From the NCBI GenBank assembly GCA_964429225.1, contig CAYSAW010000006.1, positions 89,559-153,558 on the forward strand: a stretch of 64,000 nucleotides of DNA, given 5' to 3'. Source of the DNA: an uncultured bacterium. Lineage in GTDB: Bacteria > Armatimonadota > DTGP01 > CAYSAW01. The notes under the pieces are model-generated. The model was not told where the DNA came from. It was given only the letters and a program-made list of their open reading frames with translations, and did not search any database. This document shows positions 1 through 64,000 of this stretch, piece by piece (within the stretch, counting starts at the first letter, position 1; every line of letters starts with the position of its first letter). Made by a program: the position numbers and the translations under genes.

Positions 1-516
1 CTCAATTCGACCAAAACGGTGGGAGTTGAGGGGGTTTTTAGGGGGTTCGGGCCACAAACCGGCGGAAACCAGGATTTGGTGACGCAATTCTCTGGCTCGA
101 CGCTCCCACTCCTGCCGACTCTTGAAGGAGGGGAGAGGGCAAGGAGTCTCAACTTTGCGGACTTGCAGAAGACGGGCATCTTTTATTGGGGGGTGTTCCT
201 GATCCCAAACCTGAAGACTGATGGTGTTAACTAAGGTTTTTGCTGATGGAACCATCATTCCACTCACTAAAAGAAGAGTAAGGTATGTCATTCCTTTTTT
301 CATAGGAGGGAAAGAGTTGACGGCTTTCCCTGGCTTCTCTTGATCTTTAGGGTACTTAAGGCTTAGTGCCCTTTTCCCGCACTTTCTCTTCAACAAAGGA
401 TGGGAAGCCTCCTCTTATGGGTTGGGATCTCATTACAAGGGTTGGAGGAAGAAGGGAGCACCGACTTTCTAAGGAAACCCTCTCCTAAGCCAAAAGACCG
501 AAGGCTTCTTTTAAAG

Positions 517-2628
517 TTACAGAGGGCATTCCCCAGCGGGGCATCCTCCTGCGTACTCGGAAGCGGCACGGACATGCTCAGGTTCCAAGGTTTCCCGAGA
601 TTCTTGAGGCCCGATATAAAGAACCTGCTCAGTTTTGCTTCCATAGCGGTAAACAGTGATCCCCTTACATTTCAGCTGATAAGCCATCCAAAACACTTTG
701 CGCACCTCTTCTGGGGTTGCTTCCTTCGGAAGATTGACCGTTTTGGAGACTGCATTGTCGACATATTTCTGGAAAGCGGATTGCATTCGCACATGCCATT
801 CCGGGGCCACTTCCATCGCGGTGACGAAGACCCTTTGGATCTCTTCAGGTACTTCAGGTAGCCCTCGCACAGAGCCCCGCCGAGCCACCTCAGTCATTAG
901 CTCCTGGGAGTAGAAACCTCGCTTTCGAGCGATCTCTTCAAAAACAGGATTGACCTCCAGTAGACGAGCCCCTTCCATGACCTCCCTGATGAAGACTACA
1001 GCGAAAATCGGTTCAATTCCGCTACTGCAGTTCGCGATAATGGAGATAGTTCCGGTGGGAGCAACGGTTGTGACGGTGGCGTTACGCATTGCAGGAAATT
1101 CCTTTTCCCAAAGACTACCTTTAAAGTTGGGAAAAGATCCTCTCTGCTGGCCCAAAAGGAGGCTATACTTTCTGGCTTCTGCAGTGATAAAGGACATCAC
1201 TTGCTCCGCAAAGCGAATCGCTTCCTCTGTGTCATAGGGAATACCCAACTTGATGAGGGCATCCGCAAAACCCATTACTCCCAGGCCGATCCTTCTATTC
1301 GCCTTGGTGGCTTTTTCTGTTTCTGGCACAACATAGCGGTTCACATCTATAACGTTATCTAAAAAGTGGACTGCTTTCTGAACAGTAGCCCTTAGGTAGT
1401 CCCAGTCAAATTGCCCTTCCTTGTTGAACATTCGGGAGAGGTTGATAGAGCCGAGGTTACAGGACTCGTAGGGGTGGAGGGGGATCTCCCCGCAGGGGTT
1501 AGTGCTTTCGATAGGGCCTAAGTGGGCAGTGGGATTTTTACGGTTGATCTCGTCAATAAAAATTAAACCCGGGTCCCCTGTTCGCCAAGCAGAATTAACA
1601 ATGAGATCAAAGACATCCTTGGCCTTGATCCTCCTTACTTCTTGGCCCGTTCGGGGGTTAATGAGGGGGTAGTCTTTCCCTTGTTCCACTGCTTCCATAA
1701 ATGTGTCGGTGACTGCTACCGAGAGGTTAAAATTTTCTAAAACCCCCGGCTTCTCTTTGGCGGTGATGAACTCTAGAATATCCGGGTGGTCACATCGGAG
1801 GATACCCATATTAGCACCTCGTCGTTTGCCCCCCGCTTTCAAGACATCAGTGGTGGTGTCGTAAATTTTCATAAAGGAGACAGGACCAGAAGAGATGCCT
1901 TTTGTTGAGCACACAAGGTCTCCCTTAGGGCGGAGACGAGAGAAAGAGAAACCTGTACCTCCGGCAGTGCGCTGGATCAGAGCCATATGTTTCAGGGTAG
2001 TAAAGATACTCTCAATTGAGTCCTCAACGGGAAGGACAAAACAAGCAGAGAGTTGCCCTAAAGGGGTTCCAGCATTCATTAAGGTAGGTGAGTTAGGGAG
2101 GAATTCTAAACGGGCCATCATATGGTAGAATTCCTCTGCAGTGCGCTGGATCTCCCCTTCTTTGGCCCCGTAAAGGGTATCCGCTTCAGCAATGGCTTGG
2201 GCTACTCTTTGGAACATCCCTGCAGGAGTCTCAATGATATTGCCTTCGTCGTCTCTTAGTAAGTACCGGCGTTGAAGAACTGCTATGGCGTTGACCGAAA
2301 GCTTTAGCTCATCGGATACCCCCAGCAACTTCTTTACTCTTCGTACCTCAGCTCGGTGGGATCGGTAACGAATATAAGCCCGAGCAACTTCCGCCAGACC
2401 CGACTCTATTAAGGTTTCCTCCACCAGGTCTTGGACCTCTTCTACGGTGGGGTATCGTTCTATGAATTGTTTTTCAACCTTATCAACTACTTTTTGCGCT
2501 AAGGTTTCGGCAAGGGAACCATCTTCGGTGCCGGTGGCAGTGAGGGCCTTTTGAAGGGCCTTGGTAATCTTTGTTGCCTGGAAGGGTTCAATCCGCCCAT
2601 CCCGTTTAACAATATGGGTGGGAAGCAC
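517..2628 (-). CDS. nrdJ: Ribonucleoside-diphosphate/triphosphate reductase, class II (adenosylcobalamin-dependent)
   Basis: The 703-aa ORF has an N-terminal ATP-cone (VKRDGRIEPF..KITKAL). The active-site motif NPCGEIPL and long RNR-like core are typical of class II RNR. The C-terminus carries a Cys cluster (GGCPAGECPL). A roughly 290-nt untranslated leader lies upstream at 2629-2915. Confidence 0.9.
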   Translation of the reverse strand: MLPTHIVKRDGRIEPFQATKITKALQKALTATGTEDGSLAETLAQKVVDKVEKQFIERYPTVEEVQDLVEETLIESGLAEVARAYIRYRSHRAEVRRVKKLLGVSDELKLSVNAIAVLQRRYLLRDDEGNIIETPAGMFQRVAQAIAEADTLYGAKEGEIQRTAEEFYHMMARLEFLPNSPTLMNAGTPLGQLSACFVLPVEDSIESIFTTLKHMALIQRTAGGTGFSFSRLRPKGDLVCSTKGISSGPVSFMKIYDTTTDVLKAGGKRRGANMGILRCDHPDILEFITAKEKPGVLENFNLSVAVTDTFMEAVEQGKDYPLINPRTGQEVRRIKAKDVFDLIVNSAWRTGDPGLIFIDEINRKNPTAHLGPIESTNPCGEIPLHPYESCNLGSINLSRMFNKEGQFDWDYLRATVQKAVHFLDNVIDVNRYVVPETEKATKANRRIGLGVMGFADALIKLGIPYDTEEAIRFAEQVMSFITAEARKYSLLLGQQRGSFPNFKGSLWEKEFPAMRNATVTTVAPTGTISIIANCSSGIEPIFAVVFIREVMEGARLLEVNPVFEEIARKRGFYSQELMTEVARRGSVRGLPEVPEEIQRVFVTAMEVAPEWHVRMQSAFQKYVDNAVSKTVNLPKEATPEEVRKVFWMAYQLKCKGITVYRYGSKTEQVLYIGPQESRETLEPEHVRAASEYAGGCPAGECPL

Positions 2629-2915
2629 TTGAGATCACCTCCGAATAAACATTCCCCTTATTTATTTTCCTTATCCCCTGTGTTCAAACCTTTCAGAGTG
2701 GCGGGAAGATGTGGAACAAAGGATTGAGGGGGTTTTAAGAAGTGCATATTCTTTAAAAGGAGTCATTGGGTAGGGGCATGAGATTTGATACCCCTACCTG
2801 AGGTTGATAGGTCTATCTCAAGAAGAAGTTGGCATCCTTACCCTAGGCGTTATTGATTGTCGGTTAGCTTAAGCCTAGGATTACCCTATTCAATAACCCT
2901 TGATCAAAGGGAAGG

Positions 2916-4031
2916 TTAGCCTATCTTGTGGAGGCGGAAGAGATGATTTTGAAGCCTTCTAACGGATTCTCGGGCGAACTGGGCAACCCAGTTAGGCGAG
3001 GGAGGTTCTACTTTAGTCGAATCTCTAAGGGTTTCTGCACTTCCATCCCAGTTTTTAAGATAATCTTCTGGGAGGGGATCGGGCAAGGAGACCTGGACTT
3101 GGGCGGCGAAGGCTAAAGCCCAGACCCGAGGTACGGTATCGCGGGCGTAGCCTCCTCCTCCAAGGAGGAGCCAGGGGAGGTTCAGCTGATCGTAGTAGGC
3201 GAGGATTTTCTCGTAAGCTTGAGTGGTGAGATTAAGGTGAGTGAGAGGGTCTGTGTGGTGGGCATCGGCACCAAATTGGGTGACTATGACCTGGGGTTGA
3301 AACCATTGAATCAGGGGGGGGACTACCTCGTTGAAAGCCCAGAGGAAGGTATCGTCGTCGGTGTAGGGAGCTAGAGGAACGTTAGCGGAATAGCCTCGGC
3401 CTGGCCCCTCCCCTATGTCTTCCGGTTCCCCTGTTCCTGGAAAGAGGTAACGACCCGACTCATGGAAGGAGATGGTAAGTACCCGGGGATCTCTGTAGAA
3501 GATGCGTTCCACCCCGTCGCCGTGGTGAGCATCAGTATCTATGTAAACCACCCGGTCCACCTCTTGAAGGAGGCGGACGATGGCGATTGCTGGGTCGTTT
3601 AGGTAGCAAAAACCGCTTGCTTTATTGGGCAAAGCATGGTGCAATCCTCCGGAGATATTGTCGGCCCGTTGGGTTTTCCTTTCTAAAATCAGTTCGGCAG
3701 CTGTGAGAGAAGCGCCGGTATAGATTAGGGAGGCGGTCCAAAGTTCGGGAAAGATGGGGTTGTCTCCTGTACCTAAGCCATAGTGATAGAGGAGGGGAAG
3801 AGTTTCTCCAGCCTCTAACCGTTTGAGGACTTCTACGTACTCAGGTGTATGAACCCAAAGCACCTCCTCCTCTGTGGCCCACCGAGGTTCGACCACCGAG
3901 ACTCCTTCCCTGAAAACCTGGTAAGCCTTTAGGAGTTCGTAAGTCTGCTGGTACCGGGCCGCTTTAAGGGGGTGTTCAGGGCCCAAATCATATCGTAAGA
4001 AATCTGGGGAATAAACGAAGATCGCTTGCAT
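2916..4031 (-). CDS. Histone deacetylase family protein (acetoin utilization AcuC / acetylpolyamine amidohydrolase-like)
   Basis: Arginase/deacetylase-fold motifs are present: YIDTDAHHGDGVE, ISFHESGRY and GGGGY. Length is 371 aa. Confidence 0.8.
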   Translation of the reverse strand: MQAIFVYSPDFLRYDLGPEHPLKAARYQQTYELLKAYQVFREGVSVVEPRWATEEEVLWVHTPEYVEVLKRLEAGETLPLLYHYGLGTGDNPIFPELWTASLIYTGASLTAAELILERKTQRADNISGGLHHALPNKASGFCYLNDPAIAIVRLLQEVDRVVYIDTDAHHGDGVERIFYRDPRVLTISFHESGRYLFPGTGEPEDIGEGPGRGYSANVPLAPYTDDDTFLWAFNEVVPPLIQWFQPQVIVTQFGADAHHTDPLTHLNLTTQAYEKILAYYDQLNLPWLLLGGGGYARDTVPRVWALAFAAQVQVSLPDPLPEDYLKNWDGSAETLRDSTKVEPPSPNWVAQFARESVRRLQNHLFRLHKIG

Positions 4032-4049
4032 CTCTTAGTGCCCTGACCC

Positions 4050-5216
4050 CTAATATTCCGGTTCGAATTCCCGGGCTGCTTCTACCATTGCTAAGATATT
4101 CTCGGGTTTCACGGCGGGGGCAATAGAGCAGGCACTGCTCAGGATATAGCCTCCGCCGGGAGAGCCAATCCTTAAGCGGTAGAGGGCATCCTTTCGGACT
4201 TCTTCCGGGCCTTTCCGGAGAAGGGTGTTGACGGAGTCAATATTCCCCTTAAAGAAGATGCGGTGCCCCCAGGCTTTCTTCGCTTCTTCCAAATCGGTGT
4301 TTCCTAGGGGAGGGGGATCGAGGGTTTCGATACCGTCTATCTCAGTTTCCACCATTAAAGCGAGGCGATCTCCGATCGCTCCACAGGTGTGGGTGTAGAT
4401 TTTGGCCCCCGCTTGGTGAACGGCTCGAGCCAGTTCGCGTTCGTAAGGGACGATGAACTCCTCATACATCTCTCGGGAGATAAACCCTCCTCCGGCATAA
4501 GGGGAGGAGATTTTAATCGCGTCGCAACCATGTTGAACCTGAGCGACACACCAAGCGGCAGCACAACGGGTAAAGTATTCGAGAAGTCGGTGACAGCGCT
4601 CAGGCTCGGTGAGGAGGGCCAATAGGGCATTCTCCATCCCTAAGAAATTGAGGAGATAATCCGAAGGGGCTTTAGTTTCTCCATGGATAGAATATTTATC
4701 GCCGACCCTTCGGAGGATAGTGTCAATAGCGGTGAAGTAGAAATCCGGGAATTGGTCTGGTTCAGTGAACCAGTGAAGGCCCTTATGAAGCCACCAGTGT
4801 TTCAGGCTTTCGGGGATGGCTTCGGGGTCAATGGGTTGTTCTAAGTTGACTTCTTCGATATTGGGAGGGGTATAATCCTCCGGAGGATAATAGTAGGGGT
4901 CATCGTTAGGCCGAAGTTCAATCGCCCCTCCATCGGGGAAGACGAGTTTAACCCCTTCCTCACTCTTCTCGACTCGTTCTATAAGGTCCCAGACCGCTTC
5001 TTCCCGGCCGGGTTTATGGATCAGGATTCCGTCGAAGTCATATTTATCTCTGATCTGGAGAAGCCCCCGAACATATCCTTCGTTGGTGAAGTTGAACTCT
5101 TCAGGAGTAACCTCTGTGTTGAGAAGGATATGACCAATGGTTAACTGGCACATTACCGGAATTTTGGGGGGTTTTCCCCGGTCCATTGCAAGGGCTATCA
5201 GCTCTTTTCCCGTCAT
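4050..5216 (-). CDS. Uroporphyrinogen-decarboxylase (URO-D) family protein, MtaA/CmuA-like methyltransferase or decarboxylase
   Basis: The URO-D-like core (…YAGGGFISREMYEEFIVPYE…, C-terminal GGGYILSSACSI) starts at MTGKELIALAMDRGKPPKIPVMCQ. The ORF track extends to 5372, but the internal ATG at 5214-5216 has a GAGGA-like SD and leaves a normal divergent intergenic gap. The alternative start is 5372. Confidence 0.65.
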   Translation of the reverse strand: MTGKELIALAMDRGKPPKIPVMCQLTIGHILLNTEVTPEEFNFTNEGYVRGLLQIRDKYDFDGILIHKPGREEAVWDLIERVEKSEEGVKLVFPDGGAIELRPNDDPYYYPPEDYTPPNIEEVNLEQPIDPEAIPESLKHWWLHKGLHWFTEPDQFPDFYFTAIDTILRRVGDKYSIHGETKAPSDYLLNFLGMENALLALLTEPERCHRLLEYFTRCAAAWCVAQVQHGCDAIKISSPYAGGGFISREMYEEFIVPYERELARAVHQAGAKIYTHTCGAIGDRLALMVETEIDGIETLDPPPLGNTDLEEAKKAWGHRIFFKGNIDSVNTLLRKGPEEVRKDALYRLRIGSPGGGYILSSACSIAPAVKPENILAMVEAAREFEPEY

Positions 5217-5416
5217 AGTGGTTTCCTCGAAGGAGAATCTGGCATAATAGCTATTCGGAGGAGGGGGGAAAAGTTCCTTGAGGTCTCCTAGAACAGCTTT
5301 TGAAAGACCAAGAAACGAGGTATCGGCGGGGAATAACCCAAGGGTGGGGGCCACCCCGGGCTGGCTCTTCACAGAGGGGTCGGCTGTGATGGATTAGGCA
5401 GGAAGGATGTAAGCAC

Positions 5417-6799
5417 TTGATGCGTTTTCCAATAGTCATCCTCTTGACGCTCGCTTTATCGAGTCTCTTTTCGGATAGCCTTCTCAGTGAAGAGGCCGGG
5501 CTTGAAGTTTTCACTCTTTCTAACGGCGTACCGGTCATCTTCCAAAAAGAGAGTTCATCCCCTTTGGTAGCGATTGATCTTTGGGTCAAGGGAGGATCTT
5601 GCCTTCCAGACCTGGCTCCTGGTTCTGTCCACTTTTTAGAACACCTTCTCTTCAAGAAGAAGACCCCTTCCGGTCGCTCTTTGGATGAGGAGGCAGAGAC
5701 CTTGGGAGGCGTTCTTGAAGCTTATACTTCTCGGGATTGGATGCACTTCACTCTCGCCCTTCCTAAGGATAAGTTTTCCCAAGGTCTTCCCCTCTTGGCG
5801 AAGGTTCTTTCTCCACCCTCCTTCTCCGAGGAGGATTTATCCCGAGAGAGAGGTGTAGTCCTCGACGAAATCGTTTCCCAACGTTTGGCTCCGGCTAAGA
5901 GGTTAAAAGACCTTTTATGGGAGAAGGTTTACGGCAGTCATCCTTATAGCAGGCGGATACCCGGTTCTGTTGAGCAGGTCCTACGCCTGGGTCCAGCGGA
6001 TTTACAGAAAGCTTATCAGTATCTTTTTCGACCCGAAAACCTGAGGATAGTCATTGTCGGGAATCTTCCTTCCGACCAGGTTAAAAAGTCAGTTCAACAG
6101 ACCTTTGGTTCACTCTTTTCTAACCTAAAAGAAAAACAACCTCTTCCTAGATTGTCTACTATTCCCAGCAGGGTTTCCTGGCCAAGTAATCGAGATCTGG
6201 GCTTGATCCCCTTAGCGGGGACTGGGGGTAAGGGGGTATTGCTCCTTGCTTTTCCTGGCCCTACTATTGATCAAATACAAGAAGTATGGACCCTTGATCT
6301 CCTGAGTGTCCTTCTTGACGAGGGACCTTTAGGGTTGCTGAGTGATTTGCTGGTGAAGTCGGGGTTAGCCAAGGAGGTGGAAGTAGATTTTCTTACCCAA
6401 ATAGGGCCTTCTTTATTTGTGATTCAGGTAACCACTCAGCCTCAGCAGATCCCCCGAGTCCGGGAGGTCCTTCAGGAGGAGATCAATAATCTTTTAAAGA
6501 GGGTACAAAGTTCCGATTTGCTCCAGTCAGCTAAACAGAGACTTTTAACCCACTATGCTTTTGATACAGAGACAGTGATGGGTAAGGCTAGCTTCCTCGG
6601 TTTTTATGCTGTGGTGTCTTCCTTGGACAGAGCTCGAAGCTATAAAGAATCTATCTTAAAAATCTCGGGGGAAGAGGTTAGGAGAGTAATCGAGAAGTAC
6701 TTGAAAGCGGAAAAGGGCTACTGGTTAGTAGGGGTGCCGGCAACTCCTTCTTCTCCTGAGAGTGGGAGGGCTTATGAAGAGGGACGTAAAGGAAGTTAA
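5417..6799 (+). CDS. M16 family zinc peptidase (insulinase-like), catalytic subunit, secreted
   Basis: N-terminal signal peptide. Inverted zincin motif HFLEHLLF (HxxEH) is present. Length (460 aa) and architecture match pitrilysin-family enzymes. Confidence 0.8.
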   Translation: MMRFPIVILLTLALSSLFSDSLLSEEAGLEVFTLSNGVPVIFQKESSSPLVAIDLWVKGGSCLPDLAPGSVHFLEHLLFKKKTPSGRSLDEEAETLGGVLEAYTSRDWMHFTLALPKDKFSQGLPLLAKVLSPPSFSEEDLSRERGVVLDEIVSQRLAPAKRLKDLLWEKVYGSHPYSRRIPGSVEQVLRLGPADLQKAYQYLFRPENLRIVIVGNLPSDQVKKSVQQTFGSLFSNLKEKQPLPRLSTIPSRVSWPSNRDLGLIPLAGTGGKGVLLLAFPGPTIDQIQEVWTLDLLSVLLDEGPLGLLSDLLVKSGLAKEVEVDFLTQIGPSLFVIQVTTQPQQIPRVREVLQEEINNLLKRVQSSDLLQSAKQRLLTHYAFDTETVMGKASFLGFYAVVSSLDRARSYKESILKISGEEVRRVIEKYLKAEKGYWLVGVPATPSSPESGRAYEEGRKGS

Positions 6800-8207
6800 A
6801 GTTTTGCTTGCTACCCTCTTCTTCCTCCTCTCTTTGGCTGCTTGGGCGCAGGAGCAGGGGCTTTATAAAGTAACCTATCCGGAGGGGCTTACTGTAATCG
6901 TCGAAAGGCTTCCTAACGTTGAGGGCGTGGCGCTTACTGCTATGGTCCGAGTGGGAGGTTTGGATAACCAGGAGGGGAGGGTTTCCCAAGAAGCCCAGTC
7001 TCTGCTTGTTCATCTTCTGCTAAGAGAAGGATGTCATCCTGCCATTGCGGAGGATTTATCTCGGTTGTACCAAGAGGTGGGGGGGGGAGTTTCTGCTCTT
7101 GCAGGTGAAGAGGTGGCTGAATTTTCGGTGATCACTCTTCGGAGGAATTGGCAACTGGGAGTGGAATTGCTCTCTCTTCTTCTCACTCAGCCACGGATTA
7201 AGGAGTCCGATTTAGAGCAAGTTCGTCAGGAACGGATAGATCAGATAAAGGAGGAATCTCCTTGGGTAGAGGGGGTTCGGCAGTTGTTAGAAGATAAGCT
7301 CCTAGCTCGGAGGGGAGGAGGGTTCTCTCAAGGGGAGAAGGAGAAAGCTCTAAAACAGGTTACTCCCGAGTACCTTCAGCAGATATACCAACAATATTAT
7401 TGTTTAAGGAATATGATTGTCGTTGCTGTTGGGGATTTGGACCCTCCTTTTACTGCCGAATATATTGCCGAGTCTTTTAAGAAGAAGATCCCCGGTGGGC
7501 CTAAACCTTTAAGGGGGGCCGTCCGTAAGAAGAGGATAGATTATCCGAGAGATATAGAGATAGGTGAAACCCTGTTAAATCCTAGAGGGGAGACTGAGGT
7601 TACCATAGTGGAGGCGGAATCACCTTCAGCGGTGCTGGCGATGGGTTTTAAGGTGCCGGGGGTGGAGAGTCCTGACTATCCGGCTCTGCTAGTACTGAAT
7701 GCCCTTATTGGAGGAGGCAAGGGAAGTCGGCTTTTCCGGTATCTGCGTGAAAGGGAGGGGATTGGTTACGAGATCGGTGGGTGGCTTCCTCCCCGCTTAA
7801 AAGAAGGGATATTAATGTTTTATGTCATCACTCAGCCCTATCGAGTTAATCTACGAGGGGAGAGGGAACCTCTTTTAGAAAAAGCCCGTCGAATTATGGG
7901 AGAGCAGATCGAGGCGGTAACCCGAGGGGATTTTTCGGAAGCAGAGTTAATCCGCGCGCGACAATATATCAAAGGGAGTTGGCTGATCCGAAGGGAAAGG
8001 CTTTCGGACCGAGCTTCTTTGACTGGTTGGTGGGTACTGGCATCGATCCAAGAGGCTCATCCCGAAGATTTCCTAAAGCGAATCGAGGCTGTGAGCAGGA
8101 AACAAGTATTAGCAGTGGCGAAAAAATATATGAGAAGCCCCTCTATAGCGCTCATTCTTCCTCGGCAAGGGGGGCGGACGGATTCCTGGGGAGTGAACTC
8201 CCGGTGA
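6774..8207 (+). CDS. M16 family peptidase, probable non-catalytic partner subunit, secreted
   Basis: Signal peptide MKRDVKEVKVLLATLFFLLSLAAWAQ. M16-like length and layout but no HxxEH motif (LLVHLLLREG instead). Its ORF overlaps the upstream M16 gene by 38 nt, which suggests an operon. Confidence 0.7.
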   Translation: MKRDVKEVKVLLATLFFLLSLAAWAQEQGLYKVTYPEGLTVIVERLPNVEGVALTAMVRVGGLDNQEGRVSQEAQSLLVHLLLREGCHPAIAEDLSRLYQEVGGGVSALAGEEVAEFSVITLRRNWQLGVELLSLLLTQPRIKESDLEQVRQERIDQIKEESPWVEGVRQLLEDKLLARRGGGFSQGEKEKALKQVTPEYLQQIYQQYYCLRNMIVVAVGDLDPPFTAEYIAESFKKKIPGGPKPLRGAVRKKRIDYPRDIEIGETLLNPRGETEVTIVEAESPSAVLAMGFKVPGVESPDYPALLVLNALIGGGKGSRLFRYLREREGIGYEIGGWLPPRLKEGILMFYVITQPYRVNLRGEREPLLEKARRIMGEQIEAVTRGDFSEAELIRARQYIKGSWLIRRERLSDRASLTGWWVLASIQEAHPEDFLKRIEAVSRKQVLAVAKKYMRSPSIALILPRQGGRTDSWGVNSR

Positions 8208-8278
8208 ACCGCTGGGGTTTTGGAAGAAAGCGAAAGTTTCCATCATCTATACCACTCTGTCTGGAAGAGGAATAAGGG

Positions 8279-11200
8279 ATGAAGGCTGGAAAGGCTTGGC
8301 TTCTGGTGGCATTCATTCTCGGCTTTGGGCTTTTACCCTCGGAGGGTTTTGGTCAGAGTGAAGAGAACAAGCCTACCCCGGAACAGGCGCGGATGTACCG
8401 CTTATTCTGGGGGGAGGTACAAGCGGGAAACCTGCTTCGGCATCTGAAAAAATTGACCCAGGCTTCCTCCCGCGTCGTTGGTTACCCTGGAGCTGATCAA
8501 GCGGCTGATTACATCCTTTCTGAGTTTCGGAGGCTTGGTTTAGAAAATGTTCGGGAGGAGCGTTACTGGGCCACGGTCCCCATTGATGAAGGGGCCTCTT
8601 TAACCATTGAAGGGGCGCAAGGGAAACCAATACCCCTCTACGCTTTGTGGCCGAATAGTGTTCGTACCTCTCAACTGCCTCCAGAGGGGCTTACCCTTCC
8701 GATGATTTATGGAGGGAATGGAGCCATCGCTCATTTGAACGGCAAGACCGTAGAAGGGTCTGCGGTTTTAATGGATTTTAACTGTGGTTCGGAGTGGTTG
8801 AATTCCGCTCGCTTGGGAGCTAGGGCAATTCTCTTCATCGAGCCGGAGGAGACCAGCCGAGGAGAGGCGGAGGCGAAGTTCCTAACGGTTCCTCTCGATA
8901 TGCCTCGCTTTTGGGTTCCTCGCAAGTATGCCCCTGCTTTGATCGCTTTGTGTCGGTCTGCCATCCCTCCTAAAGTGACTCTTCGTTGCCGAATGCCCTG
9001 GAAGCGCGTCCAGGCCCGAAACATCTTCGGGGTAATTCCCGGGACGGACCCCGAATTGAAGAATCAGATTATTATCCTTGAGGCTTACTATGACTCGATG
9101 TCGGTGGTGCCTCGCTTGGCTCCGGGGGCTGAGAGTGCTTCTGGAGTTTCTGCTTTGTTGGAATTGGCTCGCCTCTTTAAGAAGTACCCTCCAAAACGTA
9201 CCCTTTGGTTCCTTGTTACCTCAGGCCATCACTTGGGTTTAGCAGGGATTCGAAATTGGATTGAGGCTCACTGGAAGGATTTGGAACAGAATAGCACGCG
9301 TCAGAACTTTAAAGCTTGGTTGACAAGAACCTTCCCCTTCCTCTTCCATTTTAAGACCCGAGAACCTTGGCCCATTTACTTACTCATCGGATTGGACCTT
9401 TCCACTCAGACAAAAGGTGTGGGTATCTTCTACAAAGGTTGGTACTACGATTTCCGGGAGGATCTTCAGAGTAAATATTCGGATATTGCCCGCGTCCATC
9501 GAGAAAATGCTGAAAAAGTGGCTCAGGTCCTAAACCTGAATATTGGGGAGCGCTTTGCTGATGGGGTAAATCCCATTTCAGGGAAGTCTTGGCGGAACTT
9601 CATCCCTGCTAAGCCTGCCTTTGACGCGGAAGCCTATGCGATGGCAGGGGGGAAAGGAGTCACCTTTGCGAGTATAGACGACGGCCGAATGTTGGTAGAC
9701 ACTCCACTAGATCAGCTCTCGAGGATTAATATCGCGAACCTGACAGAGCAGACGAAATTAATCGCTTGTTTGACCTGGCATGATACTTATGACCCTAACG
9801 GGATTGGGATTACTCAGGGGACACACTTTCCCATTGTAGAGCCCTCTCCTCTCGGACGATTAAGGCTTCAGGGAGGTTTTGCCAAGATTGTTGGGCAAGT
9901 GATGGAGTTTGATCCACGCATTAGTATTGTTCCCAGTAAGCCGATTTTAGGGAGTATTGCGGTTTTGAAAAAGTGGAATAAGTCCTATATGGGAGTTCGG
10001 GGGTATCAGTTTGAGTTGGTGGATGACCAGGCCCGGTTCCAGTTTATCGGAGCTCCTCCTCTCACTGCTTATGGAGGAGGAGTCCAAACCCAGATTGCCG
10101 CTTATAAAGTGGATGACCGTACTGGGGAGTTGATTTATGCTCCCGACCTTGGGGTTACTGGGGGGAAAGAGAACTACCAAACCACCTTCCCCATTACTAC
10201 TGGTTTGAAAGAGACAGGTGTGGTCGTTTTCCGGTGCAATACCACTGCTCTTTATGACTTTGTGGATCCCCAAACTTTGCGGAGCTTGCCCACTATTAGT
10301 GTATTAGATTCGGTGAGCAACGGCGAACCCCGGATGTACGGCTTTGATAAGACCGTTCCTGAGCGGTTGGTCTCCCATATTGAGGATGTTGCCTTGATCT
10401 ACGCTCAAAAGGGGAATCGAGCCCTGGGCATTGAGCCTACTCGGGTGAAGATACTAGGATCTGCTGGGCCAGGGGCTATCCGGATGGTTCTGCTCAATAT
10501 GGCGGCGCGTCTCCCGAACGGTCAAATCCTCCGGGCGGACCAACTCCAGTATTTCCAAGGAGAGATCCCTCTCGATCGCCTCCAGCCTGTGGATACTGAA
10601 GGCCAGGGGTATGAGTTGAAAGGGGGTACTCTTTACAACACTCCTCTTCTTGCCGCCTGGGATATGTATGTGCTTAATGATGCCCGCATTAAAAAGCTAG
10701 CCCGCCACCGAATCATTAATCCCGCCATTGATGATCTCCATAATCGAGGGCGTCGAGAGCTCCAAGCGGCGTTAGTAGCGTTTCGTAACCGCCAGTGGGA
10801 TGAGTTCGACTCCCGGGCCCGCGCGGCCTGGGGCTATGAGTCCCGAGCTTATCCTGACGTCCGCCGCACGATGAATGACGTAGTTAAGGGAGTAATCTTC
10901 TACCTCTTCCTCCTCTTGCCTTTCTCCTATTTCTTTGAGCGGTTAGTTATCGGAAGCAAATTCCTCGTTCATCAGGTCCTTTGGACTTTGACCACCTTTA
11001 TTGTCATCTTCGTTATTTTCCGCTATGTCCATCCCGCCTTTGATATTACGATGAACCCCTTAATCGTTCTGCTGGCCTTCGTTATGTTGGCCCTCTCGAT
11101 CTTGGTTATTGGAATGATCTCCGGCCGGTTTGAGAAGGAGCTTAAAGAGTTTAACAAGCAGGTTTCTGGAGTTCATCGAATTGATATTGGGCGGATGAGC

Positions 11201-12967
11201 ATAGCGGCTGCGGCCTTCTCTTTAGGGATTTCCAATATGCGGCGAAGGAAGGCCCGGACGATTCTCACTTGCATAACGCTCATTTTACTTACTTTCACCG
11301 TGCTGTCCTTCACCTCAGTAGTACCTACGGTGCGCTTCAATAAGGTTCCCGCGCCGGGAAGCCCTTACTATTTTGGGATTATGCTGAGGACTCCGGAGTG
11401 GGGTACCTTGGAGGAGTCTGCCTACCGGATCTTGCGGGATGAGTTTTCCCGAACTCGGCCAGTGTCTGCTCGAGCTTGGTTCTTTGGCACCCAGTTGGGT
11501 GAACAGAGCTTTATTACTCTGAAACGGGGAGATAAGCGCTATGATGTCAAGGCAGTGGTCGGTTTAACCCCGGAGGAGGAGCGTATCCTCGAGCCAGGAA
11601 AGCGATCCTTAATCGCTGGCCGTTGGTTCCTCCCCGGAGACCGGAACGTGGTCATCCTTCCTAAACCGGTTGCGGATAGCTTAAACGTTACCCCGGAGCA
11701 GGTGGGGATTGCCAAAATTTCCTTCACGGGCCAAGATTATACCGTAATCGGCATTGTGGATAAAGATAAATTTAAAGAGGTGAAAGACCTCGACACCGAA
11801 CCCTTGACTCCGGTGGACTTTATTCAAATGAACCGGCTTCAGTCTCAGGGGAGAACTTCGGGAGCGGCAGAGGAGGGCTTTCGGGAGTATATCCACCTAG
11901 AACCAGAAGCGTGTGCTTTTATCCCCTTCCAAACTGCTCTTAATATGGGGGCGGAAATTCGCTCCATTGCGGTGAATATGGTGACGCCGGAAGAGGTGAG
12001 GAAAACCCTGGGGAACTTAATGTTCCGTCTGGGGCTGAACCTCTACGGCGGAGAACAGGTGAAAGTAGGGAATCGGGTGGAGAATCGCACCTATCGCTTC
12101 TCCACCATTGGAGCCACGGCAGCAAAGGGAGGCGGGGATGTTTTCATTCCTATCCTTATCGCTGCGCTCATTGTTCTTAACACAATGCTGGGATCGGTTT
12201 ATGAGCGGGTTAAGGAGATTGGAATTTACAGCTCGATTGGCCTGGCTCCCAATCACATAGCAGCCCTTTTCATCGGAGAGGCGATGGTCTATGCGGTTCT
12301 AGGGGCGGTGGCCGGTTATCTCACCGGGCAGATAGCGGCGAAAATCGTAACCCTCATTCCCGGTATGGGAGCGTTGTATCTGAACTTCTCCAGCCTCTCC
12401 GCAGTACTCACCACCCTTGTTGTAGTGGGGGTAGTCCTTTTATCTACCCTCTATCCAGCCCGTAAAGCCTCAGAAGTAGCTACCCCGGCGATCGAACGCA
12501 CCTGGAAAGTTCCTGAGCCAGAGGGAGATGAATGGCACATCACAATGCCCTTTGCAGTTACAGGTATCCAAGCGGTTGGACTCAATTCTTTCCTCAGAGA
12601 ATGGTTTGAAGCCTATGAGGAGTACAGCATTGGTGACTTTGTGACCCAGGATGTTTCGGCCCAGGAAGTGATGTATGAGAAGGGGAAAGGATACCAGATC
12701 CGCCTTAAAGCTTGGTTGGCCCCCTTCGACTTGGGAGTAAGTCAAACTTGCTTGTTAGAGACGATTCCCACCGAGATGGAAGATGTCTATGAGCTGAAGC
12801 TGACCATTCACCGAGAAAGTGGCGATGTTTCTAACTGGAAGCGTATCAACCGTCGCTTCCTTAATACCTTGCGCAAGCAATTCTTGATTTGGAGAACCCT
12901 CCGTCAGGAAGAGCGGGAGAGATATTTGGTTCAAACCTCTGGAGAGGCTCAACCGGTATCCTCCTAA
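8279..12967 (+). CDS. Giant 1562-aa fusion: signal peptide + PA-domain/M28-like peptidase domain + polytopic membrane region + FtsX/MacB-type permease domain
   Basis: Signal peptide MKAGKAWLLVAFILGFGLLPSEGFG. The N-terminal PA domain plus an M28-like region (YYDSMSVVPRLAPGAESASGVSALLELARLF; FLVTSGHHLGLAGIRNW) place it in the M28 family. Three TM helices lie near residue 880-950, followed by an FtsX-like module. That module has TM1 (RRRKARTILTCITLILLTFTVLSF), an extracytoplasmic domain of about 400 aa, and TM2-4 (IAALIVLNTMLGSVYERVKEIGIYSSIGLAPNHIAALFIGEAMVYAVLGAVAGYL). A C-terminal tail of about 180 aa follows. Confidence 0.75.
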   Translation: MKAGKAWLLVAFILGFGLLPSEGFGQSEENKPTPEQARMYRLFWGEVQAGNLLRHLKKLTQASSRVVGYPGADQAADYILSEFRRLGLENVREERYWATVPIDEGASLTIEGAQGKPIPLYALWPNSVRTSQLPPEGLTLPMIYGGNGAIAHLNGKTVEGSAVLMDFNCGSEWLNSARLGARAILFIEPEETSRGEAEAKFLTVPLDMPRFWVPRKYAPALIALCRSAIPPKVTLRCRMPWKRVQARNIFGVIPGTDPELKNQIIILEAYYDSMSVVPRLAPGAESASGVSALLELARLFKKYPPKRTLWFLVTSGHHLGLAGIRNWIEAHWKDLEQNSTRQNFKAWLTRTFPFLFHFKTREPWPIYLLIGLDLSTQTKGVGIFYKGWYYDFREDLQSKYSDIARVHRENAEKVAQVLNLNIGERFADGVNPISGKSWRNFIPAKPAFDAEAYAMAGGKGVTFASIDDGRMLVDTPLDQLSRINIANLTEQTKLIACLTWHDTYDPNGIGITQGTHFPIVEPSPLGRLRLQGGFAKIVGQVMEFDPRISIVPSKPILGSIAVLKKWNKSYMGVRGYQFELVDDQARFQFIGAPPLTAYGGGVQTQIAAYKVDDRTGELIYAPDLGVTGGKENYQTTFPITTGLKETGVVVFRCNTTALYDFVDPQTLRSLPTISVLDSVSNGEPRMYGFDKTVPERLVSHIEDVALIYAQKGNRALGIEPTRVKILGSAGPGAIRMVLLNMAARLPNGQILRADQLQYFQGEIPLDRLQPVDTEGQGYELKGGTLYNTPLLAAWDMYVLNDARIKKLARHRIINPAIDDLHNRGRRELQAALVAFRNRQWDEFDSRARAAWGYESRAYPDVRRTMNDVVKGVIFYLFLLLPFSYFFERLVIGSKFLVHQVLWTLTTFIVIFVIFRYVHPAFDITMNPLIVLLAFVMLALSILVIGMISGRFEKELKEFNKQVSGVHRIDIGRMSIAAAAFSLGISNMRRRKARTILTCITLILLTFTVLSFTSVVPTVRFNKVPAPGSPYYFGIMLRTPEWGTLEESAYRILRDEFSRTRPVSARAWFFGTQLGEQSFITLKRGDKRYDVKAVVGLTPEEERILEPGKRSLIAGRWFLPGDRNVVILPKPVADSLNVTPEQVGIAKISFTGQDYTVIGIVDKDKFKEVKDLDTEPLTPVDFIQMNRLQSQGRTSGAAEEGFREYIHLEPEACAFIPFQTALNMGAEIRSIAVNMVTPEEVRKTLGNLMFRLGLNLYGGEQVKVGNRVENRTYRFSTIGATAAKGGGDVFIPILIAALIVLNTMLGSVYERVKEIGIYSSIGLAPNHIAALFIGEAMVYAVLGAVAGYLTGQIAAKIVTLIPGMGALYLNFSSLSAVLTTLVVVGVVLLSTLYPARKASEVATPAIERTWKVPEPEGDEWHITMPFAVTGIQAVGLNSFLREWFEAYEEYSIGDFVTQDVSAQEVMYEKGKGYQIRLKAWLAPFDLGVSQTCLLETIPTEMEDVYELKLTIHRESGDVSNWKRINRRFLNTLRKQFLIWRTLRQEERERYLVQTSGEAQPVSS

Positions 12968-13060
12968 AAGAAGGCATAAGGTATAAAGTATAGGGGAGAA
13001 AGGAAATGGGTTTTCTCCCCTCCTCTTTGTTGTTGAATCTTCTATAAGGAGTAAAACCTG

Positions 13061-13735
13061 ATGCAAATTTGGATGCGTGGCTTTCGTTTCTTTACCCTTT
13101 TCTTTTTGGTTATTGGCCTCGTTAGTAGCGTTGGGTCTGCACCTGGAAAAGCAGCCAAGAAAGGAGCGGGGTTCACCTCTTTAGTGATCCAGGGGAAGTT
13201 AATTAGCAAGCCTAATCAAGGATCGGTTAGGACAGAGAAGTCTTCTCTTTACGTTCAGAACAATCGGTTTCGCTGGGAGGAGGGGCCGATGGTACGGGTT
13301 TTTGATGGGAGCCGGCTCCTCCTTTGGGATACTCGATCTCCCCGAAAAGTGGCTATTGAGTTGACACCTCCTAAAGAATTACTGAACAGCAAGGGGAAAA
13401 CTGCCTCTCAGCTTCTAGCCCAGTTGAATGCCAGTCCTCAGAAGGGGAAGAAGATCGGCACGGGGAAGGTGGCTGGGTATCTTTGTGACATTTACCTGAA
13501 TGAGACCCCCAATGGGAAGCAGAAAGTGTGGCTTGCGAAGGACCTTGGGGTTCCTCTTCCCCTTCGAGTTCAGTTTACCGGGTCTATGGGGAGTATGGAG
13601 CTGGTGGCAGAATCAGTAAAAACCAATATAAAAATTGCGGAGGCCCTCTTTCGGTTGCCCGCGGGTTATTCGGTCACCCGACCTCCTGCTGGCCCACCGG
13701 GAGGCCCGCCCGCGGCTCCTCCTTCGAAGCGTTGA
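13061..13735 (+). CDS. Secreted hypothetical protein, DUF4412-like, with Pro/Gly-rich C-terminal tail
   Basis: Signal peptide (FFTLFFLVIGLVSSVGSA). The central segment KVAGYLCDIYLNETPNGKQKVWLAKDLG resembles the DUF4412 family. The C-terminus is PPAGPPGGPPAAPP. Confidence 0.45.
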   Translation: MQIWMRGFRFFTLFFLVIGLVSSVGSAPGKAAKKGAGFTSLVIQGKLISKPNQGSVRTEKSSLYVQNNRFRWEEGPMVRVFDGSRLLLWDTRSPRKVAIELTPPKELLNSKGKTASQLLAQLNASPQKGKKIGTGKVAGYLCDIYLNETPNGKQKVWLAKDLGVPLPLRVQFTGSMGSMELVAESVKTNIKIAEALFRLPAGYSVTRPPAGPPGGPPAAPPSKR

Positions 13736-13777
13736 TGAGAGGGCAAATTCCTTAAAGGGAGAGGGAGTGGGGGCGTA

Positions 13778-14731
13778 ATGAGTTACGTCCCCACAAGGAG
13801 TTTTTTTATGTTGAACGGAGAGATTCTGGGGGCCTCGCTCAAAACTCGCTCGGCTCTTTTATCCGTTTTTTCTAATGCTTCCCTCACCCTGCTGAAATTG
13901 CTTGTAGGGTTCTCCAGCGGTTCCATTAGTGTTATCTCCGAGGCGATTCACTCAGGCGTAGACCTTTTGGCTTCGGTGATTGCCTATCTATCGGTCCGAG
14001 TCGCTGACCAGCCACCAGATAGAGAGCATCCTTATGGGCATGGGAAAGTTGAGCATATATCCGGTGTTGCAGAAGGTGTGTTGATTTTCCTCGCCGCTGG
14101 GTTAGTCCTTTGGGAAGCGGTAAAGCGACTTATAGGGGGGGTTGTCCCCTTTCAGCCCATTTATGGGATTGCGGTGATGGCCCTCTCTGCAGTGCTCAAC
14201 CTAGGTATCTCTGAGTGGCTTTACCGAGTTGCCGAGGAGACAGAATCCGATGCTTTAGAGGCGGATGCGGGTCACCTTCGAGCTGATGTTTACACTTCTG
14301 CGGGCGTGTTATTAGGTTTGGTGGTGATTCATCTCACAGGTTGGAGGTTTCTGGATCCTCTTATAGCCCTTTTTATCTCCTTTTTTGTCCTACGACTTGC
14401 CTGGACCACGACTACTGGCTCCCTAGGGCACTTATTAGATGCCGGTCTCCCTCAAGAAGAGATAGATACCATTGCTCGGCTGGCTCGGTCACAACCTGGG
14501 GTTATGAGTTTCCATAAGATTCGCACCCGACGTGCTGGCTCTTATCGTTATATTGATCTCCATATCCAGGTACGAAAGGATATAACGGTGGAGGAGGGAC
14601 ACCGGATTGCCCATTCTCTTCAGGACCGAATTCATCAAGTTCTCCCTCGTGCCCACGTCATTATCCATATCGAACCCTTTGAAGATTCGGCGGATCATCT
14701 CGAGCGAAGTTATAAAGCACAAGCTGAGTAA
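13778..14731 (+). CDS. Cation diffusion facilitator (CDF) family metal efflux transporter
   Basis: Six predicted TM helices. Motifs SGSISVISEAIHSGVDLLASVIAYLS and HPYGHGKVEH match CDF transporters, with a CDF C-terminal cytoplasmic domain. Confidence 0.85.
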   Translation: MSYVPTRSFFMLNGEILGASLKTRSALLSVFSNASLTLLKLLVGFSSGSISVISEAIHSGVDLLASVIAYLSVRVADQPPDREHPYGHGKVEHISGVAEGVLIFLAAGLVLWEAVKRLIGGVVPFQPIYGIAVMALSAVLNLGISEWLYRVAEETESDALEADAGHLRADVYTSAGVLLGLVVIHLTGWRFLDPLIALFISFFVLRLAWTTTTGSLGHLLDAGLPQEEIDTIARLARSQPGVMSFHKIRTRRAGSYRYIDLHIQVRKDITVEEGHRIAHSLQDRIHQVLPRAHVIIHIEPFEDSADHLERSYKAQAE

Positions 14732-14745
14732 CTGGAGAGGTAATT

Positions 14746-14773
14746 GGAGGAGGTATTCCTCCCTCCTTTCTCT
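14746..14773 (+). terminator. Putative intrinsic terminator after CDF gene
   Basis: Hairpin GGAGGAGG-tatt-CCTCCCTCC followed by TTTCTCT. Confidence 0.45.
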
Positions 14774-14846
14774 GGAAAAGCCGGTATGAGTGCTTTTTTA
14801 AAGATATGGTTATCTGAAGTTCCCTCTACCTTTAACCTTACGGATT

Positions 14847-14855
14847 TGTTATAAT
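14847..14855 (+). promoter_or_regulatory. Extended -10 promoter element (TGtTATAAT) upstream of hflX
   Basis: TGTTATAAT lies about 80 nt upstream of the hflX start, with TTTAAC upstream as a weak -35. Confidence 0.4.
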
Positions 14856-14937
14856 ATTTTGAAAAGTTGAAAAGGGAAACCATTCTCTATTAACGGGAGG
14901 TGAATTTCTCTTCTTAACCTGAAGAAGTTTCCCCAAT

Positions 14938-16188
14938 ATGGAGCGGAGACAACATCAGGTGGTCAACCAATCGGATCGGGCGATCCTGACCTCGGTCTCA
15001 GAGCACTTAGATTTAGAGGAGCTGCGGCAGCTGGCCCTTTCTGCGGGGGTTGAAGTGGTAGGAGAGTTCTTCCAAAAGAGAGCGGAGCCGAACCCTGTAA
15101 CTTATCTGGGCCAGGGTAAAGCCCAAGAGTTGGGCGCTTTGGTAGAGAAGCTCCAGGCAAACACAGTGATTGCAGATGATGATCTCTCTCCGATTCAACA
15201 GAGAAACTTGGAGGATATTGTCCACGCCCGGGTCATAGATAGGACCCAGCTTATTTTGGACATCTTTGCTCGGCGAGCTCATACCCGAGAGGGGAAGTTA
15301 CAGGTTGAGTTAGCTCAGCTAACTTATCTCTTGCCCCGGTTGAGGGGCGAAGGGGTGGTGATGTCCCGGTTAGGAGGAGGTATTGGAACCCGGGGGCCAG
15401 GAGAGACGAAGCTCGAGAGTGACCGGAAGCGCATTCGTAAGCGGATCCAGGACCTCGAGGAGGAGATTGAGGAGGTCAAGCAACATCGCAATCGGGCTCG
15501 GGAATCCCGTCGCCGATTGCCTTTCCCCTCGGCGGCTTTAGTGGGTTATACCAGCGCTGGGAAGTCCACTCTGTTGAATGCCCTCACCGGTGCCCACGTT
15601 TATACAGACGCGAGACTCTTTGCCACCCTAGACCCGACAACGCGTCGGGTTCTTCTTCCTAGTGGATGGGGAGTTCTGCTGACAGATACCGTAGGTTTTA
15701 TCCAACGCTTGCCTTACCATCTCGTGGCCGCTTTCCGGGCGACCCTTGAAGAAGTTGTTGAGGCAGATCTATTAATTCACGTTGTCGATGTCTCCCACCC
15801 CCATCGAGAAGCTCAGATGGCAGCTGTCAAAGAAGTCCTGGAGGAGTTAGGAGCAGGGCACAAACCCTTGATCACTGCCTACAATAAAGCAGATAAGGTG
15901 GTTGACCAGTACGAGTTGCGCCAGCTGGTTGCTCACCAACCCGATTCCGTTTATATCTCTGCCCTTAAGCGTCAGGGACTCCAAGATTTGCTCCTTTTAG
16001 TGGAAAAGGTTTTGCAGAGGCTATTGGTGCCTCTTCGGCTTCAAATCCCTTACCAGCAGAGTCAGATTCTGGCCCAGTGTCACGAGTGGGGAAGAGTAGA
16101 TCGGGTGGAGTACCAAGCGGATTATGTTCTTGTTGAGGGGAGGTTCACTCGGGAATTTGCCAACCGAGTAAAGCTTTATCAAGTATAG
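14938..16188 (+). CDS. hflX: GTPase HflX
   Basis: G1 motif GYTSAGKSTLLNALTG and DTVGF. The HflX N-terminal domain and coiled-coil linker (IRKRIQDLEEEIEEVKQHR) are present. Confidence 0.9.
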   Translation: MERRQHQVVNQSDRAILTSVSEHLDLEELRQLALSAGVEVVGEFFQKRAEPNPVTYLGQGKAQELGALVEKLQANTVIADDDLSPIQQRNLEDIVHARVIDRTQLILDIFARRAHTREGKLQVELAQLTYLLPRLRGEGVVMSRLGGGIGTRGPGETKLESDRKRIRKRIQDLEEEIEEVKQHRNRARESRRRLPFPSAALVGYTSAGKSTLLNALTGAHVYTDARLFATLDPTTRRVLLPSGWGVLLTDTVGFIQRLPYHLVAAFRATLEEVVEADLLIHVVDVSHPHREAQMAAVKEVLEELGAGHKPLITAYNKADKVVDQYELRQLVAHQPDSVYISALKRQGLQDLLLLVEKVLQRLLVPLRLQIPYQQSQILAQCHEWGRVDRVEYQADYVLVEGRFTREFANRVKLYQV

Positions 16189-16208
16189 GACGAAGGCAGG
16201 AGAAAATG

Positions 16209-16255
16209 CTGTAAGGAAGTGAGGGCACGTTCACCGTGCCCTCACTTCCTTACAG
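16209..16255. repeat. Perfect 21-bp inverted repeat (hairpin, 5-nt loop) immediately downstream of hflX
   Basis: CTGTAAGGAAGTGAGGGCACG-ttcac-CGTGCCCTCACTTCCTTACAG. No U-tract follows on either strand. Confidence 0.6.
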
Positions 16256-16376
16256 GGGCAAGAGAGGAGGATTTTTTCTCCTGGCGTTAAAAAGTCCTTT
16301 TGAGAAAAGAGAGACGGGAGGGAAGAATTATCTTGTTGTTTTTCCTGCGAACTTTACCTTTGAGGAGGGAGTTGAG

Positions 16377-17102
16377 ATGCATCGAAAGAGACTCTGCGGT
16401 TTCACCTTGATCGAGCTTTTAGTGGTGATTGCGATCATCGCTATTCTAGCGGCGATCCTTTTCCCGGTTTTCGCCCGGGCTCGGGAGAAAGCCCGTCAAT
16501 CCGTGTGCCAGCAACATCAGAAACAGTTTGCTGCCGCGTACCTTCAGTACGCTCAAGATTGGGATGAGGTGGTTCCCCCCTGGGTTCGTCCTGCAGATCG
16601 AACCCACCCTCTTGGATGGCATCTGCAGGATTTTCTCCAGCCCTATATTCGCAGTTATGATATGTTTAAGTGCCCTAGTGATGACGGCCGTCGAGTTCTC
16701 CGAGGGCCTACTGGCCCTGTGAATTATAGCTTCTGGCGTAATTCTTACTTGGACCGTTGGTCGGGTTATCTCCCTAATGAACCGATCTCCCTAGGAGAGA
16801 TCCCTCATCCGGGAACTACAGTTTTTATTTGTGATGGCCCGAGTAACGACGGTCAACACACCTGGGGGCTGAATCCTTCTCACCCTTTGCAGAAGCAATG
16901 GCCCGATTTCCGCTTTGGTGATGATCGCCATAATGGAGGCGGTAATTATGCCTTTATGGATGGTCATGTGAAGTGGTATCGTCCTACAGAGATTAAGACC
17001 ACTCGGACCGATGCGGATACAGATACTGAGCCGAAATGGACTTCCCCAGCTCACCCCAAACTCCCTAGAAATGATGGTACTCATCCCTGGTTCCGACCTT
17101 AA
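16377..17102 (+). CDS. Prepilin-type N-terminal cleavage/methylation domain protein, DUF1559 (H-X9-DG) family
   Basis: Start at MHRKRLCGFTLIELLVVIAIIAILAAILFPVFARAREKAR, a class III signal with the type IV pilin-like G/FTLIELLVV motif. The C-terminus carries the H-X9-DG signature NYAFMDGHVKW. An RBS GAGGAGGGAG lies upstream of the ATG at 16377. The ORF track's 16236 start sits inside the upstream hairpin. Confidence 0.8.
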   Translation: MHRKRLCGFTLIELLVVIAIIAILAAILFPVFARAREKARQSVCQQHQKQFAAAYLQYAQDWDEVVPPWVRPADRTHPLGWHLQDFLQPYIRSYDMFKCPSDDGRRVLRGPTGPVNYSFWRNSYLDRWSGYLPNEPISLGEIPHPGTTVFICDGPSNDGQHTWGLNPSHPLQKQWPDFRFGDDRHNGGGNYAFMDGHVKWYRPTEIKTTRTDADTDTEPKWTSPAHPKLPRNDGTHPWFRP

Positions 17103-17147
17103 TTCACTCCTTGAGGTGGGGTTAAAACACCTTGGTTAGGGATAACG

Positions 17148-18827
17148 ATGGCCTCTTCTCTTCGCTCTCTCGATCAAAAGGTATTAGAGCTTTTAAAGGT
17201 TCGCTTGGAGCCGATCTGGGGAGATTATCTCCTTTTTTATCAGTCGGAGGAGGCGAAGCGGTTACGAGCAGAGCAGGAGGTTCGCAAAAACCTCTTTCGT
17301 ACCGCCCTTGCTCCAAGCAACCTCCAGGCCCTCGATCAGGATCAACTGGCGGATATCCTCAAACACTTATTTTCGGCTCGCTATCCTAGCCGAGCCTCTC
17401 GCCTGGCTGTGGAGGGCAACGATCTGGAGGACTTAAAGTGGTCCCTTCACGACTTGCTTTGGGGCCAGGATGATCTTCCTTTGCGCTTTGATTCCGCTCG
17501 GCGGTCTATTCGGGGCTTGGGTACCGCTTCTCTCACTGAGATTCTTTACTGGGTTCACACTGACCAGTGCTTCCTCTGTAACCGCTGGGTGGAATCGGCT
17601 TTCCATTCTCTTGGGTTATGGCCCTCTTCAGCGCACTTGGAGCATCTTTCGGGCCTTCAATATGTTCAGATTTGTGAAGGCGCTCGATACCTTATGGCTT
17701 TACTCCCTTCCTCTACCCGAGAAGCGGGAGATTTTACTGATGTGGATTGCTTGGTAGCCTTCCTCCACTATCGTAAATCCCAAGAGCAGCCGGAATTACC
17801 CCAGTTAAAGGTGGTCACCCCGGAGGTTACGCCACTCTCCTTCTCCGCTTCAGAGAGGAAGACAAACCTCTCTTCAGAGGTTCTCCAAGAGCCTCAGGCC
17901 GGCCTGTCGGAACCAGGGGTGGGGCGGGTGGCGGAAGCCCCTCCACCAGAGTGGTCCCGTCAATCAGCCTTAGAGCAGCTCTCCCGAGAGACTTATCTCC
18001 CCCAAAGGTTTCTGGCAACAATAGAACGCTTGATTAGAAGTAAGGGACAGTTGATTTTCAAAGGGCCTCCAGGGACCGGAAAAACTTTTCTCGCTCGAAA
18101 AGTGGCCCAGTATCTGGCAGGCCCCGGGGGATTAGTTACAGTGGTTCAGTTCCATCCCTCCTACACTTATGAGGACTTTATTGAAGGCATCCGACCTCAG
18201 TCCATCTTGGTTCAAGGTCAATATGAAGTGACCTATCCAGTTCAGGAGGGGGTCTTTTTACAATTTTGTCGTTTGGCCTCCCAACGGCCCGACACCTGCG
18301 TGTTGGTGGTAGATGAGATCAATCGAGGAGACCTTCCTCGCATCTTCGGGGAGCTTTTGTACAGCCTGGAGTACCGAGGGGAACCCGTTCTCCTCCCTTA
18401 CTCTCACCGATCCTTTATTCTCCCTTCTAATGTGTTAATTTTAGGGACGATGAATACCGCCGACCGGAGTGCTGGGAGCCTGGATTTGGCTTTACAAAGG
18501 CGCTTTGCCTTTGTTGAGCTGCGACCCGACGTCAACGTGTTGAAGCGATGGTTAAAGGCGAATCCAGTGAAGATTCCCAATTTGCTGGAATATTTCCATT
18601 TGAGTCAAGAGGCCGTGCCTCGGCCTGAAGCTCGTCCCGGCCACGGCTTCTTTATGGTTCCTGGTCTTGATGAGAAGGGGATGGAACTTCTTTGGCGCCA
18701 TACTATTTACCCTTATCTTGTCTCTTGTCTTTGGGATCAACCCCATCGTGCTGAGGAGTTTCGCTGGGAGAGAATTCAGAAGCGGATAGGGCCTCTTGAG
18801 AAACCTTCAGAGAAGGCTAAGGGGTGA
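17148..18827 (+). CDS. McrB-like AAA+ GTPase (type IV restriction system specificity/motor subunit) with uncharacterised 300-aa N-terminal domain
   Basis: Walker A FKGPPGTGKTF. McrB signature segments VLVVDEINRGDLPRIFGELLYSLEYRG, GTMNTADRS and LALQRRFAFVEL are present. The N-terminal 300 aa has no recognisable DNA-binding fold from sequence alone. Confidence 0.8.
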   Translation: MASSLRSLDQKVLELLKVRLEPIWGDYLLFYQSEEAKRLRAEQEVRKNLFRTALAPSNLQALDQDQLADILKHLFSARYPSRASRLAVEGNDLEDLKWSLHDLLWGQDDLPLRFDSARRSIRGLGTASLTEILYWVHTDQCFLCNRWVESAFHSLGLWPSSAHLEHLSGLQYVQICEGARYLMALLPSSTREAGDFTDVDCLVAFLHYRKSQEQPELPQLKVVTPEVTPLSFSASERKTNLSSEVLQEPQAGLSEPGVGRVAEAPPPEWSRQSALEQLSRETYLPQRFLATIERLIRSKGQLIFKGPPGTGKTFLARKVAQYLAGPGGLVTVVQFHPSYTYEDFIEGIRPQSILVQGQYEVTYPVQEGVFLQFCRLASQRPDTCVLVVDEINRGDLPRIFGELLYSLEYRGEPVLLPYSHRSFILPSNVLILGTMNTADRSAGSLDLALQRRFAFVELRPDVNVLKRWLKANPVKIPNLLEYFHLSQEAVPRPEARPGHGFFMVPGLDEKGMELLWRHTIYPYLVSCLWDQPHRAEEFRWERIQKRIGPLEKPSEKAKG

Positions 18828-18957
18828 GTATCTTTCATCAGATAGGGGCGAAAGTCAGAGCAATGGGGTAGCGATAGGCTTAAGCCTGAGCAAAAGAGGA
18901 GTGTTAGAGTGAACCCTTACCCTTTTGGGAGGGACTTTTAGCTGGAGGTAGCCTCGG

Positions 18958-20172
18958 GTGGGGGCCAACAAAGTGCCTAAGAAGCACTTGGTTTTAAGGG
19001 AGTCGAGTGTTCGCCGGGGGGTGGAGTTTCCTTTCGAGGAGGTGATAGAAGTCACTCGCTCCTTCTCCAATGTGCTAACCTTTGTTCCTTCCTCTAGGGG
19101 GCATCGGTTTGACATCTACACCAAAGATTTTGTAGGGGTTCTTCAAGTCAATGATTGGAAGATCACTATCTTGCCAAAAGGGGGATGGGTAGCTCTTTTC
19201 CCTTTGCTAGCTAAAATCCGTTACTGGCCAGAGATAGAGGGAGATTCTACCACCGCCTATCGGGTTCGTAAGGGTTTCTTAGAAACGGTAGCTGGGTGTT
19301 TTTTGGAGATGCTTAAGCCCCTTCTCCGAAGAGGTTGGGCGGAAGTCTTCCACAAAGAGGCGAATTTCACCCCAACAGTAAGAGGGCGTATTCAGTGGAA
19401 TCTTCCCTCCTACCGGCGTACTCCTCCCTCCTTCTGTTGTGAATATCCCTACCGGACCAAAAACCTCCCGCCGAATCAATTGATCAAGAAGGCTCTTCAA
19501 GCTTTATCCTTTTTCCCTGAGCTAGAGCAAGATTTTAGATCGCAAATTGACCGTTTACTGGAGGATTTAGAGGAGGTGGGGGAGTTAACCCTTCCTCCGG
19601 AAGAAGTGAATGCTCCCTTTCAGCGGCCGGAGTATCGCCCCGTGTTAAACTTAGCTCGTTTAATTGTTGCTGGAACCAGCCCTTACTGCTTATCTGTTGA
19701 TAGTACCTCCTCCCCTCCTTTGCCGGCCTTTCTTCTCTCCTTGTCTCGGATCTTTCAGGATTACGTTACCGCAATTCTTTCGGAGAAGCTAGAGCCGATG
19801 GCTTATTGGGTAAAGCCGGAGCCTCGCTTTCTCCTCTCCTCAGAAGAAAAGTCTTTGGAAATCAAACCCGATCTGGTCCTCTATGATGAGGCTCCTATAG
19901 GGGTTGTGGAAGTTAAGTATAAATACGGGGATAACTTGCCGGCCCCTGAGGATTTCTATCAGGTTGTGACTTATGCTACAATGATGAACATCCAGGAGGC
20001 TTTCTTAGTTTATCCGGGGCGAAGGTCTCCTTTATGCTTCTCTTTAACCCCTCATTTAAGGGTTCATCTCCTCTTCGGTCCTCTTTCGGGAAGCCCCTCC
20101 CAGATAGAGGAAGAGTGGAAAGCTTTGGGAGATTATATTGAGAACCAAATTTCCAAGTTCGTTACCGGGTAG
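18958..20172 (+). CDS. McrC-like nuclease subunit (PD-(D/E)xK)
   Basis: It lies immediately downstream of the McrB-like gene. The C-terminal PD-(D/E)xK-like motif PDLVLYDEAPIGVVEVKYKY is present. GTG start with GGAGG SD. Confidence 0.65.
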   Translation: MGANKVPKKHLVLRESSVRRGVEFPFEEVIEVTRSFSNVLTFVPSSRGHRFDIYTKDFVGVLQVNDWKITILPKGGWVALFPLLAKIRYWPEIEGDSTTAYRVRKGFLETVAGCFLEMLKPLLRRGWAEVFHKEANFTPTVRGRIQWNLPSYRRTPPSFCCEYPYRTKNLPPNQLIKKALQALSFFPELEQDFRSQIDRLLEDLEEVGELTLPPEEVNAPFQRPEYRPVLNLARLIVAGTSPYCLSVDSTSSPPLPAFLLSLSRIFQDYVTAILSEKLEPMAYWVKPEPRFLLSSEEKSLEIKPDLVLYDEAPIGVVEVKYKYGDNLPAPEDFYQVVTYATMMNIQEAFLVYPGRRSPLCFSLTPHLRVHLLFGPLSGSPSQIEEEWKALGDYIENQISKFVTG

Positions 20173-20851
20173 CCTTCCACAGATTCTTTAACCCTTCCAA
20201 GGAGAAGCCAGGGCTTTTGCAGTAATCTATGATGATTCTTTCCCGTTGTTCTACCTCTTGGACTGCCGAAAGGAGCTGGTCAGCAATCTCTAAAGGAATA
20301 AGGAGAACACCATGGCGGTCCGCGTGGAGGAGGTCACCGGGGTGAACAGTAAGGCCTCCTACTTGGACGGGTTGACCATAATCTACGAGATGGACATAGG
20401 CGTGAGAGACCAAGGGAGCTGAGGCGAAGAAGTGGAAGCCTAAACTCCGCACTTCCTCTAGGTCCCGAACACCTCCGTTAGTTACCGTGCCAACGCATCC
20501 CAAAGCTTTATGGATACTTCCGTTGACTTCTCCCCAAAAGGAGCCAATCGGGGGGTAGCCGTCTAAATCTTCTAGAACAACCACTTTGGGGCTGGGTTGA
20601 GAAAGGATATAATCCCACCACTCTTCTCTAGGGATAGATTGGTATCCTTGAGGGGGTTCCTTTGCTCGAATCCGTCCGGTGACTGCATAGCCTACCATTG
20701 GCCCTAACTCCGGAAAGAAACACCGGATTTGGGGAGACATAAAACCTTCACTTCGAGGGCGGATTTGGAACACTTCGATAGCATTAGAGAGGGTGGGGGT
20801 GGAGATTTGGCGTAACTGTTCTAATTGGGTTTCAGAAAGTAACGGGGGCAT
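20162..20851 (-). CDS. RraA family protein (4-hydroxy-4-methyl-2-oxoglutarate aldolase / regulator of RNase E activity-like)
   Basis: Swivelling beta/beta/alpha motif region GCVGTVTNGGVRDLEEV…GGLTVHPGDLLHADRHGVLLIP. Confidence 0.8.
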   Translation of the reverse strand: MPPLLSETQLEQLRQISTPTLSNAIEVFQIRPRSEGFMSPQIRCFFPELGPMVGYAVTGRIRAKEPPQGYQSIPREEWWDYILSQPSPKVVVLEDLDGYPPIGSFWGEVNGSIHKALGCVGTVTNGGVRDLEEVRSLGFHFFASAPLVSHAYVHLVDYGQPVQVGGLTVHPGDLLHADRHGVLLIPLEIADQLLSAVQEVEQRERIIIDYCKSPGFSLEGLKNLWKATR

Positions 20852-21178
20852 AAGTCCTCCTTAATTTTTAATATCCTTTCCCTTCGTCCACTCCGTTCAA
20901 TAAAGGTTCACCCTGGGCAAAACGCCCGGGAAGCAAAGCCGAAGCATCCATCTATTTGTGGGGCGTGTTGGAGAGCTTCTTGGGGGTTACGTGTTTGGGT
21001 GTAAAGGACGTTACCAAAAGAGTAGTCTGCGTGGTAATGGGTGTCAAAGACAAAATGGATCAGCTTGGGGGTTCTTTCTTGAGATTGTAATCCTGCTGAG
21101 GGAAAGGTTAAACTGAGAAGAGTTAGTCTAAAGAGGAACCTGGTGGTAGGGTCTATAATCTCTTTACTTGGTGATGTT

Positions 21179-21640
21179 ATGAAAAATTTTTCCCTCTTGA
21201 TGAGAAAGGCCAGCATTTGGGGGCCTCCTCTCTTTTGGTTAATGGTTATTGCTCTTTTTTCTACGGATCCCTTCTCTTCCCAACATACCCAGACTTGGAT
21301 TACTCGGTGGATGGTTTATCTGGGGGTACCCATTCCTCTCCAAAGGGTCCCCATTATTGATTTTTATGTGCGCAAAAGTGCTCATTTTCTTGAGTACGCG
21401 ACTTTGTCTCTTCTCTGGATCCGGGCTTTCCGTTTAAGTGGTTATCGGTTGCTCCCCTCAATATTAGGAACTCTTTTGATTAGCATTGCTTGGGCTGGAG
21501 CCGATGAGCTTCATCAGAGTTTTGTCCCTTCTCGTACTCCTGCTTTTAAAGACGTTTTGATTGACGCCAGCGGCGGGCTAATGGGTTTGGTCATCGGCTT
21601 AGGCTTTTTCTTTAGGCGGAAAAGAGTTTCGGAACATTAA
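21179..21640 (+). CDS. VanZ-like family membrane protein
   Basis: Four TM helices. Motifs SAHFLEYATLSLL and AGADELHQSFVPSRTPAFKDVLIDASGGLMG match VanZ. Confidence 0.6.
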   Translation: MKNFSLLMRKASIWGPPLFWLMVIALFSTDPFSSQHTQTWITRWMVYLGVPIPLQRVPIIDFYVRKSAHFLEYATLSLLWIRAFRLSGYRLLPSILGTLLISIAWAGADELHQSFVPSRTPAFKDVLIDASGGLMGLVIGLGFFFRRKRVSEH

Positions 21641-21731
21641 AGTGCTAGGCTGTTTGAGAAGGGTTTTCTTTCTCTTCTTTCGGCAATAAGTCCCTGGTTT
21701 GCAAACAATCTTTCCTAACAGGGCTGGCGCT

Positions 21732-22907
21732 TTATCCCTTTTTAACCTCTGCAATCGCTTTTCGAGTCCACTCCAAGTGAGGTTCCAGGGCGATACCGTA
21801 GTGGTAGAAGTTGATGTTCTCCACCTCTGCCCGAGCACCGGCGAGAGCATTGGCTCTAATCTCTTCTTCCCGAGTCGTGGCTGGAGGGAATATGCATAGA
21901 CCGAGGGCTTTTTTACATTTATTGCCGACCAGCCCGGCTAAGTGGTGGAGGGCGGTTTCTACCACTCCTGTTTGAGGAGTATAAGCCAAAACCATTACCT
22001 TATCCACAATATCTGCAACCTCTTGGATCGGCGCTCCGGATTCCAATCGGCTTCCCATATCGTAGAAGCAGAGAGGGGCTGAAGAAGCCGATTTCAAATT
22101 ATTGAGAAATTCCTTCACTATCTTCTCTCTGACGCGTTGAAATCGGCGAAGCGGAGGATGCTGGGCTAGGAATTCGTCCACACTCACTCCGTGAGGTCTG
22201 CCCTCCGTAAAAGATTGTTTCAGCGTCTGTTCTACGGGAGCACGAATCTCTGAGGTTTCTAAGCCTGCTTCTTGAGCTGCTTTGAAGCAGTGGGGGCAGA
22301 AGCAGAGCGAGAGTAAGTAGTGTTCCAGAGGGCCGGGAGTAAAGGCGATCTTCTCGTGGCCATGGCTGTGTCCTATTCCCCCATAGCCCGCTGACTCCAA
22401 TTCCACTTCTGCGATCGGGTATCTCTGGGTGAGGTCAGAGAGGAGAAGGGTTAGGAATTCTTGTACCGCAGGATTAGCTGGGCAGAGGTTTGTAGGATAG
22501 CCTATTCCGAAGACGTTCTGCATCTGAGCTTCTGGGTGCCGGCGACCAATCTCAGAATTATGGAGACAGACAGTCCAAGAAACAAGCCGAAGCCCCGTTT
22601 TATCACAGGCTCGAGCTACTTTTTCCAGAGGGTCAGAAGAGGGATCGGCCGTGTACAAGGGGGGCTTTAAGGGGGATTTCTCTAGGGTCTTTTCTGTGAG
22701 CCGAAAATAGACTCTGCCCTCTGATCGGTAGAGGGAGGGGGAGGGGCCTCGTAGCCGCCAGTGCTCTACACTGTGGTAAATCGTCGCTACACTAACGCCC
22801 TCTACCCCAAGGTCTTCTTTAAGCCTCTTGGCGCAAACCTCTGGGCCTTCTTCCAGAAAGTCCCAGATATAAGCCCACATTCGTGTCTCAGGCATTTTCT
22901 CCCTCAC
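21732..22907 (-). CDS. Hypothetical protein (possible glycoside-hydrolase-like TIM-barrel with N-terminal winged-helix-like segment)
   Basis: The 391-aa ORF has coding-like composition. No diagnostic motif was recognised. Segments such as ELESAGYGGIGHSHGHEKIAF are suggestive only. Confidence 0.4.
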   Translation of the reverse strand: MREKMPETRMWAYIWDFLEEGPEVCAKRLKEDLGVEGVSVATIYHSVEHWRLRGPSPSLYRSEGRVYFRLTEKTLEKSPLKPPLYTADPSSDPLEKVARACDKTGLRLVSWTVCLHNSEIGRRHPEAQMQNVFGIGYPTNLCPANPAVQEFLTLLLSDLTQRYPIAEVELESAGYGGIGHSHGHEKIAFTPGPLEHYLLSLCFCPHCFKAAQEAGLETSEIRAPVEQTLKQSFTEGRPHGVSVDEFLAQHPPLRRFQRVREKIVKEFLNNLKSASSAPLCFYDMGSRLESGAPIQEVADIVDKVMVLAYTPQTGVVETALHHLAGLVGNKCKKALGLCIFPPATTREEEIRANALAGARAEVENINFYHYGIALEPHLEWTRKAIAEVKKG

Positions 22908-23293
22908 TTTTCCGGCAATTTAGCAATGACATCAATCTCCACCTTCATTCCACCACCAAGACCTGCTTGAACAGTAGTCCGAGCGGGTTTTGGATCGGGG
23001 AACCATCGGGCATAAACCTCATTCATTGCTTGGAAATCGTTTAGGTCCCTGAGAAAAACAGAGACCTTCACTACATCAGCCATTGTAGCCCCAGCAGCTT
23101 CCAAAATAGCTTGGATATTACGAAGAGTTCGTTCCGTCTCTTCCCGGATATCGCCCAGCACGAATTCGCCGGTGGCAGGATCAATAGGGCCTTGTCCCGC
23201 TACAAAAACGAAGCCTCCACAGAGGATACCCGGGGAATAAGGGCCTTTCGGAGCGGGGGCGTTAGAAGGTGCTATTGCTTTCTTCTCAGCCAA
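22904..23293 (-). CDS. ridA: RidA family reactive-intermediate (enamine/imine) deaminase
   Basis: APKGPYSPGILCGGFVFVAGQGPIDPATGEF…TLRNIQAILEAAGATMADVVKVSVFL is typical of YjgF/RidA. The probable TTG start at 23293, with a GAGAGG SD, avoids a 59-nt overlap with the upstream D-aminoacylase. The ORF track extends to 23344. Confidence 0.75.
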   Translation of the reverse strand: MAEKKAIAPSNAPAPKGPYSPGILCGGFVFVAGQGPIDPATGEFVLGDIREETERTLRNIQAILEAAGATMADVVKVSVFLRDLNDFQAMNEVYARWFPDPKPARTTVQAGLGGGMKVEIDVIAKLPEK

Positions 23294-24860
23294 GGTTTTC
23301 ACCTCTCTTGAGTACTTTTCCCGGAGTCGCCCCGGTGTGCTCACCCTGAGCCACTACGGGCACTCCGTTAACAAAAACCCACTCAATACCCTGAGGGAAG
23401 CGGCAAGGATCATCATAAGTTGCCAAGTCTTGAACTCTTTGGGGGTCAAAGACTACCAAGTCCGCTGCGTATCCCGGAGCAATCCTCCCTCGGTCTCTCA
23501 GGCCGACACGTTCCGCGGTTGCTCCCGTCATTTTGTAAATCGCTTCTTCTAGGGAGAGGAGAGAAAGGTCCCTCCAGTAACGGGCGAGAATGCGTGGGAA
23601 ACAGCCGTAAAGGCGAGGGTGGGTTTTCCCCGGAAGATGCAGACCATCCGAGCCTACTCGTTGAGCAGGGTGCTTGAGCATCGCTTGGAGGTCTTCTTCA
23701 AAAGCCTGGTGACGGATGAAACAGACCTTAAGGTTCTCCTTGATCAACAGATCACAGATAACCTCCGGTTCAGAAATCTCCTTTTGGCGGGCGATTTCGG
23801 ATAGAGGTAACCCTTCAAAGGGAAGGTAGTCAGGATGGTGTACCCCTACGATATGGACTTGGCTCCAGTCTTGACGCGAAGAGGCCAAAGCCTCCTGAAT
23901 CTGTTGGCGAGATTGGGGAGAATCCAGCCGGGCCAAGAGGGCCGAGGGACCTCCTTCCTGCGCCCAATAGGGGAGAAGAGCTGACAACAGAGTGGACCCC
24001 GCTAGGTAAGGGTAGGTGTCACAAGTCACATCAATTCCCTGAGACCAAGCCTGTTCGATTCTTTCGAGAATTGCTTGCGATCGTCCTTTGGCTTGAGGTC
24101 CTGTGGGGTGGAGGTGAGAGACTTGCACGGGGCAACCAGCTTGGTCAGCGATAAGGAGGGCTTCCTCGAGGGCGGAGAGAATGCCCTCTCCATAGTCGCG
24201 CATATGGATAGCGTAGAAACCTCCATAGCCGGCCACTACCCGGCAGATTCGCACTACCTCCTCTTGGTCGGCGAAGGACATCGGCGCATACCAGAGGCCC
24301 GTAGAAAGTCCCCAGGCTCCTTCCTCCATTCCTTGGCGGACCATCTTCTCCATTTGGGTTTTTTCTTCTTCGGTAGCGGGCCGGCGCTCCATTCCCATAA
24401 CGGACACTCGAATTGCTCCGTGAGGAATGAGGTAGGCACAATTCACCGAGGTTCGACCATCTAGGAGACTGAGGTACTCTTGCACTGATTGCCAGTTCCA
24501 AAAGATCCCACGATCCTCACCAAAAAGCCCTAAGAGATATTCCCGTTGGAGGCGAAGGCCCTGGGGGGTGGCGGGAGCAAAACCCAAACCACAATTGGAG
24601 AAGATTTCGGTAGTAACCCCTTGCCGAACCTTAGGTTGATGTTTGGGGTCTGTTAGAAGGGCAAGGTCGGCGTGAGCGTGGATGTCGATGAAACCGGGGC
24701 AGAGGACTTTCCCTGTAATATCTATTTCCTGAAGAGCCTGAAGGCCCTCGAGGCGTCCTAAGCTTACAATTCGACCCGCTTTAACTGCTACATCCCCTGG
24801 AAAAGCGGGGGCACCTGTACCATCAACAATGGTTCCTTTCTTCAATAAAAGATCCACCAT
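23286..24860 (-). CDS. N-acyl-D-amino-acid deacylase (D-aminoacylase), amidohydrolase superfamily
   Basis: N-terminus MVDLLLKKGTIVDGTG…GRIVSLG and metal-binding GFIDIHAHADL. An AAGGTGG SD lies 5 nt upstream of the ATG at 24860. The longer track start is 24896. Confidence 0.8.
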   Translation of the reverse strand: MVDLLLKKGTIVDGTGAPAFPGDVAVKAGRIVSLGRLEGLQALQEIDITGKVLCPGFIDIHAHADLALLTDPKHQPKVRQGVTTEIFSNCGLGFAPATPQGLRLQREYLLGLFGEDRGIFWNWQSVQEYLSLLDGRTSVNCAYLIPHGAIRVSVMGMERRPATEEEKTQMEKMVRQGMEEGAWGLSTGLWYAPMSFADQEEVVRICRVVAGYGGFYAIHMRDYGEGILSALEEALLIADQAGCPVQVSHLHPTGPQAKGRSQAILERIEQAWSQGIDVTCDTYPYLAGSTLLSALLPYWAQEGGPSALLARLDSPQSRQQIQEALASSRQDWSQVHIVGVHHPDYLPFEGLPLSEIARQKEISEPEVICDLLIKENLKVCFIRHQAFEEDLQAMLKHPAQRVGSDGLHLPGKTHPRLYGCFPRILARYWRDLSLLSLEEAIYKMTGATAERVGLRDRGRIAPGYAADLVVFDPQRVQDLATYDDPCRFPQGIEWVFVNGVPVVAQGEHTGATPGKVLKRGENLG

Positions 24861-24899
24861 ATTACCACCTTTTATTCCTAGAGTGGGGGGCATCATTGT

Positions 24900-25925
24900 T
24901 TACGTTTCTACCTTGGGTCTTTTTCCCATTCCTTGGGAAGAGGGTTCTCCTCTTGATAGAGATTCAGAAGAGAGGATTTCTTTTACAGAGTATATTGGTT
25001 TTCCTTGAGATTCGTAGTAGGTCCGAACGACGAGCTCAGCGATCAAGCCAAGGCTGATGAACTGTACCCCTAGGATCATTAGGAGGATGCCGAGGAAGAG
25101 GAGGGGTTCATGGTGAGCGTAGGGGATACCCTGGAAAAACTTACGAAAGGTGAGGATCCCTAAGATGCCGAAGCCGGCTCCTCCCAGTAGCAGTCCGATA
25201 AGGCCGAAGAAACGCAGAGGCTGGCGGGAGTAGGAGATGAGGAATTTCACAGCAATAATATCTAAAAGCACTCTCCAGGTCCTGCCCAGCCCATATTTGG
25301 ACTGCCCGCGCTCTCTGGGGTAGAGGTGTACGGGTACTTCGATGATCCGAGCGCCGATACTCGCAGCTAGCGCAGGGATGAAGCGGTGCATTTCGCCGTA
25401 GAGCTTGATCTCCTCCAGGATCTCCCGACGGTAGGCCTTAAAGGTAGAGCCAAAGTCGTGGAGGGGTACTCCGCTGAGCCAGCGGATGATCCGGTTGGCA
25501 ACGAAAGAAGGGAACTTGCGTAGGAAGGGATCCTTTCGGTTTTTCCTCCATCCACTGGCGATGTCATATCCTTCCTCTATCTTTTCCAAAAGAGCGGGAA
25601 TATCCTCTGGGTGATATTGAAGGTCGGCATCCATTGCAATCACAATTTGACCTTGGGCGTAGTGGAAGCCTGCGGATAAGGCGGCGGTTTGCCCAAAGTT
25701 GCGGCGAAGGCGGATGACTTTTAAAAAGGGGTATCGTTGGCACAAAGACCTTACTAGGTGAACAGTTTCATCCGTAGAACCATCGTCTACCAATATTAAC
25801 TCGTAGGAATATCCTAAGGGTTGGAGGTATTCCTGAATAGCGGAACAAAGGGGTTCTAAATTTTCGGCTTCGTTATAGGCAGGAACGACTACCGAGAGAT
25901 AGGGGGATTTCTCTGCTCGGGACAT
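24900..25925 (-). CDS. Glycosyltransferase family 2 (polyprenyl-phosphate sugar transferase, DPM1/ArnC/GtrB-like)
   Basis: LSVVVPAYNEAENL and DDGSTDET motifs. C-terminal TM helices are typical of GtrB/ArnC-type GT2. Confidence 0.8.
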   Translation of the reverse strand: MSRAEKSPYLSVVVPAYNEAENLEPLCSAIQEYLQPLGYSYELILVDDGSTDETVHLVRSLCQRYPFLKVIRLRRNFGQTAALSAGFHYAQGQIVIAMDADLQYHPEDIPALLEKIEEGYDIASGWRKNRKDPFLRKFPSFVANRIIRWLSGVPLHDFGSTFKAYRREILEEIKLYGEMHRFIPALAASIGARIIEVPVHLYPRERGQSKYGLGRTWRVLLDIIAVKFLISYSRQPLRFFGLIGLLLGGAGFGILGILTFRKFFQGIPYAHHEPLLFLGILLMILGVQFISLGLIAELVVRTYYESQGKPIYSVKEILSSESLSRGEPSSQGMGKRPKVET

Positions 25926-26782
25926 TAACGGATGTATTCCTCCAAGATTCTATAGGAGATCAGATGAATCTGCTCCTCTTCTTTCACTCTCTTCAAACGA
26001 TCATCCCGAAGGACTGCCAGTTCCTTTTCCCGGGATTCCACTAAGCGGGTAGGTAATTGGCTGAGGAGGGGATCGACTTTCCCTGGATGGAACATAACCT
26101 CCGTTACTCCTGGAGGGAGATGGCGGAGAACCTCTTCGAGTTTTTGAACCGTCCAAGCTCCGGTGAGGGCAACACCGTAGAAAGAATCGGGGGTACTCCA
26201 ACCTTGTTGGTATAACCTTTTTCGTGCTCGTCGAGCCAAAGGGGCTAGGATTTGAGCCCGGAGCCGGCCCTTAATCGGCGCTCGGAGGTCTTTGCCGAAG
26301 GAAGCCTCTAAAGGGCACCGGCAACGCCGGATCTGGTATTCTTCGCCAATTTCGAGGAGAATTTCTAAGATCGGCGGAAGGATATGAATATGTTTATGAC
26401 TGTCGAAATGGCTTGGTGTAATACCTTTCTCTAAGACGCGCTCAATTTGGGCTTGGAGTTCCTCTTTAATTCGCTTTTGCTCCTGGGAGCGGGAGGCGAT
26501 GATCCATAATCGAAGGAGAGAGTGTTGAAAGTTCCCCCTCTTCGTTACCAAAGGCCCTCGATGAGACCGAGCCGATAGAGGTTTTCCCCAAGTGAGGGTG
26601 AGATGAATGCCTAGGTCCAGAGCTGGGTGAGTTTGGGCAAGATAGACCGCTTTTTCAAAGGCGAGACCATTGGCCATTAGGGTAGCAGAAGTCAGTAGGC
26701 CTTTTTGGTGAGCTTCAATAATCCCCTCGTTGATCCCAGGAGTAAGCCCAAAATCATCAGCGTTCAGGATCAGAGCCCGCAT
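25925..26782 (-). CDS. YdjC/ChbG family carbohydrate deacetylase (HpnK-like)
   Basis: N-terminus MRALILNADDFGLTPGINEGIIEAHQKGLLTSATLMANG is the YdjC signature. It overlaps the GT2 start by 1 nt (translational coupling). Confidence 0.75.
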   Translation of the reverse strand: MRALILNADDFGLTPGINEGIIEAHQKGLLTSATLMANGLAFEKAVYLAQTHPALDLGIHLTLTWGKPLSARSHRGPLVTKRGNFQHSLLRLWIIASRSQEQKRIKEELQAQIERVLEKGITPSHFDSHKHIHILPPILEILLEIGEEYQIRRCRCPLEASFGKDLRAPIKGRLRAQILAPLARRARKRLYQQGWSTPDSFYGVALTGAWTVQKLEEVLRHLPPGVTEVMFHPGKVDPLLSQLPTRLVESREKELAVLRDDRLKRVKEEEQIHLISYRILEEYIR

Positions 26783-26795
26783 CCTTTGTTCCTTG

Positions 26796-27887
26796 CTATC
26801 TTACTTTGCCCCGAGCGGACACCCTCCAAAGGACTTCCACTGTTCCCCGCCGGTGAATCACCAGCTCGTCGTGGAGGTTTACGCAAACGCATACGTGATT
26901 CGGAATCCAAGATAGACGGTCGCCCACTTTATATTGGACAGGAGAATCGCCGGTTTGAACGAAGCCGTGCTCTTCGTTCATCTTGATCAACAGGAGGTGC
27001 TCATCCTCAGGACAGATAGCGTAACCTTGGCCACCAGTGATAAGGGGATCACTAAAGAAGCTTTTGCTCCCGCCATCAATAATCATCTGCCCTGGTACGG
27101 CTGTGCTTACTACCGTGGTGAGCACTCGGAGAGCGCAGTCTTGAAGGGAAGCGGAACCTTCTGCAAGGGTATTCCGGTCGTTAAAAACATAAGTGCCTGG
27201 TCGGATTTCCGTCACCCCCGGCAGGAGGTGCATATAAAAGAGGTTGGGGGTGGAACCTGCGCTGACGATCTCGGGTTCTAGGCCTTCCCGAGTCAACTGA
27301 TCGAGGATTTGGGCAATGCGGTCGCCTTCGGCCCGCATCCCTTGTTCTCTCTCCTCTGGGGTTCCCCGGATATGCCCTTGGTAGGTCATTAGGCCTCGCC
27401 ATTCCACCCCTTTGAGTTGGGAGGCATATTGGCAGAGGCGAATCAACTCCGGCCCTGGGGCGAGGCCACATCGATGAAGCCCCGTATCTGCTTCCACAAG
27501 AACCCCAATAGGAGTCCCTGCGGATCTGCCCGCCTGAGCCACCTCCTCAAGACACTCCTGGGAATCGAGGGCTACGGTAACCCGAGCCTTTTGAGCGAGC
27601 TGAGACAACCTCTGCCTCTTCTCCTTCCCTATAATAGGATAGGCAAGGAGGATGTCTTCAAGACCTCCTTCCGCCATTACTTCTGCTTCTCCTAGTTTGG
27701 CACAGGTAATCCCTACCGCGCCGTAATCCTGCTGAAGCCGGGCAATTTCGATGCACTTATGGGTTTTGATATGGGGCCGCAGTTTGAGGTGGTGCTGTTG
27801 AGCGTATTCGGCGGCCCGGCGGAGATTCTTCTCTAGAATCTCTCGGTCCACAATGATTACAGGGGTATCGAGATCATAGATGGTCAT
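26796..27887 (-). CDS. DSD1 family PLP enzyme (D-serine dehydratase-like / D-threonine aldolase, alanine-racemase N-terminal fold)
   Basis: IIVDREILEKNLRRAAEYAQQHHLKLRPHIKTHKC, with the PLP Lys in the PHIKTHK context. The C-terminal domain matches the D-serine-deaminase-like family. Confidence 0.7.
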   Translation of the reverse strand: MTIYDLDTPVIIVDREILEKNLRRAAEYAQQHHLKLRPHIKTHKCIEIARLQQDYGAVGITCAKLGEAEVMAEGGLEDILLAYPIIGKEKRQRLSQLAQKARVTVALDSQECLEEVAQAGRSAGTPIGVLVEADTGLHRCGLAPGPELIRLCQYASQLKGVEWRGLMTYQGHIRGTPEEREQGMRAEGDRIAQILDQLTREGLEPEIVSAGSTPNLFYMHLLPGVTEIRPGTYVFNDRNTLAEGSASLQDCALRVLTTVVSTAVPGQMIIDGGSKSFFSDPLITGGQGYAICPEDEHLLLIKMNEEHGFVQTGDSPVQYKVGDRLSWIPNHVCVCVNLHDELVIHRRGTVEVLWRVSARGKVR

Positions 27888-28098
27888 TAAAGAGACCCTC
27901 CCTGCACAGATTCGGTTTGGAGGGGGATAATCCTTCTAGAGGGGGTTCTCCAACCCCCTCTGCCTGTGAGGAGGGAGAGTTTGAGAGATTGGTTCATCTC
28001 TAGGTTAAAGAGAGCAGGGCTCTTCTTTTTGATGGAGGATTACTCTTATAGCTGGCGAAGGCAGAGCTGGAAGACTAGAGTGGAGGAGGAAGAGAACG

Positions 28099-28872
28099 AT
28101 GAAAAAATTGGGAAGAGTTTTGAGAGTCTTTTTCCCCCTGAGTTTGATCTTCTTCAGTACTATCCTCCAAGTCCAGTCCGCCCCTAAGAAGCGGATTTTG
28201 GTGGTGACCCATACCGAGGGCTTTCGCCACAGCTCTATTCCTGTTGGGGAGGAGGTGGTGAGAACTCTTGGAGAGCGGAATAGGCTTTGGGAGGTGGACT
28301 ATTGTCGGACTGCTGAGGATGTTCGGCGAATGATTACCGCAGAGAACCTAAAGAAGTATGATGCGGTAATGTTTCTGAATACCACCGGTGAGCTGCCGAT
28401 TTCCGAGGAGAACAAACAAGCTTTCCTCGATTGGTTGAAGAAGGGAAAGGGTTTTATCGGAGTCCACGCGGCCACGGATACTTTCTACAAATGGCCGGAG
28501 TATGGCAAGCTGATTGGAGGGTATTTTGATGGGCATCCTTGGCATCAGAAGATCCGAGTCAAAGTGGAGGATCAGAAGCACCCTTCCACCCAGGGATTAG
28601 GCCCTTCTTTTGAAATTACCGACGAGATCTATCAGTTTCGGGATTGGAGCCGGCAGGATAAGAAGGTTCTTCTTAGCGTGGACAATAGCTCGATAGATGT
28701 TTCTCGGGGAAAGCGGTCGGATCAGGATTATGCTATATCCTGGTGTCGGAGCTATGGTAAAGGGAGGGTCTTTTACACCTCTTTGGGTCATCGGGAGGAT
28801 GTGTGGACCAACCCTCTCTACCAAAAGCATCTCGAGGGAGGGATTAAATGGGTGTTAAGGCTAAAAGGTTAA
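28099..28872 (+). CDS. ThuA-like (trehalose utilisation) family protein, secreted, class I glutamine amidotransferase-like fold
   Basis: Signal peptide. The KRILVVTHTEGFRHSSIP motif and overall 257-aa length match ThuA. Confidence 0.7.
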   Translation: MKKLGRVLRVFFPLSLIFFSTILQVQSAPKKRILVVTHTEGFRHSSIPVGEEVVRTLGERNRLWEVDYCRTAEDVRRMITAENLKKYDAVMFLNTTGELPISEENKQAFLDWLKKGKGFIGVHAATDTFYKWPEYGKLIGGYFDGHPWHQKIRVKVEDQKHPSTQGLGPSFEITDEIYQFRDWSRQDKKVLLSVDNSSIDVSRGKRSDQDYAISWCRSYGKGRVFYTSLGHREDVWTNPLYQKHLEGGIKWVLRLKG

Positions 28873-29175
28873 AAGGGTTTTTCCCTCTTCCTTAAAATTT
28901 GACCCTAAGGTTCGCTTCTGGTATACTTCATCAGGCGAAGGGGGCTTTGAAACTCATTAAGGTAGGCTTTTTAAAAAGGAGGTGGGTAGGAGACCTGAAG
29001 TCCCCTCCTATGAAATGAGAAATTTCCTGTGCCTCATTCCTTATTTAACCCTTCAACCCTTTGCGCGATTGCTGATAGAAGAGAAGGGATGATTTTAATT
29101 GTGCTATAGTGGTTTGGGAACTTGAGTATAAGAAGTGAAGGGGTGGAATGGCAGAAGCGGGTCACAGTTGTCTAC

Positions 29176-29206
29176 GGCTCAGCGGAGCTGAGCTGTTTTC
29201 TTTTTG
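29176..29206 (+). terminator. Putative intrinsic terminator inside the 410-nt purA upstream intergenic region
   Basis: GCTCAGC-gga-GCTGAGC stem followed by TGTTTTCTTTTT. Confidence 0.45.
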
Positions 29207-29303
29207 CCTGGATAAGGGATCCCCCCCTAGAATGCCCTAGGGAGGAGAAGATAAGAAGGATGCTTCGGGTTTCCCTTGAGGTTTGTCGGTAGGAGGTTTA
29301 TCG

Positions 29304-30614
29304 ATGAGTGCTGTTGTTGTGGTAGGTACCCAATGGGGTGACGAAGCCAAGGGGAAAGTAGTGGATGTGCTTTCTCAAAGGGCGGATATGGTTGTGCGTT
29401 TCAACGGAGGTCCTAATGCCGGACATACAGTAGTTTTTGGTGGCCAAGTGTATGCCCTTCGCCTCATTCCTTCAGGGATCTTTAATCCTGCCACCCTTTG
29501 CGTGATTGCTGATGGAGTGGTAGTGGATGCTTCGGAGTTAGCCGAGGAGATTCAACAGCTGCGCCAACGAGGCCTCTCTGTAGAAAACCTTCGTGTTAGC
29601 CCTAATGCTCACTTAATTCTTCCCTATCACCGTCTTCTTGACCGGTTGGAGGAGGAGCATCGAGGAATCGCCTCTTTGGGTACCACGGGGAGAGGAATTG
29701 GACCAGCTTACCAAGATAAGGTGGCCCGCTGTGGGATCCGGGTGGGGGATCTCTTGGAAGGAGCTTCTTTAGAGGAGAAGCTTCATCAGATTGTAGAAGC
29801 GAAAAACCGCCTGATCACCCGCCTTTATGAGGCTCAACCGTTGGATGGACGGCAGATTTTAGAAGAACTGAAAAGAGCTTCTTTAGTCCTCCGCCCTTAT
29901 ATTGCCGATACGGGCCGGTTAGTCCGAGAGGCGGTTACCTCAGGAAAGCGGGTCGTCTTTGAAGGAGCCCAGGGAACCCTACTGGACCTAGACTACGGTT
30001 CTTACCCTTATGTGACTTCCTCTCATCCCATTGCTGGAGGAGCTTGCTTAGGCACAGGTATTGGCCCGCGTCATATTTCTCATATCCTAGGAGTGATGAA
30101 GGCCTATTGTACCCGGGTAGGTGCTGGCCCTATGCCCACGGAATTAACCGATGAAATCGGGGAGTGCCTCCGACAGAAGGGGCGAGAGTTTGGCACCGTG
30201 ACTGGACGTCCCCGAAGGTGCGGATGGCTCGATTTGGTGGCAGTCCGATACTCAGCGGGGGTGAACAGTTTGGATGGTCTAGCGGTGATGTCTCTGGATG
30301 TTTTGTCCGGTTTTAAGACTCTTAAAGTGTGTACGGCGTACCGCTTACCTGAGGGGGTTACTTCTGAATTCCCCGCGGATCACGCCCGTCTCCAAGAGGT
30401 TCAACCGATTTATGAGGAGCTGCCCGGTTGGGAGGAGGAGATCGGTTCTGTTCGCTCCTTTAAAGATTTGCCCCTTAATGCTCAAAAATACCTCCGACGG
30501 ATTGAAGAGTTAGTAGGAGTACCTGTCGAGATGGTTTCCGTTGGGCGGGATCGGGAACAAACCTTCTTTAACACCCCATCTCAAGATTTAGATTGGTTCT
30601 CCGCAGCCGCCTAG
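29304..30614 (+). CDS. purA: Adenylosuccinate synthetase
   Basis: MSAVVVVGTQWGDEAKGKVVD, GGPNAGHT and GTTGRGIGPAY motifs. An AGGAGG SD lies 7 nt upstream of the ATG at 29304. The track's TTG at 29283 lies within the SD. Confidence 0.9.
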   Translation: MSAVVVVGTQWGDEAKGKVVDVLSQRADMVVRFNGGPNAGHTVVFGGQVYALRLIPSGIFNPATLCVIADGVVVDASELAEEIQQLRQRGLSVENLRVSPNAHLILPYHRLLDRLEEEHRGIASLGTTGRGIGPAYQDKVARCGIRVGDLLEGASLEEKLHQIVEAKNRLITRLYEAQPLDGRQILEELKRASLVLRPYIADTGRLVREAVTSGKRVVFEGAQGTLLDLDYGSYPYVTSSHPIAGGACLGTGIGPRHISHILGVMKAYCTRVGAGPMPTELTDEIGECLRQKGREFGTVTGRPRRCGWLDLVAVRYSAGVNSLDGLAVMSLDVLSGFKTLKVCTAYRLPEGVTSEFPADHARLQEVQPIYEELPGWEEEIGSVRSFKDLPLNAQKYLRRIEELVGVPVEMVSVGRDREQTFFNTPSQDLDWFSAAA

Positions 30615-30987
30615 AAAAAGAGAGGCCCGCGACTGGAGAGGAGGGGGAGACAGTCGCGGGCGTTGAGAGAGAGGAGTTGTTTTAGGGCTGTGCGGATCCT
30701 TCCATTTAATATGACGATAAAAGTTCCCTAAATGTTCCCAAAGGATAACCCAGGGTTTTATAGGACTTGCGCAGTTGGGCAAGTTCACTGGTCTCAAACC
30801 TTTACCCTCTTTCAGACCTCTTTTCAGAGTTAGGCCCTCGCATTTTTTCACCAAAACGCTTTTCCCCAGGAATCTGCAGGTCTTGGCCCTCTAGTTTAAA
30901 TTTTTTGTTCGTGAGAGGGTGATGACTTTCGGAGGAAGATGTGATAAAATAAAATTTAGAAAACCACTAAGTTCGGGAGAAGGAAAG

Positions 30988-31620
30988 ATGCAACGACCGT
31001 TAACTTCTTCTCGGCGGGAGATTTTGAATCTCCTTAAAATGAACGGCGGGATGACCGCTGATCAGATTAGCAAAGCGATCGGCACCACGGCGGTCGCGGT
31101 ACGCCAACATCTGCAAACCCTGGAAGCCGAGGGTTTAGTCACGAGTTACACGGAGAGACGACCTGTCGGTCGTCCTGTTCAGGTTTACGTCTTAACCTCT
31201 AAGGCTGACGACTTATTCCCTAAGAATTACCATCTCTTCATCAAAGTACTTTTGGAAGAGCTGAAGGAGTTAGTCGAGCCATCGGTGGTAGAGCGGTTAT
31301 TTGAGAGGATTAAGGAGCGTTTGAAAGCGGATTATGGCTCTCATTTAAAAGGGAAAACTCCGGAAGAGAAGATTGTGGCGTTAGCTCGCCTTCGGGATGG
31401 AGCGGGCTATATGACGGAGGTTCAACGGGAGGATGGGGTTTTCTTCTTGGTCGAGCATAATTGTGCCATCTCTAAAGTTGCCCAAGATTATCCCCAAACC
31501 TGCCAGATAGAACTTGAGCTCTTTCAAGAGCTTATCCCCGAGGCGGAAATTACCCGGGTCTGTCATATCGCTTCTGGTGACCACGTTTGCCGGTATGCTA
31601 TCCGTTTGAGGGAGGGTTGA
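30988..31620 (+). CDS. Winged-helix (ArsR/DeoR-like) transcriptional regulator with C-terminal Cys-containing domain
   Basis: N-terminal HTH segment LTSSRREILNLLKMNGGMTADQISKAIGTTAVAVRQHLQTLEAEGLV. The C-terminal domain has CxxxxxxxxxC…C…HVC residues. SD GGGAGAAGGAAAG precedes the ATG at 30988. Confidence 0.55.
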   Translation: MQRPLTSSRREILNLLKMNGGMTADQISKAIGTTAVAVRQHLQTLEAEGLVTSYTERRPVGRPVQVYVLTSKADDLFPKNYHLFIKVLLEELKELVEPSVVERLFERIKERLKADYGSHLKGKTPEEKIVALARLRDGAGYMTEVQREDGVFFLVEHNCAISKVAQDYPQTCQIELELFQELIPEAEITRVCHIASGDHVCRYAIRLREG

Positions 31621-32233
31621 TCTGGCGCAAAAGGGCTTCGTAATCCTCCGGATAGTCTAGGTCCTTGAGAATCGCTGGATCCTCCACCTTGACAATCAGA
31701 CGATCCTCCGAGTATTGGTGGAGAAGTTGGCGCAAGCCCCCTTCTCCCTGATATTGAAGGATCAAAGGACCATACCGCCGAAGGTCCAGGAGAATCGGAT
31801 GCCCACGTCGGTTAGCATAGGCAGGTTGGATGATACCTTTTTGTTGTTCCCTCCACTTTTGGATTAAAAGGCTGATCGTTTCTGGGCGAACGAAAGGTTG
31901 GTCACCTAAAGCGAGGAGAATAGCTTCAGCGCGGGGGAGGAGCCATTCGACCCCTACTTTAAGGGATTGGAACATCCCCTCGGTATACCGAGGGTTTTCC
32001 AGAAGGACGACATCGTATTGAAAGAGTGTAGGGGCTATCTCCTGGGCCCGGTAACCCAAGACGACGACGATCCCCTCTAGGAGGCCGGGGGCTTTAAGGG
32101 ATCTGAGCACATTCTGGAGGAGGGTTTCAGGGCCGAGAGGGAGTAGGGGTTTCAGCCGGCCCATTCGTCGGGATTCTCCCGCGGCCAAAACTAAGCCCCA
32201 AAGAGAAGGTTGTGGACGATCTGCTCTTTCCAC
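31598..32233 (-). CDS. MobA-like NTP transferase domain protein (molybdenum cofactor cytidylyltransferase MocA-like)
   Basis: N-terminus LWGLVLAAGESRRMGRLKPLLPLG. The family is typical of xdh/cox accessory genes. Confidence 0.7.
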   Translation of the reverse strand: MERADRPQPSLWGLVLAAGESRRMGRLKPLLPLGPETLLQNVLRSLKAPGLLEGIVVVLGYRAQEIAPTLFQYDVVLLENPRYTEGMFQSLKVGVEWLLPRAEAILLALGDQPFVRPETISLLIQKWREQQKGIIQPAYANRRGHPILLDLRRYGPLILQYQGEGGLRQLLHQYSEDRLIVKVEDPAILKDLDYPEDYEALLRQINPPSNG

Positions 32234-32296
32234 CGTAATTTGGGGAAGTCTTTCCCCTCTAGGCTGACCTTCCTAGAGGGGGCTCTTTTTAAAGTT

Positions 32297-33463
32297 CTAG
32301 GTATCCTTGTTGCTTTCTCCCCAGCGTTGTTCAGGACGACGCCAGGTCGAGGAGAGGGGTAGGGGTTCTCGGGTTCCGGGCGGAGGCAGTTCCTCCCCTT
32401 TTGCCCCTTTAATGCGCCGACGGCTCCGCTCTAGCACTAGTTCGGCAGCAATGCTGACAGCGATCTCCTCCACGGTAAGTGCGCCAATTTCAATCCCGAT
32501 GGGGGCTCTTACTCGGGCTAGTTGTTCAGGGGTGGTGATCCTTTCTTCTAACAATCCTTCAAAGATGAGATGGATTTTCCGCCGGCTACCGATCATCCCG
32601 ATGTAGGCAGCTGGGCTATTCACTACCTCTCTCAAAGCTACTCCATCGTGTCGGTGGCCTCGGGTGACGATGACGATATAAGTGTTAGGGGTAATAGGAA
32701 ACTGCCGTAAACCCCGAACAATATCTTCTACAATGATCTGGGAGGCTTCGGGGAAACGCTCCGAATTTGCAAAAGAAGGGCGGTCGTCAAGGACTATAAC
32801 CTCAAAGTCTAAGAAGGCTCCTAAGTGGGCTACTGCTTTCCCTATATGCCCTGCGCCAACAATCAAAAGGGTGGGTTTAGGAAGGTGGGGTTCCAAGTAG
32901 AGGGTAATCCCCTCCGAGATTTCTATAACTTTGGGTTGGGGGGCTTCTTCCTCCATCAGGGAGAAGGCCTCTGTTCGGACCCTTTCTCCTAAAAGAGGAT
33001 CCCTAAGGTTCCCCACCGTCTCTCCTGTTTCCAGAATGAGTAGGGTGTCTCCCATTTGGGTTTTATCTGGATGTTGTACCAGAGTAACTAAAACCGCTTT
33101 CTCTTTCTTACTCTGAGCTTCCAGCAATCGTTGATAGGAGGTGAGTCCTCGGGTGGGTTGAGGATCAACAAAAATCTGAGCAGTCCCTCCACAGATGAGG
33201 CCATCATCAAAGCCGTAGTCGCTATCTAGCCGAAGTTCAAAGAACTCAGGCTGCTGGGTTCTTAGGGAGTTTAGAGCACGCCGTCGGGCCTCTGCTTCTA
33301 GACAGCCTCCTCCTAAGGTTCCATAAAGGCGGCCGTCAGCACAGAAAACAGCCCGTGCCCCCGGTTTTTGAGGGGTTGAACCTTTCGTCTCTACAACTGT
33401 ACCCAGGCTGAAGGGAACCCCTTCGTCAGCTAGCCGAAGGAGATATTGGTAGAAGTTCTTCAT
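32297..33463 (-). CDS. XdhC/CoxI family molybdoenzyme maturation (Mo-cofactor insertion) protein
   Basis: XdhC N-terminal domain (FSLGTVVETKGSTPQKPGARAVFCADGRLYGTLGGGCLEAEA) plus a Rossmann-like XdhC C-terminal domain (LLIVGAGHIGKAVAHLGAFLDFEVIVLDDR). Confidence 0.8.
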   Translation of the reverse strand: MKNFYQYLLRLADEGVPFSLGTVVETKGSTPQKPGARAVFCADGRLYGTLGGGCLEAEARRRALNSLRTQQPEFFELRLDSDYGFDDGLICGGTAQIFVDPQPTRGLTSYQRLLEAQSKKEKAVLVTLVQHPDKTQMGDTLLILETGETVGNLRDPLLGERVRTEAFSLMEEEAPQPKVIEISEGITLYLEPHLPKPTLLIVGAGHIGKAVAHLGAFLDFEVIVLDDRPSFANSERFPEASQIIVEDIVRGLRQFPITPNTYIVIVTRGHRHDGVALREVVNSPAAYIGMIGSRRKIHLIFEGLLEERITTPEQLARVRAPIGIEIGALTVEEIAVSIAAELVLERSRRRIKGAKGEELPPPGTREPLPLSSTWRRPEQRWGESNKDT

Positions 33464-33546
33464 TTTTCCCTCGCTTAGTTCCGTAACCTTCTTTCCAATT
33501 TGCTGAAGGGGGTAGGGAGGTTCAATCTCCCCCTAACCGCCAAGCT

Positions 33547-34035
33547 TTAAATTCGTTTTAACCACACACTAAGACCTATGATAGTGATCGCCAAAAGAAT
33601 GTTGGTGATCAACCACTGTTTGCGTCTTGCTTGAAAGGGTTTCACCCAAGAGAAAGAGGTATTCAGAATGGTGAGGATGCCTACGAGAACCAAGACTAAG
33701 ACGACTTTAGTCAGCAGTAAAGTGCGTTTGAGGCTAGGGGTGAACAGAACTTGGTGAACTTTGATAAAATTCACCAATCCCGAGATAGTAATGAGCAGAA
33801 CACAAATCCAAACCACCCTCCGGAATTGGCTTTGGGTTTTTTCGAAGAGGATCTTTTTTTCCGGATCAGACAGGGTTTGAAGGGCTGGAAGCAGGACGAA
33901 GTAGGAATAAAAGGCTCCTCCCAAAGCGATAGCAATGGCGCTCAGGTGGATCCATTGCATTAGGATGTTCAACCATACGGGTAATTGCATCACTTTTGTC
34001 TGCTCCAAAAGTAATGATACGATAGGAGCAGGCAA
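33547..34035 (-). CDS. Small integral membrane protein (4 TM), CopD/DUF-like
   Basis: Hydropathy only; no diagnostic motif. Confidence 0.4.
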   Translation of the reverse strand: MPAPIVSLLLEQTKVMQLPVWLNILMQWIHLSAIAIALGGAFYSYFVLLPALQTLSDPEKKILFEKTQSQFRRVVWICVLLITISGLVNFIKVHQVLFTPSLKRTLLLTKVVLVLVLVGILTILNTSFSWVKPFQARRKQWLITNILLAITIIGLSVWLKRI

Positions 34036-34176
34036 AGTTCCAGGGGAAGAGGAAATCAGCCTTGGGTCTAGAGTGGAGGGATATCTTTGGAGCCGAACTT
34101 TACAAGGATTCCCGGAGGTGAAAGGGGAAAAGGAATATTACCTTAAAGATCTCTTAGGGATTTTTCCCTAGGGGTT

Positions 34177-34932
34177 ATGGAAGAAAGCCTTTTCAAAGGG
34201 CAGGATAGTAAGATGAAACCCGCTCAGCTTTGTGAGGGCCCGAAGTGCCCGATAGCGATTTGGACGCCCGTCCCAGCTTTGACAGAGATCGTGGTGGGCT
34301 ATTTGTATCAGCATAGCTCTTTCCGGCCAAGGGGTGTTGAGACCCTTTCCGAGCTGGGGAGAGTGGAGGGAGGAGTCGTTCTTTGGGTGATCCCTACCCC
34401 TCAAGATTTTGAGGAGGTACTTCTTTGGATGCAGTCGAGGAGCCTTTCCCAAAAAGTGTTATATATTCTTTGGTTTCTGGCAAAGGGGATTCTTCCTCCA
34501 CCAGGCTTAGCCTCCGGGATGATAGTCTATCTTGGTAGAGAGATTAAGTTGGAGAAATTGGTAAGTCTTTTGAGCCGGTTGACCCGAGGTGGAAAAGGAG
34601 TTCCCAAGGGATTTTGTGATGGCTTTCAAGAGGAACAGATGTTTTGGTTGGGTAAAGAAGCGGTTTTTCAGAAGGGAAGGATTTCTCCCCGCCAAAAGCA
34701 GATTTTGCTAGGAGTTGCTCTTGGGTTAGCGAACAAACAGATCGCCCAGCGATTGAAGATCTCTGAGGAGACGGTAAAATCCTATCTTCGCAACCTTGAG
34801 AGGAAGTTCAAGACCTCGAATCGGGCGGGATTGGCCGTTTCGGCCCTCCTCCGGGGCATTCTTCCCTCCCAGGACCTTCTCAACCCGAAGCCTCCCTATC
34901 GAAAAGAAGATCGCCTGATACCGGATCTTTAA
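34177..34932 (+). CDS. LuxR-family transcriptional regulator (C-terminal HTH) with uncharacterised N-terminal domain
   Basis: ISPRQKQILLGVALGLANKQIAQRLKISEETVKSYLRNLERKF is the LuxR/GerE HTH signature. Confidence 0.7.
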   Translation: MEESLFKGQDSKMKPAQLCEGPKCPIAIWTPVPALTEIVVGYLYQHSSFRPRGVETLSELGRVEGGVVLWVIPTPQDFEEVLLWMQSRSLSQKVLYILWFLAKGILPPPGLASGMIVYLGREIKLEKLVSLLSRLTRGGKGVPKGFCDGFQEEQMFWLGKEAVFQKGRISPRQKQILLGVALGLANKQIAQRLKISEETVKSYLRNLERKFKTSNRAGLAVSALLRGILPSQDLLNPKPPYRKEDRLIPDL

Positions 34933-34948
34933 ACACAGAAAGAGGTTT

Positions 34949-36430
34949 TTAACCGGAAGGGATTAATTGCTTAAACTCTTGATAGGCCTTTTGCCACTCG
35001 GGAGTGTTTTGGGGGTGGTACCAGGCCATTTCGAAGGACTGGCGAACGATTCGCCGAAGTTCCGTTAGAGAGGCGAGATGACCTTGGGCCATTGCCTGAG
35101 TGAGGAGGTTGCCGAGGGCGGTTGCTTCTATGGGGCCTGCAGAAGTAGGTTTTCCTGTAGCATCAGCGGTAAACTGGCAAAGGAGTGTGTTTTGACTCCC
35201 TCCTCCCACAATGTGGATCACAGAAAGGGGTTGACCCAAGAGCTCCTCCAGCCGGTCCAGCACCCAACGATATTTCAGGGCAAGGCTCTCGAGGGCGCAG
35301 CGGGTTATCTCTCCAGGAGTTTCGGGTTCTTGTTGGTGGGTTTCTCGGCAAAACTCCCGGATGCGCTCTGGCATGTTACCTGGGGCTAGAAACCGAGGGT
35401 CATCCGGATCAACAAAAGCTTTAAAAGGCTTTGCTTCTTTGGCCATCTGAGTCAGGTCGTGATAGGAATATTCCTTGCCCTCCCTAGCCCAAGTCCTCCG
35501 GCACTCTTGGACTAACCAGAGGCCCATTATATTTCTTAGGAAGCGAAACCGTTTGGCTACTCCTCCCTCGTTGGTGAAGTTATATTGTAGGCTCTTATCA
35601 TTGATGATTGGTTGGGAGACTTCAATCCCCATTAGGGACCAAGTGCCGGAGCTGATATAAGCGAAGTTGTCTCCTTCGGCGGGCACGGCTGCCACAGCCG
35701 AGGCAGTATCATGGCTTCCTGGGGTGATTACTTGAACTTGTTTTGCCCCCGTTTCTTCTCCAATCTCTTCAAGCATCGGCCCAAGAGGAGTGCCCGGGGA
35801 AACGATCTGGGGGAAAATATGGGTGGGGATTCCCATCTTTTCCAAGAGATCTTGGTCCCAGTCCTCTTTTAAGGGGTTATAACACTGAGAGGTAGTCGCT
35901 ATGGTAAACTCGGATACTTTTTGACCTGTGAGCCAGTAATGGAAGAGGTCAGGCATCATCAGGAGGCAATCTGCGGTTTCGAGAAGGGGGGAGGAGGCAA
36001 CTACCATAGAGAGCAATTGATAGAGGGTGTTGAGCTGCATAAATTGGATACCCGTGGCGCGGAAGATCTCTTCTCGAGGTACCCGCCGAAAGGCTTCTTC
36101 CATCATTCCGTTGGTTCGAGAATCGCGGTAGTGATAGGGATTTCCCAGGAGAGATCCATCCCTAGCCAACAGGGCGTAATCCACTCCCCAGGTATCTACC
36201 CCTAAAGAGCAGAAGGAGTATCCTTCCCGAACGGCTTTAGCCAAACCTTCTTTCATCTCTTGAAAAAGGCGAAGAACATCCCAAAAAAGATGCCCTTGTA
36301 TTCTAACAGGGCCGTTGACAAACCGATGGACTTCTTGGAGGAGGATTTTGTCTTTCTGAAGGGTTCCTGCTACAGCTCTTCCGCTTTCAGCTCCTAAGTC
36401 AAAAGCAAGGAACTGGGCTCTCTCCGACAT
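34949..36430 (-). CDS. FGGY-family carbohydrate kinase (rhamnulokinase-like)
   Basis: N-terminus FLAFDLGAESGRAVAG. FGGY N- and C-terminal domain motifs (…HIVGGGSQNTLLCQFTADATG…) are present. Length is 493 aa. Confidence 0.8.
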   Translation of the reverse strand: MSERAQFLAFDLGAESGRAVAGTLQKDKILLQEVHRFVNGPVRIQGHLFWDVLRLFQEMKEGLAKAVREGYSFCSLGVDTWGVDYALLARDGSLLGNPYHYRDSRTNGMMEEAFRRVPREEIFRATGIQFMQLNTLYQLLSMVVASSPLLETADCLLMMPDLFHYWLTGQKVSEFTIATTSQCYNPLKEDWDQDLLEKMGIPTHIFPQIVSPGTPLGPMLEEIGEETGAKQVQVITPGSHDTASAVAAVPAEGDNFAYISSGTWSLMGIEVSQPIINDKSLQYNFTNEGGVAKRFRFLRNIMGLWLVQECRRTWAREGKEYSYHDLTQMAKEAKPFKAFVDPDDPRFLAPGNMPERIREFCRETHQQEPETPGEITRCALESLALKYRWVLDRLEELLGQPLSVIHIVGGGSQNTLLCQFTADATGKPTSAGPIEATALGNLLTQAMAQGHLASLTELRRIVRQSFEMAWYHPQNTPEWQKAYQEFKQLIPSG

Positions 36431-36607
36431 TCCTACACCTCCTAACAGCCTTTTCGAGAAAGGAGGGGGAAAACCCTGCTAGAAGGCTGGGATCTTCGGA
36501 GGGGGGGATATAGAAGAGGAGAAAGGGGCCGGGAGGTTTTCCCGGCCCCCTGGCGGAGGTTGGATTCGCGACCGACGCGGGCCACGGTCGCTGGCGGGCG
36601 TTGGAGT

Positions 36608-38752
36608 TCACCGAAGAGGGAGTGATAAGAGACTCCCCCGAGTAGTTGCTACTACAATCACGTCGTTATCTCCGAAGCCGGAGACAGAGAGGGAAGTGGC
36701 GGGCGTCCCAAGAGGGATACCCACGTGGTCATCAAAATTAGTAACATTGAGGATGTGCAATTCCCCTTGAGTGTCAGCTACGTAGAGGTACGGAGCCCCT
36801 TGGAGCCGGCTCACCACAATAGGAGACTGCTTTTCGGTGGTTGGTCCTAAAGTCATCGCCCGCACTTTTGTCAGATCGGTTCCGTTAAGAACGTAAGCTT
36901 CTCCTTGAGCGGTAATAGCAACAACCACATCGGGTTCCAGCAGACCCGGTTTCGCTACCACGAAGAGGGAGCCGAGTACTGGGGCACCCAAATTAGCGGA
37001 TTTCCCCAGCTCTTTAGGAGGGGTGATCTGATATTGGTATACCACCCCATCTTTGGCACCGACAAAGACGGTGTTGCCCAGGGAGAAGGGACTGGAGGTT
37101 ACTGCCCCTCCGACGTCGAAGGCAATGTCTACCGTAAGATCGGGCTTCAGACGGAGGATGCTCCCTTTGGTCGGGTCAGCAGAGTTAACAGAGCCGATCC
37201 ATAGGTTGCCCGTGGTTCCATCCGGGTTAGGGTTTGCCGAGGGGCTAGAGATAAAGCCTCCTGCACCTGGTGGGCGGAAGGAGCGAACTTCTTTGCCGTC
37301 CGCATCGCTTAAGGCCCGAATGTTGCCTTGACCATCTGCTACGTAAACAAAGCCGCCGAGCACCGCGGGGGTAGACCCCAGAAGGGTGGTTCCTAAGTTT
37401 GCTGGATTTGGCCAGGCCGATTGGATTTGTTTGCCGTCCGGTGAAAGAGTCCATTTAGAAACCAATCCATTATCGGTAGCGATGTAGATACTCCCTTCTT
37501 TAAACACGGGCCGGCCAGATACCGAGCCTCCGACGTCGGCAACGAAGAGGGGGGCACTTTCATTGGTGAGAGGCAGGGAGTACCCCAAGAGGTTCCCACT
37601 ATCATCTACTACCAAAGCCACTTTTAGTTGATCCGAGAGGGTAGCAACGGTAACCGATCCAGAGACGGAACCCAGCAGAGGAGTTTTAACTTGGGGCGGA
37701 GGAGTTACCCCGGCGATTTGCACGCTGCCTCCCGCCCGGTCTACAACAGTGATACTTCCGTTGAAGACCGTACCTTCGATCGTTTTGTTAGGGTCCTCAG
37801 AGACCATTTGGAATTGGGTTAGATCCACCAAGAGGGGGCTGGTAGCAAAGTTAGGGGCGGTATCCACTGCTTTGAAGAAGAGGTCAAAGAGCTTTCCCGT
37901 TTTCTGAGCACCCGTGGTTGAGGCGTAGGCGATGGTAATCCCCTTCAATCCTTTAGCGTCAGGAGGAGCCTCTGTTTCAAAGTTAGCGTCCCCAATGCCT
38001 CCTGCTATGACGGAGTCAGCAAAGTCCTTTTTGTTTACGATAGGCTGAACGACTTTAGGGTCGTAAAGGATCCGGATTTGTACGCCGGCCACAGCAGTGG
38101 GATTCATTAGGATAAGGCGGATTCGGGCTTCGGGTTGGCCCTTCACAACTACGTGGTTCCCCAGGTTGATAGCGTTTTCCACCTTAGGAGGGGGTGATAC
38201 AGGGGGAGGTGGGGGGGGAGCACCCTTAACCTCCAACACTCCGGGTTCCGTTTTAGCGGTGAATTGAGTAGCCCCATCTTCTGCAAGGAAGGTGACATTA
38301 GATAAGTTTAAGGTATATTTGGCGCCTGGGGGGGCGGATTCGGGAACTTTGACTTTTACTAAAGCAAGTACCCCTCCCCCCGCTTCGGAAACCCCGATAG
38401 TGGTCATCAACACCCGTACTCTTTGGGGGTCGGTGGCGTTAGCGACGGCAAGGGGGGGAGTGCTTCCCCAAACCGCTCCAGGTTTCACCTCACCCTCGTC
38501 GGGACTCTCCGCTTTTTTCACTGCTTCCAGCAGAGGGGCATCCGAAGGGGTTCGCTGAACCCAGTCAATAGTAAAGTCAACTCCGGTGATCTTTCCCACC
38601 TCGGGGCTGATTCTGACCTGGAGATCCACAACAGCCCCGGGATCTGCGGTTAAGGAATCCACAGAAATCGTGCCTTTCACCGCAACTTCTTGTGCCCAAA
38701 GGGAGGGGCCCAGAGCCAATAAGAAAAGAATAAAAACTGTGCGCCCTTTCAT
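36608..38752 (-). CDS. Secreted 714-aa protein with cohesin/Ig-like N-terminal domains, poly-Pro linker and PQQ-like beta-propeller
   Basis: Signal peptide MKGRTVFILFLLALGPSLWAQE. PPPPPVSPPP linker. Repeated beta-propeller-like segments (VYVADGQGNIRAL, IYIATDNGLVSKW, VFVGAKDGVVYQY). Confidence 0.5.
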   Translation of the reverse strand: MKGRTVFILFLLALGPSLWAQEVAVKGTISVDSLTADPGAVVDLQVRISPEVGKITGVDFTIDWVQRTPSDAPLLEAVKKAESPDEGEVKPGAVWGSTPPLAVANATDPQRVRVLMTTIGVSEAGGGVLALVKVKVPESAPPGAKYTLNLSNVTFLAEDGATQFTAKTEPGVLEVKGAPPPPPPVSPPPKVENAINLGNHVVVKGQPEARIRLILMNPTAVAGVQIRILYDPKVVQPIVNKKDFADSVIAGGIGDANFETEAPPDAKGLKGITIAYASTTGAQKTGKLFDLFFKAVDTAPNFATSPLLVDLTQFQMVSEDPNKTIEGTVFNGSITVVDRAGGSVQIAGVTPPPQVKTPLLGSVSGSVTVATLSDQLKVALVVDDSGNLLGYSLPLTNESAPLFVADVGGSVSGRPVFKEGSIYIATDNGLVSKWTLSPDGKQIQSAWPNPANLGTTLLGSTPAVLGGFVYVADGQGNIRALSDADGKEVRSFRPPGAGGFISSPSANPNPDGTTGNLWIGSVNSADPTKGSILRLKPDLTVDIAFDVGGAVTSSPFSLGNTVFVGAKDGVVYQYQITPPKELGKSANLGAPVLGSLFVVAKPGLLEPDVVVAITAQGEAYVLNGTDLTKVRAMTLGPTTEKQSPIVVSRLQGAPYLYVADTQGELHILNVTNFDDHVGIPLGTPATSLSVSGFGDNDVIVVATTRGSLLSLPLR

Positions 38753-38921
38753 ATTCTTCGTACATACCTCCTCAAGCCCGTAGTTAGGTCCTTTCGCTAA
38801 AAGGAGAAAAGAAACACTCCCTCCCAGGGAGGCCGAAAGGAAAAGGGAAAGAAAGAGTGAAACCTTCCTTGGGAGTCCTTCTTCCTTAATTCAATACAAG
38901 CCGGCAGGGGTAAAACCTACA

Positions 38922-38950
38922 TTGACAATACCCTAGGGCCTCTCTATAAT
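38922..38950 (+). promoter_or_regulatory. Consensus sigma70-type promoter (TTGACA-17-TATAAT) for nfeD-stomatin operon
   Basis: TTGACA at 38922-38927, a 17-nt spacer, and TATAAT at 38945-38950. The ATG of nfeD at 38962 would make the mRNA near-leaderless. Confidence 0.6.
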
Positions 38951-38961
38951 AAGCGCAGAGG

Positions 38962-40293
38962 ATGGCTTTGATGGGTCAAGCGAACCGCTGGGAGCGATGG
39001 AGAAGGTTTACTCTTTTGTTATGGGTGCTCAGCTTTTTTATTCTTCCCCCCCTGCTAGCTCAGAAGGGTAAGAACCAAATCCTAGTTTTGGAAGTCAAAG
39101 GCGTTATTGATCCCCCTATCGCTTCTTATGTATTACGGGGCCTTCGGGTGGCTCGAGAGAGGTCTGCGGAGGCTTTAATCCTCTCTTTGGACACCCCCGG
39201 GGGGCTTGATGATGCGATGCGGGATATTATCCAAGGTATTTTAAGTAGCCCCATCCCTGTGGTGGTGTATGTTTCTCCCTCTGGAGCCAGGGCCGCTTCT
39301 GCGGGTGCTCTGATCACCCTATCAGCCCATATCGCAGCAATGGCCCCGGGTACCACTATCGGGGCGGCTCACCCCGTCCGGATTGGAGGAGGTCCTAGCT
39401 CGGACGAGGAGGAGTTACAGAAGAAGATTACCAATGATGCGGCTGCTTATGCCCGAAGCATTGCCCAACAACGGGGCCGAAACGTGGAATGGGCGGAGAA
39501 GGCGGTGCGACAAAGCATCTCATCTACTGAAGAGGAGGCCCTGAAACAGAGGGTGATTGACATCATCGCCAAGGATTTAAAAGACCTGAAAAAATTGCTC
39601 GAAGGTCGTAAAGTGGAGGGGAAAGTACTGCATACCTTGGAGGCAGAGGCGGTTCCCTTTCCGATGACTCCTAAAGAGGTTTTTCTCCATATCCTCTCTA
39701 ACCCTAATATCACGGTTCTCCTGTTGACCCTAGCAATTTACGGATTGATCGGAGAGCTCAGCCATCCTGGAGCTATCTTCCCAGGGGTTGTGGGAGCTAT
39801 GAGTTTGATCTTAGCCCTTTATTCCTTCTCAGTGCTCTCCTTGAACACCGCGGGATTATTGCTGATCCTTCTAGCGGTTCTCTTGTTTATTGTGGACTTG
39901 TTTGTCCCTTCTCATGGCCTTATTTCTTTAGGAGCGGCGGCGATTCTTGGTCTAGGATTCTTTCTGTTATATGAAAACTCCCCTGCTTTCCTGCGGGCTT
40001 CGGTGGCGATGATCATTAGCGTGGTTTTGCTAACCACAGGGTTTTTCCTTTTCGGAGTGAGTGCGGGATTAAGAGCTCGAAGGAGGCCTGTTGCTACAGG
40101 GAGAGAAGGTCTTCTGGGAGAGAGAGGGTTGATCATCGTTGGGGGAGATCGGCCTCAAGCCTTGATCCGAGGAGAGTACTGGCGAGTAAAGAGCGGAGTT
40201 CCTTTGGAGAAGGGGGATATCGTCGTTGTGGAAGGCTTTGATAAGGATAGCCTGGTTTTAAAAGTTCGTAAGGAGGAGAAAAATGTGGGGTGA
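38962..40293 (+). CDS. NfeD-like membrane-bound ClpP-class serine protease (stomatin operon partner)
   Basis: ClpP-fold N-terminal domain (ILVLEVKGVIDPPIASYVLRGL…SLDTPGGLDDAMRDII…SGARAASAGALI). Multiple TM helices. C-terminal OB-fold (GEYWRVKSGVPLEKGDIVVVEG). Confidence 0.85.
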   Translation: MALMGQANRWERWRRFTLLLWVLSFFILPPLLAQKGKNQILVLEVKGVIDPPIASYVLRGLRVARERSAEALILSLDTPGGLDDAMRDIIQGILSSPIPVVVYVSPSGARAASAGALITLSAHIAAMAPGTTIGAAHPVRIGGGPSSDEEELQKKITNDAAAYARSIAQQRGRNVEWAEKAVRQSISSTEEEALKQRVIDIIAKDLKDLKKLLEGRKVEGKVLHTLEAEAVPFPMTPKEVFLHILSNPNITVLLLTLAIYGLIGELSHPGAIFPGVVGAMSLILALYSFSVLSLNTAGLLLILLAVLLFIVDLFVPSHGLISLGAAAILGLGFFLLYENSPAFLRASVAMIISVVLLTTGFFLFGVSAGLRARRRPVATGREGLLGERGLIIVGGDRPQALIRGEYWRVKSGVPLEKGDIVVVEGFDKDSLVLKVRKEEKNVG

Positions 40294-41068
40294 AGGAGCA
40301 AGTGGGTCCGTCATAGGGGTTATCATTGTGGCGGTGGCGATTATCGCCTCAGTTTTAAAGGTAGTCCCTGAGTACGAGCGCTTGGTGGTTTTTCGTTTTG
40401 GGAGGCTAATGCCCGCTCGAGGACCTGGGATTACTTACATTATCCCTCTTGTCGAGCGAGCCATCCGAGTAGACCTGCGGGAAGTTCCACGCGATGTTCC
40501 CCGACAGGATTTAATGACCCGGGATAATGTTCCGGTGAGTGTAGATGCAGTCGTATTTTATCGGGTGATCAACCCTGAATGGGCGGTGGTGAATATCGAG
40601 GATTACCGGAGGGCTACCTCGCTTTATGCTCAAACGACCTTGCGGAGTATTATCGGCCAGGTGGAGTTAGATCAGCTTTTGGCCGAGCGGGAAGAGATCA
40701 ACCGACGCCTTCAGGAAGTGTTGGATGAGCACACTGCTCCTTGGGGGGTGAAGGTGACAAAGGTGGAGGTTCGGGACGTGCTCCTTCCTGAGGGGATGCG
40801 CAGAGCTATGGCTCGACAGGCTGAGGTGGAGAGAGAGCGCCGGGCTAAGGTTATTAACGCTGAGGGGGAATTCCAAGCGGCTGAACGGTTAAGACAAGCG
40901 GCCGATGTCATCTCTGGAAATCCTACCGCCTTACAGCTCCGGTTCCTCCAAACCTTGTCTGAAGTGGCTACTGAGAATAATTCGACCATCGTTTTCCCTG
41001 TTCCCGTTGACTTGGTTCGACCCTTTATGGAGCGATTGAGCCAGAATCAAACTCCTTCACAAGGATAG
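40283..41068 (+). CDS. SPFH/band-7 (stomatin/prohibitin-like) protein
   Basis: VPEYERLVVFRFGRL…PRQDLMTRDNVPVSVDAVVFYRV…AEGEFQAAERL. It overlaps nfeD by 11 nt. Confidence 0.9.
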   Translation: MWGEGASGSVIGVIIVAVAIIASVLKVVPEYERLVVFRFGRLMPARGPGITYIIPLVERAIRVDLREVPRDVPRQDLMTRDNVPVSVDAVVFYRVINPEWAVVNIEDYRRATSLYAQTTLRSIIGQVELDQLLAEREEINRRLQEVLDEHTAPWGVKVTKVEVRDVLLPEGMRRAMARQAEVERERRAKVINAEGEFQAAERLRQAADVISGNPTALQLRFLQTLSEVATENNSTIVFPVPVDLVRPFMERLSQNQTPSQG

Positions 41069-41079
41069 GGAAGACCACA

Positions 41080-41439
41080 ATGTCCTTGCCAGGGTACCTG
41101 GGAGTGATGGCCGTTATGGCTGCACTCTTCTTTGCCTTTGCTGCCACCACCTTCATTGCTCGTTTCACTGGCCCTAAAACTCAGAGGACTACGGTAGGAC
41201 GTTGTCTCTTTTGTGGGAGGAGTCTGGAACCTGGGGCGGTAGCTTGTGATGGGTGTGGCTTGCCCCTTCCTCCCCCCTTTGAACTTCCTCACCGATGGAC
41301 CGCCTTTCACACTTTTGCTGTGATCGCCCTCTGCTTATGGCTGGGGTTCATTGGTTGGACTATTTACAATGAATGGCGCAGTTATCCGATGCGGGCCACA
41401 CCTCAACCTTCTATTCCCTCAACTTACCAGCGTCCCTAA
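41080..41439 (+). CDS. Small membrane protein with zinc-ribbon (CxxC…CxxC)
   Basis: N-terminal TM. CLFCGRSLEPGAVACDGCGLPL. Second TM. It is the third gene of the NfeD-stomatin operon. Confidence 0.4.
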   Translation: MSLPGYLGVMAVMAALFFAFAATTFIARFTGPKTQRTTVGRCLFCGRSLEPGAVACDGCGLPLPPPFELPHRWTAFHTFAVIALCLWLGFIGWTIYNEWRSYPMRATPQPSIPSTYQRP

Positions 41440-41457
41440 GAAGGGAGAAGGAGGGCA

Positions 41458-42471
41458 ATGAAAATTATCAGCCGAGCTCCTGTAAGAATTGACTACGGAG
41501 GAGGAGGAACTGATTGTCCCCCTTACTCTACTGATTTTGGAGGAGCGGTTTTCAACGCTGGGATTTCCCGATATGCTTACGCAGTTTTAGAACCGGGAGA
41601 GAAGGGAGACCCCGTGATTCTTCGGTCCTTGGATTTAAACCTCACCGTTTCGGCCCCGTCGGTGGAGGATCTGGAGCTTAATGGCCAATTAGATTTGATT
41701 AAATCGGCGGTAAAGCGGTTAGATCCGGGCCGGGGGTTTCGCCTTACTACGGAGACCGAAGTCCCACCGGGAAGTGGTTTGGGAGCTTCTGCTTCCCTCA
41801 CCGTTGCGGTCCTCGGCGCTTTAGCTCATTGGCAAGGTTTGTCCCTTTCCCCCTCCCAGATTGCTGAGTTGGCTTTTCAAGTGGAGCGGATAGATTTGGG
41901 ATACCCCGGAGGCAAGCAGGATCAGTATGGTGCGGTCCTCGGGGGCATCAATTACTTGGAGTTTAAGGACCCTGAGGTACGTTGGGAGAAGTTGCCTTTG
42001 GATACCCCTCTGGCTTGGCAGTTGGAGAAGAACTCCCTTCTTGTTCATACTGGCGCGGCTCATTTATCCCAGAATATCCACTGGGAAATCCGAACCTCTT
42101 ACGCCGATCCTCAAAGCGAAACCCGGGATGCGATGCACCAATTGAAACGCATTGCCCAGGAATGCCGGGAGGCTTATTGGAAGGGAGACCTCCATCATTT
42201 TGTGTACGCAATGAATGAGAATTGGGTTCATCATAAGCGACTCCATCCTTCTTGTACTAACCCCGATTTTGACCGGTTCTTTGAGGTAGGTTTATCTGCC
42301 GGCGCAACGGGGGCCGAAGCTTGTGGGGCAGGAGGGGGAGGCTGTATCATCTTCTACTGCCCGGGTGAGACCAAATGCTTGGTTCGAAAGGCTTTGGAAG
42401 CGATAGGGGGCGTGATCCTTGACTTCGTCTTTGACCGGGTGGGCCTGAGGGTATGGGAGATAAAGGAGTGA
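41458..42471 (+). CDS. GHMP-family sugar kinase (HddA/fucokinase-like)
   Basis: MKIISRAPVRIDYGGGGTDCPPY N-terminus. GHMP motif PPGSGLGASASLTVAVLGAL. Confidence 0.8.
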   Translation: MKIISRAPVRIDYGGGGTDCPPYSTDFGGAVFNAGISRYAYAVLEPGEKGDPVILRSLDLNLTVSAPSVEDLELNGQLDLIKSAVKRLDPGRGFRLTTETEVPPGSGLGASASLTVAVLGALAHWQGLSLSPSQIAELAFQVERIDLGYPGGKQDQYGAVLGGINYLEFKDPEVRWEKLPLDTPLAWQLEKNSLLVHTGAAHLSQNIHWEIRTSYADPQSETRDAMHQLKRIAQECREAYWKGDLHHFVYAMNENWVHHKRLHPSCTNPDFDRFFEVGLSAGATGAEACGAGGGGCIIFYCPGETKCLVRKALEAIGGVILDFVFDRVGLRVWEIKE

Positions 42472-42508
42472 AAGACGTTAGAATATTAGGACGAAGTGCC
42501 CACAGTTT

Positions 42509-43465
42509 TTATCCCCCTCTGCTGATCAAACCCTCCGCGTAAATCCAGACCTCTTCTTTCTTCGCCCAAGCAAGAGCGACATATTTATCCCCCGCACCGT
42601 AGTACATCAGATACTTATCTCCCCATTCCACTAGGCCGGTGGGAAAGACCACATAGATCTCGGTGTTCCCTGAAAGAAAGGGGGCTTCGTAATCCTCTGT
42701 AGGCTCCATAAGAGGGTCAGGAGATCGGCCAAGAACGCGACGAGGGTCGTCTCGATCCAAAACCGCCAATCCCACTCGGTAGGTCCTTCGGTTTTTAGCC
42801 ATCTCCGTTCCGTGATAGAAGAGGAGCCAACCTACTGGGCTGAGGACCGGAGGGGGGCCTGCACCCACGCGATCGGAATCCCATTTTCCCTCCCGAGGGC
42901 GAAGCAGGGGACGATGGAAATACCAGTGGAGGAGGTTTTTTGAGGCGGTTATCCAGATGTCTGGGTAAGGACGGTGCAAGAGGTAGTACTGCCCTCTGAT
43001 TTTCCGAGGGAAAAGCACCGCATTTTTGCTATCTCTGTGGCGGAGGAGGCGTTGAAAGGGGCTGAAATGTTGAAAATCGGTGGTCCAGGAAAGACCCGGC
43101 CGGACTCTCCAGGGAGTGCCGGCATCCCAAGGTGTTGGAAGACGGCGAGGATAGAGGGAAGCCATAGTGAAAGTCACATAGACTCGATCCTCTAAAACGA
43201 CTGCCCGAGGGTCCTCTATACCTATCTTTTGGTAGGGGTCTTGGGGATCAGGTTCTAAGACGGGTTGCGGAGAACGATAGCTGAAATGAAGACCGTCTGA
43301 GGATCGGGCTAATCCCAAGCAGGATATTCCTTGAGAGTTGATGGCTCGATAGAGGAGGTAAACCTGCTCTTGCCAGAGGACTGCGGCAGGATTGCAAACC
43401 GCTGAACACTCCCATTCGTTAGAGGTTGGAGCCAGGATGGGGTTTTGTGGACAGCGATGCCACAT
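42509..43465 (-). CDS. Glycoside hydrolase family 130-like (beta-mannoside phosphorylase/hydrolase)
   Basis: N-terminus CPQNPILAPTSNEWECSAVCNPAAV…VYLLYRA matches the GH130 five-bladed propeller family. Length is 318 aa. Confidence 0.7.
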   Translation of the reverse strand: MWHRCPQNPILAPTSNEWECSAVCNPAAVLWQEQVYLLYRAINSQGISCLGLARSSDGLHFSYRSPQPVLEPDPQDPYQKIGIEDPRAVVLEDRVYVTFTMASLYPRRLPTPWDAGTPWRVRPGLSWTTDFQHFSPFQRLLRHRDSKNAVLFPRKIRGQYYLLHRPYPDIWITASKNLLHWYFHRPLLRPREGKWDSDRVGAGPPPVLSPVGWLLFYHGTEMAKNRRTYRVGLAVLDRDDPRRVLGRSPDPLMEPTEDYEAPFLSGNTEIYVVFPTGLVEWGDKYLMYYGAGDKYVALAWAKKEEVWIYAEGLISRGG

Positions 43466-44307
43466 CAGGACTTTTTGAGTACCTCATTCAAACTACCCGA
43501 TCGAAAGCCTTGGAGATCAAGGGTTACAAAGGTGTATCCAAGTTCTTTGAAGCGCGCTACAATTTGATCGGGAATATCCCCTTCAATAAGGCGTGGGAAC
43601 TCCTCTTTAGGGATTTCTATCCGGGCGATGTGTTCATGGTGGCGGACCCGGAGCTGGCGGAAGCCTAAGTTTTTTAGAAAGCGCTCAGCTTCTAAAACCT
43701 GCTGAAGTTTTTGGGGGGTAATAGGGGTACCGTAGGGGAATCGAGAGGATAAGCAAGCGGAAGCAGGTTTATCCCACGTAGGGAGACCCATCCTTCGGGA
43801 GAGTTCTCGAATTTCCACTTTAGTTAAGCCGGCTTCTAGGAGAGGTGCTCGAACATTAAACTCTTTTGCAGCTTGCTGGCCGGGTCGCCAATCCCCTTGG
43901 TCATCTACGTTGGCTCCATAAGCCAGCCATTGGACTCCTAATTGAGGGGTTATTTCAGACATTTTGGTGAAGAGCTCCCTCTTGCAATAGTAACAGCGAT
44001 TTGCTGGGTTGTTGGCATAATTCGGGTTGGATAGTTCTTCTGTACGGATGAAGTAACACTGTACCCCCAACCAGTCTGCAAAGCCTTTAGCTTCCTCGGC
44101 TTCTTCAGGAGGATAGCTTTCTGAGAGAGCAACAATAGCAATACAGCGATCTCCAAGAACATCATGGGCTACTTTGAGGAGAAAAGCGCTGTCAGTGCCT
44201 CCTGAAAAAGCCACCGCGACGCTTTCCATCTCCTTGAGGATTGCTTTAAGGTGCTCCAGTTTTTCCTCCAACTGTTTTGGATGCGCCAGAGTGATCGTGT
44301 TCATCAT
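43465..44307 (-). CDS. LarE-like ATP-dependent PP-loop sulfur transferase (TIGR00268 family)
   Basis: PP-loop VAFSGGTDSAFLL. Conserved C-terminal segment CLSSRFPYGTPIT with the LarE-type Cys context. Confidence 0.75.
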   Translation of the reverse strand: MMNTITLAHPKQLEEKLEHLKAILKEMESVAVAFSGGTDSAFLLKVAHDVLGDRCIAIVALSESYPPEEAEEAKGFADWLGVQCYFIRTEELSNPNYANNPANRCYYCKRELFTKMSEITPQLGVQWLAYGANVDDQGDWRPGQQAAKEFNVRAPLLEAGLTKVEIRELSRRMGLPTWDKPASACLSSRFPYGTPITPQKLQQVLEAERFLKNLGFRQLRVRHHEHIARIEIPKEEFPRLIEGDIPDQIVARFKELGYTFVTLDLQGFRSGSLNEVLKKS

Positions 44308-44648
44308 GATTCACCTTAGGAGGGTTTCTGCTCCATTACGGTTATTTAAGGGCGCCCACACTCCCTACTCCTGATGACTTATCCCCTCTCTAACCCTAAC
44401 TTCCTGGGGAAGGGCCTTTTCGGGAGGGTGAGGGGCCTTCCTCCCTTTTGGGGCTTGCCGGGGGATTCGCCCTCCCAGGTTAAGCTTTACGCAGGCTTTA
44501 GCCTGCGACTACCTACCAAACTTAACGCAGGCTGGAACCCACAGTTCCCTCCTCCTTTAGTGTTAGAGATTTTCTTCCCCTAATATTAAGTTAGACCTCT
44601 TTTAAGGAGAATCCTCACCTCGGGATCCTAACTTAGGGGTTTGGGCTC

Positions 44649-45518
44649 CTATTCAAGAGGCCAGAACCCTTGGAAGACTTCCTGGGCATCGCCGGTGAGG
44701 GAGATCGGTCCTTTGCCCTCCCAGCGAACTTTGAGGATACCTCCCCGGCTTTCAATGATTTGCTCCGGGGAGGAACTCCCGGTAAGGATGGCAGACACAG
44801 CGATCGCGCAAGCTCCGGTACCGCAGGCCAGCGTTTCTCCTACTCCGCGTTCCCAAATCCGTGTCTGCCAGTGGCCTTCTTTAGGCCAGACCCACAAGAC
44901 GCTGGTCCTCGCAGGAAAGAAGGGGTGGTTTTCAATCTGAGGGCTAATTTCTAAGAATTCTTCTTCGGGGATTGGGTCAGGGCGGAAAAGAACTGTATGG
45001 GTAGTTCCTACAGAAAGCACCGCGGACGGATAGCACTTCCCGTTCACCAACAGCCGAATCCTTCGGAGAGAATTCTCAGAGGGGAGCAGGAAAGGAGAGG
45101 TGAGGGCCTCCTTTTTCAAGGGGATTCGGGAAGGTTCAAACTCGGGGGGAGGAAGAAGGGTCTGAATCTGAGCGGGAGGTCCGGGGTCTATCACTCGACC
45201 TTCAGCTATTCCTGAACGGGTTTCCACAGTGAACTCCCTCTGGCAAAACCCTTGTTGCTTAGCGTAGTAGAGGATAGCACACCGTAGGCCATTTCCACAA
45301 GTATCTTCAGTGCCATCGGGGTTCCACATCCTTAAGCGAAAATCTCCTTTAGAGGAAGGGCTTACCACTAACAGACCATCCGCTCCTACTCTCCAGCGGT
45401 GCTGACAGAGAATCTGCGCCCATTGGGACCAATCTTTTTCCTCTTCTCGGGTTTGGTCCACTAGAATGAAATCATTTCCTGTGGCGGTAAGCTTGGTAAA
45501 AGTTAGCGTTTTCGCCAT
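44649..45518 (-). CDS. dapF: Diaminopimelate epimerase
   Basis: N-terminus FTKLTATGNDFILVDQ. Catalytic Cys contexts TCGNGLRCAI and CGTGACA. Confidence 0.9.
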   Translation of the reverse strand: MAKTLTFTKLTATGNDFILVDQTREEEKDWSQWAQILCQHRWRVGADGLLVVSPSSKGDFRLRMWNPDGTEDTCGNGLRCAILYYAKQQGFCQREFTVETRSGIAEGRVIDPGPPAQIQTLLPPPEFEPSRIPLKKEALTSPFLLPSENSLRRIRLLVNGKCYPSAVLSVGTTHTVLFRPDPIPEEEFLEISPQIENHPFFPARTSVLWVWPKEGHWQTRIWERGVGETLACGTGACAIAVSAILTGSSSPEQIIESRGGILKVRWEGKGPISLTGDAQEVFQGFWPLE

Positions 45519-45638
45519 AGATTTGTTTCTTCAATCGAGGGAGGCACAATCCTTAGAGAGCAGTTTCAAAGGCCCTTGAAATCGATTTAACCTCCTTAAT
45601 TCCCTCTTCCCACGGGGAGGAGAGTTTTGAAAGAGGTT

Positions 45639-47645
45639 TTAGGAACCGCATTTACATTTGCATCGAGAGGGTTCCAAGGTGCTTAAAGGCTCCAGATAGG
45701 CTTCCGTTCTTTTGGCGATTTCTTGGAACCATTCGCCATTGGGAGTTGTGAGGAGAAACCACCAAGCGGAAGGCCGGTAGTGGGTTCTCTCCAACCCTTC
45801 AACGGTGAGAAGGGCATCTCTGACGAGTTCCACTTTGATCCGGTGGGCTTCCAAGTCTAGAGTTTTCATTTGTTCCCGATCTGCTTTAATTTGGGGATCG
45901 GAGAGGAGGCGGTGGCGTTCTTCTCTCAGCTTTTGAATTTGTGCGGAATAATCCCGAATTTGTTGGTGGAGGGCTTGCCATTGGGTATCAAAGACTTTTC
46001 TCCTTTCCTGATGGGATTGGATTTCTCTCCGAAGCGCTTCTGCTTCTGGGGTATGGGATTGTTTTTGAGCCTCTAGTTCCAGCAATCGTTCTCGGAGAGG
46101 CATTACCAAGGCTCTCCAATCCCGGCCCTTCTCTCGAGCGATGGCTTCGGACTCGGCCTTCAGGGCTTTGATCTCCCAAAAGAGGCGGTGGATCTCATCT
46201 TTTAGGGCTTGAAGACGTTTACGAAGCTGGAGGATTCTCTGCCGGCTCTGGGCATATTGCTCTTTCTTGGCAGTCCATTCTTCAGGTATCCAGTTTGCCA
46301 AGAGCTGGATGAGGTCCCAGGGGCTTCGGGCCTCCTTCAGTTGGAGGAGGCGTTGTTGCTGAGATCGCCTTACTTGGCGCCAGGAATGGGCAAACTCTTC
46401 GGAAGTAATTTCTTTCTTACCGAAAGCGCGTGCGAGGTGGGGAGGGAGCCGAAAGAGGGCTTGGGTAGGTCCTACAGCGTCCCAGGTGGGATAGCGTAAG
46501 CGCAGGATGGGGTGAAGAGGGAAAGGAACCCCTCGCTGAGCAAGGGCCTGAGCCATCTTTCGAGTGCGCCATACATAAGAGGAACCAAGTTCGTTAAGAA
46601 CTACAATGAACTCACTGGCCATCATCGCGATCAGGACAACTGCTTTCCCCACCAAGGCGATTGCTTGGCCCAGGTTTTGTTCCAAGATTTCTGCGAGGTC
46701 GCAGACATTGAGGACGTCTTCCCTTGTTTTTAGGTAGAGAGGTTCATCACCAGCGATAACAATCTTTCTAGGGAGAAGGCAGAGAGTGCCGCGTCCATAT
46801 CCGGGGATGACTACATCGAAAGGGAGGGTTCCTGGGCCAAACTTATCGAGGGTGTAAATCTCGGAGCCTGCCACTGCTTCATTATAGCTCTCGCAGTAGA
46901 GGGATCGGGTAGTAGGGTTGAGGAAGCGTTGAAGGAGGAAGAAGCGAGGAGCTCGGCAGGTTTCTCGGTTAAAGCGGAACAGATCGCTGGATAAACCGAT
47001 TCTTACTCCCTCCAAAGGAGCTTGGGTAAGGGATTGGAGGAGGAATTCTGCCAAGTGGAGGTAGAGGTCTGTGAGTTTGGCTTCGGGGTGGGCTTGGGCG
47101 AAATCTTGAACCCTTTGTAAAAATTGCTCGGCCCATTGCCGAGACTTTTCAGGGGAGGGGCCGAGGAGGGATTCCAGGGATGCCTCTAAACCCCAGCGTA
47201 GCAGATCCATCAATCGGGGGAGTACCGCTTTTAGAGGGACTTCTCCTGCCAGCAGGCGTCGGGAGCCAGTGAAAACCAAGCCCCTCCACCCCCAGGCTTC
47301 CGTAATTCGATCAAGAAAGGCGTCGCGCCCTTCGGGGGAGGTCCGGGCCACTTTTTCCACCTGGGCGTTATAAGCGGTTAATTTTTCTCGAGTGGGAAGG
47401 GTTTCGCTCCCGAAGAGTTGGGAGAGTTCTCCGGTGGCTACCCACAAGTCCCGGGTGCTATGGTCGTTATGAGGAAGGATCTCAAACTCATCTTGGCCGG
47501 GATGTCCGGTAGGAGACTTAGAGAAGTAGTCTGTATCCATTACCCCCATCCAAAAGGGGGCGGGGTAACCTACCTCTCGAAGGGGTTCCAGAAGGACTGC
47601 TTTAGTTGGTTCATCCCAGAGGACCGTTTGGCCCAGGGCGACCAA
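45639..47645 (-). CDS. Hypothetical 668-aa protein with long C-terminal coiled-coil
   Basis: Coding-like composition. No recognisable catalytic motif. C-terminal heptad-rich region (…LQLRKRLQALKDEIHRLFWEIKALKAESEAIAREKG…) ends in CKCKCGS. Confidence 0.45.
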   Translation of the reverse strand: MVALGQTVLWDEPTKAVLLEPLREVGYPAPFWMGVMDTDYFSKSPTGHPGQDEFEILPHNDHSTRDLWVATGELSQLFGSETLPTREKLTAYNAQVEKVARTSPEGRDAFLDRITEAWGWRGLVFTGSRRLLAGEVPLKAVLPRLMDLLRWGLEASLESLLGPSPEKSRQWAEQFLQRVQDFAQAHPEAKLTDLYLHLAEFLLQSLTQAPLEGVRIGLSSDLFRFNRETCRAPRFFLLQRFLNPTTRSLYCESYNEAVAGSEIYTLDKFGPGTLPFDVVIPGYGRGTLCLLPRKIVIAGDEPLYLKTREDVLNVCDLAEILEQNLGQAIALVGKAVVLIAMMASEFIVVLNELGSSYVWRTRKMAQALAQRGVPFPLHPILRLRYPTWDAVGPTQALFRLPPHLARAFGKKEITSEEFAHSWRQVRRSQQQRLLQLKEARSPWDLIQLLANWIPEEWTAKKEQYAQSRQRILQLRKRLQALKDEIHRLFWEIKALKAESEAIAREKGRDWRALVMPLRERLLELEAQKQSHTPEAEALRREIQSHQERRKVFDTQWQALHQQIRDYSAQIQKLREERHRLLSDPQIKADREQMKTLDLEAHRIKVELVRDALLTVEGLERTHYRPSAWWFLLTTPNGEWFQEIAKRTEAYLEPLSTLEPSRCKCKCGS

Positions 47646-47952
47646 GGGAGTTGCTCCAAACCGGTGGCGCAGCTCGGTAAGGAGTTCCGCCAGAGATTTA
47701 CAGGCATAGTCTTTAATCGGTGAGTCCCCCCTTGTCTTTTAGGGTTAAAACCACTGATAAGGGTCTTTGTTCTGTCACGATAATACCAGATTCAGGAGGA
47801 TGGAGCAAGTTGTCCTCTTTTTTAGGAGGGAGTCCTTTGTTGGAGGAGAAGCGGGTTAGAAGGGCAAATTTTCCTGAGCTCAAAAAAGAGAGTGAGGGGG
47901 TAGGAGGGGAGCTTGCCCTTTGAGAAATAGAGCTTAAGGAGGTTTCTCTTTT

Positions 47953-48345
47953 GTGATGACGACCCCAGTTTGGCCAACCCATCCCCCGAATTCCTTTCAA
48001 GAGGAGGGAGATCGGTTTGCGCGTTTTCTGAGCATTCTCGTCTTTTTAGGGGGGGTGGGAGGGCTAGGAGTTTGTTTCTATTTTGCTTGGCATATGTTGG
48101 TAGAGGCCTTTACACGCCCCTTGTCCCAGAACCTCGGGGCAGAGGTTTCCGGATGGTTGATTCGTTTGCTCTTGCTCTTGGTAATGGGGTATCTATCTTC
48201 TTCAATGGCGGGGAGAGGGATAGACCTCTATTGGGCCGCGCGGTATAAGGGGGTCTCGGCTTCTCCAGGAACGCGCATTCCCAAGGGCATCCGGGAATCG
48301 ACTCAGGTTCAGGAAGAGAAGGAGGAGGCAAAACAGGAGGGGTAA
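47953..48345 (+). CDS. Possible small 2-TM membrane protein
   Basis: ORF with two hydrophobic helices upstream of the ccoN promoter. It may be spurious. Confidence 0.25.
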   Translation: MMTTPVWPTHPPNSFQEEGDRFARFLSILVFLGGVGGLGVCFYFAWHMLVEAFTRPLSQNLGAEVSGWLIRLLLLLVMGYLSSSMAGRGIDLYWAARYKGVSASPGTRIPKGIRESTQVQEEKEEAKQEG

Positions 48346-48407
48346 GACCGGGAGAAGAGGAAAAAGTATGGTGGTAGAAGAAGAAAATCCTTTTTGATCT
48401 TTTTAGT

Positions 48408-48437
48408 TTGACAAAAATTTCTCAAGTTGCGTAAAAT
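48408..48437 (+). promoter_or_regulatory. Sigma70-like promoter (TTGACA-18-TAAAAT) upstream of ccoN operon
   Basis: TTGACA at 48408-48413, an 18-nt spacer, and TAAAAT at 48432-48437, about 60 nt upstream of the ccoN start. Confidence 0.5.
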
Positions 48438-48496
48438 AGGCAAGGGACAAAGGTCTCCGCCTTAAAAGCAGGGGGCACATTCTATAGGGAGGACCT

Positions 48497-49879
48497 ATGT
48501 GGAAGAGACTCTTTAGCGATGAGGAATATTCTTCAGCCCGGAACTGGCTTTATTCAGCAGCGGGATGGCTTTTAGTTGCTTTTACGATGGCTATTATCCT
48601 GGCCATCAAATTTGTTTATCCCACTTTTTTGGGAGAGCATCCCTGGCTTCAGATGGGTCGGATTCGCCCTATTCACGTGAACACTGCCGCCTTCGGTTTT
48701 CTCTCTATGGGGTTAGTAGGTTCTATCTTCTATATGATTCCCCGGCTGACCGGCGTTCCCTTATATAGTGAGCGGCTGGGGAACTTCACTTGCTGGATTT
48801 GGAACCTGACAATGGTGTTGGCGGTATTGACCTTGGCAACGGGGCATACCGAAGGGCGTGAGTATGCGGAGTTGATTGCTCCTTTAGATTGGCTAGTGCT
48901 TGCTGGGTTGATTGCGATTGCTTATAATGTATTTGGGACCATTGCCCGCAGGCAAGAGAAGCAGTTGTACATCTCCCTTTGGTACTGGATGGGGACGATG
49001 ATTTGGTTTCCCCTGGTTTTTATCATTGGGAATCGCACTTTTGTCCGTTTGTCGGGGTTGAATGACGCTGCGGTGAACTGGTTTTATGGGCACAATGTCC
49101 TCGGCTTATGGTTCACCACCTTAGGGGTGGGAGTAGCTTATTATTTAATCCCGATTATCAGTCGAAATCCCCTCTTCTCTCATAAGCTCTCTCTGATTGG
49201 TTTTTGGACCATTGCGATGGTTTATGCTCCTACCGGAGCTCATCACCTTCTCCAAGCTCCTATTCCCGAATGGTTGAAGAGTGTGGCGATTGTCTCTAGC
49301 TTGCTTCTTCTCATCCCTGTGGCGGCTGCGGTAACCAACTTCCTGGCGACTTGTAAGGGTAAATGGGATGTTGTCCTCAGTAATATCGCCCTGCGTTTTA
49401 CGGTGACGGGAGTGATTTGGTATCTGGTAACCTGTGTGCAGGGGCCTTTGCAAGCCAGCCGGCCAGTAAACTGGTATATTCACTTCAGTAACTGGGTGGT
49501 GGGACACGCTCACGTAGCTTTGCTTGGCTCTTTCGCTTACTTTGTCTGGGGGGCTTTCTATCATATTATTCCGAGAATTACAGGGAAAGACTGGTACAGC
49601 CGGCCTCTTCAGGAAGCTCACTATTGGTTAACCACTTTGGGTTTCTTCTTCTTCTTCTCTGCTTTGACTATTGCGGGGCTCCAACAGGCGGCGATGTGGC
49701 GGGAGAATGTCGGCTTCTTAAAAGTGGTCATCGCAATGAAGCCGATGATGGTTCTCCGGATGTTGTCCGGCGCTGCTATGGTCGTTGGTCAGTATATCTT
49801 TGTGTATAACCTCTATCGAACCGTTACTGCTCGAGCCGAAGTTCCTGAGGAGGCGGTAGCGGTTCCTGCCCGGGCCTAA
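48497..49879 (+). CDS. ccoN: Heme-copper oxidase subunit I, cbb3-type (CcoN-like)
   Basis: Twelve TM helices. His ligands are at canonical HCO positions: helix II RPIHVNT, helix VI WFYGHNVLGLWF, helix VII GAHHLLQ and helix X WVVGHAHVALLG. A CcoO-type subunit follows immediately. Confidence 0.85.
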   Translation: MWKRLFSDEEYSSARNWLYSAAGWLLVAFTMAIILAIKFVYPTFLGEHPWLQMGRIRPIHVNTAAFGFLSMGLVGSIFYMIPRLTGVPLYSERLGNFTCWIWNLTMVLAVLTLATGHTEGREYAELIAPLDWLVLAGLIAIAYNVFGTIARRQEKQLYISLWYWMGTMIWFPLVFIIGNRTFVRLSGLNDAAVNWFYGHNVLGLWFTTLGVGVAYYLIPIISRNPLFSHKLSLIGFWTIAMVYAPTGAHHLLQAPIPEWLKSVAIVSSLLLLIPVAAAVTNFLATCKGKWDVVLSNIALRFTVTGVIWYLVTCVQGPLQASRPVNWYIHFSNWVVGHAHVALLGSFAYFVWGAFYHIIPRITGKDWYSRPLQEAHYWLTTLGFFFFFSALTIAGLQQAAMWRENVGFLKVVIAMKPMMVLRMLSGAAMVVGQYIFVYNLYRTVTARAEVPEEAVAVPARA

Positions 49880-49906
49880 GAAAGAAGGGGAGGCAGTAAA
49901 GAATCT

Positions 49907-50965
49907 ATGACGGGGCCACAAACTTACGGAGTTGGAATTGTTGCTGTTGCGGTACTCTTCGTCCTGATCTATGGATGGATGGTTTATAAGAGTACCCGCC
50001 ATGCTCTCGTTTCGGTGGTCATTATTGGGTCGGTGTTCATCTTTGCCGCGGTCGTTTTTGGAACGATCGTCCTCCCTTATATCACCTTTCAGCCAGCCCC
50101 TTCTCCAGGAATGAGGCCTTACACTCCTTTGGAGCTCATCGGGAGGGATATTTATCGCCGAGAGGGTTGCTGGTATTGCCACAGCCAGTTTACTCGTCCC
50201 CAGGATCGGGACTTCGGTCTTCCTTCGGATGCGGGGGATTATGTTTACGATAGCCCTCACCTATTAGGCACGGAGCGGACAGGGCCTGACCTCTCGAATA
50301 TCGGGGGTAAGTTCCCGGATGAGTGGCACCGGATTCACCATCGGGATCCCCGGGCGGTGCAGCCGGGTTCAATTATGCCCTCCTTTGCTTATCTTGACCG
50401 TGCTTGGGCTTCTCCGGACCCTAATGATAAGCGTTTTTGGATCTACGATCCCAAGGAGGGCCGGATGCGACGAGCCACGGAGCTGGATGCTCTAGTGGCC
50501 TACCTTCAGAGTCTGGGGACGCGGCGGGAGAAGGTTCGTTTGACCACTGAGCCGGAGATTCCCAATGAGTATCGCTTCCAGTATCTTCCCAAAGAGGGGC
50601 GTTATGTGGAGCGGAGGGCACCAGATGCCATCCCCTTTAAGCTCCGGTTCGTGAAGCAGGGTCAAGGAATTTATAATGAGAAGTGTGCTCCGTGCCACGG
50701 ACCTAGGGGTTATGGCAACGGTACCAATGCCCGAGATCTAGTGGTCAAACCTGCTAACTTCCATCTCCCTCAATTTAGAAATTATTCTGAAGCTAAGTGG
50801 TTCTGGAGGATTAGTGAGGGGGTCCCGGGAACGAGAATGCCACCCTGGCAGTTCACTCTGACGGAGGAACAACGATGGTATCTCGTCCGCTGGCTTCAGT
50901 TCCTCTCCGGGTCCTACCGAGACCCTAAAACGGGGGAGCGTGTTCTTATACCACCTAGAGGTTAA
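49907..50965 (+). CDS. ccoO: cbb3 oxidase monoheme subunit CcoO fused to an additional C-terminal monoheme cytochrome c domain
   Basis: N-terminal TM. The FixO/CcoO signature REGCWYCHSQFTRP…GPDLSNIGGKFPDEWHRIHHRDPRAVQPGSIMPSFAYL is present. A second heme site, CAPCHGPRG, lies in the C-terminal 120 aa. Confidence 0.8.
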   Translation: MTGPQTYGVGIVAVAVLFVLIYGWMVYKSTRHALVSVVIIGSVFIFAAVVFGTIVLPYITFQPAPSPGMRPYTPLELIGRDIYRREGCWYCHSQFTRPQDRDFGLPSDAGDYVYDSPHLLGTERTGPDLSNIGGKFPDEWHRIHHRDPRAVQPGSIMPSFAYLDRAWASPDPNDKRFWIYDPKEGRMRRATELDALVAYLQSLGTRREKVRLTTEPEIPNEYRFQYLPKEGRYVERRAPDAIPFKLRFVKQGQGIYNEKCAPCHGPRGYGNGTNARDLVVKPANFHLPQFRNYSEAKWFWRISEGVPGTRMPPWQFTLTEEQRWYLVRWLQFLSGSYRDPKTGERVLIPPRG

Positions 50966-50970
50966 CTCTT

Positions 50971-51246
50971 ATGATCAAGCGATATACTGGTGTGCTCACA
51001 ATGGCCTTGATGAGTGGAGTGGTCAAAGCCCTTGCGGATCGTCCTCCGGAGGTTGCCGATAAGCTGAACTTTGACCCTGGTCCTTCAGTGGTTTTGGTAT
51101 CTAGTATGCTTGGAATCTTTGCGGTGGTGGGAATCGCTGGGTTGTATTGGGCCTACCGTCATGGCCAGTTTAAGGAGGTAGAGGAGGCCAAGTATCGGAT
51201 GCTTGATGTGGAAACCCGTTACCCTGTTAAGAAGACGGGAAGGTGA
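50971..51246 (+). CDS. Small single-TM protein, CcoQ/FixQ-like
   Basis: TM helix VVLVSSMLGIFAVVGIAGLYWAY followed by a charged tail (RHGQFKEVEEAKYRML) resembles FixQ. The true start may be an internal Met. Confidence 0.35.
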   Translation: MIKRYTGVLTMALMSGVVKALADRPPEVADKLNFDPGPSVVLVSSMLGIFAVVGIAGLYWAYRHGQFKEVEEAKYRMLDVETRYPVKKTGR

Positions 51247-51261
51247 CAAGGTGAGTTTTGA

Positions 51262-51552
51262 GTGATTCAAGGAGGTTGCAGGATGGCCGAGGAAAGGAAG
51301 GAATCCCAGGAAGAGCAGAAGAGTAACGGACCTGTTAAGGCAATTAAGCAGGCAGCCGAAGCGATTGAGCAGGAGGTTAAAGGGGAAATTGCTGATGAGG
51401 AGCACCAGATGGGCCCCTTTAAACACCCGGAGTCAGTAATGGTAGCAGGCATCGAGGAGCGGGTAGGAGTTGTTCCTAAATGGTTAGTTTATATCTTTGT
51501 GGGGATCTTGCTGGTTGCTGCTGTTGCGTGGGTGAGGATCTATGGATACTAA
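51262..51552 (+). CDS. Small C-terminally anchored membrane protein
   Basis: Acidic N-terminal region and a single C-terminal TM (WLVYIFVGILLVAAVAWV). It lies within the operon. Confidence 0.3.
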   Translation: MIQGGCRMAEERKESQEEQKSNGPVKAIKQAAEAIEQEVKGEIADEEHQMGPFKHPESVMVAGIEERVGVVPKWLVYIFVGILLVAAVAWVRIYGY

Positions 51553-52639
51553 GATGAGGCAAAAGATATTCTTAGGTTTAGGTTTGTTTCTCCTCTTTGG
51601 ATCTTGGGGGATTCTAGGAGGGTGTAGTTCCCGAACCCAGTTGTCAGTAAAGACAACCGAACAACCTGTCCTCACTAAAGTGTCTCAAGAGCGCTTGTCT
51701 TTCCAAAATCAAGCTGCAGCCAGCCCGGATGTTAAGGAGCTGAGTGCTATTCCTCAGGTCTCTTTGGATCCCGAGAAGGCGAAACATACTCCTTTAGAAC
51801 AACGAGAAGATGGAGAAGCAGTCTACCTCAAGTTTTGCGCTAGTTGTCATGGTTCCAATGGTGAAGGAACTCCTCAGGTTCCTCGCCCTAACTTTAAGGA
51901 CCTCGATTATATGAGGGAGGTTACCCCTTTGGGGTTGTTTAACGCAATTAAATATGGGAAGAAGGTGAACTTCCCTCACTATAAAGGGATTCATCATCGC
52001 CACGAGCAAGAGTTAGCCACGAATCTGGAGGAAGAGATCCTTCCTGAGGGTCGGCATGAGTTTGGGGGAAGAGGTCGGGCCTTACAGGCTCAGAATAAAC
52101 AACCCTTATCCAATCAAGAGATCTGGAATGTAGTGATGTACCTCTTCTTCCAGTCTGCTGCCAAAGATAAGCAGGATGTCTACCGCCAGATCCTTAAACT
52201 GGCTGGTCCGGACAAAGCGAAGGAAGTTTTGAAGCCGGAAAACACTTTTCCTGTGGCTGTAGTGATGTTAATGAGCGCCCAAGGTGCTTTATTTGACCGC
52301 AATTGCTCCGTCTGTCATGGGAAGCGAGGACAAGGAGATGGCAACCTCGCTCGTACCTTGGAGCCGAAGCCGAGAAACTTTACCGATTTTGGTTGGATGG
52401 CTGACAAGTCCCCCAGTCATCTGTTTTACAGTATTACCTTTGGTCGAAGATATACCGCAATGCTGGCTTGGGGAGATCGCTTGGGAAATCACTTCCCTGG
52501 GGATCCCGAACTACCGGGGGATCAGAAGATCCGGGCTCACGATTTATCTTTGACCGATGAGGAGCGGTGGGCCATTGCGAATTATCTCCGAGCTTTTACC
52601 TATGAACCACCTCGAAGGATTGTTGTAGAAGCGCAGTAG
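51542..52639 (+). CDS. Diheme cytochrome c lipoprotein (CcoP-like)
   Basis: Lipoprotein signal with lipobox LGGC. Two CxxCH sites: CASCHGSNGEG and CSVCHGKRGQGDG. Confidence 0.75.
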   Translation: MDTKMRQKIFLGLGLFLLFGSWGILGGCSSRTQLSVKTTEQPVLTKVSQERLSFQNQAAASPDVKELSAIPQVSLDPEKAKHTPLEQREDGEAVYLKFCASCHGSNGEGTPQVPRPNFKDLDYMREVTPLGLFNAIKYGKKVNFPHYKGIHHRHEQELATNLEEEILPEGRHEFGGRGRALQAQNKQPLSNQEIWNVVMYLFFQSAAKDKQDVYRQILKLAGPDKAKEVLKPENTFPVAVVMLMSAQGALFDRNCSVCHGKRGQGDGNLARTLEPKPRNFTDFGWMADKSPSHLFYSITFGRRYTAMLAWGDRLGNHFPGDPELPGDQKIRAHDLSLTDEERWAIANYLRAFTYEPPRRIVVEAQ

Positions 52640-52654
52640 CTCAATGGAGGAGCT

Positions 52655-53353
52655 GTGATGAATAGAAGAACTCTCTTTCTCCGATTTCTCAACTGGGTTG
52701 CTGGTTTACCCGTGGTCGTTGGATTACTGGCAGCTATTTCTCCGATTCTGAGGGTTTTGCGTCCCACTCTGCAACCCTTTCAGTTCAATCAACCCCCGGA
52801 CCCTCCTCCGGGCGAACCTCAGGTTGTAGGGAATATCAGTGAGTTTAAGGAGGTATGGGCTTATAAGTCTTTTTACTTTGTCCAGAGAAACCGGGAGTAC
52901 TCCCCCCGGAGAGTGAATGAGAGTTTGATTGCGGGCTTTGCGGTCCGTTTGCCTCAAGATGTGGCCCAAAAGGCAGGAGATTACATCGCTGCTTCTGCTC
53001 AAAGTCCAGAGCAGAAGGCCACTGCTGAGGCGATCCGTAAGACGGGAGTTATGCTCTTCAGTCGGATTTGCCCTCACTTAGGGTGCAACTTTAATTACTT
53101 CCCTCCGGAGAAGTCGGAGAAGGTACGTGCCGATTACAATTACTCCGGTGCCCAAAGTGACCGGGCCTATTTTGCTTGCCCCTGCCATTTCAGCACGTAT
53201 GACTTAAAGCAGTTCCAGGATGTGTTGGGGCAGATGAAGCTGGGGAAAGTGGTCAACGGCCCTGCCCCTCGTCCTCCTCGTACTTTCACCTTTGAAGTAA
53301 GGGACAACGGAGATATTGTGGTTACAGGAGTGGAGGCTGGCGGTGTTGCGTAA
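52655..53353 (+). CDS. Rieske [2Fe-2S] iron-sulfur protein, TAT-exported
   Basis: Twin-arginine signal MMNRRTLFLRFLNWVAG. Rieske boxes CPHLGC and CPCHFS. Confidence 0.8.
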   Translation: MMNRRTLFLRFLNWVAGLPVVVGLLAAISPILRVLRPTLQPFQFNQPPDPPPGEPQVVGNISEFKEVWAYKSFYFVQRNREYSPRRVNESLIAGFAVRLPQDVAQKAGDYIAASAQSPEQKATAEAIRKTGVMLFSRICPHLGCNFNYFPPEKSEKVRADYNYSGAQSDRAYFACPCHFSTYDLKQFQDVLGQMKLGKVVNGPAPRPPRTFTFEVRDNGDIVVTGVEAGGVA

Positions 53354-54809
53354 ACGAGCTCGAGAATTGTGGGAAACCTTTACTACCTGGTACGCCGAAC
53401 AAGGGGAAAAACTAGACTTATTCGACGAGACCGAAGTAGAACGGCAGAGAGAATCCCCTTGGTTCCTGATGGGACCAATGGCCTATCTCTTCTGGATTGC
53501 TACCATCGTTACCGGTTTCTTTCTGGTGATCTATTATATTCCTACTCCGAGCAGAGCCTGGAATAGCCTAGGGTACATCCAAAATGAGGTTCCCCTAGGA
53601 TGGCTTTTTCGGGGAGTGCATAAATACGCTGCTGATGCCTTTATTATCGCCATCACGATGCGTATCTACCGGATGTACTTCACTGCTGAGTACCGTCGGG
53701 GGAAGCAGCTCACCTGGATAGTGGCTATCCTCCTCTTGGTCTTTGGGATGTTTTCAGGCCTTACAGGGTATCTACTTCAGTGGAATCAACGGGCTTACTG
53801 GGCAACAAAAGTCTTCGGAACTTTCCCTACTTACCTCAATGAGCCTTATATCCCCCATTTGAATATCGGTCGAACCATCTCTTCCATCCTTCTTGGAGGG
53901 CCTGCTATCGGCCCTGCGACCATCACCCGGTGGTATTCCGGCCATTACGCTCTGTCTCTGATCTTGCTCATCCTGGCTGAATTGCATTTCCAGCGGCTGG
54001 GATGCAAACGTTTGAATATGAGCCGGTTCGCTATTTTCATTACCCTTCTGATCCCTACTGCGGTAGCAACAATTATCCCCAGCCCTATGGGCCGTCCTGC
54101 AGACCCTAGCACAACCCCTGAAAGGATTTTCTCTGACTGGTACTTCTTAGCGCTTTACCATACTTATCGAATTATGGATCCCTTCTGGGCCACTTTAATG
54201 ACCGTATTACTGCCTCCGATAGCTTTTGCAGTGGCCTTCCTGGATAGGCGCGGTACTCGCGAACCCTTAGGCCGGCCTTTCGTCTTTCTCTTCGGTTTGC
54301 TCTGTATCTTCTACTGGTTGGGGTTCTCTACTTTGCTTATTATGAACATTGCAGATATTAACCGAAACCCCATCCAGTTTATGACGGTAGCGGCGATGAT
54401 GACCATTGTTGCGGCCCTTTGGCAGGTGGTTCATTCGGCTCGGAGGCCTTGGGAAACCCGGCCTTTCCCAGAGGCGATGGATGGTGTTGTTTTAGCCTCT
54501 TGGTTCCTTTGGGGGGTCAATGTACACCATCTCTTTGAACTGGTGCGGAGAGGGGGCTTCTCTCATTTGGCTCGTTTCCCCAATGATATTGCGATGTTCT
54601 TTGTCCTAGGAACAACCTCCCTTATTCTTTTGGGGTTGTCCCTTTACGATATTCGCCGGGCCAAGAAGGGAGTATCCGCCCCGGAACGCCCTGCTGTTTC
54701 AGCGGAGCCTCCTTCCATCGGTTTGCCCGGCCGTTATGCAATGCTGTATCTGGCTGTCTTCTTCTGTGTTATGTTGATCGCCGGTTTTGGGCTTATCGCG
54801 GAGTTCTGA
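53316..54809 (+). CDS. Cytochrome b (long form, b + subunit IV fused) of a Rieske/cyt b complex
   Basis: GYLLQWNQRAYWATKVFG matches the cyt b PEWY-region neighbourhood. Helix D has H-x13-H (HYALSLILLILAELH). Helix B has H-x13-R (HKYAADAFIIAITMR), so one canonical His is replaced by Arg (codon CGT at 53661-53663). The probable start is GTG 53343 (GGAGG SD), giving an 11-nt overlap with the Rieske gene. Confidence 0.8.
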   Translation: MWLQEWRLAVLRKRARELWETFTTWYAEQGEKLDLFDETEVERQRESPWFLMGPMAYLFWIATIVTGFFLVIYYIPTPSRAWNSLGYIQNEVPLGWLFRGVHKYAADAFIIAITMRIYRMYFTAEYRRGKQLTWIVAILLLVFGMFSGLTGYLLQWNQRAYWATKVFGTFPTYLNEPYIPHLNIGRTISSILLGGPAIGPATITRWYSGHYALSLILLILAELHFQRLGCKRLNMSRFAIFITLLIPTAVATIIPSPMGRPADPSTTPERIFSDWYFLALYHTYRIMDPFWATLMTVLLPPIAFAVAFLDRRGTREPLGRPFVFLFGLLCIFYWLGFSTLLIMNIADINRNPIQFMTVAAMMTIVAALWQVVHSARRPWETRPFPEAMDGVVLASWFLWGVNVHHLFELVRRGGFSHLARFPNDIAMFFVLGTTSLILLGLSLYDIRRAKKGVSAPERPAVSAEPPSIGLPGRYAMLYLAVFFCVMLIAGFGLIAEF

Positions 54810-55095
54810 GGCAAGGATGAGGTTTCGCTATCATTATTGGATCTGCTTTATCATCGCCACTTTATCCCTCAGCCATCTCTTTGCGGTTTATCGGCAGGTA
54901 GTGGAGGGGTCTTCCCCTTTACTCTGGCCCCTCCTCCGAGGGTTGTTGGCCCTGACCTTAATGGTTCTCTGCTTCTTTCTGATGGGCTTAGACCTCTATG
55001 CCCGCGAGAAGAGGAGAGGGCAGATTCAGCATACCCTCTCTTTTTATGAAAAGATTTTAAGTAAACACGATAAAGGGGAGCGTACAAAGGGATGA
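54787..55095 (+). CDS. Small 2-TM membrane protein
   Basis: Hydropathy only. It is within the operon, tightly packed, and overlaps its neighbours. Confidence 0.3.
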   Translation: MGLSRSSEARMRFRYHYWICFIIATLSLSHLFAVYRQVVEGSSPLLWPLLRGLLALTLMVLCFFLMGLDLYAREKRRGQIQHTLSFYEKILSKHDKGERTKG

Positions 55096-55397
55096 AAAGA
55101 GAACCTCCTTGGTTTCGCCAGCTGATGATCTTGTTTTGGGGGCTTTGTTCCCTCTTAAGCCTTGTCCTGGCTCTCTGGATGGCCAAAATTGAACTACAAT
55201 CTGCCTTGCCCCAGGATCCTAGAACTAAAGGAGTGGTGACTAATATCCCCAGCGAACTTCTGCGTCAGCGTCGAGAGCAGTGGCAAAGGAATAGTATTCT
55301 GATAGGAGCCCTTTTTCTGACCTCTGCCTTTGGTATGCTAGCGGTCAAATGGTATGAATATCCCGGGCCTGTAACTCGCCCGGAAGAAGAGTCGTGA
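55092..55397 (+). CDS. Small 2-TM membrane protein
   Basis: Hydropathy only. It overlaps its neighbours by 4 nt and 1 nt. Confidence 0.3.
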   Translation: MKREPPWFRQLMILFWGLCSLLSLVLALWMAKIELQSALPQDPRTKGVVTNIPSELLRQRREQWQRNSILIGALFLTSAFGMLAVKWYEYPGPVTRPEEES

Positions 55398-55398
55398 T

Positions 55399-56676
55399 GT
55401 GGAGCCTTTTATCATTCGCTGGGACTTTTCAGTCTGGAATGATCTGGAAACTAACCCATTCCAAGAGGTGACCTATATGTACCGTAAGTTTCTGGACCTA
55501 ACTCTTAAGACCTGGCATTGGTTGGATCGTGCTTGCAACGCCCTTTTCCCTCACAACTGGAACCCGATGTACTACCTGGGAGGCATAACCAACCTCTATA
55601 TGTGGGTGTGTATGATTTCAGGGGTGATACTTTTTCTCTATTACACTCCCAGTCTTACCGAAGCGTATAAAACGGTCCGATTTTTCACTGAAGAAGTGCC
55701 TTATGGTGTGGTAATGCGAGGGATCCATCGCTATGGTGCGGATGCAATGATGCTGTTCTTGCTCCTCCATATGTTCCGCACCTGGTTTACTTATCGTCAT
55801 AGCAAGTTCCGAATGGTGGCTTGGGTCTCCGGGGTTATCCTCTTTGCCCTAACCCTTTTGATTGGGGTAACTGGATATATTATGCCCTGGGACTTACGGG
55901 CGCGTTTCCTTAATGATGTTACAGTTTCGGCTTTCCACACCCTGGACACTTTGCCAGTTTTAGGAGCTTTGGGAGTAGGAGCTTGGCTAGGGAATTTCTT
56001 CCAGGGGGGATCGGTTATCAGCGACTTTACTTTAACTCGATTTCTCTTCTTCCACATCACCTTTGCAACAGCTTTGTTCTTCTTCCTTTGGATGCACTAT
56101 ATTCGGATCAATCGGCCCATTGTTTACCCTCCTGCTCTGCTTACCATTGGTTTGATTGGAGCAGTTTTGGTAGCTGCTGGGGCCTCCCCGGCTCTGCTCA
56201 GTGCAGAGGGGCCTCCTGCTCCAACAGGAGTTGAGCCGGTTTTACAGGTTTCTAATGTGCCGATGGATTGGTTCTTTCTCTTTGGTTACCACTTTATGTC
56301 GGTCATCCCACCGGTCGTGGTTTTAGGATTGTTTGTTCTCGTTTTCCTCGGTTTGTTCCTCGTTCCTTACTTCTTGAAAGAGGATTACCGAAACGTGGTT
56401 GTTGTTCATCCGGAGCTTTGTACAGGTTGTACCCTGTGTGCTGTGGATTGTCATGCGAATGCTATTATTATGGTGCCGATGCCGGGAAAGAAGCGGGGAC
56501 GCAACTTACTGGCTAAGGTGATTGCTCCTCGCTGTGCGGAGTGCGGTATTTGTGTGGGTTCCTGTGCTTTTGGGGCCATTGAGTTGCCTTTGCTACCCGA
56601 TAAGGTGATTGAAAACCGGATCTTTGCCGCCTTAGCTCCTTCAACGACTTCATCGGAGTCTCAAGTAAAAGCTTAG
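55399..56676 (+). CDS. Cytochrome b fused to C-terminal 2x[4Fe-4S] ferredoxin domain
   Basis: Cyt b core with both His pairs intact (HRYGADAMMLFLLLH and HITFATALFFFLWMH, each H-x13-H) and PWD in place of PEWY. The C-terminal 90 aa carry CTGCTLCAVDCHANAI and CAECGICVGSCAFGAI, two CxxCxxCxxxC clusters. Confidence 0.8.
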   Translation: MEPFIIRWDFSVWNDLETNPFQEVTYMYRKFLDLTLKTWHWLDRACNALFPHNWNPMYYLGGITNLYMWVCMISGVILFLYYTPSLTEAYKTVRFFTEEVPYGVVMRGIHRYGADAMMLFLLLHMFRTWFTYRHSKFRMVAWVSGVILFALTLLIGVTGYIMPWDLRARFLNDVTVSAFHTLDTLPVLGALGVGAWLGNFFQGGSVISDFTLTRFLFFHITFATALFFFLWMHYIRINRPIVYPPALLTIGLIGAVLVAAGASPALLSAEGPPAPTGVEPVLQVSNVPMDWFFLFGYHFMSVIPPVVVLGLFVLVFLGLFLVPYFLKEDYRNVVVVHPELCTGCTLCAVDCHANAIIMVPMPGKKRGRNLLAKVIAPRCAECGICVGSCAFGAIELPLLPDKVIENRIFAALAPSTTSSESQVKA

Positions 56677-56739
56677 AAGAGAGGCGATAGGTTGTTAGCA
56701 TAGCTTCAAAAGAATTTCTGACTTTAGGATGAGGAGAAG

Positions 56740-57180
56740 ATGGCTGAGGAACCTCGGATTATAGGCTTTGTCTGTGATTGGGCTGTCTCCACGGAGGGCG
56801 AGCTCGACGAGAACAACAACCTCAAGGCTTTGCCTCACGTTAACATTATTAAGGTACCCTGTTCCGGTTACGTGAAGAGCGAGTGGCTGGAACTAGCCTT
56901 AAGAAGCGGTGCTAAGGGAGTTTTCGTCGTCGGTTGCCCTATTATCGACTGCCACTACCGGGAGGGGAATAAGTGGGTTCGAGACCGGGTTCGGATGATT
57001 CGTCCTCCGAAGCTGAACCCACGCCGAGGAGGAGATCCCAACCGGGTGAGATGTTTCTTCCGGCAGTTGATTGAAACTTCCTCGCTTATCGAGGATTTGA
57101 AACAGTTTACCGAGGAGCTGAAGGAATACGAGGCGAGTCTTGTTCGGAATTCAGCTCCTGCACAGCCAGCACAAAAATAG
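56740..57180 (+). CDS. MvhD/FlpD-like iron-sulfur protein (methyl-viologen-reducing hydrogenase delta-subunit family)
   Basis: IIGFVCDWAV…VPCSGYV…VVGCPIIDCHYREGN matches the Cys pattern of MvhD-family [2Fe-2S] proteins. Confidence 0.65.
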   Translation: MAEEPRIIGFVCDWAVSTEGELDENNNLKALPHVNIIKVPCSGYVKSEWLELALRSGAKGVFVVGCPIIDCHYREGNKWVRDRVRMIRPPKLNPRRGGDPNRVRCFFRQLIETSSLIEDLKQFTEELKEYEASLVRNSAPAQPAQK

Positions 57181-57501
57181 CTCCTAAGCCTTTCCTCCGG
57201 GGGTTCAAAGAAGAGGAGGGTGTACCCCAAGGAGTAGAGATGTTTTGATTTTATTTTTTATCCCTTCTCCGCCGAGGGAAGGAGCCTGTAGGGAACCCAA
57301 AATAGGAGGCCCTATAGGCTATTATTTTTAAGATATAGATTTTTCCTCCCCCTTCCCCTTATACTAGTTGGTGAAGTTGTATCTCCAATCTTCCCTCGAG
57401 AAAGGAGGTTAAAGAGCGGGATCCCTCAGACTTGCCCTTACTTCAACCCTGAAGTTTCTTCCTCGATACTCTTAGAAAAGAGGGGTTTCCGCAATTAAGA
57501 A

Positions 57502-58266
57502 ATGCGGTTAAAGGACAAAGTGGCGGTTATCACAGGAGCAGCCTCAGGCATTGGAGAGGCGACAGCCCATCTTTTTGTGGAGGAAGGAGCGAAGGTCATT
57601 ATCGCGGATATAGACCGGGAGGGAGGAGAGCGAGTCACAAGAGACCTTCAGGAAAAGGGGGGCGAATCTGCCTTTATTCCTGTAGATGTTTCTAAAGAAG
57701 AGGAAGCCCTTCGTTTAGGCCCTTTTGCTATGGAGCGTTTTGGTGCTGTCCATATCTTGGTGAACAATGCTGGGGTGCGAGTATATGGCCCGATTACCGA
57801 AGCCTCGGAGGAATCCTGGGATTATATTCTTGGAGTAAACCTAAAAGGGGTTGCCTTCTGTTGTAAAAGTGTCATTCCCTTTATGGCTCAGTCGGGAGGG
57901 GGTTCTATTGTGAACATCTCCTCGGCGAATGCCCTAGTAGGCCGTGGAGGGATGGGTCAGTACGATGCGACCAAAGCAGGGATCTTAGCTTTGACGCGCT
58001 CCTTGGCTTGCGATCACGCCCATCAAAACATTCGAGTGAATGCCCTTTGCCCCGGCCCGACTATCACTCAGTATCACCTCCGGCGGGCTGCCGAGAAGGG
58101 GATTTCTGAGGAAGAACTGCGTCGGCGGGGAGCTCCTTATGTGTTGTTGAAGCGTCAGGCTGAACCTCGGGAAATTGCCTATGGAATCCTTTTTCTCGCC
58201 TCTGATGAATCCTCTTACGTAACAGGAACGGTGTTAATGGTGGATGGGGGCTATAGCGCTATTTAG
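57502..58266 (+). CDS. Short-chain dehydrogenase/reductase (SDR) family oxidoreductase
   Basis: TGAASGIGEA, NNAG and catalytic S…YxxxK (YDATKAG). Confidence 0.85.
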   Translation: MRLKDKVAVITGAASGIGEATAHLFVEEGAKVIIADIDREGGERVTRDLQEKGGESAFIPVDVSKEEEALRLGPFAMERFGAVHILVNNAGVRVYGPITEASEESWDYILGVNLKGVAFCCKSVIPFMAQSGGGSIVNISSANALVGRGGMGQYDATKAGILALTRSLACDHAHQNIRVNALCPGPTITQYHLRRAAEKGISEEELRRRGAPYVLLKRQAEPREIAYGILFLASDESSYVTGTVLMVDGGYSAI

Positions 58267-58316
58267 AGGGAGGGCCTGGGGAGAAGGATGTTGAATTGCT
58301 TTTGTAGGAAGAGCCT

Positions 58317-58865
58317 ATGCTTTACCCTCAGGTATCCTTCGGGTTCTATCCCAGACAAAGCCAGAGGAGCAAGCTTCTGATCCTCGGTCTCCTTTTAGTT
58401 TTAGGTTTTGGGCTGTGCCAGGGATTTTGGGCTCCTCGAAAGAGCTTCAAACCGGCCCTAGAAAATCGCCTTGTTCTCCGAAGATTATGTGCTCGGAATC
58501 TCCTGATGATCTACCAGGCTCTTCAGGAATATCGCTTAGAGTATGGCGATTATCCTCAGTCCCTTCGGAGGCTTACCCCCCGTTTCCTCACTCCTCAACA
58601 GATTCTTTGTCCTGCTGACCTGGGTGCAACAGGCAAGCGGCTTTCGAATGGCTCCTATTTTTATCCCGCAGGACCTGGGAATCGGGCCTTAATCCTGCCT
58701 TACAACCGTCGGGTTCGAGAGGCGCTTCGCCATCAGCCGGGAGCTCAGCAGGAGCAGGTCTTAGTTTATTGTCCATGGCATTGGGATGCTCGTCCTGGTT
58801 ACTCTGTTGATTACCTTTTAGTGGTTACTGCCTCGGGCAAGGTGTGGGAGATTGAGTCTTACTAA
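58317..58865 (+). CDS. Hypothetical N-terminally anchored protein
   Basis: N-terminal TM (LLILGLLLVLGFGLC). No recognisable domain. Confidence 0.4.
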   Translation: MLYPQVSFGFYPRQSQRSKLLILGLLLVLGFGLCQGFWAPRKSFKPALENRLVLRRLCARNLLMIYQALQEYRLEYGDYPQSLRRLTPRFLTPQQILCPADLGATGKRLSNGSYFYPAGPGNRALILPYNRRVREALRHQPGAQQEQVLVYCPWHWDARPGYSVDYLLVVTASGKVWEIESY

Positions 58866-58875
58866 GTCCCTAATC

Positions 58876-59583
58876 CTACATTTTTTCCAGCATCTTCTTC
58901 ATCTGCTCGACTTGCTTGCGAACTCTTTGGGCCTGCTCATCATTGGGAGCTACTTTAAGATATTCCTCCCAAGCCTTAATCGAACCGGGAATGTCTCCCA
59001 AGTCGGAGTGAAGGACGACGCCGATGTTATAACGGCTTTGGGGATGTTGGGGGTCTAAAGCGGCCGCCGTGCGAAATTCTCTCAGAGCGTCTTGGAAACG
59101 CCCCAGTTTTCGGTACATAATCCCTAAGTCGGTGCGGACATCCGGGTCTTTGGGGTTAATTTTCAGAGCTTTTTCATAAGCGGCTACTGCCAGCAGAGCG
59201 TGACCTGCATCGAATTGTTGATTCCCAATTTGCACTAGCTCTTCGTAGTTGTTGGATTCTTCGATCCGCTTGCGAATAGCTGGATCATCAAAGAAGGTAG
59301 CGCTATTATCGCTCTGGTTCGATGGGCTAGGGGAGGGATTAGAGGATTGAGAAGAGGCAGAATCGATGGGGGGATGCCCCGGTGGTAAACCTGGGAGAGA
59401 AGAAGTTGCCGTCTGGGATTTAGAAGAGGTGTGAGGACCAAGGATAAAGGCTCCAACGAAAAGCCCGGCAAGAAAAGTGATCAGGAGCATCACAATAACG
59501 TTCCACAAATTCAACCAGGCCGGTTGATGGGGAGGAGAACTTGCCCCTTTGACTTTGGGAGTTGAGGTACCTGTTGGTGCCAT
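58876..59583 (-). CDS. TPR-repeat protein with N-terminal TM anchor and Ser/Pro-rich linker
   Basis: TM LNLWNVIVMLLITFLAGLFVGAFIL. TPR-like repeats (AVAAYEKALKINPKDPDVRTDLGIMYRKLGRFQDALREFRTAAALDPQHPQSRYNIGVV). Confidence 0.6.
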   Translation of the reverse strand: MAPTGTSTPKVKGASSPPHQPAWLNLWNVIVMLLITFLAGLFVGAFILGPHTSSKSQTATSSLPGLPPGHPPIDSASSQSSNPSPSPSNQSDNSATFFDDPAIRKRIEESNNYEELVQIGNQQFDAGHALLAVAAYEKALKINPKDPDVRTDLGIMYRKLGRFQDALREFRTAAALDPQHPQSRYNIGVVLHSDLGDIPGSIKAWEEYLKVAPNDEQAQRVRKQVEQMKKMLEKM

Positions 59584-59849
59584 TTATACCTCCAGAGGGT
59601 TGAGATATTCTGCCGATTCTATTGTACTCTTCTCAGAGATCCGTTAGAAAGGAGAACGGTTGTCCCCTTTCGGCCCCTACCAAAGGTCTATCCTCCCAAT
59701 GGGCGTTTAGAAAAAGGGTTTGCTCGCCCACTGATGACCAATTATCCTCTTCCTTGTCCTATTCCCCTCTAGGTGGAGGAGTATTAAGTTATCCCCTTCG
59801 TTCCTCGGCTGGGAAAAAGAAAAAGAAGAGTTTGCTATAATGGTAATGA

Positions 59850-60764
59850 ATGAAGAGAGGCGAAAGTCTGCACCTTACTGGTTTGGAGGAGTCAATGCCG
59901 GAAATTGCTTTGCTTACCGAAGAACAGGCTCAAGGAAAGACGAAAGAGATTTTTAACGATATAAAAGATACGCTGGGCACCCCTTTAATCCACCCCTTTT
60001 TCAATATCCTCGCTCCTTTTGAACCCTATTTCCAAAAGGCTTGGGAGCAGTTAAAACCGAACATCACCAGTCCTTATTTCGAGACCTTCTCCTCTCAAGT
60101 GCGATTTCAGCTGGAGGATGGGATCAAAGGCAACTTCTTTATGCCGGACCATATCATTAACTTGGTTCGGATGGGGTTGCAGGACTATAAGAAGGAGGTT
60201 CAGAGAATCGTCGGTTTTTTTTACTACCAGGATGCTAACTTGATCATCCTCTCGGCTTGCTTAAATTCCGCTTGGGTGGGTTCGATCATAGGAGGCTCGG
60301 TTCCTTCGCCCAGAGGGCGGTATTCCCCTCCGGAAATCTACCGGATTTTACGCAGGATGGAGATCCCTTTAATCAGTGAGGAGGAGATAGCAACCCAAGA
60401 GAAGATTGGATCGATTTTTACGGATATTCAGGCGACTTTGGGCACTTTATATCTTCCTCCCGATTTCCGAGCACTCGCCTGCTGGCCAGCCTATCTAGAA
60501 TACGCCTGGACCAAGACAAAACCTTATCTTACCCACCGAAAGTTTGCCCCTTTAAAGCAGAAGGTGAAAGACTTCTTATCCCAAGGGATTCGGGATCTGC
60601 CTTACTCTATTCGGCTGTCCGAGGAAGGAGTCAAAGCTTTAGGCGTTTCCCAAGAACAAACAGAGCAGTTAAAGAGACTTCTTGACCACCTCCACGAGGG
60701 AATGGTTTCCACCGCTTTGGCTTTAGCTTGTCTCAAAGTGGGATTATCTATCAAGGGGATTTGA
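59850..60764 (+). CDS. Hypothetical protein with internal tandem duplication; DehI-like (alpha-helical haloacid dehalogenase) or CMD-like fold candidate
   Basis: Two homologous halves: IALLTEEQAQGKTKEIFNDIKDTLGTPLIHPFFNILAPFEPYFQKAWEQLKP and IPLISEEEIATQEKIGSIFTDIQATLGTLYLPPDFRALACWPAYLEYAWTKTKP. The start may be the internal MPEIALL at 59895. Confidence 0.4.
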   Translation: MKRGESLHLTGLEESMPEIALLTEEQAQGKTKEIFNDIKDTLGTPLIHPFFNILAPFEPYFQKAWEQLKPNITSPYFETFSSQVRFQLEDGIKGNFFMPDHIINLVRMGLQDYKKEVQRIVGFFYYQDANLIILSACLNSAWVGSIIGGSVPSPRGRYSPPEIYRILRRMEIPLISEEEIATQEKIGSIFTDIQATLGTLYLPPDFRALACWPAYLEYAWTKTKPYLTHRKFAPLKQKVKDFLSQGIRDLPYSIRLSEEGVKALGVSQEQTEQLKRLLDHLHEGMVSTALALACLKVGLSIKGI

Positions 60765-60993
60765 GGGGGAATCCTTTGATAAGGGTACCTCGGTTGGAGG
60801 CCTCCTGATGGTGGGTTCCCCGGGCGTTTTGTGGGGAGGACGAACTCAGTTGACTTCCCCTGTTTCAACCCTTATGATGAAAGTGAGGTAGCCCCCTTAG
60901 GGGGAGGAGTTTTTGTCATCTCTCAGTAGTTGCTTTTTTATTAATCAAGGGAAAAAGGGTCGATTCTAAAAAGGTTGGGAGGAGGGTACGCTT

Positions 60994-63504
60994 TTGCGAC
61001 TCCGTTATACTCATTGGGCTGGAATTATCGCCCTTTTAGTTTTGGTGTGTGGTTATATTATTTATGATAACCACCGTTTTCCTGTACGCCAGGGCCTCGA
61101 TTTAGCTGGTGGGGTTCGGGTGGTATTAAAGTTAAAGCCTGAACCGGGCCAGAGGGTAACCCCCGGTATTCTAGAGGAAGTCGTCAAAGTCGTTCGCAAC
61201 CGGGTGGATACTTTAGGAGTGGCCGAACCCTATATCCAACCGAAGGGGGGGGACCAGGTTGTTGTGGAGCTGGCGGAGAGCGTTAAAGAGAAGGGCCAAC
61301 CCCTGGACAAACGCCATGCGGTGGAGGTTTTAAGGAAAACCGCCAAGCTCGAGTTTATTTACCTACGAGAGGTCAAGAGTGACAAAAACCCCTTTGGGAG
61401 ATACGAGCACAGAGGAGGAAATACTTTTATTGACCGGCAAACAGGACGCACCTTAACCGATGAGGAGGTTAGGAGACTGATTCTTTATGCCCGTCCGAAG
61501 CCTTATCCCGAAGGGGATATTGTTCTGACGGGTAAAGACCTGGTGCCGGGGAAGGCTCAGGCTAACATCAATCCCCAAACCCAAGAGGTAGAAACCCTCC
61601 TGCAATTGAATAGCGAGGGGAGAGATAAATTTGCCCGCTTTACTCGCGAGCATGTCAAGGATTTGGTAGCCATTGTTTATGATGGTAAGGTCCAGTCCGC
61701 TCCGGTCATTCAGGAGCCGATTGAAGAGGGGAATGTCCGGATCACTCATGGAGCGGGAGCGACCCTAAAAGACGCTATCGAGCAGGCGAATTTGTTGAAT
61801 GCAGGTGCATTGCCTGTTCCTCTGGAGGTCGACTCCATTACCTTGGTTGAGGCTACTTTAGGCGCAGACTCCGTCCGAAGTGCTAAGATTGCTGGTTTAG
61901 TGGGCCTTGGGGCGGTAGTCCTCTTTATGGCGGTTTACTACCTCCTCCCTGGTATTTTGGCGGATATTGCCCTCTTTATTTATGCCCTCCTCACCTTTGC
62001 GGTATTTAAGATTATAGGGGTTACCCTCACCCTGCCGGGCATTGCTGGTTTTATTCTCTCCATTGGTATGGCGGTAGACGCCAATATTCTGATCTTTGAG
62101 CGGCTGAAGGAGGAATTAAAGGCGGGGAAGAGTTTACACGCGGCTATTGATGCAGGGTTTGCTCGGGCCTTTACCTCCATTTTCGACTCGAATATGACCA
62201 CCCTGATCACCTGCGCGGTTTTAGGGTATTTTGGTCACGGCCCTATTCGAGGGTTTGCCATTACCTTGGCCATTGGTGTTTTGGCCAGTATGTTCACCGC
62301 GATTACCGTAACCCGAACTTTCCTCCACTTAGTAGTTAATCGCCCTGCTTTCCAAAAGCCCTCTTTATTTGGTGTCACTCGGGGATGGCTGATGCGGGCG
62401 GACCGGCCGCGTTTAGACATTGTTCGCACCCGGAATTTCTGGTTTGCTTTCAGTGGGATCTTAATCCTGATAGGGCTGGTTTTCATCCTGATGGGGGGTC
62501 TTAAACCGGGCATTGATTTCACAGGTGGAGCGCTTCTGCAATATCGCTTGAATAAGCGGGTTAACGCCGGGCAAATTCGCTCTGCTCTCGAAAAAGTGGG
62601 GATTAAAGATCCCTCTGTTACTCTATCTCAAGAGCCTGGGAAGAAGGAGTGGAATGCTTTCGTCCGAACTAAAAGGTTAGATGAAAATCAGCAAGCCCGA
62701 GCTCGCGAGGCCTTGAAAAGCCTTGGCGGTCAGCTCCTCAGCTTTGATCAAGTGGGGCCAGCCATTAGTCGGGAGCTGACTCGGAACGCTTTCCTCTCAG
62801 TCCTTCTGGCTTGTGTGCTCATCACTATCTACCTCTCCTTCCGGTTCGCCCCAGGTGGGTTTGTCACAGGGTTAAAGTATGGAGTGTGTGCGGTTATCGC
62901 TTTAGTTCACGATGCTTTAGTCACTTTAGGCTTTATGGCCCTAATGGGGTTGTTGCGGGGTTGGGAAGTAGATAGCCTTTTCGTTACAGCGGTCTTAACC
63001 GTTATCGGTTTCTCCGTCCACGATACGATTGTCATTTTTGACCGGATCCGGGAAAACTATAAGAACCGTTCTCGGGAGGATACCTTTGAAGATATAGTGA
63101 ACCGGAGTATCAATCAAACTTTAGCACGTTCTATCAACACCTCTTTGACCGTTGTTCTCACCCTCTTAGCCCTTCTGATCTTTGGGGGGCCGGTCATTCG
63201 GGCTTTCGTCTCTGCAATGCTGGTTGGCGTTATTTCGGGAACTTACTCCTCCATCTTCAACGCCAGCCCTTTAGTCCTGGTTTGGAATGCTCTTGCTGAA
63301 AAGCGAAGGATTATTGTAACTGCACCTCGTCCTGCGGTTCGACCTTTGCCTTCCACTCCTAGGACTTCTTCTACTCCTTCTTCAACGGATGGGCAGAAGA
63401 CAAAGGAACCAGTGGCAACAGGAACAGTGAAGACCGCTGGTTCCAAACCGCGCCCGGCAAAAAGCTCGCAGAAATCGAAGCCCAAGCGGAAGCGCCGCTA
63501 TTAA
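60994..63504 (+). CDS. secDF: Protein translocase subunit SecDF (fused SecD-SecF)
   Basis: The 836-aa ORF has an N-terminal TM, a large periplasmic domain, then two six-TM bundles with the SecD/SecF motifs GLDLAGGVRVVL, LTLPGIAGFILSIGMAVDANILIFERLKEE and VIGFSVHDTIVIFDRIREN. TTG start with GGGAGGAGGG SD. Lys/Pro-rich C-terminal tail. Confidence 0.9.
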   Translation: MRLRYTHWAGIIALLVLVCGYIIYDNHRFPVRQGLDLAGGVRVVLKLKPEPGQRVTPGILEEVVKVVRNRVDTLGVAEPYIQPKGGDQVVVELAESVKEKGQPLDKRHAVEVLRKTAKLEFIYLREVKSDKNPFGRYEHRGGNTFIDRQTGRTLTDEEVRRLILYARPKPYPEGDIVLTGKDLVPGKAQANINPQTQEVETLLQLNSEGRDKFARFTREHVKDLVAIVYDGKVQSAPVIQEPIEEGNVRITHGAGATLKDAIEQANLLNAGALPVPLEVDSITLVEATLGADSVRSAKIAGLVGLGAVVLFMAVYYLLPGILADIALFIYALLTFAVFKIIGVTLTLPGIAGFILSIGMAVDANILIFERLKEELKAGKSLHAAIDAGFARAFTSIFDSNMTTLITCAVLGYFGHGPIRGFAITLAIGVLASMFTAITVTRTFLHLVVNRPAFQKPSLFGVTRGWLMRADRPRLDIVRTRNFWFAFSGILILIGLVFILMGGLKPGIDFTGGALLQYRLNKRVNAGQIRSALEKVGIKDPSVTLSQEPGKKEWNAFVRTKRLDENQQARAREALKSLGGQLLSFDQVGPAISRELTRNAFLSVLLACVLITIYLSFRFAPGGFVTGLKYGVCAVIALVHDALVTLGFMALMGLLRGWEVDSLFVTAVLTVIGFSVHDTIVIFDRIRENYKNRSREDTFEDIVNRSINQTLARSINTSLTVVLTLLALLIFGGPVIRAFVSAMLVGVISGTYSSIFNASPLVLVWNALAEKRRIIVTAPRPAVRPLPSTPRTSSTPSSTDGQKTKEPVATGTVKTAGSKPRPAKSSQKSKPKRKRRY

Positions 63505-63678
63505 GGTTTTTGAAGTAGGAGCTGGGGTGGATAACCCTTCCCCTGAGACCGAAAATATTAAAGGAGATTTCGGAAATCTTTTGGGGAAACCCAGAGCCTC
63601 CGGGTATTGGGGAGAGAGCAGGGATGTCAGCGGGGGTTTTCCTTTACGAGTCTTTTGGGTATAATAATAATGCCCTGT

Positions 63679-64000
63679 GGGGGCGATGGGTCTCGACAGG
63701 GAGCTGTTTGGCAGGAGTGGCAGGCCGAGGTGCCGAAGGCCTCGTAAAAATCGGCAACCGATAAGTGCCAACAATTACGGCTACGCTCTCGCTGCCTAAT
63801 TAAAGAGCAGCGCGTCCGCGCGGACCCTGGCCGGGGGAGCCAAAGCGGGCGTGTCTAAACCGGCCTCCTCATCCCTAATAGCCCACGTTGGGGATGGGCA
63901 GAAAAGAGTGGGCTAGCTCCGGCGGATCCTGCTCGTGGGAGCCAAAGGAGCAAAGTTCAAAACACGAGCTAAGCCTGTAGAAGCTTCTGCGGGACGCTCT
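63679..64000 (+). ncRNA. ssrA: tmRNA (ssrA), 5' portion; continues past window end
   Basis: The 5' GGGGGCGA acceptor-stem start and GGCCUCGUAAAAA element match tmRNA. The resume-codon context AUAAGU|GCC sets a tag ORF at 63767-63796: GCC AAC AAT TAC GGC TAC GCT CTC GCT GCC TAA, encoding ANNYGYALAA with the canonical ALAA end. A TATAAT -10 lies at 63660-63665. Confidence 0.85.

Follow-up and report, generated by a model that had tools for sequence, protein, structure and literature searches.

Analysis of a 64,000-nucleotide stretch of DNA (the window) leads us to favour, with modest confidence, a reading in which a cytochrome b fused to a ferredoxin domain (cyt b-Fer4) and the MvhD/FlpD-like protein encoded after it belong, as subunits, to the lineage's complex III, the Rieske/cytochrome b complex, and do not form a separate module. 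A first-pass annotation had described the pair as a membrane quinol:ferredoxin (or reverse) electron-transfer module; the pair does not stand alone, cyt b-Fer4 being one of seven conserved Rieske/cytochrome b complex genes in this lineage. The annotation had also missed that the neighbouring cytochrome b lacks the ligands of haem bH, which changes the mechanism. What is new here is the operon context, comprising a fixed gene module and a bH-less partner cytochrome b; the fusion itself has already been reported.

Table 1. Features of the operon and of the cyt b-Fer4 gene (positions in the window)
Feature	Position	Strand	Basis or remark
Promoter-like site, possible operon promoter	48408-48437	+	TTGACA, 18-nt spacer, TAAAAT; 11/12, consensus match alone
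cbb3-type oxidase genes, upstream, co-transcribed	48497-51552	+	Pfam/NCBIfam
ccoN	48497-49879	+	
FixO fused to cytochrome c	49907-50965	+	
FixS-like ORF	50971-51246	+	
Weak FixP_N-like ORF	51262-51552	+	
Dihaem cytochrome c lipoprotein, probable cytochrome c1 equivalent	51542-52639	+	two CxxCH; profile matches
Rieske protein	52655-53353	+	twin-arginine N-terminus, CPHLGC...CPCH; weak Pfam/NCBIfam matches; orthologues
Companion cytochrome b (497 aa)	53316-54809	+	N- and C-terminal cytochrome b domains; Arg116 at helix-B bH ligand position
Small two-helix membrane protein 1	54787-55095	+	24-34% identity across module; no Pfam family
Small two-helix membrane protein 2	55092-55397	+	position and two-helix layout kept, sequence weakly; no Pfam family
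cyt b-Fer4 fusion gene	55399-56676	+	425 codons from GTG 55399; Pfam domains
Cytochrome b four-helix core (residues 49-237)	55543-56109	+	ligands H110/H219 (bL), H124/H233 (bH)
Helices E and F with ef loop	56110-56394	+	AF2 secondary structure, Foldseek; helices G and H absent
2x[4Fe-4S] ferredoxin domain (residues 333-395)	56395-56583	+	C341/344/347/351 and C379/382/385/389
MvhD/FlpD-like protein, predicted [2Fe-2S] carrier	56740-57180	+	Pfam; C12, C41, C66, C71

Cyt b-Fer4 is a genuine fusion with a predicted cytoplasmic ferredoxin domain

The cytochrome b core of cyt b-Fer4 matches Pfam Cytochrome_B (PF00033; residues 49-237) with 109.3 bits (cut-off 27.2), and the protein matches cytochrome b6 chains with E = 1.5e-30. 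The C-terminal domain matches Fer4_9 (28.0, cut-off 27) and Fer4_6 (25.4, cut-off 25), both marginally, and the two cluster motifs, CTGCTLCAVDC and CAECGICVGSC, are verified at residues 341 and 379, respectively. The axial histidine pairs, assigned according to PMC4122944, reside on helices B and D, the members of each pair being 14 residues apart. All four histidines and all eight cluster cysteines are without variation in an alignment of 26 family members, and the histidines are present in 92/92 homologues, comprising 42 two-domain proteins and 50 triple fusions, in which cytochrome b, Fer4 and MvhD are joined. The earlier description of a four-histidine cytochrome b followed by two CxxCxxCxxxC motifs is thus borne out by Pfam, motifs and conservation. 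Translation probably starts at ATG 55477 (M27), giving 399 aa, instead of at GTG 55399, judging from a Shine-Dalgarno sequence, AAGAGGTGA (55462-55470), 6 nt upstream of the ATG and from homologues that start at M27.

Pfam gave no match in cyt b-Fer4 to PF00032, the C-terminal cytochrome b domain (helices E-H). According to AF2 and Foldseek, only helix E, the ef loop and helix F precede the ferredoxin domain, which begins 15 residues past helix F. The Qo-motif equivalent in the ef loop is MDWF, without the proline; Asp290 is 100% conserved, the tryptophan of the motif is 55% conserved in the two-gene type, and GY..WD in the cd region is invariant. On the n side, the de loop, which lines the Qi site in canonical cytochrome b, has shrunk to about 10 residues, and the N-terminal helix carries a family-wide invariant acidic residue (D/E43) and an asparagine (N47). 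Tyr59 aligns with the haem-ci Cys35 and is Y or F in 42/42 homologues; the cysteine of the CxGG haem-ci motif, as defined in PMC4122944, is absent, ruling out a haem ci or b6f-type n side.

The AF2 model of the window protein has a pLDDT of 87.9 and a pTM of 0.85, and that of a natural triple fusion has a pTM of 0.82. Foldseek matches of both models are cytochrome b chains only, with about 300 columns of the cyt b-Fer4 model aligning with helices A-F of bc1 cytochrome b. This helix homology, a positive-inside charge count (10 K+R in 86 n-side residues, 4 in 110 p-side residues) and the lack of a Tat motif support the predicted cytoplasmic location of the ferredoxin domain, in agreement with the first-pass annotation. 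We also considered a periplasmic, Tat-exported Fe-S domain, modelled on dual Sec-Tat families (PMC5449189), and ruled it out: no twin-arginine motif precedes helix F, homology places the end of this helix on the n side, and the charge bias points the same way.

An independent assembly encodes a 425-aa protein (P0001) 100% identical to cyt b-Fer4, about 45 of the homologues listed have the same two-domain layout, and 188 representative clusters (50% identity) align across both the cytochrome b and Fer4 domains. The identical protein elsewhere and the hundreds of fused homologues rule out a frameshift or misassembly, so that the fusion is genuine. In a rough neighbour-joining tree without bootstrap, cyt b-Fer4 clusters with the triple fusions and the neighbouring cytochrome b with canonical cytochromes b, which does not support an origin of cyt b-Fer4 by recent duplication of the neighbouring gene.

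The MvhD protein probably extends the Fe-S arm

The MvhD/FlpD-like assignment of the next gene is confirmed by a match to PF02662 with 92.1 bits (cut-off 22.3) and by E = 1e-17 to solved MvhD-related chains. Its four cysteines (Table 1), putative cluster ligands, are kept in orthologues and in fused domains, and the window protein has the usual CxWC without its second cysteine. The protein has no hydrophobic segment and is therefore expected in the cytoplasm. In about 50 of the homologues listed, MvhD is fused C-terminally to Fer4 on one polypeptide, supporting a functional link between MvhD and cyt b-Fer4. A long MvhD tail in one related operon (L009) was dismissed as a functional clue, being low-complexity Ala/Pro/Val.

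The Fe-S arm is, judging from profile matches, probably homologous to the C-terminal ferredoxin and MvhD tail of HdrA2. Specifically, the HdrA2 model (NCBIfam NF040770) is matched by the Fer4 domain at 573-642 and by MvhD at 645-771, and in one triple fusion (P0070) Fer4 and MvhD match the HdrA2 tail as one stretch. The window arm is like this tail but scores far below the family cut-off, and neither an HdrA flavin domain nor HdrBC accompanies it. What the MvhD tail of HdrA2 does is itself not known, and elsewhere MvhD serves as an adaptor for the docking of various donors (PMC6019823). An all-ORF motif scan of the 64-kb window, with Pfam searches of ten flanking ORFs, recognized no hydrogenase, no Hdr and no further Fe-S motif protein. 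Neither an electron acceptor or donor for MvhD nor a flavoprotein was found encoded nearby, and related operons likewise revealed no hydrogenase or Hdr partner. With no such partner in the window, the hydrogenase-Hdr shuttle role that the first-pass annotation named as normal for the MvhD family does not apply here.

The companion cytochrome b lacks haem bH ligands

The full-length cytochrome b encoded upstream has its helix-B bH histidine replaced in 120/120 homologues, by arginine in 118 and by lysine in 2, and the helix-D bH position is occupied by a non-ligand residue in 104/120. The window's own companion retains the helix-D histidine, so that a five-coordinate haem is conceivable in its subclade. 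The Qo motif SDWYF is 100% conserved, and the de loop is very short. From this pattern we propose that the companion has lost haem bH, while haem bL and the Qo site remain. In the literature searched, the only mention of a natural bH-less cytochrome b was a note on Pyrobaculum (PMC4122944).

The two cytochromes b belong to a fixed seven-gene module

From ccoN to mvhD the genes are tightly packed or overlapping, with intergenic gaps of -38 to +63 nt. The proposed aerobic respiratory setting is upheld by the cbb3 oxidase and the Rieske and cytochrome b genes. In all ten operons compared, the module has the same order: dihaem cytochrome c, Rieske protein, cytochrome b, two small membrane proteins, cyt b-Fer4 and MvhD. 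These operons are that of the window and L001, L004, L005 (partial), L009, L011, L012, L093, L094 and L095, five reached via cyt b-Fer4 and five independently via the companion cytochrome b. The Rieske gene is present in 10/10, and both small-protein genes always lie between the two cytochrome b genes. A homology of the small proteins to those encoded in Chloroflexi loci was ruled out, the latter being monohaem cytochromes c. In 4/10 operons (L011, L012, L093 and L095) the oxidase does not adjoin the module, indicating that the module belongs with the bc genes and not with the oxidase. No gene for SCO1, CcoI, PCuAC or haem O synthase was found in the window.

Triple fusions occur beside oxidase genes

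A metagenome scan with the fusion-type alignment yielded 60 triple-fusion loci whose flanks extend for 3 kb or more. Within 6 kb of the triple fusion, SCO1 is encoded in 49/60 loci, COX1 in 45/60, COX2 in 35/60 and haem O synthase in 22/60; nearly all neighbours are on the same strand, and SCO1 usually adjoins directly. Rieske is absent from 58/60 loci, and the bH-less cytochrome b is also lacking. In some loci a P-type ATPase and PCuAC adjoin, one cluster is an SCO1-cyt b-Fer4 fusion, and long fusion forms are extended by a seventh helix and a periplasmic domain, to which some add a cytochrome c domain. The neighbouring COX1/COX2, SCO1 and haem O synthase genes suggest a different, maturation-type role of the shared core.

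Comparison with known systems

Fusions of cytochrome b, 4Fe-4S domain and MvhD were named the 'PDWF-FeS clade' by Kao & Hunte (2014), who left their function untested and described the clade as without Rieske in the gene cluster (PMC4122944). The first-pass view that the architecture is uncharacterised stands, but the architecture had already been noted in print. The window type shares with this clade the domain order (cytochrome b with Qo-motif region, 2x[4Fe-4S], MvhD) and homology over cytochrome b and Fer4, with 25-35% identity. It differs in that MvhD has a gene of its own, the Qo motif reads MDWF and not PDWF, a Rieske gene and a bH-less second cytochrome b are always present, and the additions of the long fusions, a seventh helix and a periplasmic domain, are missing.

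The operon resembles bc1/b6f systems in its Rieske protein, c-type cytochrome, bL/bH four-helix bundle, Qo region and helix A-F fold, and its link to a cbb3 oxidase recalls known bc1-cbb3 supercomplexes. Unlike bc1/b6f, it encodes two different cytochromes b and no haem-ci cysteine; one cytochrome b lacks bH ligands, and the other lacks helices G/H and carries Fe-S clusters. The very short n-side de loops of both make a classical Qi site doubtful. QmoABC of sulfate reducers is similar in that QmoC is a dihaem membrane cytochrome b fused to a cytoplasmic Fe-S domain, QmoB has an MvhD-like domain, and the complex links the menaquinone pool with cytoplasmic redox chemistry. However, the QmoC cytochrome is of HdrE/NarI type and not bc, HdrA-like flavoproteins are present, and there is no Rieske protein and no Qo site.

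Also comparable are the anammox complexes of Kuenenia (Kuste4569-4574 and Kustd1480-1485), which combine Rieske/cytochrome b with an NAD(P) oxidoreductase on the n side and in which an n-side Fe-S chain is proposed to divert the low-potential electron from quinone reduction at Qi (PMC12954380). Their chain ends at FAD/NAD(P) on a separate subunit, and their cytochrome b core is homodimeric with haem cN, whereas the window chain is fused to a second cytochrome b and ends at the predicted MvhD [2Fe-2S] cluster, with no flavoprotein gene nearby. In engineered cross-inactivated bc1 dimers, a defective n-side half in one monomer forces electrons across the bL-bL bridge (PMC7908018). Those are laboratory constructs of one gene; in the window, two genes would create a natural asymmetry that the lineage has conserved.

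Proposed electron path

We infer a pairing of the two cytochromes b, together with its stoichiometry, electron direction, haem and cluster occupancy and final acceptor, as follows. The complex would consist of the dihaem cytochrome c, the Rieske protein, the bH-less full-length cytochrome b, the two small subunits, the six-helix cyt b-Fer4 and MvhD. The bH-less cytochrome b would oxidise menaquinol at its Qo site, with the first electron passing via Rieske and cytochrome c to the cbb3 oxidase and the second to haem bL. Because the companion has no bH, the second electron would cross the bL-bL bridge to haem bL' of the partner cyt b-Fer4, and could then pass from bH' through the two [4Fe-4S] clusters to the MvhD [2Fe-2S] cluster on the cytoplasmic side. 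In bc1, transfer between bL haems has been documented on the time scale of catalysis (PMC7908018). The end acceptor might be a soluble carrier of low potential, or else quinone bound at an n-side site that has been rebuilt; if haem bH of cyt b-Fer4 had a functional Qi site, the Fe-S arm may be a side branch or an input. A stricter form of this scheme is a natural, obligately asymmetric bc complex without Qi, whose second electron travels via bL-bL, bH and three Fe-S clusters to a soluble low-potential acceptor; we regard it as a tentative possibility, on balance doubtful. If it were true, an acceptor such as ferredoxin or NAD(P)+ would be reduced through a further partner, and quinone-based electron bifurcation making cytoplasmic reductant would be the normal complex III of an aerobic lineage.

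Alternative explanations

An unlikely alternative, suggested by the triple-fusion neighbourhoods, is a transmembrane reductase for oxidase maturation, in which electrons from a cytoplasmic donor pass through MvhD/Fer4 and the two b haems to outer-side Cu(II) or SCO1, in functional analogy to the cupric reductase CcoG or to eukaryotic FRE/NOX-type dihaem reductases. The copper-related neighbours, the SCO1 fusion and the periplasmic, seventh-helix and cytochrome c additions of the long forms fit this role, as does the precedent of CcoG (FixG), which has two [4Fe-4S] motifs, resides in the membrane and supports cbb3 assembly by reducing Cu(II) (PMC8267372). Like CcoG, cyt b-Fer4 has two cytoplasmic [4Fe-4S] motifs and is encoded with haem-copper oxidase genes, here including a FixS-like gene. 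However, the sequence relationship is limited to the ferredoxin motifs, CcoG has no haems, neither the window protein nor the long fusions match the Pfam FixG_C domain, and no other CcoG-specific match was seen. In addition, the window-type module is tied to Rieske and cytochrome b, in 4/10 operons without an adjacent oxidase; the window lacks the maturation genes sought, and its protein lacks the added helix and periplasmic domain. A maturation role also gives no reason for the loss of bH in the partner cytochrome b.

An input arm, corresponding to the 'reverse' direction of the first-pass annotation and resembling a proposed ferredoxin-dependent route into cytochrome b6f, would carry electrons from a cytoplasmic reductant such as ferredoxin through MvhD/Fer4 and bH to quinone at a retained Qi site. 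Ferredoxin-type clusters typically have lower potentials than b haems, so that this direction would be downhill; D/E43 and N47 could line a quinone site, and the docking of different donors by MvhD elsewhere is compatible with it (PMC6019823). We nevertheless consider an input arm quite unlikely: the electron that the bH-less cytochrome b receives from Qo could then leave only through the same single Qi site, the de loop is nearly lost, no donor was found nearby, and the organisms, seemingly aerobic heterotroph-like, have no obvious need for such a route. We give still less credence to two separate complexes, namely a haem-poor Rieske/cytochrome b complex and a co-transcribed cyt b-Fer4/MvhD homodimer acting as a Rieske-less quinol-linked dehydrogenase. 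Triple fusions without Rieske or a second cytochrome b indicate that the core can stand alone, and the rough tree places cyt b-Fer4 with these fusions, away from its neighbour; but a bL-only cytochrome b on its own would be a dead end, having no outlet for the second quinol electron, and the 10/10 co-occurrence, the overlapping genes and the constant position of the small-subunit genes between both cytochrome b genes argue for a single complex.

Implications

For annotation, ligands of haem bH are missing from more than 120 entries named 'cytochrome b', and several hundred 'hydrogenase iron-sulfur subunit' entries are cytochrome b fusions in oxidase operons. A complex that joins cyt b-Fer4 and MvhD to the Rieske/cytochrome b subunits would also bear on how bc complexes work. 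They are treated as symmetric homodimers, and the physiological meaning of the inter-monomer bL-bL bridge has been called 'unclear but intriguing' (PMC7908018). Here the bridge appears compulsory, since one cytochrome b lacks bH and the other lacks a full Qo/C-terminal half, and inter-monomer transfer would be directly testable in the purified complex, with no need for engineered mutants. Such a complex would likewise show whether the low-potential branch of Qo bifurcation can be diverted into Fe-S clusters on the cytoplasmic side. So far this has been proposed only for the anammox complexes, with which it is difficult to work, so that aerobic Armatimonadota would offer a more tractable system. 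In Armatimonadota-like bacteria, cyt b-Fer4, followed by MvhD, seems to belong to the regular make-up of an unusual complex III.

The cytochrome b-ferredoxin fusion and its orientation

The fusion of a cytochrome b to a 2x[4Fe-4S] ferredoxin domain (cyt b-Fer4), followed by a gene for an MvhD/FlpD-like protein, had been described in the first-pass annotation, and proved right in every checkable detail. Specifically, residues 49-237 match Pfam Cytochrome_B (109 bits), residues 333-395 match dicluster ferredoxin models with scores barely above the cut-offs, the two Cys motifs lie at residues 341 and 379, and the product of the next gene matches FlpD with 92 bits. Translation probably starts at ATG 55477, where a strong Shine-Dalgarno sequence precedes the codon and the resulting N-terminus agrees with those of homologues. 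That the fusion is genuine is verified by an identical protein from a second assembly and by some 45 homologues with the two-domain layout; scanning all 1.84 billion representatives gave 188 clusters with E <= 1e-30, almost all of them aligned over both domains. All four haem histidines and all eight cysteines of the clusters are invariant among homologues, and in the alignment Tyr replaces the haem-ci cysteine.

The AF2 model of cyt b-Fer4 (26-sequence alignment; pLDDT 87.9, pTM 0.85) shows helices A-D and the cd helices, followed by E, ef and F and, after them, a ferredoxin domain of beta/alpha fold, and about 300 of its columns align to bc1 cytochromes b in Foldseek. Helix F of cytochrome b spans the membrane from the p side to the n side. 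Since helix F ends on the n side and the ferredoxin domain begins 15 residues later, the domain is cytoplasmic, as originally proposed. Consistent with this homology-based topology, there are 10 K+R among 86 n-side residues vs 4 among 110 p-side residues, and a sequence check found no Tat motif.

Operon context

Eleven plus-strand genes occupy 48497-57180, with intergenic gaps of -38 to +63 nt, preceded by a promoter-like site (11/12 consensus matches) and followed by a 321-nt gap. A motif scan of all ORFs in the window, with Pfam on ten flanking ORFs, recognised no hydrogenase, no Hdr gene and no further Fe-S motif protein.

Features of the window and of homologous loci
Feature	Locus	Coordinates	Strand
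668-aa ORF	window	45639-47645	-
Promoter-like site	window	48408-48437	
1, ccoN	window		+
2, FixO fused to cyt c	window	49907-50965	+
3, FixS-like ORF	window	50971-51246	+
4, weak FixP_N-like ORF	window	51262-51552	+
5, dihaem cyt c lipoprotein	window		+
6, Rieske protein	window		+
7, 497-aa cytochrome b	window	53316-54809	+
8-9, two small two-helix membrane proteins	window		+
10, cyt b-Fer4 ORF, 425 codons	window	55399-56676	+
11, MvhD/FlpD protein	window	56740-57180	+
Cupredoxin	L011	13679-13936	
Cupredoxin	L012	13409-13798	
Cupredoxin	L095	9667-9936	
CtaA and UbiA	L094	1-1385	
Cytochrome cd1 nitrite reductase and NnrS	L008	17116-21725	
Cytochrome cd1 nitrite reductase and NnrS	L010	648-2285	

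In the window's cbb3 oxidase, a class I cytochrome c is fused to FixO in place of a separate CcoP, and the FixS-like maturation ORF and weak FixP_N-like ORF lie within the structural operon. Four proteins from Acidobacteria MAGs (P0101, P0105, P0115 and P0116) join a full-length cytochrome b, FixO (subunit II family of cbb3 oxidases) and a cytochrome c domain in a single polypeptide, a physical bc-to-cbb3 link. The 668-aa ORF has no Pfam family at E <= 0.001, and Glu, Arg, Lys and Gln are abundant in its C-terminal third.

A partner cytochrome b predicted to lack haem bH

The new element of the case is the 497-aa companion cytochrome b (cyt b#1), which by its sequence has lost the helix-B ligand of haem bH, and this is not a local oddity. 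Taking the second His of each helix as the haem bH ligand (PMC4122944), Arg116 occupies the helix-B position. Among the 120 best homologues, this residue is Arg in 118 and Lys in 2, while the helix-D position is Phe, Leu, Tyr, Gln or Arg in 104, the histidine being retained in the window's subclade. Column counts over the 120 give 100% conservation for the helix-B bL histidine and for the Qo motif S-D-W-Y-F; on helix D, the bL histidine was found in 118/120 by a search pattern that itself requires that His. In the same alignment, both bH positions are His in canonical cytochromes b, which also have a long de loop that is missing from the bH-less proteins. An earlier survey excluded sequences without any one of the four histidines and reported only Pyrobaculum as missing one (PMC4122944).

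Five loci were found via cyt b-Fer4 (window, L001, L004, L005, which is partial, and L009) and five independently via the bH-less cytochrome b (L011, L012, L093, L094, L095). The order Rieske, bH-less cytochrome b, small, small, cyt b-Fer4, FlpD is common to 10/10, often with overlapping genes; some have an upstream cbb3 oxidase, others lack an oxidase and carry a cupredoxin and genes for cytochrome c maturation. Where a source is named it is an Armatimonadota MAG, apart from one labelled Chloroflexi. In a rough NJ tree (no bootstrap), cyt b-Fer4 groups with homologues fusing cytochrome b, Fer4 and FlpD (triple fusions) and the bH-less protein groups with canonical cytochromes b, which argues against a recent tandem duplicate.

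In three oxidase-less operons a small cupredoxin gene follows FlpD, and its product may serve the complex as an alternative electron acceptor. At L094 (GCA_020725105.1), genes for haem A synthase (CtaA) and haem O synthase (UbiA) are divergent from a same-type cbb3-bc operon; haem A is not a cofactor of cbb3 oxidases.

Triple fusions and the origin of the Fe-S arm

Triple fusions (510-740 aa) number roughly 50 among the matches listed and are encoded in at least 560 metagenome loci. Window MvhD has no hydrophobic segment, and its C12, C41, C66 and C71 are the cysteines kept in fused FlpD domains and orthologues. Because Fer4 and MvhD align to consecutive parts of the NCBIfam HdrA2 model, and in one fusion protein as a single stretch, this Fe-S arm looks like a captured HdrA2-type tail, judging by these alignments. 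A natural triple fusion is predicted by AF2 as a compact unit (pTM 0.82).

The architecture had been thought uncharacterised. No functional study was found in the literature; the fusions were, however, already named the 'PDWF-FeS clade', with gene clusters lacking a Rieske protein and the sole conclusion that the cytochrome b may belong to other complexes (PMC4122944), and one such protein appears among the neighbouring genes tabulated in the appendix of a 2022 Chloroflexi paper. The architecture is thus noted but uncharacterised.

Within 6 kb of triple fusions, at 60 loci with enough flank, lie SCO1 (49/60), COX1 (45/60), COX2 (35/60), haem O synthase (22/60) and Rieske (2/60), nearly always on the same strand; P-type ATPase or PCuAC also occurs at some. 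P0316 carries SCO1/SenC (residues 47-180) ahead of cytochrome b (280-459) and Fer4 (552-610) in one polypeptide, which links the family to this copper chaperone by fusion. Long fusions (P0070, P0049, P0059, P0067; loci L006, L008, L010) have one more membrane helix, the seventh, after FlpD, and a periplasmic domain of ~130 aa that is beta-rich, contains a semi-conserved PGxH motif and matches no Pfam family; in several, a cytochrome c domain forms the end. These neighbours, the SCO1 fusion and the extensions suggest a Rieske-less oxidase donor, or a cytoplasm-to-periplasm reductase for copper/SCO1, analogous to CcoG for cbb3 (PMC8267372). For the window-type module we rate such an oxidase-maturation role lower, because that module goes with Rieske/cytochrome b even without an adjacent oxidase, none of those copper-handling genes occurs in the window, and the bH-less partner is left unexplained.

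Cytochrome cd1 nitrite reductase and NnrS lie near some triple fusions (L008, L010 and 7/60 metagenome loci), so some adjoining COX1 proteins may be nitric oxide reductases, not oxygen reductases.

A proposed complex with two unequal cytochromes b

With a conserved Qo site and haem bL only, the second quinol electron in cyt b#1 would have no exit unless passed to another protein. Since bL-bL transfer between the two cytochromes b of the bc1 dimer is established (PMC7908018), we propose that cyt b#1 pairs with cyt b-Fer4. The low-potential chain would begin at the Qo site of cyt b#1 and run through its haem bL to haem bL' of cyt b-Fer4, then to haem bH', the two [4Fe-4S] clusters and the [2Fe-2S] cluster of MvhD, ending at a quinone in a rebuilt n-side site or at a soluble carrier. 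We infer those steps that go past sequence, topology and gene linkage. The nearest proposed analogue is the anammox Rieske/cytochrome b complexes, in which an n-side Fe-S chain leads to an NAD(P) reductase (PMC12954380).

The initial interpretation, a membrane quinol:ferredoxin (or reverse) module within an aerobic respiratory operon, is partly supported. The two proteins represent a clade that is known yet uncharacterised, and in this lineage their genes have a fixed place beside those for the Rieske protein and cyt b#1. There, cyt b-Fer4 and MvhD would be part of a new variant of the Rieske/cytochrome b complex, with two unequal cytochromes b at its core.
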